Assembly (NCBI RefSeq): GCF_009834535.1
Contig: NC_045705.1
Span: 8,556,001 to 8,620,000, forward strand
DNA: 64,000 bases
Origin: Camelus ferus
Taxonomy: Eukaryota
Direction of reading: 5' to 3'
This document shows, piece by piece, positions 1 through 64,000 of the stretch. The translations under genes were made by a program, and so were the position numbers. The number at the start of each line of letters is the position of its first letter. Positions within the stretch are counted from its first letter, which is position 1. Below the pieces are notes generated by a model. That model saw only the letters and a list, made by a program, of their open reading frames with translations, was not told where the DNA came from and made no database searches.

Positions 1-70
1 CCAGTACCTCTACTAAGTAAATAAGTAAATAAACCTAATTACCTCCCCCTCAAAAAAAAAAAAAAAAAAA
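1..70 (+). mobile_element. Vic-1-type SINE, 3' part (cut by the window edge)
   Basis: ccagtacctc...aaacctaattacctccccc plus poly(A), identical in layout to the tails of the full copies. Confidence 0.8.
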
Positions 71-605
71 GAACAGGGAAAAGCAGCAGTTATAAAAAAT
101 GCTTCAAACAAATTCTCATGAAACAAATAAAAGATGTAAAATCTCAGAAATAAAAGTTACAGAAAAGAATCAAATGCAAAATATTAAGTTTAAATACATA
201 ATAACAGAAATTTTAAAATGTCAACAGATAGGAAAGAAATAATAAAGATAATATCAGAAATAAATTAAACTGAAAACAGGAACACTTGAGAAAATCAGTG
301 AAACAAATAGCTGATTGTTATGAGAAAAAATCAATAAGATCAGTAAACCTCTAGCTAGACTGATAAATATAAAAAGAAAAAAAAATCCACCAATTACCAA
401 CATCAGAAATGAAACAGGAGATATTGCTACAGATCTTATAGCCATTAAAAGGATAATAAAGAAATATATGGACAACATTACACTTTTAAATTCAACAACT
501 TCAAAGAAATGGAAGAATGCTTTGAAAACCATGAACAACAAAAACTCATTCAAGATGAAATAAGTAATCTGAATAGTTCTACAATTACTTTAAAAATTGA
601 TTTTA

Positions 606-871
606 NNNNNNNNNNNNNNNNNNNNNNNNNNNNNNNNNNNNNNNNNNNNNNNNNNNNNNNNNNNNNNNNNNNNNNNNNNNNNNNNNNNNNNNNNNNNNNN
701 NNNNNNNNNNNNNNNNNNNNNNNNNNNNNNNNNNNNNNNNNNNNNNNNNNNNNNNNNNNNNNNNNNNNNNNNNNNNNNNNNNNNNNNNNNNNNNNNNNNN
801 NNNNNNNNNNNNNNNNNNNNNNNNNNNNNNNNNNNNNNNNNNNNNNNNNNNNNNNNNNNNNNNNNNNNNNN
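606..871. other. Assembly gap (other gaps: 1757-1909, 2995-3138, 24328-24475, 61002-61195); all lie within L1 sequence
   Basis: Runs of N. Confidence 0.99.
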
Positions 872-1423
872 TCTAGCAGATCTTTATAAAAAATAATAAT
901 ATACATGACCAAATGGGATTTATTCCAGATATTTAAAGCTTACACAATATTTTAAAAATTACTTAAATATAATGCACTCTATCAACAGGCTAAAGATGAA
1001 AAAATATATGATCATATGAAAAAATATTTTTAAAAAATCAACATTTACTAATGATAAACATTTTCAACAAAGAATAGAGGGAAACTTTCTCAACTTGGCC
1101 AAGAGCAGCTACAAATATCTACAGTTAACATCATTCTTAATGGTGAAAGAAAGACTGAATGCTTTTCTTCTAAGACTGGGAACAAGGTAAGGATATCTGT
1201 CTTACTACTCTTACTCAACATCGTGCTGAAAGCTCTAGCCAGCACAATAAGGCAAGAAAAAGAAAAGTCATACAGATTGAAGAGGGGAAATTAAAACCAT
1301 CTCTATCTGCAGATAATATGATGGTCTATGTAGTAAATCCCAAAGAATCGACAAAACAAAAACCAAACCCAAGACTAATAAGAGAGTTCAGCATGATTGC
1401 AGGATTCAATATTAACACACACA

Positions 1424-1546
1424 GGGGAGGGTATAGCTTTGTGGTAGAGTGCGTGTCTAGCATGCTTAGGGTCTTGGGTTCAATCCCCAGTACTTCCATT
1501 AAAAATAAATGAGTAAACCTCATTACCTCCCCTCCTCCAAAAAAAA
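1424..1546 (+). mobile_element. Vic-1-type tRNA-Ala-derived SINE inserted in L1
   Basis: ggggagggtatagctttgtggtagag...ggttcaatccccagtacttcc, with A/B boxes and the cctcattacctccc tail. Confidence 0.88.
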
Positions 1547-4510
1547 GTTTATAAAAAAGCATCCAAAGGGGGAAAAAAAACAATATTAATGCAAAAAAAT
1601 TAATTGTATTTTGGGAAGATATTGATCAAAGGATGCAAACATGAAGTTATGAGATAAATATATTCTGAAGACATAATATACAGCATGGTGACAATAGTTT
1701 AACACTGTATTACATACTTGAAATTTGCTAAGAGAGTAAGATCTTGAGTAAGCTCTNNNNNNNNNNNNNNNNNNNNNNNNNNNNNNNNNNNNNNNNNNNN
1801 NNNNNNNNNNNNNNNNNNNNNNNNNNNNNNNNNNNNNNNNNNNNNNNNNNNNNNNNNNNNNNNNNNNNNNNNNNNNNNNNNNNNNNNNNNNNNNNNNNNN
1901 NNNNNNNNNCTCAATAAATCTGGAGGAAAAAAGAAAAATATTCATTGCATTTCTATACATCAGATGTATACATGAAAACTGAAATTTAACAATGCAATAC
2001 CATTTTCAATTGTTCCAAAGAAAATGAGATAGTTAGTTATAAATCTAACAAAATCTGTACAGAATCCGCATGCTGAAAATGACAAAATACTGATGAAAGA
2101 AGCCAAAGGAGACCTAAATAACACAGAAATTTTCCATGTTTGAGAACTGGAAGGCTCCATATAGTAAAAATGTCTTCTCGCCACATTTAAATACATGTTT
2201 AACAGAATGCCTATCAAAATCCCAGCATGGCTCTTGTAGACATAGACAAGTATTTTGTAAAACTTATATAGCAAGTAAAAGACCTGAGGATAACCAAGGC
2301 AGTTTTGAAAGAACACTAATATGGGAGGCATCGCTCTGCCTGGTGTATGGTTTACAATAGAGCTTTGGAGATAGTCATCTAGATGGTGTGATATTGTCAG
2401 AGGATAGGCACATGGATCGGTGGAACACAGTGGAAAATCCAGAGATGGAATCATGCAAATACACCTATTTGATTTTTGACAGAGGTTCAAAACCAACTGA
2501 ATGCAGGAGAGAGAGCCTTTTAAACAAATGATGCTAGAGCAACTGGACATACATAGGCCAAAAAACAAGCTTCGACCTAAACCTGACAACTTACACAAAA
2601 ACTATCTCAAAATGGATTTCGGAGTTAAATGTAAAACTAAAAGCTTTTAGGAAAATAATAGGAGAAAATATTTGAGAACTAGGACTGGGTAAATGTTTCT
2701 ATACTTTGCACTGAAAGAATAATCTACAAAAGGAAATTTTGACAAATTAGACTTCAACAATATTAAAAATTTTTGCTCTGTGAAAGATCTTATTTAGAGA
2801 GTGAAATACAAATTTACAGACTGGGAGAAAATATTTGTAAAGCACAGATCTGAAAAAGGATGTTTATTTGGAATATATAAGGAAATCATGATATTCAACA
2901 GTAAAAAAAAAAATGATCAAATTAGAAAATGGGCAAAAGTCATTAATTTGACATTTCACTGAGAGATATATAGATGACAAATAAGAACATGAAANNNNNN
3001 NNNNNNNNNNNNNNNNNNNNNNNNNNNNNNNNNNNNNNNNNNNNNNNNNNNNNNNNNNNNNNNNNNNNNNNNNNNNNNNNNNNNNNNNNNNNNNNNNNNN
3101 NNNNNNNNNNNNNNNNNNNNNNNNNNNNNNNNNNNNNNATACATTGCTAGTGGTGACGTAAAAGGTTATGGCCACTCTGGAAAATCGTTTGGCAACTTTC
3201 TAAAACTAGAAATGGACTTAGCATAAGACCCAGATATTGCATTCTCAGGCATTTACCCCAGAGAAATGACAATTTATGTTCAGGCAGAAACTTGCATGCA
3301 AATGCTTATAGCAGCTTTATTTGTAATAGCCCCAAACTGGAAGCCACCCAAATGTCCTCCAGTGGGTAAACAGGGGGATGAGTGATCAAGCTGTGCCACG
3401 CTATACTGTGGGATACTATTGATGCACGCAACAGCTTGGAGAGATCTGAAGAAAACCATGCTGCGTGGAAAAAGTCAATCTCATGCATGTAAATACTGCA
3501 AGATCCCATTTATATAACACTCCTGGAATAAAATTATATACATGGATGGACAACAGATTAATGGTTTCAAAGGGTTAGGGATGAGGTGGGTGGATACAAA
3601 GGGATACTGCAAGAGAGCCTTGTGGTGATGATATATAGTTTTGTACCTTGATCGTGGTCATAGTTACATGAAATTAAAATGATTAAAATTGCATATAATT
3701 TACACATATGCACAAATGAGTCCATGTATAACTGTATAACTGATAAAATCTGAGTAAGTTCTGTGGGTTGTACTAAGGGTAATTACCTGGTTTTGATACT
3801 GTACTTCAGTTATGCGAAATGTTAACACTGGGGAGACTGGGTGAATCAATAAATATTTCATTTAAAAAGTTTTTTTTTATGCAATGTTGCAAACTGACTA
3901 TACTTCAATTTTTAAAAATTAATTTTAAAAACTTTTTTTTAGAGTCCACAAATCAGCTTTTCTTTACCAGTCAGAATGTTCACATTATTCTTTATTTAAA
4001 AAATCCACGTGACTAGACCCATCACACATTTAATGAGACAAGTCTGCCTCATGTCAGTTCATAGATTAAAGTTTTGGTAACTCATTCACAAAGTCTAAAT
4101 AAAGCAGGAGAACTTAACACTCACAGTTTGCTCTCAAGAGTCATGTTTTCCTTCACCCTGACTGTCCTACCAAAGTGAAGGCGTCTGTAAACTGGTAAAC
4201 TTGACATTTCTGGAGCACCCTGGGCTCAGGATGCCTACAAAGGCCACCCAACTTCAATTTATCCTTAAATAGGATTTTTCAAATAATATTAGTTAAAATG
4301 TCTTGATCGCCGAATGATTCAACTACCTGCTACACAATAGAAGGTAAGAGGAGGATTCACCAGAAATCAGAAAATATGGTTTTAGTTCATGTTGCTTAAG
4401 ATACAGGAGAAAGCTTTTGTGGTTCTCCTTTTAAAGCCTTTGGAAATATAGTCAGGGGGCAATAAGAGAAAAAATTTGCCAGTAGAATAAACATTCAGAA
4501 TATAGATATT

Positions 4511-4708
4511 CAACAACAAGTTCCTACTGTATAGCACAGGGAACAATATTCATTATCTTATAATAGTCTATAATGAAAATGAATATGAAAAGGAATATAT
4601 ACATATAAGTGAATCACTACGCTGTACACCAGAAACTAACACAACATTGTAAACCAACTGTACTCAATAAAAAGAGAAAGAAAGAAATGGCAGCATACAA
4701 AAATTAAA
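4511..4708 (+). mobile_element. 5'-truncated cetartiodactyl L1 3' end
   Basis: ctgtatagcacagggaac...caataaaaa, flanked by a perfect 14-bp TSD agaatatagatatt (4497-4510, 4709-4722). Confidence 0.88.
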
Positions 4709-4869
4709 AGAATATAGATATTTGGTCTGATTTAGTATTTACTGAACGCTTATCTTGGGCACTTGTCGTGTGACCGACTGATTCTTTGGGCTTGCAGGGA
4801 GCCTGTGGCTTGGGAACTTGTGACAACTGTAAACCACTATAACCCCAACCCCATCACTACCACTGAGGG

Positions 4870-5110
4870 TAACGGCTATTTACTCAGCACAATGTGTTAG
4901 GCACAGTGCTAAGCACTCTACACTTACCATCTGGGCTCATCTTCATGAGAACTCTGTGAGAGGCATCATTATCCAGACTTAAAGGTGGAGAAACTGAGAA
5001 GAGAGATGTCTAGATACTTCCCAAGGTCAGCCAAGTAGAAAATGTCAGAATCCAGACTGGAACCCAGGTCCTCTGATTTCAAAACCCATTCTTCAACCAC
5101 TCATCCATGT
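4870..5110. mobile_element. MIR SINE
   Basis: Core motifs gaaactgag...cccaaggtcagcc...gaacccaggtcctctgatttc. Confidence 0.7.
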
Positions 5111-5440
5111 GTCTCCACTAGAACCTATTTTAAATCCTCCTCTTCCCTGCTTCTTGTTAGGGCTCTGGGCTGCTCTCCTCCAGGGCTCTGGGTATTTCCC
5201 TGACTTCATGTTTTTTCTCTGCCTGCTTCCCCCAGCAAATTCCATGTGGAGGATGGAGCAGAGCCCAGAGAGGAGGTAAGGGAGATGTTCCAGCAGAGAT
5301 TGGTGTGAGCAGAGTTAGATGAGGAAGTGATGGGGCAGATGTGAGATGAGGGAGAGAGAGAGGGAGAGAAATTTCTTTCACTGATTTAGTTATTAGGGTA
5401 AAACTAGTAAGTAAGGCAATTGAGTCTCTTTATCAGGCCT

Positions 5441-5720
5441 TTTTAAAAAAAATTCTTATTTTTTATTAAAGTGTAGTCGATTTACAGTGTTAGTTTCAAG
5501 TGCACAGCAAAGTGATTCAGTTATACACATACATACATAACATATATATTTTTTCAGATCCTTTTCCATTATAGCTCATTATAAGAAATTGAATATAGCT
5601 CCCTGTGCTATTCAGTAGGTCCTTGTTTATCTGTTTTATACATAGCAATGTGTATCTACTAATCTCAAACTCCTAGTCTATCCCTCCCCTCTGGTAACCA
5701 CAATTTGTTTTCTATGTCCT
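5441..5720 (-). mobile_element. Cetartiodactyl L1 3' end
   Basis: ttattaaagtgtagtcgatttacagtgttagtttcaagtgcacagcaaagtgattcag, with TSD-like tcaggcctt/tcaggtctt. Confidence 0.85.
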
Positions 5721-5859
5721 TTCAGGTCTTTTTAACCAAAACGCTTTCTTCCTTAGTGGTCTGAGGCCTGAGAATATGCATGGAAAAGATTCCCCGACCC
5801 CTCCACACCCTTGCTGGCTTAATCTAGGCTGGCTTCTGCATAAACAGGAATACCACCTT

Positions 5860-6480
5860 GTTCCCGTTATTTTTGCTGCATAACAAACTACTTCTAAACC
5901 TAGACAATATGGACTGTCACTATCTCAGGATGCTGTGGGGTGACTAGGCTGAGCTGACTAGGTGTCCCTCACCCACACAGCTGCAGTCAGAGAGTGGCTG
6001 AGTTTGGAGTCATGTGAAGGCTTCTCTCCTGTAGCCTAAATATGAATGGCTGGAAAATCTGGGTCTGGTTGGGCTTCTCTGCATGGAGAGCATCTAGTTA
6101 GCTTGGGTGTCCTTACAGCGTGATGGTCACGGGAGAACCAGCAGTCATGCACTGGGGCTGGCTTGTAGGAACTTGAATGAATTTCTTTCTAACCTGTATT
6201 CAGAGCTGTCACTTGGGTAGCCTGAAATCAGCCACAGTGGGGGAAGTATTTATATTGTGAAAACTGGTGAACACTATAAATCAGAGGGCTCCCCCAACCC
6301 CAGAGAGCCAGGTTACCAGCACATGATTTTATAAGGCGGTTGGCATCCCCCGGAGTGAGTGAGCCAAGAAAACTGGAAGGAAGCTGCAAAGCATTTGAGA
6401 ACCTAGCCATGAATGTCCCCAGACATCACTCCCTTCTTATTCTATTGGCCATCAGGTCCCTAAGGTGATCCCCAGTCCAA
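5860..6480 (-). mobile_element. MLT1-type (ERVL-MaLR) solo LTR
   Basis: gttatttttgctgcataacaaactac start and cacttccttcttattctattggccatc-like end typical of MLT1. Confidence 0.7.
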
Positions 6481-7429
6481 GAGGAAGAGAATTATCATCC
6501 ATGCCCCATGGAAGGAGAGTGAAGAAACTGTACAGTAGAGGACCCAGCACAGAGAAGGCTCTAAATAAATGTTTGATGAATGAGTGAATGAATGAGTAGT
6601 CACTTACACAATACGTATGACCTGAAATCACTCTAAAAGTGTAAAGCCTTCTGGAAAATTTGACTTCAACGTCAGAGCCAGTGATTTTTAAGTCCCCAAA
6701 GAGCCTCAATCTACAATTGCTTGATATAGATCTGTTGACACTCTGTCTGCTGGTATTCACAGACCTATTGACTCAAGCCCTTCCTGCTTGTGTGCTCAAC
6801 TGGTACTGTACACACGACAACAGCAGAATGCTTGTATTATAGATGTTTTCATACTATCAAAGTTTGCTTTACCTCCCTAAGTAAATTGCAAATTCCTTGA
6901 GAGAGTTCTCATGTATTTCTTTGCCCAGCCTCTTCCCTCCCTTGCCAAAACTAGGTAATCAGACGTACACATACACACAAATACTTACAAGACGTATGAT
7001 AGATAAAGATTCTAAGCCTTTGAAGCAAAGAAGGAAAGGAACTAAATATTCTTAATTGCTGTATTTTGTAAAGGTTCTCCTTTAACTCTTGCATTCACCT
7101 AGTGAAGTAGGCATTATTATTTTCCATTTGAGGCAAATGAGTCTCAAGAAAATTTGCCAATTTGGTTGAGGCCAGACTAGGAGGTGATGAGCCAGGATTC
7201 AGCTGTAGACCTGCCTGGTTCCCGCTGCAGGACACATCCCTCCCTCTCCCCCATTCTCTCTGCCTCTCTCTTGAAGCATCCACAAGTCATAAAAATGCTA
7301 ATGCTTCTAAACCCCAGATAGAGTAATAAGCGTTTCAAGTTCTGCTCTTGTAAGAAATGTCCTTTAAAAGCTTGGGAAGACAAGAAGCCTGAAGTGCCTT
7401 ATACTAGGAAGGGAGTAAGGCTGGTAGCA

Positions 7430-7930
7430 GGGAGGTCAGCTAAGCGGTGATTGTAGTAACTCTGGCCGAGAGTGTTGGTGGGATGGACCAAGGTTGTGCT
7501 GGTGGGATGAGGAGGTGGGAAAATGAGGAATATTAAGACAGATCGACAGACTAGTGATGGATTGGATCATCCAGGTGCCAGTCAGTCACTGTAGAGTCAT
7601 CACTCTGGCTGTACTGGGAAGATGAGGCTTGGAGAGAGGAAGGCTGGATGGGCGGTTTCCATATTCCTGGAGAAGATAAGGGCTTAAACTAGGAAAGTAG
7701 CCATGAAAGTAAGAGAGTGGATGGATTTGAGAGAAAACACAGAGGCAGTATCAACAGAATCTGTTGCCAAATTAGATGTGGGAATATGAGGATGAGGAAG
7801 GGGTCAAGGGTGAAATCTAGAAATCAGTCATGGACAACCAGGTGCCTTTCATGGAGTGAGTGGACACGTGGCTGGGGGATGGGGGAGCAGATTTCAGGGG
7901 AGTAAGAATTCTGGACGTGCCAAGTTTCAG
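7430..7930. mobile_element. L2 LINE fragment
   Basis: Purine-rich L2 motifs (ggaggt...ttgtagtaactctggccgagag; gaggaaggggtcaagggtga). Confidence 0.6.
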
Positions 7931-10377
7931 GTGAATGTGTAAGCGGGCGCTGGCAGCCAGCATGCAATTGCATTTGAAACAAAGCAAACATCTCTTATCT
8001 CAGTGAGATTATTTGTTCCCTTCAGGGGGTAGAGATGAAAGCACCGAGCCCGTGTGCGGCAGGGTTCTGCGTCAGGTAATAACAGGGCCCTGCAATGGAT
8101 GCTTTCGCTTCCCAGTTGTTCAACTTTCTCTCCAAAAGCCATTTATTACCCTGGAGGCGCCTCCATCAGCACCAAGATGTCTTTATGAAGACTTCCAAAG
8201 CTAATTAAGAACTGTACGATTTAATCAGTGGCAGTGACTCATCTATATAACTCACAGATAGTGTGGCAGGGAGATTTCAGTGGCCCCTAGGACCCCAGGT
8301 CTGCCTGCATGCACACACATACACACACACACACAGCCCGAAATTTAGAACTTGCACGGACAGGCTCCAAGACGTGTTTGCACGCTTCTGCCCCACATGA
8401 GCACACAGCCACAGTTTACCTAAGGTCCCTGCATGTCAGGGCAGGGAGCCCGGGCCCTTTGTCCCTGCTACACTCCGAGGAAGAAGGGAAACATTCAAGC
8501 CAGTGAGCCGCAGCTTTCCTGCGTGCCAGCTTTTAGTATGAGACCCTCTAAGGGTTCCAGCCAGAAGACAAAGCCAGGTGTCAGGAGGGCAAAGTGGGTA
8601 GGACAGCCCCAGCCAACAGAGATCACTTGTAGTTCCTTCACCGATGTGCTCGCTCTACCACTATTAGAACAGGCACCCGAAACCAAGCCCGGGTTAGATT
8701 TCCAGAAACCACCACTGCAGCTGGAGCTGAGCAGGGTTCTGCTCACCCAGCCCAGGGGGGAGCCAAACATCCTCCTCACCCAGCCCAGGGTCCCTTGACC
8801 AGACTCCAGCTTTACCCAGAGATGCCCTAAAAAGTCTCACCTTACATCCAACTTTCCTGCATGGAAACCCACTAAAGAAGAGCTTCCTTACCTGCAAGGA
8901 GGTCCCGGTGACCAGCATTGAAAAAAACACCAAGTTCCAGCAGACGTGACAGGGACGCACAGGGCCGATCTATTGCTTTTAAAAGAAGAAACGTGACTTC
9001 ATCTCTGGTGCCGTGGAGTTTAGAAGAGCAACGCGTACTCCCTGCCTGAGCCAATTCAGCCTCGCCAGTGATGATTCCATCCAAATTATGCGGCCACTGC
9101 CCGGACACGCTCAGCCTTCAGAAGGTGGATCGCCGGAATCTGACTTGCCCTGTTGTTTTCAAAGAGCTTCAGAAAGTCCGGAAGCACTGATCGCCTTCAC
9201 CAGCACCAGGGGCAGGGAAACCTTACACTTACTTCCCCAAATCATACATTATCTCCCAAGAATCCAACATTCTAGGGAAGGGAAACAGGTATTTAAACTT
9301 CTGAGAGGTAGAAATTCTTGGGGGAGGTGGGGAGAGAGAAAAAGCAAAGATCTTTCAGTCAGGAGGAGGGGCTGTGAAAATCTGGAAAGGATACCCTTGC
9401 TCAGAGGTTTTCAGAGCTGGTGGATTTGGAAGCAGACAAAGGTGACAAATAGGTGATGGTCTGGACTTTGCAGAGAGGAAAGTATTCAGTTCAGCAAAGA
9501 GAATGAGTCACTGTATGGAAGGAAATGTGATCAACTTTCTAATTTTCACCATCTTATTTTCTTTTCATTGACTATGGTACCAATCCATTTGGGGCCATTT
9601 GTAACATTAATCTATTAGTTCAAAACAGGCCCACATTCCACTAAGAATATTAGGGAAAGAGACATTTATTTAAGTCAGGAATTTTCTCTTTTGTATGTTA
9701 AAGGTGAGGCTGGAGCAATCGGATTTGTAACATGGGATTCAAGGTCACATCAAGCTACCCAGTAAGGCGAGAACCTCTCCTGGATGCCACGTCCTTGGGC
9801 TAAAGTTTGGGCAGGACTTCTGGCTGTGGTGTCAGGACAAGGAATGGTAATATGTGTGACCTCTGTTGGACGTAGAGCAGAGGGTCGAGCTTAGCAGCCG
9901 ACTGCCCTTCCCCCCACACCTCTACTTCAGGAGACTGTAAGGTGAACTAGGCAGGTGTCCAGTTTGGGTCACTAGGCAGGTGTCCAGTTTCCTGCTGAAC
10001 TATTTTGAGGTTTTGGGGATCATCTTGTGTCGTTTGACTCCAGAGAGGGTAAAACAAGAAAAAAAAAATCTCTGTTAAGATAGAGATATTCAGTTCCAAT
10101 GTTAGAAAGGGCATTTTGAATTCAGAAATTTAATAAATGTCAACATGGCTTAGAGAAGGAACTTGCAAGTCTAGTCAGGGTGTAATGATAGGAAAGGTGC
10201 AGAGTTTCATCAATGGTAAGATCAAAAAAGGGCAGGAGCCATTTTTATTCAGTTTATTATAGTATCCTCAGAGCCTTGCACACAGAGTAGCACATGGTAG
10301 GCACAGGGCAGATAGTAAATGGTGTCCAACAGCCCTTTCTCTTCTAGATTTCTCAAACAGATCTGTTGAGAACTCTT

Positions 10378-10465
10378 GTATAACTGAAGTATAACTGATA
10401 TACAGTATCTTAGCACTTCTATATGTGTTCACCATAGTTTACACGACAGTGATTTGATATTTACA
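10378..10465 (-). mobile_element. 88-bp L1 3'-end fragment with a 12-bp TSD
   Basis: ttgagaactctt at 10366-10377 and 10466-10477, flanking ctgaagtataactgatatacag...gtgatttgatattt. Confidence 0.7.
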
Positions 10466-10759
10466 TTGAGAACTCTTCAAGTCACCATCTGGTAAGCAAG
10501 GCAGTTGCAGAGAGCACAAGCTAGTGGGTCTTCTGTAAGGCAAGAGAAACTTGGTCCCATTTTTTTTTTTTTTTTTTTTTTTGCCTCAGCCCCTAGGTTT
10601 ACTGCCAAAGTTAGAACAGAGCAAAGAAAGCCAATTTCTGGAACCAGAAGCCCCCTTTGCCTCCCTTGTTTCCCTGTGCATCAGCTAGACCCTCATGTCT
10701 TTTCCCAGGGCCAGGACTCCGTCTCTTAAGTAATCTGCCAAGTGTCTTTAATTATCTTT

Positions 10760-12130
10760 TGTTCTCAACATTTTTATCGTAGAAGGTTCAGACTTGGAGA
10801 TATACTGAAAGAATTTTAAAGTGAACTCCCGTACAGATATCATATAGTTCCTTCAACTGACATGTTACTGTATTTGCTTTATCATATATTAATTCTCTAC
10901 CCATTCCTCTACCCATCCAGCAACTCATTTAATTATTTTTGTTATTATAGTCCCAGGTAAGTTGTAGACATTAATACATTCCCCCAAATACTTGTGTTAT
11001 TAACCAGAGTTCCAAATTTGTTTACAATTCCTTTCTTTCTTTTCAGATGAAAATCATATACAATACAATGCAAAAATTGTTGATCCTTGTGTCAGGGCTG
11101 CACTGTCTTGTTTAGTATAGCTTTAGGGTAAGTCTTGAAGTCAAGTAGTATTAAGTCCTCAACTCTGACTTCTTTTCTCAAGACTTCTTTGAATAGTCAA
11201 AAATCTTTACATTTCTATAGAAGTTTTAGAATCAGCTTATCAATTTTGACTAAAAAGCATAGTAGGATTATGATTAGGATTGTAATGAAGCCATAGATCA
11301 ACTTGATAATTGCCCTCTTAAACACATTGAGTCTTTCAATCCATTAACTTGATGTATCTCCATTTGTTTACATCTTCAATTTCTCTCAGCATTGTTCTGT
11401 GATTTTTTTTCCTGTGTCATTGATTTTCAGCAGTTTGACTATGATATGCTCAAATGTTTTTATTTTTGTTTTGTTTGTTTTTGATATTAATCTTTCTTGG
11501 CATTTATTGAGGTTTTAGAATCTATAAATATTTGTCTTTTATCAAATTTATAAACTTTTCACCTATGACTTATTTAAATATTTTTCTGTACTCTTCTTTC
11601 TCTCCTCTCCATCTGGGACTCCAACTATATGTGCATAAGATGTTTTGATATTGTTGCAAAGATCTGTGAGTCTCCACACACTTCTTAAATCATTGTTCCT
11701 CAGTCTGAATCATTTCTGCTGATCTATCTTCTAGTTTTTTCTTCTTTCATCGCCCTTGTGCTTTTAAGCACCCTTATTGAATTTTTATTTGAGATATTTA
11801 TTTTTTAGTTCTCATATTTTCATTTGGCCCTTTTCAAATAATTTCTATTTATCTGCTAAGATTTTCTGTATTTTCATTCATCATGGGCATACTTTCCTTT
11901 CATACTTAAGCACAGTTACAACAACTCCTTTAAAATTCTTTTCTGTTAATCTGTCATCTAAGTCATCTTAGAGTCAGTCTCTGTTGACTGCCTTTACTCT
12001 TTAAAATAAGACATGTTTTCCTGTTTTGTCATATGTTGAATAATTTGGAGTGTACCTTGGTCAATATGAATGATATGTTGTAGAAACTCTGAATCCTATT
12101 ATGCTCTTCTGATGAGTATTGACTTTTCTT
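10760..12130 (-). mobile_element. Old L1M (L1MC/ME-like) fragments
   Basis: T-rich reverse L1 motifs (gtatagctttagggtaagtcttgaagtcaagtag; tctgggactccaactatatg). Confidence 0.75.
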
Positions 12131-12964
12131 TATTCAGGCCTTTAAAGTAACGGAAGTCAAACTACAAAACCCTATCTGCCCTATAGCAGCTGGAATTTCA
12201 GTTATCTACACGAACTATGATCCGAGAGGAACTACTTGGCAATATCAGAAGATTTCAATTATCTTTTGAGTCACCTACTTTACCTTCAACAAGATAATTC
12301 ACAGCTCTTTCCTGGGATACTAATTATGTTTTATTCCAAGCACCACTTCAGATTGACTGGCTTTGTTGAAATGGATACTGAGCTTCAGCAAAAAACGGTG
12401 ACATAGTCAATAAGCAAGATCTGCCTTGGACACAGAGGGGGAAGCATAAGGCAGATATTTGCAATTTCTGTTACGGATTTTTATAAGACAGTATAATACT
12501 CAGCTGTTTGTACGTACTAGAACATCTCCTTGAAGTCTGTATTTGCTTGTTTGTTGGTTAATCTCCTCCCTTAGATGTAAATTTCACCTGCACAGGGATA
12601 GTGCTTGTAAAATTCACTTTTATATGTCCAGTGTCTAGCATGTGGAATGCAGCAGGCTCTCACTAAGTATTTGGTGAGTGAATGAGAATAGTGTCTGATT
12701 GGGACCCATTCCAAATGGTACAAATTATCATCAGTGATCTATCCCTGAAAAAAAGAGGCAATTTAAGAATACTTAATCCAGTTTCATTTCTGTTTCAGCC
12801 TTAATTTTTAAAATTATATAACCAATGTGGGGAAACAAATAGAGAAAACAGATTAGCAAAAATAAAATAAATCACATAACCCCATTTTTCCCCTCACAGA
12901 CATAACCACTGTTACAATTTTTTTCCATGTAGCTTTTTATTATCCTTCAATTTTGCTTCTCAGT

Positions 12965-13095
12965 CTTGGGTGCAATATTCTAATTATCTGGGCTGCTTTG
13001 AAAAGTCATGATGTTTATGCCACATCCCAAGCCAATTAAATCACATTCTCAGGGATTGGGACCCAGGCATTAACATTGTTTTTAATTTCCAAGAT
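12965..13095. mobile_element. MER5-type hAT-Charlie DNA transposon remnant (similar remnants ~13780-13895, ~35030-35220, ~45390-45500)
   Basis: ccaattaaatcacattctcagggattgggacccaggcatt motif. Confidence 0.6.
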
Positions 13096-15624
13096 GAAGA
13101 CAATATGCAATCAAGAGGACCCAAAGATGTCCCAGCCGAGACTATCTGACATTATTTTCTGTCTCCTACATGAAACAGTTCCTGCCTTCCAGGAGACTTC
13201 AAAGAAGGCAAGACTTGAAATAATTAAATATGAAACAATTAGAAATCAAAGGGACATCAAAGATACATAATCTAGTGCTAAATCTAGTTGTGAGTTAAGT
13301 GAGCCAAGACAGACGTACCTGAGTGCAGTCAGAGGCGGGTTTACTTGTACATTTTGCTCCTTGGCAGGGAGCCCTGCCATTTACATTGAGGGAGTCTCTT
13401 CCCTTTCTAAACGTTTGGCAAAAGGGGCGGAGCTTTGTTAGATTGACAGATGATGTGGATTCTACTCCTTCTTTCTTTGAAAATTTCTACCTTATAGAAT
13501 CTTAACTCCCCAGGTTCCTGGCCTCCACCCTCCCTTTGTGGGAATGCCGTTTAAGTTCTTTCCCTGACTTCAGCATTTGAGAAGACCACCCTCAGAGGAT
13601 CATCCATGGAAAACGCCATTGCTGACCAAGTAGCCTGCCTGTCCAGAGTGGAAGCCAGATGAAGTGGGCACAAACATCTCTCACCACCCTATTTTTCCAT
13701 CTTGCTGCAGAAACTGATCAGCAACCAGGCAGAAAGCCTAGTTCTAGACCCAACTGGCACAAGAGACTCTCCCAGGAGATTCTAAAATACCTATCCTTAC
13801 ACCTCGCCCCAGAACAATTGCACAGAACCAGGCATTGGTATTTTTCTCAAGGGCCCCCAGGAAATTAGGGTGTGACCCAGGGTGAGAAATACTGGTGGGG
13901 CAACTTCATGGTCCATTCTCATGGGTGATGGGTAGATTTGAAATCTCCCTTCCTGCTACTTCTAGAGGCAGCATAGAGGAATGTGCCAGGCCTTATGCTC
14001 AACAGGCCTGGGTTTGAATCCCTGCTGTGCCCTGCGTTGGCTGAGCGGTATTGGTTAACTTACTGAACAGCTCTGACAGTCCACCTAGTTAATGATAAAA
14101 GAGGCAAACTAATAGTTCCTACCAATGAGATTCAACAAGACACCATAAAAAAGCATCTGGCCCACAGGGTACCTAAGAAGCATGCACCCTCTTCCCTCCC
14201 TGTACCTCCTACCCCTACCCTACCTTAGCACTGCAGTGAGCTTTGGGCAGCTCTGGCTTGGTTTTGTGCTATGTCTCCTTGATTTGACCATGACCACTGC
14301 GTCCGTCTGGATTTGCAGCCCTGGTCCCTGGATCTGGCACTCCAATACCAGCTCCCGAACTTGATCCGGCTCTTCTTTCCTGCCTTGCAGGTTCCAGGCC
14401 CAGTTTCCATCACCTGTTTCTGTGGCTCAGCTCTAAGCCCCAAAGGGATGGTTTCTAAAAGTAGCTGGTCCCATGTTGCTTCAGCTAAGTTGTAGCACTA
14501 GGAGGGGTGGGGCTAATTTTAGACTTGTCCTGGACTAACATCTGAGAAAAAGCAAGGCTAGGCAAGTCCACCCTGTCCCCTTTGTACCCGGGTTGGAGTT
14601 TACAGGGAAGGGCTGGGGAGATGTTGTCACAGGGTTTGCATGTCTGCATCAGACCGGGCACCTTATATGGAAATATAATACATTATACCATTTGCCCCAA
14701 AATCGATTTGGACTTGAACATCAGAGGCTGTGCTGAGTGGGAGTAACCACAATGTACACTGGAGCTTTTGATATGCTAATCCATGTTCTGAGCTGGGGTG
14801 AACTGTCTTCTGCCTCCCCAGGGACAGGACCAGGCAGGTGTAAACAGTGCCCTGGATCTGAGAGTCTGCAGACAAGAGGTTGATGAAGAGAAAAGATAGA
14901 AGTTATTGATTTATTCGTGGTTTAGAGAAACTGAGAAGGAAATAGGACGAAGCAATACGGAGACAGAAAGCCCTGATTGGGAGAGGCAGTCATGGCTTGG
15001 CAGCTCCTAGAAGAGGCCTGGCCCAGGGTAGGCTTTTAATGACCTTTTGTGTGTAGAATGAAAGGCTTCTAAGTTGGAGAAGATGAGATGCTTTGGGGAT
15101 GCCCCGTGAATATCTTGTGCTTTGGAAGGAAGGACGACCAATTCAAAGCAAATGGATATCAAAGGACTGACCAGGGGAACCACAGCATCAGAGATTTGTG
15201 GCCTCTAGGTCACGAGACAATGAGAGAGAAATCAGCTCTTATAGGTTCAGGCCCATAGACTAACAACAAAGGAAGTGCCGAGGACCCCCAGGTTAAGAGA
15301 TAAGACAGAGAAGAACAGTGAAAAGGGTAGGGCCTTTGGAGTGAGTCAGACCAGTTTCTCCATTCCATCACTTAAGGCTGTGTGATCTTATGCAAATTAC
15401 TCAACTACTCTGAGTCACAGTTACTCTGTATGTTTATTAAACATTTACCAATAGATATTTACTGATCCTTCACCAATAATTTGTCTACTACATGAGCCAG
15501 ACAGTTGGATATTGTGGCAAGCAGATGCATTTCTTGCCCATCTGCCTCTAACAATCTGGTAGGGAAGGCAGAGGAGAGAAAAGGACAAGACAAAGACAGA
15601 TGGTGCTGAGTGCTGTGAAGAAAG

Positions 15625-16225
15625 GAAAGAGAATAACCATTTCATTGTTAGTGCAAAGAAATGCAACAGATTTCTGTTTGTTAATCTTGTGTCCTGCTCC
15701 CTTGCTGAATTCATTTATCAGCTCTAGTAGATTTTGTGTGGAGTGTTTAGGGTTTTCTATATCATGTCATCTGCATATAGTGACAATTTTACCTCTTCTC
15801 TTTCAATTTGGATCCCTTTTTAATTTCTTTTTCTTGTCTGATTGTTATGGCTAGGACTACCAATACTGTGTTCAATAGAAGTAGTGAGAGTGGGCATCTT
15901 TGTCTTGTTCCAGATTTTAGCAAGAGGGTTTTTGACTTTTCACTGTTGAATATTATGTTGGCAGTGGATTTGTCATAAATAGCATTTGTTATGAAGAGAT
16001 ATATTCCCTCTATAACCACTTTGGTAAGAGTTTTTATCATGAATGGATGTTGAATTTTATGAAATGTCTTTCTGCATCTATTGAGATGATTGTGTGATTT
16101 TTGTCCTTTATTTTGTTGATGTGGTGTATCACATTGAGTAATTTGGAAGCCATCCATCTTTGTGCCCTTGGGATGAATCCAAATCTTTTTTATGTGTTGC
16201 TGGAATCGGTTTGCTAATATTTTAT
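15625..16225 (-). mobile_element. L1 ORF2 reverse-transcriptase fragment inside an L2 remnant
   Basis: ORF 15789..16283 encodes [11 protein letters not shown]...[33 protein letters not shown] (L1 RT). It is frameshifted and has no 3' UTR or poly(A). Confidence 0.9.
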
Positions 16226-16729
16226 TAAGAAACAAAACATGATTCCTAAAGCCTCCTTCAGCATCCTTAGCATGAAGTAGCACAGGATCTTCCTCCTACC
16301 TTGTCCCAGCCCCTTTCTTTCTTGCTGACTCTTTTCTCCAGCTCCTTTCCTGCCCCTCCACCCCACTTTCTCCCATGCCTGCCCCTTCTCCCTCTTTTGC
16401 TCTCATCTCCCTCTCAGAAAAATACCAAAGTTCTTTTCTTATATCATGCATAAAGGTCTTGCTTCCATCTAAAATAGCTTATCAAATTTTTTTAAGTAAA
16501 TTTTTATAGAATTATAATAAACACTGACAAATCTGAAAGTAAAGCTTGATGAAGCCCAGGCATCCTGCTGAGGCTTCCCTCCCTCCCATTCCCCCCCAAC
16601 CCCAGTGGGTCCTAGACACTCAGCATGCTGCCTGTGCTCTTCAGAGCTGCCTCTTCCCTACCCTGGAGGTTCTCTGTTCATCCAGAGAGGCCCTCTTCAT
16701 TTTAATCACCCAAGAGAACATGCTGAAGA

Positions 16730-16732
<3 letters not shown>

Positions 16733-16764
<32 letters not shown>
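16733..16764 (+). repeat. Poly(A)32 tract; a poly(T)21 tract follows at 16806-16826
   Basis: Counted directly. Confidence 0.95.
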
Positions 16765-16766
<2 letters not shown>

Positions 16767-19380
16767 TGTGGGGAATTGACCAAGATTAAGGTGTCTCTCC
16801 ACGGCTTTTTTTTTTTTTTTTTTTTTCAGCTCCTGACTCCATGTTGACCTGAGAATAGAAAATGCCTCTGGATTTTTACCCTCTCCCCTTGTTCCTGAGG
16901 GTGGCTCCCACCTCCCAAACTTCTAGAAGGGCATGTTGACCCTCCTTCATAAAGGTTCTTTTCCTCAGCACTGGTTCTGTGAGGTAATTAGAGCAGAAAA
17001 ATGGGTGCCCCTTGGGTTGAGTTATATTTGACACAGAGCTAGACCTTGAGAGTTAGCAGGAAAGGTGAAAGTTGCATAGAATTCGAAATAGCATAGAAAA
17101 GCTCATAAAGCTATCATTTTGGAGACTGAAATGCTATTTTTCAATAAGCCCAACACAATAGTTGCATCCCGTACAGAAGTAAACTGCCATTTCTTCAGAT
17201 GAGGTAGTTGGCTTTTAGACAGACAATCTGAAAGCCAGTTGCGCTGGCTCTTTTTATCTGGAATCCCATTCAGTAGGAAAAGTATCTCACACTGAAGCTG
17301 ACTGAGGGGGCCTAAGATCCATGCCTCCCATCTCACATCCCTTCTGGAGCACATTTAGTACGCAGGATGGTTTATTAAGCACAATTACCCACAATATTTA
17401 AATGGTTGTTCTCTCTCTCTAACTCCAAGTTCATAGGGTTTGGTTTGTTTCATAATAAACCTTTGCTATATAATAATTCAGATAAATTTTATCTGCTTAA
17501 AACCAATTCAGACTTAGTCTTTAGGTGCAAACCATCTTTAAGTGGAATTTTTTTTTAAAGGAGGAACAACTGACTTTACTTTCAGTGGGGACAGCTGCAT
17601 CAGACTGATTTGCAATAGACCAAACCTCTCACTGATAAACAAACAACAGAAAAGCTGGACTCTACATGTGGCTGAAGACATTAGAGTGTTACCGTGGACT
17701 CCAGGACTTGAGGGGCCGAGGTCTCTGGGTTGAAGAGGAAACCCGTTGTGGTAAGCCTGATATTCTGCCCTCTCAATGGATTTGCCAGCTCATAATCAGT
17801 TTAGGAATGAGAGACTGAGAAGCCAAGCAGAAAGCAAAGAGGTGGTTAAGTAGAGCTTTCGGCACAAACTGAAGTTCAGGACCACCCAGGGAGCCAGGAA
17901 TAGAGGGATCAAGAGAGAAGGAGCGCCAAGAAGTGACTGTGACCACCTGAGATGCTTTCCTCCTTGAAGCGTTTGTTCATCAGTTGCACGGAGTCATGCT
18001 GATTGGCCAAGCAGAAAGCATCAAGCAGAGGCTGAGAACTTCGGCAGACTTCAGCAATCTCCGCATGCTAAGGAGAGGGGCCCTGGGAAATATCTCAGAC
18101 TTCCATTTGTCATTTCGAGAGCTATGCCCAAGAAATAAGGGCAAATATGAAACAGACTTAGACTTAACAAAGCCTAAAATGTGGCTTGAAATCAATTCGA
18201 TTCCCAACTGGACTGCCTAGCAAGAAGTAATTTGAGCTGTAAATTCACAGTAGTTGACTGTTGCCGGCTGACCTCTGATTACAAAAACAAGCAGAGGCTC
18301 GAAAGCAGCCCAAGAAGGCAGCCCTTTGCATGAATTCTAGAACAGATGTTCTCTGCTCTTCCCCAAGCTCCAGCAGCACCCATCCCTGGTTTAGGTACCA
18401 CTCCGACTGTGATGTGCAAGGCGGGTGGGGGGGTGGGAGACCAGTCCGTGAGTGTGACAAGTGCTATAGGCAGGATGAATTAAAAAGATGTCCCGGGAGC
18501 CTAGGGGATAGGGCACCTAATGCTGCCCTCAAAGTGTGTGTGTGTGTGTTGAGGGAGGCGCTTCCCAAAGGAGGTGACACCTCAGCTGAGCCCAAAGGAC
18601 CAGTAGGATTTTCCCAGATGAGGAAGGTGAATGGCATTAAAAGCAGATGGAATAACATCTGCAAAGAAAAGGAGAGCGTAACTTGTCCAGCAAACAGCAA
18701 AGAATTCTGTCTGATGAACGTGCTCAGTACCACGAGGGGAGAGTCAACAGGGAAAGCTGGAGAGAGGGGGGCAGGAACCAGGTTGGGCAGAGCCTCTTGT
18801 ATGGGGAGTTAGGGAGGTAGACAGAGCCTCGGGCCACACTCAGCCGTTTCTGCATCTGCTTGGAATGGTACACATACCTCAGGCAGTGTGGCCCAGGACC
18901 ACATCATTCTGTTCCTTCTGGAAACACTGGTTATCTCATAGTATGAGCTCTCATTGTCAAGTACATGTGTCTTTGATGAATAAACTGATTACTATAGAGG
19001 CTAATATTGTGATTTAGATGGCATACTATCATGGCTTGAATTGGTGGGAGGCCTTGTAAAGGGACCAGATGTGAAAGACGTTTGGGAACTGGGCCTGGCT
19101 GACTGGCCTTGGTGAGTGAGGACAAGGGAGGAGTGACATCTCCGTTCGCAGCTTGGACAATTGGACTAATTTTCTTATGACAAATTATTATTGTCTGTGC
19201 CTTGTCTATTTGCCTTCTAGAGTAAAAGCATCTTAGATCAAGAAACCCAAAACCTCAAGAATGTACTGAATGCTGGCTACTTGTCAGATACCTCTGGTGT
19301 CCCATTCACCCCTTACAACAGCCCAAGGAGGTCAAGACTATTATCTTTTACCATTTGGCAGATTTTAAAAACTGCTCTAT

Positions 19381-19455
19381 GGGGAGGGTATAGCTCAGTG
19401 GTAGAGCACATACTTAGCATGCACGAGGTCCTGGGATCAATCCCCAGTACCTCCA

Positions 19456-19511
<56 letters not shown>

Positions 19512-19557
19512 ATAGATGAACCTAATTACCTGTCCCCTCTCAAAAAAAGTAGAGACA
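19381..19557 (+). mobile_element. Vic-1-type SINE with internal (TAAA)14
   Basis: Near-perfect tRNA-Ala(AGC)-like body. TSD aaaaactgctcta/aaaaacttctcta (19367-19379, 19558-19570). Confidence 0.93.
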
Positions 19558-19979
19558 AAAAACTTCTCTAGATCCCCCAAATTGTAAGTGGATGACTTAG
19601 AATTGGAGTCCTGGTGTATCTTACCCTAGAACCCAAACTCTTATTATTAGACTTTTTTAGGCAATTCTACTTAGATGGGAACATAAGGCTGCTTTGATTG
19701 GTTCCTGAATCCACCCAGTTTGGTGTGGCTCATACAGCTGGCCCCACAAGCTATAGAATGAGTTGGTGTTTCTAGGTCCTCTTACACCAGGAGCCTGAGA
19801 TGTTGTGTAGACGCACACCCTGTTAGTGGTTAAGTGCGCCCAGCCCTGGAAATGGAAATCCAGGGGTCTTGGGCTGGTTTCTCAGCCTCCTCCCCTCTGT
19901 GGGTCCCATCCTGGGAGGCTGAGAAACAGGAGCCCTGCCCAGCCATTTAGCGCTTCTGCTGAGCAGCCAAACTTACAAT

Positions 19980-20110
19980 GAGAACCAATTAGTGTCAGCT
20001 GGGCGCGCAGGTGCTGTCCTGGGACACGAACGTGGACGTCGCTCAGCCGCGTGGGGGTGGGCGGGGAGCACATTACGGGGCCCTTCCACCACATCTCTCT
20101 TCCTCTAGGA
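19980..20110. promoter_or_regulatory. Small CpG-rich promoter/enhancer-like element
   Basis: About 10 CpG in ~85 bp, CCAAT (19985), E-boxes, GACGTC and GGGCGGGG box. Confidence 0.35.
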
Positions 20111-21347
20111 AGAGCGCGTGGACATGCTCTATCACATCCCTCTCTGAGGAGACATCAGCCCCCTCCTCTTCTTTCAAATGGCAGTCAGGCCCATTTTAAT
20201 TAGCACATCGCCATCACTCTGTGGCTTCTTTCCTCCAGTTGTCTTCAGACTCCACCTGGGTTCGTTCGCTGGGTCTCCGGGCCCAAACCAGGCAGTCACT
20301 ACAATGATCCTGATAATAATCATCACCATAATCATGGCTTAGAAGTTGCAAAACGCTTTCACTTGGATGATCTCCTGTCATCTTCACTGCAGGCCTGCGA
20401 GACAGGCAGGGTAGGTACTGTCATTGCCTTTGCTTTACAGTGGAGGACACTGAGGACGGAGCTGTGACACTGGGGCAAGGCTGCTCAGGGCCAGTGCTGC
20501 TCCGCGAGATCTCGGTGGAGCCCGTGTAAATGCAGGCCGGGCACCCTCGCCAAGGGGACCAGCTGGCAGTGCAGGATGGGGTAGATTTCCAAGGGCTGTT
20601 GCTGTGGGTGATTTCTCGGAAAGAGAACTTCCCCCTCTTCGGTGCCCAGGGCTCATTTGAGGAGGGCCCAGCCCAAATCTGTCTGCACAAGGCTACTCCA
20701 GTCTCTCCTGCCGATGAAGGGCAGAGAATCTTCACCCAAGGCTGTTGGGACCTGTCTAGGCCCCTCCAGGTTCTCCCCCAAAGAGGAATATCAGCCGTCC
20801 CCAAGGCCAAGCTGACAGGCTGCTTTTCAAAACAGCCCCGAGAGGGAGGCCTGGAAGTGATAGCTGCCGTCTTTCTCACCCCTGGGAGCTTTTCACAGTG
20901 AGTTTGAATGGAGTCTAATGCAGGATGGGCAAACTGAAGCACGTTCTCCTGTAGAGGTGATGACGGCTCCCCTCCCAGAGCACGGATATTTGGATAAGGC
21001 TCACACGACCATTTGAAAGATGCACGTTTCTGTCTGCAGGACCCACAGCGTGCCAGCTCCCGGCCCTGGGCCCCAACACTCTTTGTGAGGGCTGTGTCTC
21101 TGGCAAAGACAGCTCTCATCACCTGGGATTAAGGCCCTGCCCCTGAGCCAGTCTCTCTCCCAGCATGGAAGGAAGGCAGGAGGGAAGGAAAGAAAAGAGG
21201 CGAGGGTCCCGGGTCAATTCCATGACCTTGGTCTACAAGGGCAGCAATACGGTTTTAGGTTTAAGAAACCTGGCGTTGAATCCCGGTTCTGCCTCTTGGC
21301 TCTGTGATCGTGAGGAAATAATTCCATATTTGGGAGGGGGTAAGTTT

Positions 21348-21570
21348 TTTTTTAATTGAAGTATAATTGCTTTACAATGTTGTGTTCTTTTCAGGTGTAT
21401 AGGAAAGTGATTCAGTTATACATATATATCTGTTCTTTTTCAGATTCTTTTCCATTATAGGTTATTGCAAGATATTGAATATAGTTCCCTGTGCTGTATA
21501 GTAGGTCCTTGTTGTTTATCTTTTTGTATTAGGTAGTTTGTATCTGCTAATCCTAAGCTCCTAATTTATC
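21348..21570 (-). mobile_element. Cetartiodactyl L1 3' end followed by (CA)n
   Basis: ttttaattgaagtataattgctttacaatgttgtg...ataggttattgcaagatattgaatatag. Confidence 0.85.
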
Positions 21571-22259
21571 ACACACACACACACACACCCAGTATTTCCA
21601 CATTTTTTAATTTGTATTCCTTAGCTGTAAGATGGGGGATGTTAGCACCTGCTCTGCCTGACTCAGAAAGATGTTGCAAAGATCACATACGAGTGCCTTA
21701 GTGAAGCCTAGGACAGCCTCGTTGCTAGGACTGGCCCAATCAGGGGCCATGCCCAGTTTGGGCATAGGGATTGGAAAAAGCAGAAAAGAAGCCATGGGTT
21801 GGTGGGCTTCAATTCAGGAAGACAGGCAGGCTTGGGGCGTCAGGTTAGAGGAAAGCTTGCTCAGAAGTTGCATCTCCCACAATTTCAGCTTTTCTCTGGG
21901 CCTTAAACTTTTATGCAAATCGCTCTCTGCTATGTTTATGATCTAACTGAGCTTATGCAGTTCCAGGTGGAGGAACCTGTAAGTGACAGCTACACAGGAG
22001 TTAAGGGACAGGGCTGGGACTAAATTCTATGCCCTCTGAGGCCCATGCCTGCACCCTTTGTCCGTATCAGCCACCCTGATGGGGAGGGACATTTTGATTT
22101 GGGGAGAGAGAAAGTAAGGGCAAGATTATTTTGGAGAAAGGGCCAGTTCAGGGAGATTAGGCCCAGGATGCAAGGAACTGTGGCAACACTTGTCTAAGAA
22201 TCATGGCATAGGACGAGGGCCCTGGGTATCTGAGCAGGAAGTGAGAGAGAAAGTACAGG

Positions 22260-23470
22260 AGCGTATTCATTCATTCATTTATTCACCCGTTCATTCATTC
22301 ATTCGGATAGCCCTTCCACACAAATGGGAGCTGGAATGATCAGAGGCAGATTGGCAGCTCAGGCCAGGAGCAGCTCACAGAGTGGGGTGGGGCTGAGGGG
22401 ACGGGTGGAGATGCTGTTGGGCCAGCCCACAGGGGTTGTCAGAGGCATCAGGGTGAGTCTGAAATAATAAGAAAAGCCAGGCAGATGGGCAACCAGTTCA
22501 CCAACCCAAAGGGACTGGTCTGAGAAAGATCTAGTTCCCAGGACTCAGGACTGAAACATGGGACTCCAGAGCAGAATGACAAGAGTCCGAAAGGCTGGAG
22601 TTAAGCTCCCTGAGTGTAAGGGTTGGATGGTGAGAGAGAGCTAGACAAGTGAGGAGCCAGAAGAAAAGGACAGCAAGTTAAGGCTTTAGGTGTATCCCTG
22701 GGACCCTGGGAACCACGGGAAGTTTTCAGCAAAGGAGGGCTCTGGCTACAGACGGAAGATATACAGCAGCGGTCCCTGGGGGACAATGCATAGTTAGAGG
22801 CTGCCAGGGGCCTGAACTGATTCAGTGACAGTGGAGAGAGAACGAGAGATGAGAGATGTGAAGGGGACAGAATGCGCTGGTTTTAGGATACCTTTGAATA
22901 TAAGATGCTGGCGAAGCAGAGGTCGAGGTCACGAATGACTTTCAGACTTACTGACCTGGAGACTGGAGAACATGACTGAGATTCCCCACTTCGGCCAATT
23001 TTCAGACTTTCACAACACAGGTCGCTGTCCCCTTGGAGGCCTCACTTTCTAATTCTCAGAGCAAGCAAGTTGGTCAGAGTAGTGGTTTCTAGTTACGGTC
23101 CCCAGAGTGATCCTGCTGGGTGTGGCTGGGCCTCAGGAAAGGAGCCCTGAGCTGGAGTCAGAAGACCTGGCTCGAGTCCTGGCTCAGCCTGCGACATTAG
23201 GCAGGATACAGTTTCTGAACCTGGGTCTTCATTTGTGTAAATGGAGATAATTATCCATTTACTCAAGAAATAAACACACTAGGCAAAAGATGAAAAGAAC
23301 GAGACATTGGCTTGTGCCTCAGGGAACTCACAGCCCAGGAAGAGAAGCAGACGTATAAACAGATTACTGCAAAGGAGCTTGGTAAGTGGCATGGTGACGT
23401 AAAATGTGTCCGGAAGGAGGCAGACTGAAGAAGGGAGGGGCTGGCAAGTACATGAGCTGCATTTAGAGAT
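22260..23470. mobile_element. L2 and MIR fragments
   Basis: (ttca)n L2 tail at ~22265-22305, L2 body motifs, and a MIR core at ~23140-23260. Confidence 0.6.
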
Positions 23471-24156
23471 GGGACAAGGGAAGTCAGGTAGATGATGGGG
23501 AAGCAAGCTCTTCACTGAGAGAATCCAGCTGAGCCTTCCCTCCCCCGCCTCAACTCTTCTTCACCCTCCCATGACCCTTACTGCTCCCTTCCACCGTCTA
23601 AACAGCAATCCTCTTCCTCACCTGCAGATGAGGCCTGGAGGGATTCTTCAGCAAGCAAGACCTTGATCAACTCCATATTATTAACACCCAGCATCACCAG
23701 GTGGACGCACCAATGGTCCAGTGGTGGTTCCAGGCATCAGAGACTCCATCTTCCATAAGCTAATATCGACCCAAAGAGACTCAGTAGTGCAGGTTCTGGG
23801 GAGCTGGCACTGTGTTCAGTCCATGGTTGGACCCCAATGCCTCACACCATGCCTGGGATATGGTAGGTGACTAATAATTGCATGTTGAACAAAAAACCTC
23901 CATAGAATCTTTCCATTTCAAAGGGTCATTGCCTCATTTATTTCCCAGCCTCCAGGGAGAATTGCATCTCAACCACCACACCTGGACCATTCAGGATCTT
24001 TAAAGATTTAGTTGCATCCACTCAAGAAATAGGCAGAGATGCAGCTCATCTCAGGTTTTTTAACTCTGTTTTATTCGACCAGTGCACTTTGGGCAGCTCC
24101 ACTGTGCCAGTCTCTGGACACAGAGATGAATAGGACCTCAAGAATGTCACAGCCTA

Positions 24157-24893
24157 TGTGGAGAAAAGGGAACCCTCCTTCACTGCTGGTGGGAATGCAG
24201 TTTGGTGCAGCCACTGTGGAAAACAGTATGGAGATTCCTCAAAAGACTAGGAATAGACTTACCATATGACCTAGGAATCCCACTCCTGGGCTTGTATCCA
24301 GAAGGAAATCTACTTCAGGATGACATCNNNNNNNNNNNNNNNNNNNNNNNNNNNNNNNNNNNNNNNNNNNNNNNNNNNNNNNNNNNNNNNNNNNNNNNNN
24401 NNNNNNNNNNNNNNNNNNNNNNNNNNNNNNNNNNNNNNNNNNNNNNNNNNNNNNNNNNNNNNNNNNNNNNNNNNNATTTGCAGCAACATGGATGCTCCTG
24501 GAGAATGTCATTCTAAGTGAAGTAAGCCAGAAAGAGAAAGAAAAATACCATATGAGATCGCTCATATGTGGAATCTAAAAAACAAACAAACAAACAAAGC
24601 ATAAATACAAAACAGAAATAGACTCACAGACATAGAATATAAACTTGTGGTTGTCAAGGGGGCAGGGGGTGGGAAGGGATAGACTGGGATTTCAAAATTT
24701 TAGAATAGATAAATAAGATTATACTGTATAGCACAGGGAAATATATACAAGATCTTGTGGTAGCTCACAGAGAAAAAAATGTGACAATGAATATATATAT
24801 ATGTCCATGTATAACTGAAAAATTGTGCTCTACACTGGAATTTGACACAACACTGTAAAATGATTATAAATCAATAAAAAATGTTGAAAAAAA
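24157..24893 (+). mobile_element. Young camelid L1, 5'-truncated (ORF2 C-terminus plus 3' UTR), with an N-gap
   Basis: ORF 24202..24516 [23 protein letters not shown] is the L1 ORF2 C-terminus. 17-bp TSD aagaatgtcacagccta (24140-24156, 25072-25088). Confidence 0.93.
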
Positions 24894-24909
24894 ACCCAAC
24901 TTATTTCAT

Positions 24910-25040
24910 GGGGAGGGTACAGCTCAGTGGTAGAATGCATGCTTAGCATGCATGAGGTCTTAGGTTCAATCCCCAGTACCTCCATTTAAACAAACAAGCA
25001 TACGAACAAACCTAATTACCTCTCCCCACAACAAAATAAG
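24910..25040 (+). mobile_element. Vic-1-type SINE inside the tail of the L1 insertion
   Basis: ggggagggtacagctcagtggtagaatgc...aaacctaattacctctcccc. Confidence 0.9.
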
Positions 25041-26004
25041 TTATTTTTATTAAAGAGCTTAAAAAAAAAAAAAGAATGTCACAGCCTAGTCGGGGGACAG
25101 ATACTGCCTTCATAACTGCCGTACAGTGGAGGCCCAAGGAGGAGGAGATTGGCTCTGCCGTGGGGATCTGGGTGGAAGATGCTTGAGCTGCATCTTGAGA
25201 AATGAGGAGGCGTTCAACAAGTGAACAAGCTGGTGGAGTCGGGAGAGAACACAGTAGCTGGGACGGGGCATTTAAGATGAGAGATACCCATAGGTATAAA
25301 GTTTACGGCGGTGTTATGCAAAGGGCAGATCCATGATGAGATAAGGAATTCGCCCCAGCCCTGCTTCCTTCCATAAGGAAGTCTACGGATAAACAAACTG
25401 TCTTCTGAAACTAAACTTGTGTGTTTACTGACCATTGATTACATCCTGGCACAAGCTCCTCTATGGAATCAGTAACATATGGTTTGTAGGCAGGCAGCTG
25501 GTCTACAGACCACACCATGCTCTACAGTTTACCAGGGGCATTCACACAAACGCAAGGGGTTTTTGCCCCCTCAGAAAAAAAACCCTATGAGGTTGGCAGG
25601 GCCAGTATCCACATATCCATTTTACAGGATAGAAGTTTAAACTCAGAGAGATTAACTTTCAAGTCTCACAGCAGGTCAGCAGTGAGAACCAGATGCAAAG
25701 CCGGGAGTCCACTCCCAGCCCTCCCCTCTTCTAGGTCACGTAGGAAAGCACCCTGACTCGTGGGATGGCTTCATGGCCAGCACGTCCCTAGAAACAAGTG
25801 TCAGAAAGCGAATCTGGTTTAGATGGATCATGTGTGTGACCTCATATGGCATCTCTCATGTTCCCCTGTCTCATCTTACTGTCGTATCATAAATAGAGGC
25901 AGAATGATTCTTCCTTTCCATCCACCCACCCTGGAGCCACCGCCACCTGCCATCCCCGGGAGGGCTTCCTCCAGCTCAGCCCTCTGCTTGACTGCTTGAC
26001 ATTT

Positions 26005-26359
26005 TGTTGCAGCAAAGTGTGTTACAGCTCAGGTTTATTACTCCAGCGGGCCCAGAGGAGTTAACATTCCAAGCTCTGGACCCTGTCTGTAGGTTTACAC
26101 AGGCTTTTATAGGTTACCAGTCTAGACTTTGCAACATTTTGCAACATCATATGCAAATAAGGTATAACAAATGGACCAATCAGGAGTGATAGAAATGGAC
26201 CAATCAGGAGTGATAGAAATGGATCAATCAAGAGTGAGCTTAGGGAACCAATAGAATCTTAGGGGTAAGTTTCACTTTCCTAGAAGTAAGCCATTTCAGA
26301 GTTAAAAAGCAGCCCTGCCTGGGGGTCTTGCCGTCTTTTTCATGGGGCTTCTCACCTCA
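26005..26359 (-). mobile_element. ERV solo LTR with a tandemly amplified CCAAT unit
   Basis: On the minus strand: TG...CA termini, CCAAT cluster, TATAAAAG (26104-26111), AATAAA (26034-26039). Imperfect 4-bp TSD attt/actt. Confidence 0.75.
26169..26237. repeat. 24-bp tandem repeat (aaatggaccaatcaggagtgatag) x ~2.9
   Basis: Seen directly; the first two units are identical. Confidence 0.95.
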
Positions 26360-27019
26360 ACTTAACTACCTAAAAGGGCTCCACGTTGGCCCATGGGAGA
26401 GATTATCTCATAGATACAGCAGGCATCTTCTGAAAATAGGCTTAACTTTCCACAGAGGCCATTGTGGACATGTTGTTCTTGCCCTGGCCAGGTGGGCCAT
26501 GGTACTATGGTGAGCTATCTTGTCTCTTCCCTTAGAACACAGCTCCCTGGGCAGAGCCTTCATTTTCCCAGGTGAAAAAGCCAAGAGCAAGTGGAGACAG
26601 CTACAGGAAAAATCATCCGGGCCAGGAGAGAAGGGACCCTCTAGCCCTCTGGAACAATAAATCTACTTTTATGATCTGGCCATTCCTCCAAACAGCAAGC
26701 TAGTCCAGGGGTCCAGGTCTGTGGTGTCCACAGCCATCCAACTGTGGGAACATTCTAACTCTGAAGTGAGCTACAGAGGGTCAATGGCTCTAACACCCAG
26801 CCTCCTGGAACACAGCCGTGTGTCCTGTCCTGGAGGGGCTCCTGACTGGAAAATGGGCTCAGGCAGGGCATCTCCTATCTGCCTAACCTCAGCTAGGGAG
26901 CAGTCTGGGTCTCCAGAGTCCTAGAAGCTGAGTCTGGGATGTCAGGAGGACAAAGAAGTAAATTTTTAGGGAGAGCCTTGCTGTGTGCCATACATCTTCA
27001 CCTGGAGTGAAGTACCTTC

Positions 27020-27065
27020 TATTTCAGAATATGGGACTTTGCCTGGAGTCCCATATTCTGAAATA
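27020..27065. repeat. Perfect 19-bp inverted repeat with an 8-nt loop
   Basis: tatttcagaatatgggact-ttgcctgg-agtcccatattctgaaata. Confidence 0.95.
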
Positions 27066-30000
27066 ATATAAAAGAGAAAGAAAAAGAATACTGGATGGCA
27101 GTTAGGAAGCTGTCCTGATCTGAACACCAACTCTGCTTTGACCAACCAGGGAAAATCCCTTAACCTGTCCGAGCGTCTGCTTTCTGCTGTATAAATCGGG
27201 AATGCAATTAACAGTCACAGCTGCCTCGGGACTGGGAGACAATCTCAATCAATGCCAAAGGCTGTGGGGAGGCATTTGACTCCAGCTGGCCATCCACCCC
27301 CCTGGCCACCACACCTGCCATGTTATTTACCTCTCTATTCTGTTTGCTTAGATCCATATATATAATGATTCATCCTTTCCCTCTTTCATTTAGAACAACC
27401 TTATATGACCTTCCCTTACTGAGAAGCTTCTATCTTCATTCAGCTGTGACCATCTTGAAGTCAGGGTTCTCACCTTGTTTGTGATCACAGGACCTCCCTG
27501 ACCCAGTAAGTGTCTGCTGAGTGAATGATATTTTCCCCCACAGAACCCCCATGACTCCAAAGTATTTCTTTTATATTTAACATGCAGTTACCTTAAGCTC
27601 ACTGTATACCAGGCATTATTCTGAGCATTAAACATGTATTAACTCATTTAGTAGGTATTGTTACATACATCTTAGGTACTAAAGTCTATGTTTGACGGCT
27701 CCAATAGCTGGATCTCTCATTGGTCTATTTCTCTTGTCAGTTTGTTCTTGATTCCTGGTTTGTCTAATGATTTGGGACTGAATGCTAGTAATTGTGCATG
27801 GAAAATGGTAGAGGTCGTTCAATGGGGTTATCTTTCTCCAAGAGAGGGTTTACTACTTCTTCTGAAGGCAGTTAGGATAGAAGCAGATCCGGTTAAGAGA
27901 TGCTGAGATTAAGCTGACTCTAAGCTGTGCCTCAATCTGTGATGACTGGGGTTTCCAGTTCATCTTTGTTCCTTGGGTGTTAGCTTTCAATATGTTTATT
28001 AGGGTCTCTCCACCCTGGGGACAGCTAATTCCAATTTTTAACTTCCCAAACCTGGATGACTGCTGAAGCCCTGCTCAACCTCTCAGCTCCTTAGCTGCCA
28101 TTTACTGCTCCTGGCCTCTTGGCTGCTGCTAGAAACCAGGGAATAATGATTAGGGGAAAACTGGTTCCAAGTGCTGGACTACCTTCTCTTTTGCCTTCTC
28201 TTTGGATTTTGACCATTTGAGTCCTAACTTCCCTGTTCCTGCCAATACCTTTTAAAAATAATACTTCTTATATAATTTTTAAAATATATATTTATGTAAG
28301 GATACATGTATACATGCAATGTGCTCTTAAATGGATATATTTATTGTATCTTAAATATATATAGTTCTGCTTTTATCATTTTTCTTAGCAAGAGGGTTAT
28401 TCTGATACAAGCTAGTCCACCAGAGTCGGAAAATGAAATACCTTCCTCATGCATTACGTGAGGAAACTGAGGCACAGGAATGTTAAGTAACCTGCCAGAT
28501 TACTATGCTTAAGTGAAACGCGTACTCATTTATTTTAAAAAATATATTTATGAAGCACGCACCATGTATTAGACAGTCTTGGGCATTGAGGATACAAAAT
28601 TAATAAGCCAAGTCCTTGTAGTCCAAGATCTCAGGAGCGAGTGGACATGACTTATAACTCAGGGTAGCCAGAGCAAGTACTGGGGAAGTGGCAGGTGCTC
28701 CCGGCTCAGGCAAGGGTTTATCGTGCTGACCTGTACTTGTTTCTCTACAGACATTTCTCTCGTAGTATTCAGTGAACTTCTTGTGATCAGAGTCTGAGAC
28801 TCATCCATTCACTTCTCACCCCCTAGTGCCCAACACAGTGCCTGGAATGAGGCAGTTACTCCATTAACAATATTCCTTGAATTGAGTTGAATTAACTCTC
28901 AAGCAGGGAGGAAGGGAACCAGGATAGCATGGAGGCCATAAGGTAACAGAGCTCATCTGAGCCTGGCAGTCAGGAAGCCCTGGTCCCCCTACTCTGCCAG
29001 TGACTCTCTGTGTGAACATGGCAGGTCACCTCCCCATCTGGGCCTGGGTCCCCATCTGCAGGTTGGAGAGATTAGACTTGACAGCGCCTGAAGTCTCTTC
29101 TAGAGACACGTCCCTGTGGCTGAGTGCGTCCGCACAGAGGATGAATGACCACAGCTCACCCCGTTGTGTCCCCGTGTGCCCTCAGGGAGGCAGGACTGGG
29201 CCGGATGGTCTGTCAGACCAAACCAGGTGGCTGTTCGACTTCAGTCTCCCCTGCTTTCTTCCATGGAAAAACACTGAGTGAAAAGGTTTTCCCAAGCTCA
29301 CCAGACAAATGCCAGAAGTCTTCTTGTGCAGGACAAGCCGGCCAGAGACAGGAGTGGCGTGGGGAAACATTTTCTAGGTCCTCTTCCCCTGGGACCGGGT
29401 CCAGCCAGCCTGCATCCCAGTACGGAGCTGACTTTCCTATTTGAGAAAATGGCATTGTCTCTACGACAGGCCCAGGGCTCATCCTGGCTCAAGTAGGGGA
29501 AGGAAGCCAACTGCCTTGCCTCCTTTGGCTGAGGGCAGCTCCTCTTTCCAGACACCCATCTCTCCAGCACCCTGGGGTCTGGACATTGTCACCAAGGCAT
29601 CCAGAGACTCACCCTTGGCTGATTAGTAAGAGGGATCTGTACCCCCTGAGAGGACACCTGCCCCCAAAAGGATCTGTTGAAGCAAAGAAGCGTTGGCACA
29701 AGAGCAACAAGCGATGGTGTAGAGATCGGCCAGTGCGCCTCCCTTTATGTATGAAAACCTGGGTCCAGAGAGGACAGTGACTCTCTTGAGGCCACAGGAT
29801 TTGCAGGGTAAGGCAGAGACTTTAATGTCACAGTGAGACAGCTCGGCCGGCCCCCTGGGCTGGGAGCATGACTTGACTTCACCATTAAATCACACAACCA
29901 ACTTTGAGGCCCTTTTCTCATCCCGGGTCCTGCGTACAGCGGAGCCCACCGGCCAGCCAGCATCCCCAGGGCCGGGTTCTCTCCCAAACACTGGAGTCCG

Positions 30001-31439
30001 CTGGGGGCCGCGTTGGGGATCAGTGATGTACTTCCAAACAGACAACTCCAGGGGTGGGAGGAGGGAGAGGCGGCAGCCAGGGTTGTTTTTGTGGATTATG
30101 CAGTTACTGACCTAAATTTCATCTTGGGGGAGAAAAAAAAAGAGAGAGAGAAAGAACTGCCGCAGGTAACACTGACATGTCGCAGAAAGTGCTGAGGAGA
30201 TGAAACGCCTGGCTGGGGTCTTTGAAAATGTTGTCTGTTTTAATTGGATGTGTCTCTTCAGAACGAGCTGGTGGCAGGCCCATCACAGGCTGCTTTTAAT
30301 CAGTGGAATTCACATTTCTCCACTGCGTCTTCGCACAGAATAAAGAGCAATGGGGCAGGGGCCGAGGGGGAGGGGGAGGATGCGATTCCAATTTGAAATA
30401 TAATTTAGGAGAAGGATTTTATTTAAAATGGAATTGCCAGGCTCCATCTGCTTTATGCCTTCGTGAGGAGATTTTTCGAAAGAGAGAGAAAATGTTCTCT
30501 TGGAGCAAGAGCCCAGAGTGATCTTCTGACCCATTTTCTTCTCTTTTTCCAGAAGATTCTTGTGTGGGGCTAGGTCTTCCTTTCCAAGGTTCCCAGCAGC
30601 AGAATTCACTGTTCCCAGCCCAAGGGGGACAGGACAAGGGGGTGCCTGTGGCTCAGGGTGGGAAGGAGGAGTTGCAGGAGAGGCCAGGCCTTCCCTGCAG
30701 GGGCGGGGTTGGGGGTGGAGATGGGAGTGGAGAAGCCATTGGCCAGGGGAGTCATACCAGGGGCAGGGCCTGTGCCTCCCCCTTTAACCTTGGGACAGAG
30801 AATCTCTGACCAGATAGGGGGCCAGGGCTGCCCCTGCATTTATTTATTCACTCAACAAAGTTTGATTGGGCAAAGCTACACATTGCTAAGCACTAGAACC
30901 TTATATCCTTAAGGGTCCCCTTTCTGGCCATAGTTAGAAGTCTAGGTACCCCCAAGTTCATCTTGGGACCACCCTTGGAAGTACATCCAAAACTCGGGAA
31001 GGTCTCAGGACCAACAGAGGTACCTGGAGCCTGTGGAACACCCCGTGGACCGCCCCGCACTGTAGGCAGGCTCTAAGGTAGACCCACATCCTCAGGGCAG
31101 CCTCAGTGACGTTTGAGATAGAGAGACAGACGTAGGGAGGGTAAAGGGAGAGACATGAGATGGAGACAGCGTGTGCTGTGAGCTGCAGTGTCCAACCAAG
31201 GGCAGGGGAGACTATTTCAGGCCCGTTCCTGCAGCTTTCTCTGTAAGGGGGTGGGCGACAGAGTCGGGGTTGGGAATTGATACCTCCCTCGGGACTTCCC
31301 ATTTCTGGTTTAAGGATACTCAAACTGGATTCAGTCAATGGTCACTTAACCAGCACTCGTGGTGTGTCAGGGACCATACCAGACTCAGCGGCCCTTGCCC
31401 TTGAGGGGCTCACAGTGTAGTCGAGGGGGACGTTCCATT

Positions 31440-32545
31440 TCTTGTCTCTTAGAAACTTACTCTTGAGACCCATGCTAACGAGGAAATCCAAACAGCTCCT
31501 TGGAGAGGCCCTCAGAGAGAGGAACAGAGGTTCTAGAACAGGAGCCCCACCTGAGCTCCCAGACAACGGGCAGGATCAACACACGAGCCATGGGAGTGCG
31601 CCAGTCAAGCAGTGGGCCTCTTGTGGAGAAAAGGGAACCCTCCTACACTGTTGGTGGGAACGCAGTTTGGCGCAGCCATTATGGAGAACAGCATGGAGAT
31701 TCCTCAAAAGACTAAAAATAGATTGAGCAATCCCACTCCTGGGCATATATCCGGAGGGAACTCTAATATGAAAAGACACACACACACCAATGTTCACAGC
31801 AGCACTATGTACAATAGCCAAGACATGGAAGCAACCTAAATGTCCATCGGCAGATGACTGGATAAAGAAGCTGTAGTATATTTATACAATGGAGTACTAC
31901 TCAGCCATAGAAAAGAATGAAATAATACCATTGGCAGCAACGTGAATGGACCTGGAGATCGTCTAAGTGAAGTAAGCCAGAAAGAGAACAAAAAATACAG
32001 TATGGAATCACTCATATGTGGAATCTAAAAAAAAAAAAAAGAGAGAGAGACACAAATGAACTTGTTTACAAAACCAAAACAGACTCACAGACATAGTAAA
32101 CAAACTATGGTTATGGGGGAGGGGGAAGGGGGTGGAAAGGGACAAATTGGGAGTTCAAGATCTGCAGATACTACTACTGTGTATAAAATAGATAAACACG
32201 TTTCTACTGTATAGCACAGGGAACTATATTCAATATCTTGTAGTAACTTACAATGAAAAAGAATATGAAAAGGAATACACGTATGTGTCTGTATGACTGA
32301 ACTGTTACGCTGTACACCACAAACTGACACAACATTGTAAACTGACTATACTTCAATTAAAAAAAAAAAAAGTGGATGCTTCACTGCCATCAGGCGGCCC
32401 AGCTGACCCCGCATGGAGCAGAGAGGTGTGGTTTCTACAAGCCACGCCCCAGTTGCAGCTTCCAGAGCAAAGTTAATGATTGCTGTTGTCCAATGCACTA
32501 AGTTTTGGAGCAGTTTGTTATGTAGTGATAGATAACCCAAACAGA
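31440..32545 (+). mobile_element. MLT1-type LTR split by an L1 insertion
   Basis: 5' part cttggagaggccc...gagccatgggagtgcgcc; 3' end taagttttggagcagtttgttatgtagtgatagataacccaaaca. Confidence 0.7.
31622..32371 (+). mobile_element. Cetartiodactyl L1 3' fragment (ORF2 end plus 3' UTR plus poly(A))
   Basis: ORF 31442..31726 ends [32 protein letters not shown]; typical 3' UTR and poly(A). Confidence 0.92.
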
Positions 32546-32574
32546 AGGGAAGCCAGTGGAGCGGGAGTTTTTCA

Positions 32575-32766
32575 GCACAGCTTTCTGCAAAAGGCTAGAT
32601 GGTAAATAACTGGGGCCTAGCAGATCAAAGGGTCTCTGCTGTTGCAGTACAAAAGCAGTCATAGTCAATACGCAGACAAATGAGCATGGCTGCGTTTCAA
32701 TAAAACTGTATTTACAAAAACATGTGAAGAGCCATTCAGCTAGCTAACTGGAACTTGCCAGCTCCT
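32575..32766 (+). mobile_element. MER58-type hAT DNA transposon
   Basis: ggctagatggtaaata...gcagtcatagtcaatacg...gcatggctgcgtttcaataaaactgtatttacaaaaac. Confidence 0.75.
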
Positions 32767-34299
32767 GCAACAGAAGGTTTTAAGCAGCAGAGTGATCTGC
32801 TCTCATTTAGACCCAGAAGGCTGCTTCTGACTGCCACGTGGAGGGTGGACTATAGGGAACCAAGGCAGAAATGAGGCTGTCACCAGGTGAGAGAAGATGA
32901 CAGCTTGGCCTAGAGCTCTGCTGGTAGCAGTGGAAGGACCTCATTGGGGATCTCTGTTGGAGATCAGAGTACTACTGAGAACTACCAAGACAGCTAAGAA
33001 CCAATTGATCATTGCCTTGAGAGAAGTATGACAAAGGAAGCTATGGAAACTCAAAGCAGGAGCGTCCACTCTGAGGACGCAGGCATGCTTCCTGGAAGAG
33101 GCAGCTGCTGATTAGAAGCTAGTCAGGGGAAGAGCTGGAAGAATTATCTTCCCCACAAAGAGAGGAGAGAAGCAGTTCAAAATGGCTAAGCTGGAGGGAG
33201 TCAGAAGTTTCAGAGATAAATGATTATAGGAGATAAAGACTCTGGAGAGGGGGCAGGGGCTAGATCTGGGAGATCAGGGGGCCTTCCCCTGCAAGATCAA
33301 AGATGGACCCGCCTACTGGGAGTAAACCTGTGCTTTTCTTCTGAACTATGCTTCCCAGCGGTCCCCATGGCCACCTTCCCACCGTGAGTTTTGAAGCTTT
33401 CCCTGCAATGGGACCTCAGACTGTCGTCAGGAGCTCCGGCAGCACATGGAGGTCAGGTGCTGCCTGTGGCACCTGTTATGTACGGGCCAGATCCCAGGAA
33501 ACCTCATTGTCCACATTAGTAAAACGGCGGCGACAACCACCCCACAGAGTAGTCACGACGACCAAGTGGGAAAAGCATATGAAAATGCTTTGCAAATGCC
33601 ACAGAAACAGCAGGGTTTGTTAGGGTGACAGTGCTGAGTATTGAAACCCAGCATCCTGCCTCTCCTACAGGTTTCTTTTGTTGTTTTTTCCCTCCCACCA
33701 CCCTCACAACCCTTCCTCCTGATGTTTTCTGAGTTTTGGGGAGAGCCCTTTGTTCCTTGCTCTGAGGTTCTATGGGGACACGGCCACTTCACCCTGCTGA
33801 GAAGACAGTCCTGTCAGCTTTGTCCCTAAGATACCCAGGAACCAGCTTGGATGTTTCTCAAACAGCCTTGGAGGCATCTGACACAAGCTGCCTGGCCTGA
33901 GGGGTGGTCCCCTGCGCCATCTCCATGCCCCTCAGAGCCTTCCTCCTCCCGCAGCCAGCCTCAACAAGTCCTCCTGTTTTGTGCTCAGAGAAAGCGCTTT
34001 TCCCTGAGATGAGAAAACGTGGCCTTTGACTTGCTCACAGAGGTCACCATCCAGCCCTCCTCCTCTTGTTCCCTTTTCTTGGCAGCATTTCAGAAAACAT
34101 TTTCAGTCCAGTGGGTCAGTGCGGCACAGGGCTTTGACCACCCCCTGGAGGCAGTTTAGGCCTCAGTGTCACTGCACAATCTGCAGATGTTCTGGCTCAG
34201 CTCAGGGCCACAGTCTTGGGTTCAGCGCAGACTCCAGCCCCCAAGTCAATGTCACCGCACAGTGTCTGGGATAGCTGTTCATGTGGTCTGTAATGTGAA

Positions 34300-34355
34300 T
34301 GACACCCCCTGGGGTTGACAGTGTACAACCTGTGCAACTGTCCGTGACGGCCCTG
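34300..34355 (-). mobile_element. MER91-like hAT-Tip100 terminal remnant
   Basis: Reverse complement cagggccgtc...gttgcacaggttgtacactg...ccagggggtgtc. Confidence 0.5.
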
Positions 34356-34844
34356 CTAACTCATTCTTAACCGTGTGCTTTAGGGTAACTAGCAGAGTTC
34401 AGAATCTCACTACTCTTTTGAACTGATCTGACCTTCAGAGTCTGGCAACTGAGTGGTTCCAGGGGAGGATAAGGCATGGGCCTGACCTGGGTGCTATTTC
34501 CAGAACAGGTGCTTACAAGCTAAGGAACACAGCTAATCTCTTTAAGCTTCAGTTTGCTCATGCAGAAACAACAATACTTTATGGAATTGTTGTGAGAATA
34601 AATGTTTTACAAATAAAGCACATTTTATAAATAAAGAAAGGACACAGAGGTGGAGGGTCAGTGTGAACCCAGTGTTGACACCAAGCGGCATGTGAAAGGC
34701 ACTCCTTAAATCTTTGATTAATTGAGGAATTACAGCAGGCCTTCAGTTGGTGATTCATGGAAATTTCACTTTATGTAATTGTTAACGCTTTTCAAATTTC
34801 CAACCATGAGTGTGGATTAGTTTCCTTAATTTAAAAAATTCCAA

Positions 34845-34886
34845 GGGGCAGGATATAGCTCAGTGGCGGAGTGCCTGCTTAGCACA
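34845..34886 (+). mobile_element. 5'-half-only Vic-1/tRNA-Ala fragment ending in the anticodon loop
   Basis: ggggcaggatatagctcagtggcggagtgcctgcttagcac; no B box and no tail. Confidence 0.7.
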
Positions 34887-35654
34887 AATGCAGCCTTGAT
34901 GAGTGACCAGGAATGACCCAGATGCAGAAGGAGTAGGATGCTCTGGGAATGCAGGGGCAGGGCAGTTGGCTTTTTGATCCTGGGCATGTCACTAACCTCT
35001 CTTGATCTCAACATTTCTGTGAAATGAGAGGTCAGACCAGTTCGCTGGTGCTCCGTCCCGGCTACAGGCGAGAATCACCTAGAGCATGTAAAACAGTACC
35101 AAAACCCAAGCCTCACTTTGAATCAATCAACTCAGAATCAACTCAAGCTGACAGTATTTTTAAGGAACCCCAAGTAATTACAGCCAGTACTGCGGGTCCC
35201 TGGACCAGAAGCTTGCTAGGTTGCTGTCTGAGTTTTTCTCTGACAATACATCTTTCCAGTTGAGATAAGCCTCATACAGCCTTCCCTTTCATTTTTATTT
35301 TTCACTAGTAAAAATTTAACCTTATGAAACAAATCAAAAACCATCAAATGGCTTTTTTTTTAACCATTCACAATTAAAGTGGAAAGAGCGGTGGGAGAAA
35401 AAAATCCCACAATAACAGTGTTGTTTTCCTACGAGTAGTTCATCGCTACAGTCAATTTTCAGATGACAGAAGACGTAAGCCTGCTCATTCGGGAATATAA
35501 ATGGACGGGACCGTCACTCCAGACTGCTCGTGTCAGGGTTACATTGGTTTCTTACGAGTCCGGCAGACTTGGCAAGTCATTTATCAAACCAACAGCAATA
35601 AGCATGGTGCCCATCACAGTGACCAGGCCCATCTCAAACAGGCCTGGAGGAGAA

Positions 35655-36130
35655 CTGGCTGGGTTAGTCTCCAAACACCACAAACGGTGTGGCTTAAAAC
35701 AACAGAAGTGTACACTCTTACGGTTCTGGAGGTTGGACGTCCCATATCAAAGTTATCAGCCGACCACACGCTCTCCAAAGGGAAGGATCTATCAGATAAT
35801 CCATTCCAGGCCTGTCTCTTAGCTTCTGTTGTTGCTGGCAGCCCTCGGTGCTCCCAGGCTTTTGGGCACATCACCCCCATCTTCGTCATCACCTGGAGAC
35901 CTGCCCGTGTGTTGTCATGTTGTTTTCCCTCTGTGTGTCTGTCTCTCCTGCTCCTACGAGGACATCAGCTGTTGGATTAGGGCTCACCTAACAACCGCAT
36001 CTTAACTTGATTCCAATTACAAAGGCTCTATTTCCAAATAAAGTCACACGTACAGGTACCAAGTGTTAGAGCTTGGACACATCTTCTTGGGAGGGGCAGG
36101 GGGCAGAGGGGAGGCATAACTCAACCCTTA
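35655..36130 (-). mobile_element. MLT1-type solo LTR
   Basis: ggcttaaaacaacagaag...gctctatttccaaataaagtcacac...ataactcaaccc. Confidence 0.8.
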
Positions 36131-36650
36131 AAACTGACGAATGTGAGCAATTTGGTGAAAGCATTGGGCAATTTCAAAAAAGCATCAGTCTAAGCAGATG
36201 CTGACCTGAATCACCTGGTTCTTTGAATAAACTACTGAGCAAAATGATGAACTGACCGGATGACTTCAGTTTTCACAACAGACATGGTGATTAAAAAAAT
36301 AAAAATGCAAAAATGACAACAAAAATCTGACCCAGGTTGATATGTAAAAATCCAAACTGACAAGGTAGATAAATCATGGGAGGATTATGGGAGGAGCATT
36401 TTGATTTATGAAACTGTTTCACTACTTAGTCATATAGACCAATGCTTAGACATCGCTTTATAGTTTACAAATCACTTTCATACATACTGACTATCTCAGA
36501 TAATCTCAACAATTTAGACTGTGACTTAGACACTGTTAACCCATTTAACCAAGAGAGCGAACAGGCTTCCCTGGAAATAGGAGACCCAGCGCTCCTCACA
36601 GCCCAGGAGCTCCCTGCACCCCCAAAGCCCTTTACTGTTAAGGGTAAGCG

Positions 36651-36752
36651 CTCCTCCCTCCTGCACTGTTGGTGGGAATGCAGTTTGGTGCAGTCACTAT
36701 GGAAAACAGTATGGAGATTCCTCAAAACCCTAAAAAATCGACTTACCATATG
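36651..36752 (+). mobile_element. ~100-bp internal L1 ORF2 C-terminal fragment without a 3' UTR
   Basis: [33 protein letters not shown] within ORF 36442..36798. Confidence 0.85.
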
Positions 36753-37019
36753 TTCCTCTTACGCCTCTTTGGTCATCTTTCATCGCCTTGCAAAATGATC
36801 AGCACATAGTAGATACTCAATAAATATTTGTTGATTTTCTGAAAATCAAACTACTTGTTTTATGAGCCCTCAGTTTCCAATTTTTTCCATCATTGCTAGT
36901 GAGAGTGAAGAATTTTCCATTCAGCACCAAGTGTCAAAAACTTTTTTTCCTTTAAGAACAAGCATGTTGACAACATTGCCGCTAACATTTATTGACTACT
37001 TACTCTGGGCCAAGCACTA

Positions 37020-37190
37020 TTTTTTTAATTGAATTACAGTTGCTGTACAATATTATGTAAGTTACAGGTGGCAATATAGTGATTCACAATTTTAAAGGTT
37101 ATACTCTATTTATAGTTATTGTAAAATACTGGCTGTGTTCCCCATGTGGTACAATAGATCCTTGTCGTTTATTTTATACTTAATGTATTT
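37020..37190 (-). mobile_element. L1 3' end (L1MA-like)
   Basis: ttttttaattgaattacagttgctgtacaatattatgtaagttacagg. Confidence 0.75.
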
Positions 37191-37929
37191 TTGGAATACA
37201 TTGTATTACTTTTCATTAATAATTTGCAACATAGAGGTTTTTATCCGTTTTTATCACTGTTTATGATGCAGAAAGGGTAACTCATATATTCAACACCTTA
37301 CAGCTGAGACACGGAAGAAGCAGACTGTGAACGAAGCTCAGATTCCAAAGCCTATGCATTTCTACTACACCACCCTTTAATAGACATGAACTGAACGCCA
37401 CCCACCCAGTTTCTTTCTTTCCAGTCTGTCACTCCCGATGGTCCCATGCCTCTTTTTTATGTACAAGTTGCCCCCCTGCCCCAACACAGAACTGCCCAAA
37501 CCAGCAGTCTTGGGCTTCAGATACTGTGCTAAGACCAAGGGGTTAACACTGATACTGTATTTTGAACATTTGATATAACATGGCATTTACCCATTCGTGT
37601 TATCTAACAAGTTACTTATTTTTCTTGCCTGGAGAGAAGTTCAATGCCTTCTTCAAAGGGTTGGATCAAACAGGTGAGCATCAAGTGGAAACATTTTGCC
37701 TCCTTTCCTGATGCTGTGGGATCTCTAAACAATGGGATGTTTGGAGAGCTTTTCTGAGACTAAGTGGAAACCTGGCTGGGCTGCCTTTGTGGTCCAGCTG
37801 CTGTGTTTTGTCTTTGTTCTGAAAGAAGAAAAGTAAACATCAAAAGCCTTGCCTGGGAGATAACGAACACCGTGGGAAGGGGGAACTCTCTGCCACCACC
37901 GCCGCCTCCGGTCACAGAGCCCGCCTGCT

Positions 37930-38480
37930 TCCCTGCGTCCGCGTCCCCGTCGCCATCATTCTCTCCACACCCTTTGCACGGACCACGACGGGAGCTCCAC
38001 ATTGTCTCCCCATCTCCGCTCCTGCTTCGTCTACCGCCAGCCTGTTTCCTATGCAGCAGAATGATATTTTTAAAATACAAATCCGAATGTGTGGCTCCTC
38101 TGGTTAGGCATGGTCACAGCTCCCCATTGCTTTCTGAATCATAGCCGCAATCTTTAACCAGAACTTTAAGGCACATCGTGGTCTGGTACCCTGAGGGCCT
38201 CCCAGCCTCATCTGGCCCCACCCATCCCTTTTTCTGCCCTGCAGCCATAGTAACAGAATTGACTCTTCCATGAAGATGCCAGACTATTCCCTCTGTCTGG
38301 AGATCTGTCCCCACTGCCAATCTCCCAGATAACCTAGCTTAAATGTTATTATCTCCACACAACGTTGTAAATCAATTATATGTCAATAAAAAGAAAAAGA
38401 AAAAATGTTATTACCTCTGAAGAAACTTTCCCAACTCCCCAAACTAAGCTAGGGAGCTCTCCAATAAACTCTCATAGAAT
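37930..38480. mobile_element. L2 fragment carrying a ~50-bp L1 3'-end micro-insertion (38352-38402)
   Basis: L2 motifs gcagcagaatgatatttttaaaatacaaatc. TSD aaatgttatta at 38341-38351 and 38403-38413. Confidence 0.65.
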
Positions 38481-39479
38481 CTCATATATCTCCCTCACGA
38501 TGACATATTAACAATTTCTGTGGTATTTCATTTGATGCCTCAGGACCACGCTTGCCCTGTTCTTGGCTAAATCCCTCAGGGCACAGCACAGTTCCTGGCA
38601 TCCAGAAGACCCTTCACATCTCTTTGTGGAAGAAATAAGTGAGCCAGGACTCCCCGTGAGGAAGGACTTGGCTTCCAGCCCTACTTCTGCCACTCACTGA
38701 GCTGTGTGATCTTCAGCGGACCATTTACCTTCTCTGGGCCTCGATGTCCTTATCTGTAAAACTGGGGTGATGACGACTGCTTTGCTTCGAGAGCTATTGA
38801 CAGAACCAAATGATAAGTGGAGCTTGAAGGGATTCAGGAGCTGTGAAACATCAGGAGGGGTCATGTATCACTGCTGCTTTACAATTGGGTTGGTTACTAG
38901 GGGAGTCAACAGCCTGGCACCCAGCTCTCAAGACTCCTAGGCTTCGTGGTTTCCAGAAAAGTTCTGAGTGGCCAGGGACCCACCAGTGCCCGTAACTTGT
39001 GGACTCTGGCCAGTGGGGGAGCGAGCTGGAAAAAGAGGTGTGGCAGCGAGTCGGGGTGCTTCCTGCCAAAGCAGAATCTTTGCCTAATTTCCCCAGAGAA
39101 CCCAGTGTCTGTGAGGAGATGAGGAAAGCCCCACTGGAAAGTCTCGTGCTCCTGTTTGGTGTCAGGATTCCGTCCTGGGGACGAGGCACTCCTAGAAGTC
39201 CCCCCTCACACCTCTCTCCTCACTGCTGCCAGCAACAGAGCTGCTCCTTATGACAAGCCACCAATTCTGTGACAGCCTGAGCCGAGCAATGATTTTCATA
39301 AGATTTTGTTGAAGTAAAAGGCTGAAGGATGAAAAGAGCAAGAACTAGGAATACAGCTAAGCTGACATCATAAGGGCCATCTAGACAGTTACAGATTGGG
39401 TCTGAGAGACAGTGCTAGTTGTTGCTTAAAGGAGGAAGGTGGGAAGACGGAGACTTGAACAAGAAAAAACCCAGCCATC

Positions 39480-40510
39480 TATTCGTCTGCTGTGTTCGCT
39501 TTCTATTGCTGTGTGACAAATCACCGCAAACCTAACAGCTAAAACAGTTTCCACTGAGCAGAAGCCCAGGTGTGGGGTAACCAATGTACCAGCCAGGCTT
39601 GGCCTCTCATCTGAGGCTCAGGGTCCTCCTGTAAGCTCATGTCTCAGAGAGGATGAAATTTTCCTCTACCTTCTAGGCTTTTCTGGGCGGTCTAAGAATT
39701 AAACTGACATGAGAATTAACAGGACAATATCAAACTAAAGTTTAATACCCTGTGTACATTGGAGAGCCCCCCCAAAAACTGAGTAACTCAGCAAAATGGC
39801 TGAAACCCTCGCCTTGAATATCATTTTCAGCTACAGACAAGAGGATGCTGGCAGTAGTGGTTTGGGACTTCAGAGGGGAGGAGGGTAAAGCACATGAAGA
39901 CAGAAAAGCAAATGTTTGGTAAATAAGTGTTTGCTGGGCCTTGCAGAGACAATGCAGCGTAGAGTAGACTCTGATCTCTGGGCCCTGCCTAGAGGTTCCC
40001 CGGCACGAGTAGCCCATGTCCTTTGCAGACAGCTCTGGTGATTGCTCTGTTCTGGGGACAGGCCCTCTGTCTAAATTCTTTAGGCAGCTGAGGGGGCAGG
40101 TCAGAGTTTCTTCCTGCATCTTTTAGGTCTTGATTTTTTTTTTCAGCTTGAAATAATCCACATGCCAACGAGACATCATGGAGTGGTAAATGTTGTTCCC
40201 CTACAGTAGAATCCAGCTCTTTGTAGCTGTAGAATGCATCCGTTTGTTTCTTTAAGGCCAGCAGGAAAGAATATGTTTCTGGCTTCTAGATCCTCTTTCA
40301 AGGGCTCACCTGATTAGGTCAGACCCACCCAGCAGGCTCTCTTATTTGATTAACTTAAAATCAACTGACTAAGGACTGCGAAACTCCTGTGTTTTACTAT
40401 AGTCTGTGGTTTCGAAGCAGGTTAGAGTTTCTTCCTACAACTCAAGGTGAGGGGATTACACAGCAGCGTGGACACCAGGGGTAAGAATCAACGGAGACCA
40501 TTTTAAAATC
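39480..40510 (-). mobile_element. MLT1-type LTR interrupted by an ERV1 LTR
   Basis: ctattgctgtgtgacaaatcacc...gctcacctgattaggtcagacccacccag. Confidence 0.75.
39640..40205 (-). mobile_element. ERV1-class solo LTR (MER31/MER39/MER4-group-like) nested in MLT1
   Basis: Minus strand starts tgtaggggaacaacatttaccactcc...ggcatgtggattatttcaagctg and ends in CA. Confidence 0.7.
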
Positions 40511-42074
40511 CTACCAACCACACCCTTCATTTGCTGAGCTTCCATGATGTATGTGTATGCGTGTGTGTGTGTGTGAGAGAGAGAGAGCAGAAATCGGCTT
40601 GCCCCAACTCACTTCAACTAACTCAGGGAAATTAGTTTTAAGGAAATAAGGATGTCTTGTGGACCAAGGGCAACGATGCGGCTTGGCCGGGAGAAGAACA
40701 GGAGTGGGGCTGTGGAATCCTGCAGGGAGAGCTGTGTCTCTGGGTGCATTGTCTTCATCACTGTCGCTCTCTGTGGACCAGCTTTATCTGATCTCCACTT
40801 ACACTCTGCAGTCCCTACCCCACGCGGTCTCAGGTAGAAAAAGCACCCCCCTCTCTCTCCCTCTCTCTCCCTCTGCTCCTCTCTAGTTCTGAATTCTCAG
40901 AGTAGGAGTCTTGGACCAGGGGCTCACCTTTAGTGCCGTCATCTCTGGTCACAATGGGGACGCATACTATGATCATAGCTGCCATGGTGACCAGGTAGAG
41001 GAGGAAGGATGGGCATTAATTCTCAGAGAAAGGGGCTGAAGTTTCTCAAAAGATGTCCACTGCCCCGTGGAAGGTGGAAGGGATGTCGTCAGTGGCCGGT
41101 ACGTGCTAGTCCACATCATCTTGGACGTGATATACCAGTGGAGGGAGCAGAACGGGCTGTGTTGAACGGTTAATGAGTTTCACGCGACGCTCCCATAACC
41201 ACAGCACTTAGAAGAAGGGCCATCCACTGACAGAAGAGGGTGCAGGTACAGGCGCAGAGGGCCCAAGTCAGAGACAAACACATCTTACAAAACCCTCCCT
41301 AGAAATGGCTCAGAATGTACATCCTTTAAGTGCAGAAAGCAAAAAAAGTTCTCAGTAACAAAAGCTCTAAAGGAGGAAGGGACTGTTCCAGTGCAGATTG
41401 TACGGCTCAAGTTCTGGTAAGAACAAAGTGAGACACAGACAGGTTAGCCCAGACGGGGCCAGGAGTTTAAACCCAGCCATGCTGCATAAGAGCTCTGATC
41501 AGCTCTTGGTCATGAGGGGTTGGTGTCAGAACACCTCGTGTGTCTTGTAGTCGGTTTATGTAAATGTGCGTGGTGGTGGGTAAGCTGGGTGTGGTTCTTA
41601 CCCCGGGGCGCATTACCATCAAGTCTTCCTATAGCCCCAAATTAAAGGATCGTTCCCCATGTTGTCATATTTGTGTAAATGTGTACACTTGCATTTGATG
41701 GTCACTACAGTTGATCGCAGGCAAGATTCTGAGGCTCAGAGGGGGCCAAACTAAGGAAATACATCCCCAGCCCCGTGCCTCTAAAGCCCTTAGTTTCAGG
41801 GAGGCTTATGTCTATCTGGGTGTTCTGCATGTTACAGAAACAGTCTCAAAAGGGCGGATTTGGTCTGGTTGGTGTTAAAGTCCCACTAAGTTGTGGGCCT
41901 CTTGGTGACAGGGGCCAAGGTCAAATCATCTCTGTATTGTGATGCCAGCACATATTACATCCTCAAGAAACGAAAAAGAAAGAGATTATTTATGGTTTTG
42001 GCCTCCTATAATCACTGTGACTATAAGCCGCTGTTGGTCCCGGTAGATCGTGACCCTCTAGGATTGCGCTACCC

Positions 42075-42240
42075 AGCAGGGTCACCACTTAGCCACACAT
42101 AGCTTTTTAAATGTAAACTGAAATTAATCCAAATTAAATAAAAATTTTAAATTCAGTTAAAAACTGCCACATTTCCCGTGCTTAAAAATCTCCCGGGGCA
42201 AGTGGTAGCAAATAGAACTTGCCCATCAGCACAGAAAGCT
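42075..42240. mobile_element. MER3/MER33-like hAT remnant (second copy ~44668-44825)
   Basis: tagccacacatagc...aattaaataaaaattttaaattcagtt; second copy ctgtctagtgcggtagccac...gctacagctgccatgttggatagc. Confidence 0.6.
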
Positions 42241-42464
42241 CTCCTGGCCAGCACCGCCCTTGAAGGAAGGGGCTCCGCCAGCGAACTCAGAGAATCCGCG
42301 TCAGGGTCACATACGCTGTGTTCAACAACCCTTTCTTGGGCTAGTTACTGAGACTCTCCTGGTAAGTCTCAGCCTAGTCTTCACTTGCGCCTGGAAGACC
42401 TCACTAAGTCTTATTCTGTGATCCTCCTAGACAAGAGGCAAATCTGTGTCTTGTCAGATTCTGG

Positions 42465-43325
42465 CTCTTACCTAACGCTGAACACAGAAATCAACTCAAA
42501 ATGGATTAAAGCCTTAAGCATAAGACTGTAAACTGCAACACTTCTAAAAGAAAGCATCTTCATGCCATTGGCAATGCCTTCATGGATATGATACCAAAAA
42601 CACAGGGAACAAAACCAAAAATAACACGTGGGTCCACATCAAACTAAAGTGTCTGCACAGCGAAGGAAATAACTGACAGATTGAAGGGCAACCTATGGAG
42701 CGGGAGAGAGGATTTGCAAATCATATACCTGGTTTGCAGCTATATATAGTCTATCAAGGGTTGATCTCCAAAATATATAAGGAACTCCTGCAACTCCATA
42801 GCGAAAAAAGAAAAAAAAAAAACCTAATAGCCCAATTTAAAACTGGCCTAGGGACTCGAATACACATTTCTCCAAAGAAGACATGCAAATGCCCAAAAGG
42901 TACATGAAAAAATGCTCAGAGTCACCAATCATCAGGGAAATGCAAATCGAAACCAAAATGAGATATCATTTCATACCTCTCTGGCTCTTATGGTGAAAAC
43001 AGAAGATAACAAGTGTCAAGGATGTGAAGAATTGTCACACTTGCTCACTGTTCCTGGGGATGCAAAACGGTGCACTGCTGTGAGAAACATTATAGAGGTC
43101 CCTCAAAAAAATTAAAAATAGAACTACCATATGATCTAGCAATCCCACTCGTGGGTATTTATCCAAAATAATTGAGACCAGTACTCAAAAGATCTATTAG
43201 CCTTCCTGTGCTCATTGCAGCCCTATTTACAATAGCCAAGACGTAGAAACAATCTAAATGTCCATCAACAAGTGAATAAATATGTATACATACAATAGAA
43301 TACTATTCAGTCTTTAAAAATAATT
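42465..43325 (+). mobile_element. L1M ORF2 3' fragment
   Basis: aatcaactcaaaatggattaaagcc; tagaactaccatatgatctagcaatcccact. Confidence 0.88.
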
Positions 43326-44219
43326 AGCTCAGGATGAGGTTTTATACAAATCTGAATGAAAAGCTTAACAGGAACACACATCCTCAAGGAAAAGAAAAGG
43401 CAAGGTGGTATTTGCTCACATCGCTTCAGGAATTTTTTCCCACATCCTGAAGAGTAACAGGTAAGTCTATAAAATTCAAAGGGAATCATTGCATTCAATT
43501 AGGGTTTGATATCTCTTCTCCACAGAGTTGCAGTCCCTTTGTCCCCCAGCTCCAGATGCGTTGCATCCCGAGGGGAAATCGTTGCTGTGAGTTCAGCGTT
43601 GGCTGTTCTGACTTGACCATGTACTGCATGATGAATTGATGCTGTCAGGGAGGCTGATACGTGAGGCGTTTTAAGCCACTAAGGTATGTGAACTAAATCC
43701 CCCAATTCATCTGTCAGGAACACCTGCCCGGGGACAGGGCTCTTTCTGCAGACTCTGGTGACAAATTTAAGTCAACAGACTCCTGTGCCTTATTTTAGAA
43801 AATGCCTCTATAGACAGCAAGAGAACTCAAATGGGGACGCGTCAATAGGCACTTCCGTTTGGGGAGATAGGAGGGGGATTACATTGTTCACCTGTGCAAG
43901 CTGACTTGTGTTTCTCCGGCATGGCCCTGTCACTGAACAAAACCCTCAGCACAGGTTGATGAATTAGACACAGGACCTACTGCTGAGTAATTCAGAGAGT
44001 CACAGGGAGAAGGATGTGTAACCCTGTTATGGTAGGTGCCACAAAGAGGCATGTGCAGAGGGTTACGGGACCGTAGAAGGAGTGACTAACCCCTCGTTCC
44101 TTCCAGACTCGGCTAGGGAGCCTTCCTCCCCCATCTCTGCACACCCCCGCTGTCTCTTCACTGCCCACATGATGTCGGTGTTGTCTGCTCATGGGGCTGT
44201 CTCCCCAGCGAAGCCTTAA

Positions 44220-44348
44220 GCTGGAGTTTCTCAACTTCAGTACTATTGACATTTGGGGCCAGATTAATGTTTGATGGAGGAAGGGGCTGTCTGGGGCACT
44301 GCAGAATGTCCAGCAGCATCCCTGGCTTCTACCCACTCCATGCCAGTA

Positions 44349-44391
<43 letters not shown>

Positions 44392-44447
44392 ATGACAATC
44401 AAAAATGACGCCTGGCAGCCAGATCGCCCCAGTTGAGAGCCCTGCTG
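44220..44447 (+). mobile_element. MER20 hAT-Charlie element with an internal (CA)n expansion
   Basis: tttctcaacttcagtactattgacatttggggcc...gcagcatccctggcttctacccact...cccagttgagagccctg. Confidence 0.8.
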
Positions 44448-45899
44448 TGAGTGCTAGCAGGCCAGCAGTGACATTACCTTCCTTCCTGAGCCCCGTGCCC
44501 TGGACCCTCCTGGCTCTGTGAGCCAGACAGAACTTTGCTTGCAGGGATGGGGAGAAGCCTTGTATTAAAGAAGTATCGGATTTGGGTTTTAAAGATAAAG
44601 AGGAATACTCAGCGCCAGCACTCTGCTGCCGAAGTGGCTGTGATAATTGAGCTGTTCCTTACCTGCCCTGTCTAGTGCGGTAGCCACTGCCACAGTGTGA
44701 CCTTTGAGCACTTGAAGTGTGGGACCTCCAAAATGAATTTTTAATTTCATTTCATTGTCATTACTTTAAATTTAAATTTCCAAAGCCGCATGTGGCTACA
44801 GCTGCCATGTTGGATAGCTCAGCTCTAAGCACTGGACGGCCTGCCCCACTGTAAGCACCACTCACCCAATGTGAGTTTGGGCTTGAATTGTTTCCCAGAG
44901 ATTCAGAGATATATGTACACTTGCAGTGTCTCTGACCATTACTCAAGCCTAAAGCGATATAGCAGGGTATAAAATGAACACTCATGTTTTACAGAGATGA
45001 TAGAAGCTGACCCACCCATCCTAAAGCAACCAGGGATCCCGTCTTCACGGGGCTTGAAGATAGATGCTGGTGGAATTCTCAGAATCACTTAATTCATTTA
45101 AAAGCAACCCATCTATACTTTGGCTCATTTATCCAAGTAACACATATTGAGAGCCTACTGCAATGCTCTCTCTGAGATCACAAAAAATACGCAGGGTGGT
45201 CAGAGAGAGAAACGTGTGCGCAACTAATTACAATACTTACAAGGAGAGCGGTGATGGAGTTCTGTGTGCGGGGCTGTGAGGACACAGAGAAGGGAGATCT
45301 GAGTGCCTGAGACGGAGAGAGAAATCTTGATAGTGGAGCCAATGCTGAGTCTTAAAGTTAGAGAGAGTTAGCTGAACCTACCCCAACAACAATGCAAAAA
45401 ATCTCCTAGGGGCTTGTTAAAAAAGAGTCTCAGGCTTCTTCCCCAGAAACTCCTGATGCAGAGCTTAGAGTTTTGCAAAAGTGCCCCTGACAAATGTAGG
45501 AAGCAGGTGTTAGGAGGATGGAGCCAAAAACTCCCACGTGCTGACAGAAACAATGCTCAGGTCCCCGTGATGCTCCTCGTATCTGACACGTATCAGTCTA
45601 TCACACCTGCCATGTCCTAAATGGCAGGAGTTTGAAAAACATACATTTTTCATGGTATCAAAACTATTTAGAAAAGTGGGAGGCTGAGGAAAATAAAAGA
45701 AAGATAGAGAAAATGAAAAGCACCCATACATAAGCCCACCATCCAGATCTAATTGTTGTCTAATATTTTTGATAAATATTTGGCTTGTAATTTTTGTTGT
45801 TAAACACACCGGCACACAGGATTTGAATAATACTGTACCTATTCTGCTTTTAAGAAAACTTACAATAATCTTAAATTAAAAGTAAAATTGAGAAGATGG

Positions 45900-47900
45900 T
45901 ACCAGGAGTCCCCACTTGACCGCACACCAGCTTTCCCTGTTACTGCTGTACACCGGCAAGTGTATCTGCCTCGGCCAGTGCTCTAATACTGACACGCTGT
46001 TGTTAACAAAGCTCCACACTTTATTCAGAGTTCCTCACTTACTGTCTAATGTTCTGTTGTTCCAGGATCAAATCCAGGACACTGTATTACACTTAGTTAT
46101 CGTGTTTCCTTAAGGCTCCTCTTGGCTATTACAGTATCTCAGACTTTTGTTTTGGGAGTTTTGGTGGGGGTGGTTCGGGGAGGGAGGCATAATTCAGTTT
46201 ATTTATTTACTTATAATGGAGGTACCGGGGATTGAACTCAGGACCTCATGCATGCCAAGCACGCACTCTACCCCTGAGCTATACCTACCCCACCTCAAAC
46301 TTTTCTTGTTTTTGATGACCTTGACAAGTTTTGAGGACTATTGGTCAATTTGTAGAATGTCCTTCAATTGGGATTTATCTGATGTTTTTCTCATTATCAG
46401 ACTGGGATCGAAACACACACAGATCCCCAGAACTGACAGTTGTTACCATTTTGTGACATTTGACTCATTTTTTAAAAAGGAATAGAATTGAAATTAGAGT
46501 CCCTTTATTCAGCCTGCCTATTTACTGCCTCACAGCCTCCCACTGCCCCTGCCTCATAGATGAAACTGTGTCTTAAATTTAGCGTGCAACCATCCACTTA
46601 TATTTTTCCCTTTTATATGTGTGGACACTCACACCTATATGACCGGGAAAATATGTGGTATTTTATGGTGTTATAAACTTTTTCCATGAATGGTATCATA
46701 TACGCATCATCCTGTAACTTGATTTTTTTCACTCGACATTGTTTTTGAAAACACATATGTAATGTGAGGTGATGGATGTGCTAATTAATTAAATGATGAG
46801 AATCCTTTCACAACGTATACACTTGACAAATCACCACGATGTACACTATAAACATCTTACAATTTTGTCAGTTACACCTCAATAAAGCTAAAAAGAAAGC
46901 ATTACTTTTGAGAACCTTTCATGTAGGTCTACAGAGAAGCTACCTAGCTTGCTCCTTTCTTTGAACTGCTGTATAGTATCTAGAGTTTGACTATAGAATA
47001 TTCTATCCATTCTCTTCCTTTATATGCGTGCAAGAGACTCGCTAAAGTATGCGCTTAGACATAGAATTGCTGGACGGCAGGGTATGGGCCCTCGGTATGA
47101 CATTACTACTTTGCACTCCAGAGACAATGTTTAACTTTATTTCCTTATGTTCTCAACAAAAATCAGTATTTGCAGACTTTCACATTTTTTCCAAGTTTAG
47201 GCAAGTGAAATTAAACTCATTAGTATTTCATTTTGAATTTTCTGGGTTACTGGGGAACTTGAGCATCATCTCATATATTTATCAACCATTTGGGACCCTT
47301 AACTGTGACTTGCTTGTTCATGTTTTTGCTCACTCTACTATTGGGTGGTGTTTGCTGTTGTCGTCCTAGTTGTTTTATTTACTTGGTAGATTTTTTTAAA
47401 AAATATATTTTGGGGATAATAATTTTTTCTTGTTGTATACACTGCAAAAGTATCGTTCTGCTCTGTTGTGTGTCTTTTAATGCCCCTATTTGTCATTCAG
47501 AAACTTACACTGTGACATGGTCAACATCAATCTTTTCCTGTATAATTTATGCTTTTTTATATGTTGCTTAAGAATATATGAAATATACTTCCGTACTGTA
47601 GTATCTTAAAAATTTTTCCCTATGTTTTCTTCTAGTTGTTACAATTTTTGTTTTTAGTGGTTAAGTTTTTAATCTGTAGGAAATTTCTTTTTGTTTTTCA
47701 TGTAAGATGGAAACCTAATTTTTCTTTCTGTAGGAAGCCCAGCCACCCAGTCCATTTGATTGAGCAGTTCGTCCTTTTCCTCTCAGATCTGTAAAGCCAG
47801 CTCTATTAAATGACAAGTGTCCATACATGCAGTGACCTGCTTTGGAATTTCTAGTCTGTGCAACTGATCTTTCCAAGGTTGAGCACCACCAGTCTACTCC
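45900..47900 (-). mobile_element. Cluster of old L1M fragments (minus strand), with a plus-strand L1 3' end at ~46745-46895
   Basis: gttccaggatcaaatccaggacac...gatgaccttgacaagttttgagg; tgtgaggtgatggatgtgctaatt...cctcaataaagct. Confidence 0.7.
46148..46291 (-). mobile_element. Vic-1-type SINE inside L1M
   Basis: Reverse tRNA-Ala-like body; TSD ctcagacttt/ctcaaacttt. Confidence 0.88.
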
Positions 47901-48645
47901 CACCCGCTCTCATATTGCAGATTGGGTGACTGAGTCTGAGAGAGGGGACGTTATCACATCCCACAGCTAAAACAGTTGGAACAAGAGTGCAAACGAAGAG
48001 TTTCTTAATCCATGATGCCTTCTGGGAGCTGACTGAGGTTGGCTATTCTCCCAGAATCTGCTGCACCACAGGGACTGCACAGGCAGAGGGCTCTGCTCGT
48101 ATGACAGTCCTCGTGTGCCCCCTGGTGGATTAAAGTGGTAAAGAGCCGCCACCTTGGGCATTACTTAATAGGTAAAAGGGTGAGGGGCGGTACAGACCTT
48201 TCGATTGCCTTATCAACATGCTGCATGGAGGTTCACACAAGCCAACTGTTAGCTGGTGGCACTTTGCAGCATCCTTGTACTTGGACGGAAGAAAACACCA
48301 CCTCAACACCAGAACACCACCACTCTGGAGTGGTATAGCACCTGGCCTCCAAAGACTTGCTATACAATTGTAACTTTAAGTCATATAAAGCACTCCCCCA
48401 CTTAAGAATTCTGGAGAAATATTTAAAATCTGATAGCACCTTTTATTAAGGCAGTAGGGTCTTGTGGCCCATCTCTAAGGCTTTGGAGTCAAACACACCC
48501 AAGGATAAATTTTAGCTCCACAATTATTACTCTTATAAACGTGGGTGAGCCACATGGCATCTTTAATCCTCAGTTTTACCATCTGTCAAATGGTCACCAG
48601 AGTGCCTAATTCATACCGTTGTTGCAAAGGTTAAATGTATAGGCA

Positions 48646-48735
48646 GGGGTTGGGAAATAGCTCACTGCTGGAGTACATGCTTAGCATGCATGAGGTCCCA
48701 GGTTCAATCCCCAGTACCTCCATTAAAAAAAAAAA
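48646..48735 (+). mobile_element. Vic-1-type SINE, short-tailed variant
   Basis: Diverged A box, ggttcaatcc B box, poly(A) directly after ctccatt. Confidence 0.85.
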
Positions 48736-49099
48736 TATGCAAAGTGCTTGGTACTGTGCCTGCGATGAATGCCTTAAACCCCCTCCACCCTCACGCCCAC
48801 AAATGGCTATCATTGCTATTACCGGAAGGGACCCACATTGGGTGCACTTTTGCCAGGCCTGGATGAAACTCTCAAACAGGAAAAGACCATGCTCAGTGCC
48901 CTCTTAAATGATCTCTGCTTTGGCGTCTGTTTCCCCTCACCCCGCGGAGAGAAGCTTCAGCTCTCCGCTCTCCCCTCCACTGCAGCCTGCCACATAATAT
49001 CTCCCCTGGACAAAGAATTTGGACCTCTGGTCTTTCCTGCATCAAAATATTTTTGCATGTCACCATAGTCTCATCTGTGGGGTTATTCTCATGTGAAAA

Positions 49100-49740
49100 G
49101 GCTAGAAAATGAGAAGAAACCAGAAACGAGAAGGAGAGATAGATTTCCTGAAGGTGGAGGAAATGACCAGTTGGGTCAAAGGCTGTGACAGGTCAGGTAA
49201 GACGAGGACTGAGAACTGAGAACCAGATTTAGCCAACCTGAGGTCATTGATCACTTTGACCAAAGCAGTTTTGCTGTCATGGTTCTGGTGAAATTCTGAG
49301 TGGAGTATGGAATTGGACACATCAGGTATCGACTTTTTGAGAACTTTTTCTGCAGAGAGGGGCAAAGAAATGGGGTGGTAGCTGGAGGGGGTAATGTCTC
49401 TTTTCTAATATGGGAGAGATGAGAGTGTATTCACAATGCTGATGCGAATAATCCAGCGTGGGGGGAAACTGATGGTGGAGGAGGAAGAAGGAAGAATTCC
49501 TACAGCAGCATCCTTGATAGGTCAGAGGGAGCGGGACTGGGTCCACCGGTGGAGAGCCCGCCCACTGGAGCTTAGATGCCGTTTCTTTATGATAACGAGG
49601 AGATGGGCAGGGTCTACGTGCACAGCTGCCTGGAGGCGGGTCGATGGGCTGGGCGCCCATGCAAGTCATCCTTCTGACGGCATCTGTCCTTTCTGTGCCA
49701 TAGGAAGCAAGGTCACTCATGAGAGTGGTTGCTACTAAAT
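49100..49740. mobile_element. L2 fragment
   Basis: gaggactgagaactgagaaccagatttagc...gaggtcattgatcactttgac. Confidence 0.65.
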
Positions 49741-49916
49741 GAAATAAAATTCCCTCGAGAACAAATGAAACGTCCATTTTTAGAAACATAACTCAAAGAG
49801 TGATGGTGACGTGATCTAGTGGGTAAAGAGCCTTTGCTGAAAACCCTGAAAGAATGAGGTTCACACGAAACAGCAACTGAAATTCAAGTCACATGTAGAC
49901 GATGCTCTGAATTTTC

Positions 49917-49922
49917 TTTATT
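49917..49922 (-). terminator. Probable PIWIL4 polyadenylation signal AATAAA
   Basis: tttatt on the plus strand, with a GU-rich downstream element (cagttgctgtttcgtgtg on the minus strand). Alternative ATTAAA at 50099-50104. Confidence 0.6.
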
Positions 49923-50164
49923 TTCTAACAACTATTTAAACCACTCAACAAAATGCTCTATAACATTATTCAGAAAAACTTCTGCAAAATTTAGGGTGGA
50001 AATTAGACCCCACTCACCTACCATCAAAACATCATGCAAACAGTTACTTTCTTAGAAGATATTTAGTTTTTTGGTATTACTTACAGGTGATGGTACATTT
50101 TAATTCCATAGACCAGAATGAGAATTTACCCCAAGGACATAACTCTAAAATAAAGCAATGTAGT

Positions 50165-50332
50165 GGGGAGGGTATAGCGCAGTGGTAGAGTGCATGCCTA
50201 GCATGTAGGAGGTCCTGGGTTCAATCCCCAGCACCTCCATTAAAGATAAATAAATAGAAACTTAATTACTTCCCCCCAGAAAATTAAATAAATAAATAAA
50301 TGTTTAAAAAATAAAATTAAATAAATAAAAAT
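50165..50332 (+). mobile_element. Vic-1-type SINE in the PIWIL4 3' UTR (antisense to the mRNA)
   Basis: Full body and tail. 16-bp TSD aaaataaag(c/t)aatgta (50147-50162, 50333-50348). Confidence 0.95.
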
Positions 50333-50526
50333 AAAATAAAGTAATGTACGTTTCTTTTGAACCATTTCACATTTAAGTTGTTTTGGCTTTTTTTTTTTCC
50401 TCCAGAAGGTAAAACTCAACTCAATCTCCTTCCCCGAGGCACAGCCTCGAGCTCCTGGCAGATTTGTACAAAGTACACCAACTGCTCCTCAGACTCCTCT
50501 TCTAAGGATGCCAGTGGTTCATGTCA

Positions 50527-50643
50527 TCACAGGTAGAAGAGAGAACTGGCTAATTCCAGATTTGGTTCCTTATGAATGCTTTGTGCCACCAGGAAGGTCA
50601 GCTTGTGTGCGTACTGACACGGAGCCGGGACACTGATTAGGCC
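50527..50643 (-). CDS. PIWIL4: PIWIL4 last coding exon: [38 protein letters not shown]
   Basis: Found by manual translation. Acceptor tcctcag, 39 codons ending TGA, followed by a second [13 protein letters not shown] catalytic-His motif and the PIWI-type C-terminus LFYL. Confidence 0.97.
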
Positions 50644-51157
50644 CTGAGGAGGGAAAAGTATTGACAGTAGCTAAGAGGATAACCTGCGCTTCAGAGTGAT
50701 TTCTTCTCCTGAGTTTTTTCATCCACTAGTTACCTATACGACAGAAAGCGGCATCAGTCCTTAATAACTAAAAACAACCACCCAAGGGCAACCTTGTTCC
50801 CTGGGAACTTGCATTCACTGGGCAGGATGGGGGTGGGGAGGGCCAGTCTGGTTTCATTGTGCCAAGACCTGGGAGCCACACACTTAGGGCTCATCAAAGT
50901 TTCCTGTGACTTGATGTTCCAAGGGGCTCAGAGCAAATCTTGGCTTTAGACTTTGAGAGCATCTCTGGGCTTAATGCCCGGGAACACAGGACAGAGCCAG
51001 GTCTGTTACTTTCCCACCAGACACAACATCTGAGTTGGTTTCAACTTCCTCACCTGTAACTTGGAAATAGCAATGTCCTGGTTTCCTCCCAGGCTGCACT
51101 GGCATAAGATAACGCATATAATAAAGTCTTCTAGAAATCATCAATGCCAATGCATTA

Positions 51158-51283
51158 TTTTTTGTGGTGGGGGGAGTAATTAGGTTTATTTCTTTATTTA
51201 TTCTTAATGGAGGTACTGGGGATTGAACCCAGCACCTTGTGCATGCATGCTAAGCGTTCACTCTACCACTGAGCTATACCCTC
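51158..51283 (-). mobile_element. Vic-1-type SINE in the last PIWIL4 intron
   Basis: Reverse body; TSD core aatgcatta (51149-51157, 51292-51300). Confidence 0.92.
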
Positions 51284-51319
51284 AGGCAATTAATGCATTA
51301 TAATAGTTATTGTTCTGGA

Positions 51320-51402
51320 GGGGAGGGTAGAGCTCAGTGGTAGAGTGCAAGCTTAGCATGCACGAGGTCCTGGGTTCAAACCCCAGCACCTCCATTAAAA
51401 AA
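51320..51402 (+). mobile_element. Vic-1-type SINE (short-tailed), head-to-head with the previous copy
   Basis: ggggagggtagagctcagtgg...ggttcaaaccccagcacctccattaaaaa. Confidence 0.92.
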
Positions 51403-51598
51403 TAAGTTATTATTTTCCGTCTATGACAGACTGGGTTTCACCTGCTGTGGAATTAGGGAGTCATTCATTTATGCATCCCTCCTCTGTGAAAAGCAAGGCT
51501 TTGTGCCGGGGGTCAGGACGCAGAGGTGAATCAGGTGACAGTCCCTGGGTGGGCACCTGGAGTGCCAGACTGCACCCAGGTGAAGAGCCGCCACTCAC

Positions 51599-51746
51599 CG
51601 GCCAGTTGTAGTACAGGTGGCACAGTTTGAACGTGAGTCTCTGCATGTGATCGGGCTTCAGGCCGTTGTCATCGTAGATGACGTTGTAGTAGGTGGGGCT
51701 AACGGTTCCGCGACAGGCGGCCTGGCTGATCAGGTAGAAGTCATAC
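51599..51746 (-). CDS. PIWIL4: PIWIL4 penultimate coding exon: [49 protein letters not shown]
   Basis: Lies within ORF 51461..52027. Acceptor ccctcag, donor gtgagt, 148 nt, phase 2/0. Conserved YDFY and GTVSPT motifs. Confidence 0.97.
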
Positions 51747-51853
51747 CTGAGGGGGGACGGGAGGACTGTGAGGATGGAGGCACGGGGAACGGGGCCGAGC
51801 CGGACAACGCGCAGGGACCATTTTGTTAAAAGCGGATCTTCTAACAGACTTGC

Positions 51854-51979
51854 CATTCGGGCCGCGTTGCTTCCGAATCCACGATGGTGCCGAGGGGTGG
51901 GTTCTGCACAGTTCGGCCCGATTCCATCAAGAACCGGGACAGGCACTTCTTCCTGACCACAATCACCGACAGTCTGGGG
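51854..51979 (-). CDS. PIWIL4: PIWIL4 coding exon: (S)[41 protein letters not shown](W); ends at a GC donor
   Basis: Lies within ORF 51841..52044. Acceptor ggttcccag, 126 nt, phase 2/2. Frame continuity with the next exon requires the donor TG|GCAAGT. Confidence 0.95.
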
Positions 51980-52149
51980 CTGGGAACCAGAGAGGCAAAA
52001 ATACAAGATGGAGAGGGCGTAAACCAAGCCAGGCAGCTTCCCATTTAGGTATTTATCTTGGGGTAACTTTGAAATAAAATAATGTCATTAGCAAAACACA
52101 GAAAATAAAAATTATCCCCATCTCCCCTCCCCCAGAGAGACATACAATT

Positions 52150-52624
52150 TTTTAATTAATTTATTTTTAATTGAAGTATAGTGAGTTTACAATATTGTGT
52201 CAATTTCTGGTGTACAGCATAATGTTTCAGTCATACATATACTGTTCTTTTTCATATTCTTTTTCATTATAGGTCACTATAAGATATTGAATATAGCTCC
52301 CTATGTTATACAGCAGAAACTTGTTGTTTATCTATTTTATATGTAGTCATTAGTATCTGCAAATCTTGAACTACCAATTTATCCCTTCCCACTCCCTTCC
52401 TGCACTGGCAACTATGAATTTGTTTTCTATGTCTGTGAGTCTGTTTCTGTTTTGTAAACAACTACATTTGTGTCTCTTTTTTTTAGATTCCACATGTGAG
52501 TGATATCATATGGTATTTTTCTTTCTGTTTCTGGCTTACTTCACTTAGAATGATGATCTCTAGGTCTATGCATGTTGCTGCAAGTGGCATTATTTTATTC
52601 TTGTTTATGGCTGAGTAGTATTCC

Positions 52625-52676
<52 letters not shown>

Positions 52677-52690
52677 CCACAATTTCTTTT
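52150..52690 (-). mobile_element. Cetartiodactyl L1 3' fragment with (TG)n in a PIWIL4 intron
   Basis: ORF 52483..52680 MEYYSAINKNKIMPLAATCIDLEIIILSEVSQKQKEKYHMISLTCGI is the L1 ORF2 C-terminus. Confidence 0.92.
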
Positions 52691-54075
52691 CTAATTTTTT
52701 AGATCATATAATTTTTTAAATTAAGGATTGTCTTCATTTGTTACAAAAGTATGTTATGCCCAGTCATTTGACCTGTTTACATCATTTAAGGGAGAGGAAT
52801 GGTTAACAGGACAATAAACTATAATTAGCACTTCTAAAGAAAGATTTTCCAGAATGATCTATGGAGACAAGATTTTTTTTCCCATTAGCAACAGTCTCCC
52901 TATTTCCACCTTCACTCTGAAGAGCAAAGGGAGAACCACAAGTCCCTCTTACCCCTCAAATCACTGCTTCTGAATCCTGCAAAACACATGCCTGGGTGGA
53001 TGGACAGATGGACCAAATACACATTGGGGCCAAATGCTGAATGATCAAAAGTCAAGTCAGTATTTGGTAAACTCCAAATTCAAATATTCACCATCATGGA
53101 AGAAACCTCTAGGATGCAACGATCCCTCTGAAATTTCATTTTAAACATTTCAATTATTTTTAAAATATATTAATGTTTTCAATCTTGAAACTTTTTAAAA
53201 GTTGAAGTTACAGTGCAAGAGAACTAACTCCTTAGCACTGTCAGCTAAATCTACTCCTGTGATCCCTAAACTGCACTGCTGGTGATTCTTAATAGGTCAG
53301 TGGGGAGTGAGAAATTTTGGCTCTGACAGTTTGGATGCAGATAGAGATGGTTCCGCCCCCAAGTTATCAGGTTCTCCCTCTTCTCTGAGGTCACAGATGA
53401 GGTCAAGGCTCAGCTTCCTTGTGGCTTGTGGCTGCGACGCTTTGGTTCATGGTGGGGACAATGGTATAACTCTCCAGACAAGGACTATGCACTGCTTGGA
53501 ATAAGATGCTTTCCGAGTATTTTAAGAAGCCAACTTAAAATTGTCATCCTCCTCCATTTTCCAGTTCTAATATTTTTCTCACACTCGCCACTTGGCATCA
53601 TTGTGTAAGAAAATGTACTAAAACGTCGAATCTAGGAATGTGATGGCGAAGCAAGGTGTCTGGTGTTTAGGGTGGTCTGGTTTCCACACACAGCCCCGCT
53701 CTCACGGTACCCACGCTGCATCAGTGTCTGCACTGCAGAGGCTTCTGCCCTGTGTGCTGACTTGGGCCTCAAATTTGAAGCCATCACTTGTTTTTTTCCC
53801 CCTAGCATGTTAATATGTATGAAGCATCTCCAGCTGCTAGCAGCCCTCCGGGCTTCCTGCTGAATCTCAGTGTCAGCTGCACTGGAGGAAACCTGCCTTC
53901 CTCTGGTGCCCCCAGCCACGGCCCCCAAAAGCTTACACCATCCCAACTGTTTACATAAGACCATCGAAAATACCCTCTAATCTAGGGGAACCCACCCAGT
54001 TGTACCTTGCACAATACAGAAACAGAGTGAAACTGAACTGCGTGGAAAAAAAAAAGAGAGAGATGCTGGCATTTA

Positions 54076-54375
<300 letters not shown>

Positions 54376-55676
54376 TTAAATAGTTATCTATTTCATACCC
54401 CCGTGAAGTAGGGTCATACTCAATTGGGCTTGTATTTGCAATAATATAAAAACAGGTAACTTTGAGGAATATTCGTGCATCTCTGCTATTTGAGGGTTCG
54501 TAATGGTTTCTATGGCATAATATATTCTTGAACTTAGCACATCTCTTCAGTAAAATTTTAATATTTAAGCAATAAGTTAAAATTTAATTCATGTGACAGA
54601 CATACAAATTCCCCCAAACCGAATTAATACTAATTTAGTTTCTTGACATGTTTAAATCCTCTCTATAAGTATAGACTGGATAATTCTATGAATTTTCTAC
54701 CCCAGTGAGCACAAATATGAAAACATAGGAAAGGACCTGACTGTTCCTCTAAAAGCGTCCCTTCAACCAGACCCACCCATAAGTCTTGATGACAACATCA
54801 ACTCTGAAAAACATCCGGCCACTCTAACTAGGAATTGCCTAAAGAGCAGAGACCAGACAGTAACTGACTCCTACCTAACAAAAACTTTTCCTAACTACTG
54901 CAAGAAAAAAAGATGAGCAGGTTTTGAAGTGAGGGCGCAGTAATATGCTGCAGTAGTTCTCTTCACATCACACAATTGCTTTAGGAGACTTTATTGTCCA
55001 GGAAATTCATTTTAGTTTGATAGATGATGATCGTATTTGTAAGCCCATCACCAACACATTTCACCAAATTCACCTTTTTAGGAGACAAATATTTACAACG
55101 CCCAAAGTTTACAGATGGGACGACGCAGATCGAGGGAGGAAGGGAGTTGCACAGGTCACAGTAGTAGGGAGTGGTCAGGCCAGATTCCAGCCAGGGTTCG
55201 CGAGGGCATGGGAACCCCACATCCCGCTTTCCTCTGCATCCCGCCTTGAGGAGGGTGCCCTTCCCCATCTGCTGTCTTCCCCATCTTCTCCTGCCAGGAC
55301 ACACTGTCTGCCAGCATCCCCAGCCCCAGCCCCAAAGGCGTCCCTCCTATTTCTAGACCCAATGCTGGTCTGTCATAATCCTTGCTCCTCCAGAGTAGTT
55401 TTCTCTTGGCCTTCAAACCGCTTGCCAGAGCCACCAGCAGCTACCAACACTTTTGCCCCCTGGCTTTGAGTTTACCACCCATAGGCACACACATAAATTC
55501 TACAGAGACTGTTAGTCTGAGTCAGGCCACAGCTTTGGGGTCTCCAACTGGATGCCAGTTGACTCAGGCCAGCTTGAGGAGTCTGTTTCCAGCGGTCTGG
55601 TCTGCTAGAGGCTGATGGACTTTGGGTCTGAAGGAACAGTCCTCGGAGCCCACTCCCACTGAGACTGATTCAGTAC

Positions 55677-55747
55677 CGATCATGAAAACTTTCAAGCAAT
55701 CAGCAATATCCGTCGCTGCTCTCTGAAGGATACAGCGGGAAAACCAC
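55677..55747 (-). CDS. PIWIL4: PIWIL4 coding exon: [23 protein letters not shown](G)
   Basis: Lies within ORF 55564..55767. Acceptor gacttcag, donor gtactg, 71 nt, phase 2/1. Confidence 0.95.
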
Positions 55748-55959
55748 CTGAAGTCAGCAAAGAACAAAAGGAAGGCTCACCCTCAAAAGTCCTAATACAA
55801 ATATGCATTAGTGTTAAATTGCAAAACAGACATTATAAGTAAAAAACGATGTTCATAATTTTATATACTCCAGACTCGACGCGCAATTATATTAAAATAC
55901 TCTTCTCTCACAACCCCCCCAACCAAATAAAATTTACTGATACAAGAAACTAAAGCACA

Positions 55960-56170
55960 GTGGTAGCATCAGTCGTATCTGGGTTCAAATCCTGCTGGTA
56001 CACTCACCAGCTCCGTGACTTTGCTATGTGACCCTAGGCCTCAGTTTCCTCATCTGTACCAAGGAAATTTATCAGATAGTAAGGCAGTTAGTACCTCAAA
56101 GGGTTGTTGTCAAAATTAAATGAGATAATATGTACAGTACTTAGCACAGCACTTGGTACATAATAGGCAT
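55960..56170. mobile_element. MIR SINE (intronic)
   Basis: ctgggttcaaatcctgc...gcctcagtttcctcatctgta...aaattaaatgagataat. Confidence 0.8.
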
Positions 56171-56832
56171 TAATCAACAGAGGCCAGGATATTATTACTA
56201 TAAAGGAATTTATTCATTTAGCAGTCGATTGTCTACTTTTAAAATATTCAAAGATTTCTCAAGCATAAACTCCATTCCTACATGTGAGCTTTTGGGAACT
56301 GACATCTTAATATGATTAACTGACCATAAGTTCTCTTGCTGAAATTATTAATTAAAAGCACTTGGAAAATGAAGATCATGACTTAATGGTACACATGCAT
56401 CCACATTATCCTAGTTCTCCAACTCTGTGCGATAATAATGGCACAGTCAGAAATGCTGCCAACAAGCCACAGCTCCTGTACGTGCTTGATTAAGGAAGTA
56501 ACACGGAACAGGGACCGCATTCAACCAGGACTGAAATCGGAGGCACGCAGTTAGGCTGCTACGCTTCCTGTTTCCCACAATCCCAGATAAATACCCAATC
56601 ACAAATTTAATGGAGTAAATCAAATAGCTTAGTTCTAGGAAGAAAACATGTTACAAACAGCTTCAAAACACATTGTTTACTTACAGATATTGAAACATTT
56701 CTAAGAACTACAATTTAATATGTTCTATGAGTCAATGTTTAATGGGTTATCCCTAATCCTGCCTATGTTTTTAACAGTTGTGTGAACAACCACCACATCC
56801 AGCGTCTGCAAGCATTAAAAATAATAACAAGA

Positions 56833-56939
56833 GGGGGAGGGTGTAGCTCAAGTGGTAAAGCACATGCTTAGCATATACGAGGTCCTGGGTTCAATCCCCA
56901 GTACCTCCTCTAAAAATAATAAACCTAATTACCCCCCCC
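56833..56939 (+). mobile_element. Vic-1-type SINE (intronic)
   Basis: Perfect 14-bp TSD aaaaataataacaa (56817-56830, 56940-56953). Confidence 0.93.
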
Positions 56940-57411
56940 AAAAATAATAACAATAACAGCAAGCATGTATTAAGCATTTATACAGAATAAGTAAATGGCA
57001 GATCGGGATATAGATCCAGGCAATCTGATTCTCAGCTGCCTGATATAATGTATGTAAACTTCCCAGTACGGCGCCCAATAGAGGACAGGCGTTCAGGAAA
57101 GAAACGCACAAGAATTTCTACACAGCCACCATTTGGGAAATATGATTTGCATACGAGCAATAGCTGGCCCCAATGTTTGTATAAAAATAGCTTTCTAATG
57201 AGGTTACATTTTAGCTTCATTAAAATACTGGCTTAATGAAGCCAATATTATCAATCACATTTATACATACAGGCATAATTTATGACCATAAGTGTTCATA
57301 CTTAAAAAATGAGTGAAGAATATAAACTATTCCTTGCGGTATAGTCTTTCATTAAACCACGAGTAATAATCTAAATAATTGAGGAAGATGTTAGGGTCAT
57401 TGTAAAAGTAC

Positions 57412-57515
57412 CTGGTGATTCTGGGGTTAATACTGGCCACAAATCCAACCACCACCATTCCCTTGCTGCAAGCATCTTTGCAGACATCAATGCCAACCAC
57501 CATCAGGGACTTTAA
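57412..57515 (-). CDS. PIWIL4: PIWIL4 coding exon, start of PIWI domain with first catalytic Asp: [34 protein letters not shown](R)
   Basis: Lies within ORF 57327..57536. Acceptor tttacag, donor gtactt, 104 nt, phase 0/2. GID motif. Confidence 0.96.
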
Positions 57516-58454
57516 CTGTAAAGTGAAATTTTTCATGATTTAATGGAACACGGTATCATTTTCCCAAGCAATGATTTCATATGAAGTTTTTAAAAAGACT
57601 GTCCCTAGTCATTCAATTATTTAAGTTAAGCTATGTGCCAGGGAGATCAAGGTCCAGATGAGGCAGATTTTTAAACCACAAGCCAAAGAGACTTAAAGCC
57701 AGAGGAAAAATAGAGTACATACTACACTTAAGAGACCCACTGTGGTCCAAAGTGGCCACCATGCTTTGTGGGGGTGGGCAAGGGCCATCAGTGGCTTAAG
57801 GGATTCTGGCAAAGTGGTCAGTCCATCCATCTCCCTGACTCACAGCTGAAGGAGTCTGAAGAGAAATTCCACTCCCGGCTCTTCAGCTCTCTGAGCCCTC
57901 CCTTGTCTCTGCACCTCCCGGGGGCGCTGCTGGGGGTAATCTCAGACGTACAACCTGGTTATGGAAGCCTAAGGGGGTGGGCAGCATTCCCTCATCCCTC
58001 ACTACTTGGCTTCCTCCCGTGGGGGCCATGGTTCAGTTCCCAAAGCAGCCTGGACGCTCGGCTCACAGGCTCTGCCAGTTCCCCAAGCTCTAGGGAGGGG
58101 GTTCCCGTCAAGGTGGCACCTGGCCGAGAGCAAGTGAAGGAGCACAGATTATAAATTGCTGCTGGGAGTCTCCAAATCAGGTCCCTCCATACTCAGTCAA
58201 ACTAGATTTTCTTTCATGAAATACTCTGTGATCAGCTTAACTGAAGCTCTCTGAGAAGGGGGGCCACCCTCACCTTCCTGACGCCCTCCCGCTGGCTTGC
58301 GTCATGGAACTCAAGCGGACAAACCACAGGCACACCCAACAAACAAGATAGGTATTTCTAGGACCGCATGAAAATGGCTTCTAATTTGACTTAATTTTTA
58401 AAATGAATTAATAGACTGGCTGACGACTAAAAGGAAATGAGTGCCGGCGCTCAC

Positions 58455-58652
58455 AGGAATCTCCACGGCCCACAGCTCGCCCCCGAGTTTACAGGTCATC
58501 TGCATGGCGATCTTGGTGGCCACACTCATCATCATCCCCTGTTTGTTCAGCGTCTGAGCGAGCACACACTGGCTCGGGACTGGGCAGTCGGAGCTCAAGT
58601 ATTTTTTAATGCAATCATAGTAGTTCTTCTGAGAAGGCAGAACACACATTAC
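58455..58652 (-). CDS. PIWIL4: PIWIL4 coding exon, MID 5'-phosphate pocket: [66 protein letters not shown]
   Basis: Lies within ORF 58398..58649. Acceptor tttag, donor gtgagc, 198 nt, phase 0/0. Contains PIWI-family Y..IKK, PSQCV and KxGGELW motifs. Confidence 0.97.
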
Positions 58653-59449
58653 CTAAACGCAAGCAAACAAACAAACAGAACCAAAATTTAAAACAAACAA
58701 ACAAAAACAGGAGAAAAGAAAGTCAGTTAACTTATGCTTAGAGGAAGCTTTAAAAGATAAACAACGAATACATGGATTCTCCAAACATTTTTTGCCCTTA
58801 AGATCCCAAGAAGCAAGCATTAACACACTACAGCGCTTCTCTTAAATGGCCTTTAAAGAACAAAGACTCCAAGACGTTTGAAATGCCTCCTCAACTCCCA
58901 TCCGCTCTGCAAACCCCCTCTCCAATCCCACCACCTCTCTTGGCTCTTCCTTCCTCCTTGTTTCTCTACCGATTTGATTCTGTCCGTCTCCTCAGATTCC
59001 TTTCTCTCCTGGCCCTTCCTCCAGCTAGCTACCTCCCTTGCGGGCAGTGCCCACCCAAGGGGCTCTCCAGGTCTGCCCCCCACTGCCACCTCTCCAGCTC
59101 CATCCACGGAAAGCAAAGTGGAAAATTAGCTTAAATTGTGGTCTTTTTCCCAGTAGGCACTGGACAGCTGAAATAAAAGCAGCAAGCACAAATTTTTTGT
59201 TGACTAGAACTTGGGTGTAGGGTCTGAGGGGAGGGCAAATAAGGAGAAAGAAGCTTCAGGGCCCTGGTATTTTTAAATTCCACCCTCCTCTGCCACTGTC
59301 TCTACTTCCTACCAGGTATTTCCTCATAGAAGGACCTCTCCTGGCCTGACTCCATCTTCTTCCTATCTTTTATTCTCTGCTTTCAAAAACCCCCAAATTA
59401 TAGAAAAGATAATGATTAACAGGAAAAAAAAGTGATTTTGTTTTCACCT

Positions 59450-61290
59450 ACAGAACTCTTCAAAATCATGTTAGGGCTATAATTATCTCTATGTAATTAA
59501 AGTAAGGCAAATATTTTTTAATTGTCATCAATGTTCTTAGGGGTCTTCCTGCCTTCCATCCTACGAATCTGGGGACAAGCAAGGTAGGTGGCAGAACAAG
59601 GCGGTGGCCCAGTAAGGACCAGGGCCAAAAGAAGGTGGGAGCCAAGTGAGATTGGTTACACACCAGGGACGGAGAAGTAAGAAGTATGTGGAAGATAGTA
59701 AGAGCCATGTTTCTCACTATCAGAGAAAAGAGGGGCAAATACAGAAAGCGGGAACACTTTCCCGTGGCACTGGATTGGAACTAGGAGTGTAAGCACGTGT
59801 TTTTAATATTTCAATTTTTTATTAAATATTTCAATATATGTATAGCTACATACAGTAATACAATAGATACCAGTGTGCATGTATGCACATATATGAGACA
59901 CAAACACGTGTATATTTCCTAGCTTTGCCCACTGAGAAAGCCTATGGGCGATGACCCCCCCCCCCAGTAGCAAATAAGCACCCCCAGTGCCCAGATCTTG
60001 GTTACTAAACGCTGTTCTCTACCAAAAGGAATCGGGGCTCATTGGAGAAATACCTGATTCCACAGCTGGGCAGCAAAACGTCAAGATTAACGTGGAACCT
60101 CTTACTGCGCCATACAGTGAGAAAGTGTTCCAAAAAAGATGGAGACATGTCAAAAAGACCCAGAAGCCAGCCTCAGCGGGGCTCCCACTGGCAAAACTGG
60201 GGACAATTTGGACATCAAAATAAAGAACAGTAGTAATAGACTTTTAAGCTGGTTAAATAAAATAGGGATCCATGAACCCACACTGATGCCATTAAACGAA
60301 CAAAGAAACGAGAAGAAGAGAAAGCTCTTCCTTTTAATATAATGCTACCTAACAAATGCAGAAGGAAGTACGAAATTAGAAAGCCACCATCATAGCAGTA
60401 GCGGATTCCGACAAGAAGTATCAATGGATTTTAAAACTAGTGGTAAAACCTTGATGAGGAACAGGATATTTACATAGTCTCAAATTATCTCCCTACCGAA
60501 AAAAAAAAAAAAACTAATTACAAAAGAAAAAAGAGTAACTTTACAGCGGAGAAACTTGACAGACAGCACCTTAATCAAGGGAGTGTCCCCGGTAAGATGC
60601 AATGAGAACGCAGAATTGTTGCTGCCATTCTCCTGCCAAAAGTGATAGCCTGATTTAATCATAAGGAAACATCAGACAAACCCAAACTGAGGGACATTAT
60701 ATAAAATAACTGGTCTATAAGCTTCAAAACTGGAAGGTCATCAAAGTCAAGGGAAAACTATGGAACCGTTCCAGATTGAAGGAGAGATTAAAGAGACAGG
60801 GCAACCAAGTGCAACATATTAGATACTTTGACTACAGAGGACATTTTGGGAACAAATGGACAAAGGTGAATGGAGTCTGTGGATTAGCTGGTCAATACCG
60901 CTCTCTGATTTTGATGGTGGTTCCATAGGAGAGAAACCTCGTGTAGGAAATGTGAGCAAAAGTATTTAGAGGATAATGGGCATCATGCCTGTAAATTACT
61001 CNNNNNNNNNNNNNNNNNNNNNNNNNNNNNNNNNNNNNNNNNNNNNNNNNNNNNNNNNNNNNNNNNNNNNNNNNNNNNNNNNNNNNNNNNNNNNNNNNNN
61101 NNNNNNNNNNNNNNNNNNNNNNNNNNNNNNNNNNNNNNNNNNNNNNNNNNNNNNNNNNNNNNNNNNNNNNNNNNNNNNNNNNNNNNNNNNNNNNNCAACA
61201 ATTGGGGAATCTGGGTGAAAGGTATACGGGAGTTCTTTGTACTATTCTTGCAACTTGTCTCCAAGTTTGATTTTACTTTTTTAAGTGAAA
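59450..61290 (+). mobile_element. L1MC/L1MD-type 3' UTR (intronic), with an N-gap
   Basis: gaaacatcagacaaacccaaactgagggacatt; ggaatctgggtgaaaggtatacgggagttctttgtactattcttgcaact. Confidence 0.75.
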
Positions 61291-62035
61291 GATGAATGCT
61301 CTTAGGGTAAGAACTTCCTTTGTTCATTATAATATCCTCCTACACCATTTTTTGTGTCTGACTTTAAAAGGGAGACAAAGAGAAAGCTAAACTCCTTCGC
61401 ATAAGCTGTGAACAGGAATGTGGGGAGTGGGGATGAAGGCGCTGGAGGAGACGGATCAGGAAAAGCCCTGCGGTACTGCATGCACACGCACACCACATAG
61501 CCCTCCGCACACACACACACACAGCACTTCAGGAAATGAAGCAGTTGTGGGTGCCCCTCAGGGTGATGCAATGCAGGAGGAAAAGGCACTCACGAAAGGG
61601 GGCAAGAATTCAGAGGAGGAAGGAACGTGGGGCCATAGGTGACATGGAAACATCCAAGAATCCCCTGAAACGCTGGGGGGAACACCAGGTGCCCCAACAT
61701 TAACGGGATAAGATGGAAGTCAATTTATCTTGAATCTTAAGTAAAAGATGACCACTACCCTCGACCCCGGCAGCATGATGAAAATTATGCAGGCATCCAA
61801 GACGCTGATACAGATGTAACAACAAGTATTTGGAAATGAATATTAGAAACATGAAAGGGAAATAAAATATTGCTTAAAATACTAAGACTAATACTTTCGT
61901 GGGTACTTGGGAAATGCACAGCAATTTGCAAACAAATTATGGAAGAATATGTTCAAATTCCTTCTTTCAATGCTGTTAGATATAAAGAAAAAATGAAAAT
62001 TATACATCAAAACACAAAAAGTATCTTGTACTCAC

Positions 62036-62108
62036 CAACTGGACCTCAGGGTCAACATGCTTCTGTACAGCGTGAACAAAGGCAGCTGCATTTTCTTGTA
62101 CTTTTATG
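62036..62108 (-). CDS. PIWIL4: PIWIL4 coding exon (probably exon 13 of 20), MID domain: IKVQENAAAFVHAVQKHVDPEVQL
   Basis: Not in the ORF track; found by manual translation. Acceptor tttctgtag, donor gtgagt, 73 nt (1+24 codons). Matches PIWIL4 [24 protein letters not shown] as recalled. Confidence 0.93.
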
Positions 62109-62439
62109 CTACAGAAACAGATTAATTTTGAAAATATATAATTCCCTTCCTAGTAACACATAATCATATGGAGCTAAAAATAATATGAATCGATTTTTAT
62201 AACGACTATAATTTGAGGGGAAAAAAATCATTAAAGTGAAAACCTCTGGAGTCTAAAATTGTTTCTCCCACAGAAGATAATGCCATTTAATTACCATTTT
62301 TATTAGCTTAAAAAATAGCTTGGTGAAAAGTGAAATTTTCTCAATTGTACAGTTCTATGTGAACAGCAATTCTGTCGTTCAAAACGGGGTTGAAAGCGAA
62401 CTTTGGAAACCACAAGTTTCAATATCAAATATCCATCAA

Positions 62440-62565
62440 GGGGGAGGGCATAGCTCAGTGGTAGAGCACATGCTTAGCATGCACCAGGTCCTGGGTTCAA
62501 TCCTCAGTACCTCGGTCAAAAAAATGCAAATAAATAAATAAACTAGTTACCTTCCCCCACCAAAA

Positions 62566-62614
<49 letters not shown>
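62440..62614 (+). mobile_element. Vic-1-type SINE with an A tail followed by (TA)20
   Basis: ggggagggcatagctcagtgg...ggttcaatcc; (TA)n at 62575-62614. Confidence 0.9.
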
Positions 62615-62619
<5 letters not shown>

Positions 62620-63108
62620 TATTTTTGTATTACTCTATGCATTTAGCTAAAAAGTTAGAAAATCTGGTTGAAGTAAATTTCTATGAAAATACAAATGATC
62701 AAAACCAACTCAAAAAAAGAGAAAACCTAAAAAAAAAAAAATCTGACATAGAGTTCAAGTTAAAGTGGGACTAACAATTCTCTAACACTGCATCTCCATG
62801 AAAAATTTAAAATAAAAATCATTAGGTTAATGAGACCGAGATATTCCGCTAATCTGTATGATTCAGATTACAAGATTTGTTTTTCCTTAGTAGCACCTTT
62901 TTGGAGCCTGGAATATTTAGCCTTAATCAATCAGTGGACAAGTACTTATCAATTTAGCAGTTCTGTGCTGACACTATGTTAGGGGCCAGAGGCTACAGAA
63001 AAAAATCCCACGCAGAGGAATTTATAGATCTTGTTTCTAGATGTAGGTTCGCCCTCCTACATGTATATATGGTTGGACTGTCCCAGTGCCCAGTGGCCTT
63101 TTAAACCT

Positions 63109-63127
63109 TGCCCAGCAGGTGGCAGGA
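63109..63127 (+). promoter_or_regulatory. Candidate CTCF site in a PIWIL4 intron
   Basis: tgcccagcaggtggcagga matches the core consensus CCASYAGRKGGCRS at all 14 positions. Confidence 0.45.
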
Positions 63128-64000
63128 CCACTGTCTGCCCCTTGCTGGATGTGAGCTGCAGGAATGACCAGCAGCACTGTTTCAGGTGGGAGAAGCTATG
63201 TATGCAGATCTAACAGGTAAATGGATACTTCATGGGAAAGAAAAAGGATGGAATGAAATATGAGCTTTCAAATAAAACAGGCCAAGAAGAGAACGTGGGC
63301 ACGGGCTTGTTGGAATTTGTGTGAGAGCCCATGATGCCAACCCAGGGTCTGGGTCTGTGGTTTCTTTCATTAATCTTTTCCTGCTTTATTACCTCATGGG
63401 TTAAAAGAAATTAGGGCAGGTGAAACTCACACCAGGCGATCATTGACAGATTTGATAAAAGGGGAATTCTAGCCTACAGTGTAAAATGAGACTTTGGGAA
63501 CAGCCCTGGTTTTCAACAATGCTTGCATGGCTGATGTAATTAATTAGCGCCCGTGTGTTTAAAGAGTAACTCCCCATCCTGTCAATCAGGACATCTGCAC
63601 CTCCACTACAATGAAGGAAAAGAACCATCTGTTGCTCTTTTCAAAGCATATAGAGCTCAGTGAAGTAAGGCATGACCAACTTCATGGTTTTTCTAAAGCA
63701 AAACAATAGTCAGTGTTGGGTGTGGCTGGGTATGAATGGGTCCCTTACTAAACTGAAAGCATCTTACTTATCTGCCTCATCCCCATGCAAATGGCACAGT
63801 GTCTACAGTAGTAGATACTCAATAAATGTTCAAAGGCTAAATGAACGAGCTTGGCTTTATCAAAAAACTATCGAAATGACAAATCTTATGCTACTGTGAC
63901 AGAATTAGAAAAGCTAATTTCGGATCTATTTTTACGTTAGGTTTTAAAACATAAAATCTATCAAATAAGTCAGGAAATGCAACTTTTACCTGTTAATATC

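What the first reader, a model, noticed from the sequence alone, without database searches (positions are those of the whole stretch)
50147..50348. PIWIL4 mRNA carries an antisense tRNA-Ala-like SINE in its 3' UTR: a possible built-in small-RNA feedback sensor
Seen: a TSD-flanked Vic-1 copy lies ~180 nt after the stop codon and upstream of the first canonical poly(A) hexamers, in antisense orientation. Established: Vic-1 is nearly a plain tRNA-Ala(AGC) sequence; PIWI proteins load TE-derived piRNAs, PIWIL4 has been reported to bind tRNA-derived fragments, and TE sequence in 3' UTRs can make mRNAs piRNA targets. Inference: every sense Vic-1 RNA, sense Vic-1 piRNA and tRNA-Ala fragment is complementary to this mRNA over up to ~70 nt. 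The camelid piRNA effector could therefore be tuned by the abundance of the genome's main young SINE or by stress tRNA halves, and the UTR could itself seed antisense Vic-1 piRNAs. This would be a camelid-specific autoregulatory circuit.
Basis: partly seen in the sequence, partly recalled or inferred. Interest (0 to 1): 0.7.

Follow-up and report, generated by a model that had tools for sequence, protein, structure and literature searches.

The report
Old SINE inside camel PIWIL4 3' UTR
A tRNA-Ala-derived camelid SINE really does sit, backwards, inside the 3' untranslated region of the camel PIWIL4 gene, but it looks like an ordinary, ancient, neutrally kept insertion, and nothing seen here shows that it works as a small-RNA feedback sensor.

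Summary
Observation confirmed. The minus-strand gene is PIWIL4 of a Camelus species. Its stop codon is at 50529-50527. A 170-nt tRNA-Ala(AGC)-headed SINE (50163-50332, plus strand) is flanked by 16-nt target-site duplications (15/16 identical) and begins 179 nt after the stop.

No AATAAA or ATTAAA lies between the stop and the SINE. A spliced, full-CDS camel RNA-seq contig is 100% identical to the window. It runs from the last exon through the duplication and 55 nt into the SINE tail.

The distal UTR and its AATAAA (605 nt after the stop) are conserved in pig, deer and bat. A vole-like transcript ends 12 nt after the orthologous AATAAA. So the SINE landed inside the ancestral UTR.

Alpaca and dromedary carry the insertion; pig and bat have the empty site. 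It therefore predates the split of Old- and New-World camelids and is not young.

The head shows no excess conservation, and the tail is decaying. The window holds 10 such SINEs in 64 kb, so a hit in a UTR of this size is about a 6-7% chance event.

Mouse Piwil1, Piwil2 and Tdrd1 are already reported to carry piRNA-targeted SINEs in their mRNAs. The feedback-sensor idea is untested here, not new in kind, and unlikely as a dedicated circuit.

The parts
50527..50644 (-). Last coding exon of PIWIL4, ending in the residues LFYL and the stop codon TGA at 50529-50527
   Evidence: Pfam Piwi match. tblastn to camelid PIWIL4 proteins is 100% over 38 aa. RNA contig L001 is colinear from 50644.
50349..50526 (-). 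Proximal 3' UTR, 178 nt of unique sequence. It contains a conserved A11 tract and a weak AAGAAA hexamer at 50356-50351, but no AATAAA or ATTAAA.
   Evidence: Hexamer scan. 100% covered by RNA contig L001. Alignable to pig, deer and bat.
50333..50348 (.). Right target-site duplication, AAAATAAAGTAATGTA
   Evidence: Read directly. Present once in the bat and pig orthologues.
50240..50332 (+). A-rich SINE tail with (AAAT)n. In the mRNA it reads as a U-rich stretch holding all 8 AUUUA pentamers of the UTR.
   Evidence: RNA contig L001 covers 50332 down to 50278. Alpaca has a 35-nt shorter tail.
50163..50239 (+). tRNA-Ala(AGC)-derived SINE head, Vic-1-like. A box TAGCGCAGTGG and B box GGTTCAATCCC.
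   Evidence: ARAGORN. Rfam tRNA 35.3 bits. 93.75% identical to the consensus of the nine other window copies.
50147..50162 (.). Left target-site duplication, AAAATAAAGCAATGTA
   Evidence: Read directly. 15/16 identical to the right copy.
49897..50146 (-). Distal 3' UTR, inferred. It is conserved in pig, deer and bat, with ATTAAA at 50104-50099 and the conserved AATAAA at 49922-49917. The predicted cleavage site is about 15-25 nt further on.
   Evidence: Hexamer scan. Alignments. Camelus-Vicugna identity is 98.4% against about 96.4% for neutral DNA. The vole-like transcript L007 ends 12 nt after the orthologous AATAAA, and the bat transcript L006 runs past the ATTAAA.
51598..51747 (-). Penultimate coding exon of PIWIL4 (Piwi domain)
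51204..51399 (.). Two more Vic-1-like copies in the last intron, in inverted orientation: 51204-51283 on the minus strand and 51320-51399 on the plus strand. The minus-strand copy is complementary to the UTR copy.
   Evidence: blastn. Inverted repeats I1-I4, 87-93% complementary.

Best explanation
This is an ordinary retroposed copy of the camelid tRNA-Ala-derived SINE (Vic-1 type). L1-type target-primed reverse transcription inserted it at an A/T-rich site in the middle of the ancestral PIWIL4 3' UTR, before Old-World and New-World camelids split.

It is transcribed as part of the PIWIL4 mRNA in antisense orientation. It lengthens the UTR from about 430 nt to about 630 nt. It is retained because it is tolerated, not because it does a dedicated job.

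Shown:
- the insertion and its target-site duplication;
- its presence in Camelus and Vicugna, with empty sites in pig and bat;
- a spliced transcript that reads into the SINE tail.

Inferred:
- that the transcript continues through the tRNA-like head to the conserved AATAAA at 49922-49917;
- that the element is selectively neutral.
For: - SINE anatomy and target-site duplication.
- Ten related copies in 64 kb, so about a 6.6% chance of a hit in a 430-nt UTR.
- PIWIL4 identity.
- RNA contig L001 (Logan assembly of SRR33129673) holds the full 849-aa CDS, is spliced, and is 100% identical and colinear from 50644 to 50278.
- The same insertion with the same duplication is present in Vicugna pacos and C. 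dromedarius, and the site is empty in pig and bat.
- The distal UTR, with ATTAAA and AATAAA, is conserved. The vole-like transcript ends 12 nt after the orthologous AATAAA, and the bat transcript runs past the insertion site and past the ATTAAA.
- There is no excess constraint on the head (1/75 mismatches against a 3.6% neutral rate, P=0.24), and the tail is decaying (15% mismatch plus 35 gap columns).
- Deer carries an unrelated insert of about 120 nt, with its own direct repeats, at the same spot. The site therefore tolerates insertions.
Against: - Only one camelid transcript contig was found, and it stops in the SINE tail. Inclusion of the tRNA-like head in mature mRNA is inferred, not seen.
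- With 75 nt and 3.6% divergence, the conservation test has little power to detect constraint.
- SINEs in 3' UTRs can destabilise mRNAs through piRNAs in mouse (PMC4352877). The antisense tail also adds AUUUA motifs. Some effect on mRNA stability therefore cannot be excluded.
Confidence: 0.8

Rival explanations
1. Generic piRNA-mediated decay. As reported for B1/B2-bearing mRNAs in mouse spermatocytes, sense-strand Vic-1 piRNAs loaded in a slicing PIWI protein pair with the antisense SINE in the PIWIL4 UTR. They lower the mRNA level by a modest amount. This would be a by-product shared with every other mRNA that carries the SINE, not a PIWIL4-specific sensor.
For: - The SINE lies in the UTR.
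- Watanabe et al. 2015 showed that SINEs in 3' UTRs confer 2-3-fold PIWIL1-dependent instability. They also listed Piwil1, Piwil2 and Tdrd1 as SINE-bearing piRNA-pathway mRNAs (PMC4352877).
Against: - No camelid small-RNA data were examined.
- The copy differs from the other copies by 9-20%, with exact runs of only 11-23 nt.
- The antisense head folds into a stable hairpin of -27.6 kcal/mol, z = -2.7, which may limit access.
- From general knowledge, PIWIL4 is expressed mainly in fetal and undifferentiated germ cells, not in the pachytene cells where this decay was shown.
Confidence: 0.1
2. AU-rich element gain. The antisense (AAAT)n tail reads in the mRNA as overlapping AUUUA and UUAUUUAWW motifs. 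ARE-binding proteins bind these motifs and alter PIWIL4 mRNA stability or translation, independently of small RNAs.
For: All 8 AUUUA pentamers and 5 UUAUUUAWW nonamers of the Camelus UTR lie in the SINE tail. Pig and deer UTRs have none. This part of the SINE is directly seen in the RNA contig.
Against: The motifs are not conserved. Alpaca keeps only 2 pentamers and 1 nonamer after a 35-nt loss, which argues against selection for them. No binding or stability data exist.
Confidence: 0.08
3. One reading: a dedicated, camelid-specific autoregulatory circuit. In it, PIWIL4 output is tuned by Vic-1 activity or by tRNA-Ala fragments through the antisense SINE, and the UTR seeds antisense Vic-1 piRNAs.
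For: - The geometry is right: antisense SINE, inside the UTR, fixed in camelids.
- Human PIWIL4 (Hiwi2) was reported to bind tRNA-derived small RNAs in a cancer cell line (PMC4132735).
Against: - No excess conservation of the head, and a decaying tail.
- The insertion is old, and the window copies are 80-91% alike, so the family here is not young.
- At least four further copies in both orientations lie in the last 13 kb of the same pre-mRNA, so there is no specificity.
- The hit is within chance expectation.
- Complementarity to a genuine tRNA-Ala was not tested, and the copy has four broken stem pairs.
Confidence: 0.03
4. Most mature PIWIL4 mRNA ends before the tRNA-like head. In this reading a new proximal poly(A) site is used. 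It would consist of the weak AAGAAA at 50356-50351 followed by the U-rich antisense tail acting as a downstream element. The head would then be largely absent from the mRNA.
For: AAGAAA lies 171 nt after the stop, and the U-rich SINE tail starts about 20 nt downstream of it. The only camelid RNA contig does not reach the head.
Against: - The RNA contig runs at least 70 nt past the AAGAAA with no A-run at its end. That pattern fits an assembly break in low-complexity sequence, not a poly(A) site.
- The downstream AATAAA and distal UTR remain conserved in camelids at 98.4%.
Confidence: 0.1

Closest known systems
Vic-1, the simple tRNA-derived SINE of Camelidae (Lin et al. 2001, cited in SINEBase, PMC3531059)
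   Same: tRNA-derived head with A and B boxes, a short body, an A-rich tail, target-site duplications, many dispersed copies, and restriction to camelids at this locus.
   Different: Nothing in kind. This copy is simply an aged member: 6% from the local consensus, with four broken tRNA stem pairs. The published consensus could not be fetched for a direct comparison.
SINE sequences in 3' UTRs of mouse piRNA-pathway mRNAs (Piwil1, Piwil2, Tdrd1) targeted by PIWIL1-piRNAs (Watanabe et al. 2015, PMC4352877)
   Same: A SINE embedded in the 3' UTR of a PIWI-family mRNA, which offers complementarity to SINE-derived piRNAs.
   Different: In mouse there are piRNA maps, cleavage signatures, mutant up-regulation and reporter data. 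Here there are none. The gene is PIWIL4 and the SINE family is unrelated (tRNA-Ala against B1/B2/ID).
Alu-derived and other SINE-derived AU-rich or U-rich elements in 3' UTRs (general knowledge)
   Same: An antisense SINE tail contributes U-rich and AUUUA motifs to a UTR.
   Different: The motif number is not conserved between Camelus and alpaca. No functional evidence exists.

Membership tests
Vic-1 / tRNA-derived simple SINE | tRNA-derived head with Pol III A and B boxes | tested here: met
   ARAGORN calls tRNA-Ala(AGC) at 50168-50239. Rfam tRNA scores 35.3 bits against a gathering score of 29. A box TAGCGCAGTGG and B box GGTTCAATCCC were read.
Vic-1 / tRNA-derived simple SINE | A-rich tail and flanking target-site duplication | tested here: met
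   Tail at 50240-50332. 16-nt duplications at 50147-50162 and 50333-50348, 15/16 identical. Empty site in pig and bat.
Vic-1 / tRNA-derived simple SINE | Dispersed multi-copy family sharing head and body | tested here: met
   10 copies in the window, 80-91% identical, with a shared body motif after the head. Further copies in the alpaca locus.
Vic-1 / tRNA-derived simple SINE | Match to the published Vic-1 consensus | not testable with these tools
The name rests on the family description and on camelid restriction at this locus.
3' UTR-embedded element | Lies in the terminal exon downstream of the stop and is present in spliced RNA | tested here: met
   Spliced RNA contig L001 is colinear from 50644 to 50278, through the duplication and 55 nt of the SINE tail.
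3' UTR-embedded element | The whole element lies upstream of the poly(A) site actually used | tested here: inconclusive
   There is no canonical hexamer before the SINE. The conserved AATAAA lies 605 nt after the stop, and the orthologous vole-like transcript ends 12 nt after it. No camelid read-through of the head was seen.
piRNA-targeted SINE in a piRNA-pathway mRNA (Watanabe 2015 type) | Complementary piRNAs and slicer cleavage products map to the SINE | not testable with these tools
   No camelid small-RNA or degradome data are accessible.
piRNA-targeted SINE in a piRNA-pathway mRNA (Watanabe 2015 type) | The element is kept by selection | tested here: not met
   Head 1/75 mismatches against 3.6% neutral, P=0.24. 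Tail 15% mismatch plus 35 gap columns between Camelus and Vicugna. The test has low power.
Class II AU-rich element | Overlapping UUAUUUA(U/A)(U/A) nonamers, conserved among relatives | tested here: inconclusive
   Camelus has 5 nonamers and 8 AUUUA pentamers, all in the SINE tail. Alpaca has 1 and 2. The motifs are present but not conserved.

The most novel reading that the evidence does not exclude
Camelid PIWIL4 mRNA is measurably repressed through its antisense Vic-1 by sense Vic-1 piRNAs, or by 3' tRNA-Ala fragments. This would give the piRNA pathway negative feedback on one of its own effectors. It would be an independent, lineage-specific parallel to the SINE-bearing Piwil1, Piwil2 and Tdrd1 mRNAs of mouse.
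Probability: 0.05. Interest if true: 0.5.

Novelty: new member of a known kind. Interest (0 to 1): 0.15.

Why it matters
If the SINE did regulate PIWIL4, it would be a second, independently evolved case of a transposon copy wiring a PIWI gene into its own pathway. As it stands, it is one more lineage-specific SINE in a 3' UTR.

It is useful mainly as a clean, dated insertion marker. It is shared by Camelus and Vicugna and absent from pig, deer and bat. It is also a caution that gene-plus-repeat coincidences are common at camelid SINE densities.

Tried and rejected
(1) I looked for further camelid transcripts that carry the 3' end. A homologue search with the C-terminal 290 aa of the camel protein found no additional camelid RNA contigs. 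Only L001 exists in the searched range. A third search for still shorter fragments was not run, because de Bruijn contigs break in the SINE and the chance of success was judged low.

(2) The primate and human-like Logan contigs (P0181-P0185, P0272) were deliberately not fetched. A bat contig and a vole-like contig were used instead.

(3) Notes from earlier windows of this genome held nothing on this locus.

(4) I considered and rejected the idea that the tRNA hit is a real tRNA gene. It has a duplication-flanked A-rich tail, four broken stem pairs, nine paralogues in the window and empty orthologous sites.

(5) I considered dating the copy from its 6% divergence to the local consensus. This was rejected as too crude, because the consensus rests on nine copies and is affected by subfamily structure and CpG decay. 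The phylogenetic bound, older than the Camelus-Vicugna split, is used instead.

(6) Complementarity to a bona fide tRNA-Ala was not computed. No genuine tRNA-Ala gene sequence was available from a tool, and typing one from memory would be unreliable.

Full report
**What is in the sequence**

Reading 49,500-51,500 shows a tRNA-like block on the plus strand followed by an A-rich (AAAT)n tail. The whole element is bracketed by AAAATAAAGCAATGTA (50147-50162) and AAAATAAAGTAATGTA (50333-50348). This is a 16-nt target-site duplication with one mismatch.

ARAGORN calls tRNA-Ala(AGC) at 50168-50239. Rfam's tRNA model scores it 35.3 bits against a gathering score of 29, with four non-standard stem pairs. 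It is therefore a decayed tRNA-like head, not a tRNA gene.

The window holds ten such copies, eight on the plus strand and two on the minus strand. They are 80-91% identical to this one. They share a head and a short body before the tail. This matches the description of Vic-1, the simple tRNA-derived SINE of camels (SINEBase, PMC3531059). The copy is 93.75% identical to the consensus of the other nine, with a longest exact run of 23 nt.

**The gene**

Minus-strand ORF pieces match the Pfam Piwi domain in order along the profile and PIWI-clade structures. An exhaustive HMMER search, followed by a look-up of names, showed that the closest full-length relatives are all 'piwi-like protein 4' (Tupaia, Sigmodon, Condylura, Nanorana). 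PIWIL1 proteins are clearly more distant.

A second search returned the camelid PIWIL4 proteins and one unnamed 849-aa protein, P0207, from a Logan RNA assembly. P0207 is 99.3-99.6% identical to the Camelus PIWIL4 proteins and 97.8% identical to that of Vicugna.

The window carries the last eight coding exons: 62108-62034, 58653-58455, 57515-57404, 55750-55676, 54297-54143, 51983-51853, 51747-51598, and 50644 to the stop at 50529-50527. The right duplication therefore ends 179 nt after the stop, the SINE body occupies UTR nt 195-364, and the SINE is antisense to the gene.

**Is it in the mRNA?**

There is no AATAAA or ATTAAA on the minus strand between the stop and the SINE. The first ATTAAA is 423 nt and the first AATAAA 605 nt after the stop.

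The decisive result is contig L001 (Logan assembly of run SRR33129673, 2,973 nt).
- It contains the complete, spliced 849-aa CDS.
- It is 100% identical to every exon in the window.
- Its last block is colinear with the genome from 50644 to 50278. That takes it through the stop, the 178-nt proximal UTR and the duplication, and 55 nt into the SINE tail.
- It ends in low-complexity sequence with no A-run. That looks like an assembly break rather than a poly(A) site.

The tRNA-like head itself is not covered by this contig.

**Comparative evidence**

Genomic loci were fetched for Vicugna pacos (L002), pig (L003), Cervus (L004) and C. dromedarius (L005). Two RNA contigs were also fetched, one from a Miniopterus-like bat (L006) and one from a vole-like rodent (L007). 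All were aligned to the camel UTR.
- Alpaca and dromedary carry the same SINE in the same orientation with the same duplication.
- Pig and the bat transcript have a single empty site.
- Deer has an unrelated insert of about 120 nt, flanked by its own 12-nt direct repeats and with a T-rich leading end, at the same spot. This A/T-rich site has therefore accepted retroposons twice, independently.
- The sequence beyond the insertion is well conserved in pig, deer and bat, including the ATTAAA and especially the AATAAA.
- The bat transcript runs past the insertion site and about 70 nt past the ATTAAA.
- The vole-like transcript ends 12 nt after the orthologous AATAAA.

The simplest reading is that the ancestral PIWIL4 UTR was about 430 nt long and ended at this AATAAA. 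The SINE inserted in its middle, giving about 630 nt in Camelus and about 596 nt in alpaca.

**Age and selection**

Because Camelus and Vicugna share the insertion, it predates the split of Old- and New-World camelids. It is not a young copy.

The Camelus-Vicugna mismatch rate is 3.6% in the last intron and the downstream intergenic DNA.
- The SINE head has 1 mismatch in 75 nt (Poisson P=0.24), so there is no detectable excess constraint.
- The tail has 15% mismatches plus 35 gap columns.
- The distal UTR is somewhat conserved, with 4 mismatches in 249 nt (P=0.05).

At the local density of ten copies per 63 kb of non-N sequence, the chance of at least one copy in a 430-nt UTR is about 6.6%. 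Many hundreds of camelid genes should therefore carry one.

**What it might do**

In the mRNA the antisense head folds into a stable hairpin (-27.6 kcal/mol, z = -2.7). The antisense tail supplies all 8 AUUUA pentamers and 5 UUAUUUAWW nonamers of the Camelus UTR. Alpaca keeps only 2 and 1, and pig and deer have none.

A sense-oriented copy in the last intron (51204-51283) is 87-89% complementary to the UTR copy about 1 kb away. It also forms a tight inverted pair with its neighbour at 51320-51399. Such pairing could form double-stranded RNA only in the pre-mRNA.

**Literature**

Keam et al. 2014 (PMC4132735) support the statement that human PIWIL4 (Hiwi2) binds tRNA-derived small RNAs in a cancer cell line.

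Watanabe et al. 2015 (PMC4352877) showed four things:
- SINEs make up most of the piRNA-complementary retrotransposon sequence in up-regulated mouse mRNAs (retrotransposons 68.5% of the complementary sequence, SINEs 83.2% of those).
- B1 and B2 in a reporter 3' UTR give 2-3-fold PIWIL1-dependent instability.
- SINE sequences are present in 12.9-46.4% of the compared mRNA sets.

So a SINE in a PIWI-gene UTR acting as a potential feedback handle is a known idea, and SINEs in UTRs are common.

**Verdict**

The evidence available points to a tolerated, ancient insertion. There is no extra conservation, the tail is decaying, the element gives no specificity against the other copies in the same pre-mRNA, and the hit is within chance expectation.

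I put about 80% on neutral passenger, about 10% on a generic SINE- or ARE-type effect on mRNA stability, and about 3-5% on a dedicated autoregulatory circuit. About 10% goes on the separate possibility that most transcripts end before the head. These readings are not all mutually exclusive, so the figures are not meant to add up to 100%.

Noticed in passing
L004 (Cervus canadensis), about 59387+175 to +305, orthologous to window ~50340: Deer carries an unrelated insert of about 120 nt, with a T-rich leading end and 12-nt direct repeats (TGTTTTATTTTA). It sits at the same point of the PIWIL4 3' UTR where camelids have the SINE. This is an independent antisense retroposon hit at the same A/T-rich target.
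   Followed up: partly
window 51204-51283 (-) and 51320-51399 (+): Two Vic-1-like copies lie in inverted orientation only about 37-40 nt apart in the last PIWIL4 intron, 89-93% complementary. They would form a long hairpin in the pre-mRNA. The minus-strand copy is also 87-89% complementary to the UTR copy about 1 kb away.
   Followed up: partly
window ~49893-49900: Camelus (this window and dromedary) lacks 7 nt (TGTTTAT in alpaca, pig and deer) of the GU/U-rich stretch just downstream of the conserved AATAAA. This could weaken the ancestral poly(A) site's downstream element.
   Followed up: no
window 50388-50398: An A11 tract in the proximal UTR is conserved in alpaca, pig and deer. It is a likely internal-priming site for oligo-dT libraries, to bear in mind when reading 3'-end data.
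   Followed up: no
window 15789-16283 (-): An ORF fragment has a weak reverse-transcriptase match (Pfam RVT_1, E=1e-5, below the gathering score). It is probably a decayed LINE ORF2 remnant in the intergenic DNA downstream of PIWIL4.
   Followed up: partly
window 52600-52670 and 62560-62640: A (CA)n microsatellite and a (TA)n microsatellite lie in PIWIL4 introns. The (TA)n directly follows the tail of the Vic-1-like copy at 62441.
   Followed up: no
window 50163-50358 (+): The UTR copy keeps consensus-like A and B boxes. The first TTTT on its own strand is at about 50355-50358, just outside the SINE. If Pol III transcribed this copy, it would give an RNA of about 195 nt that is exactly antisense to the PIWIL4 UTR.
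   Followed up: no
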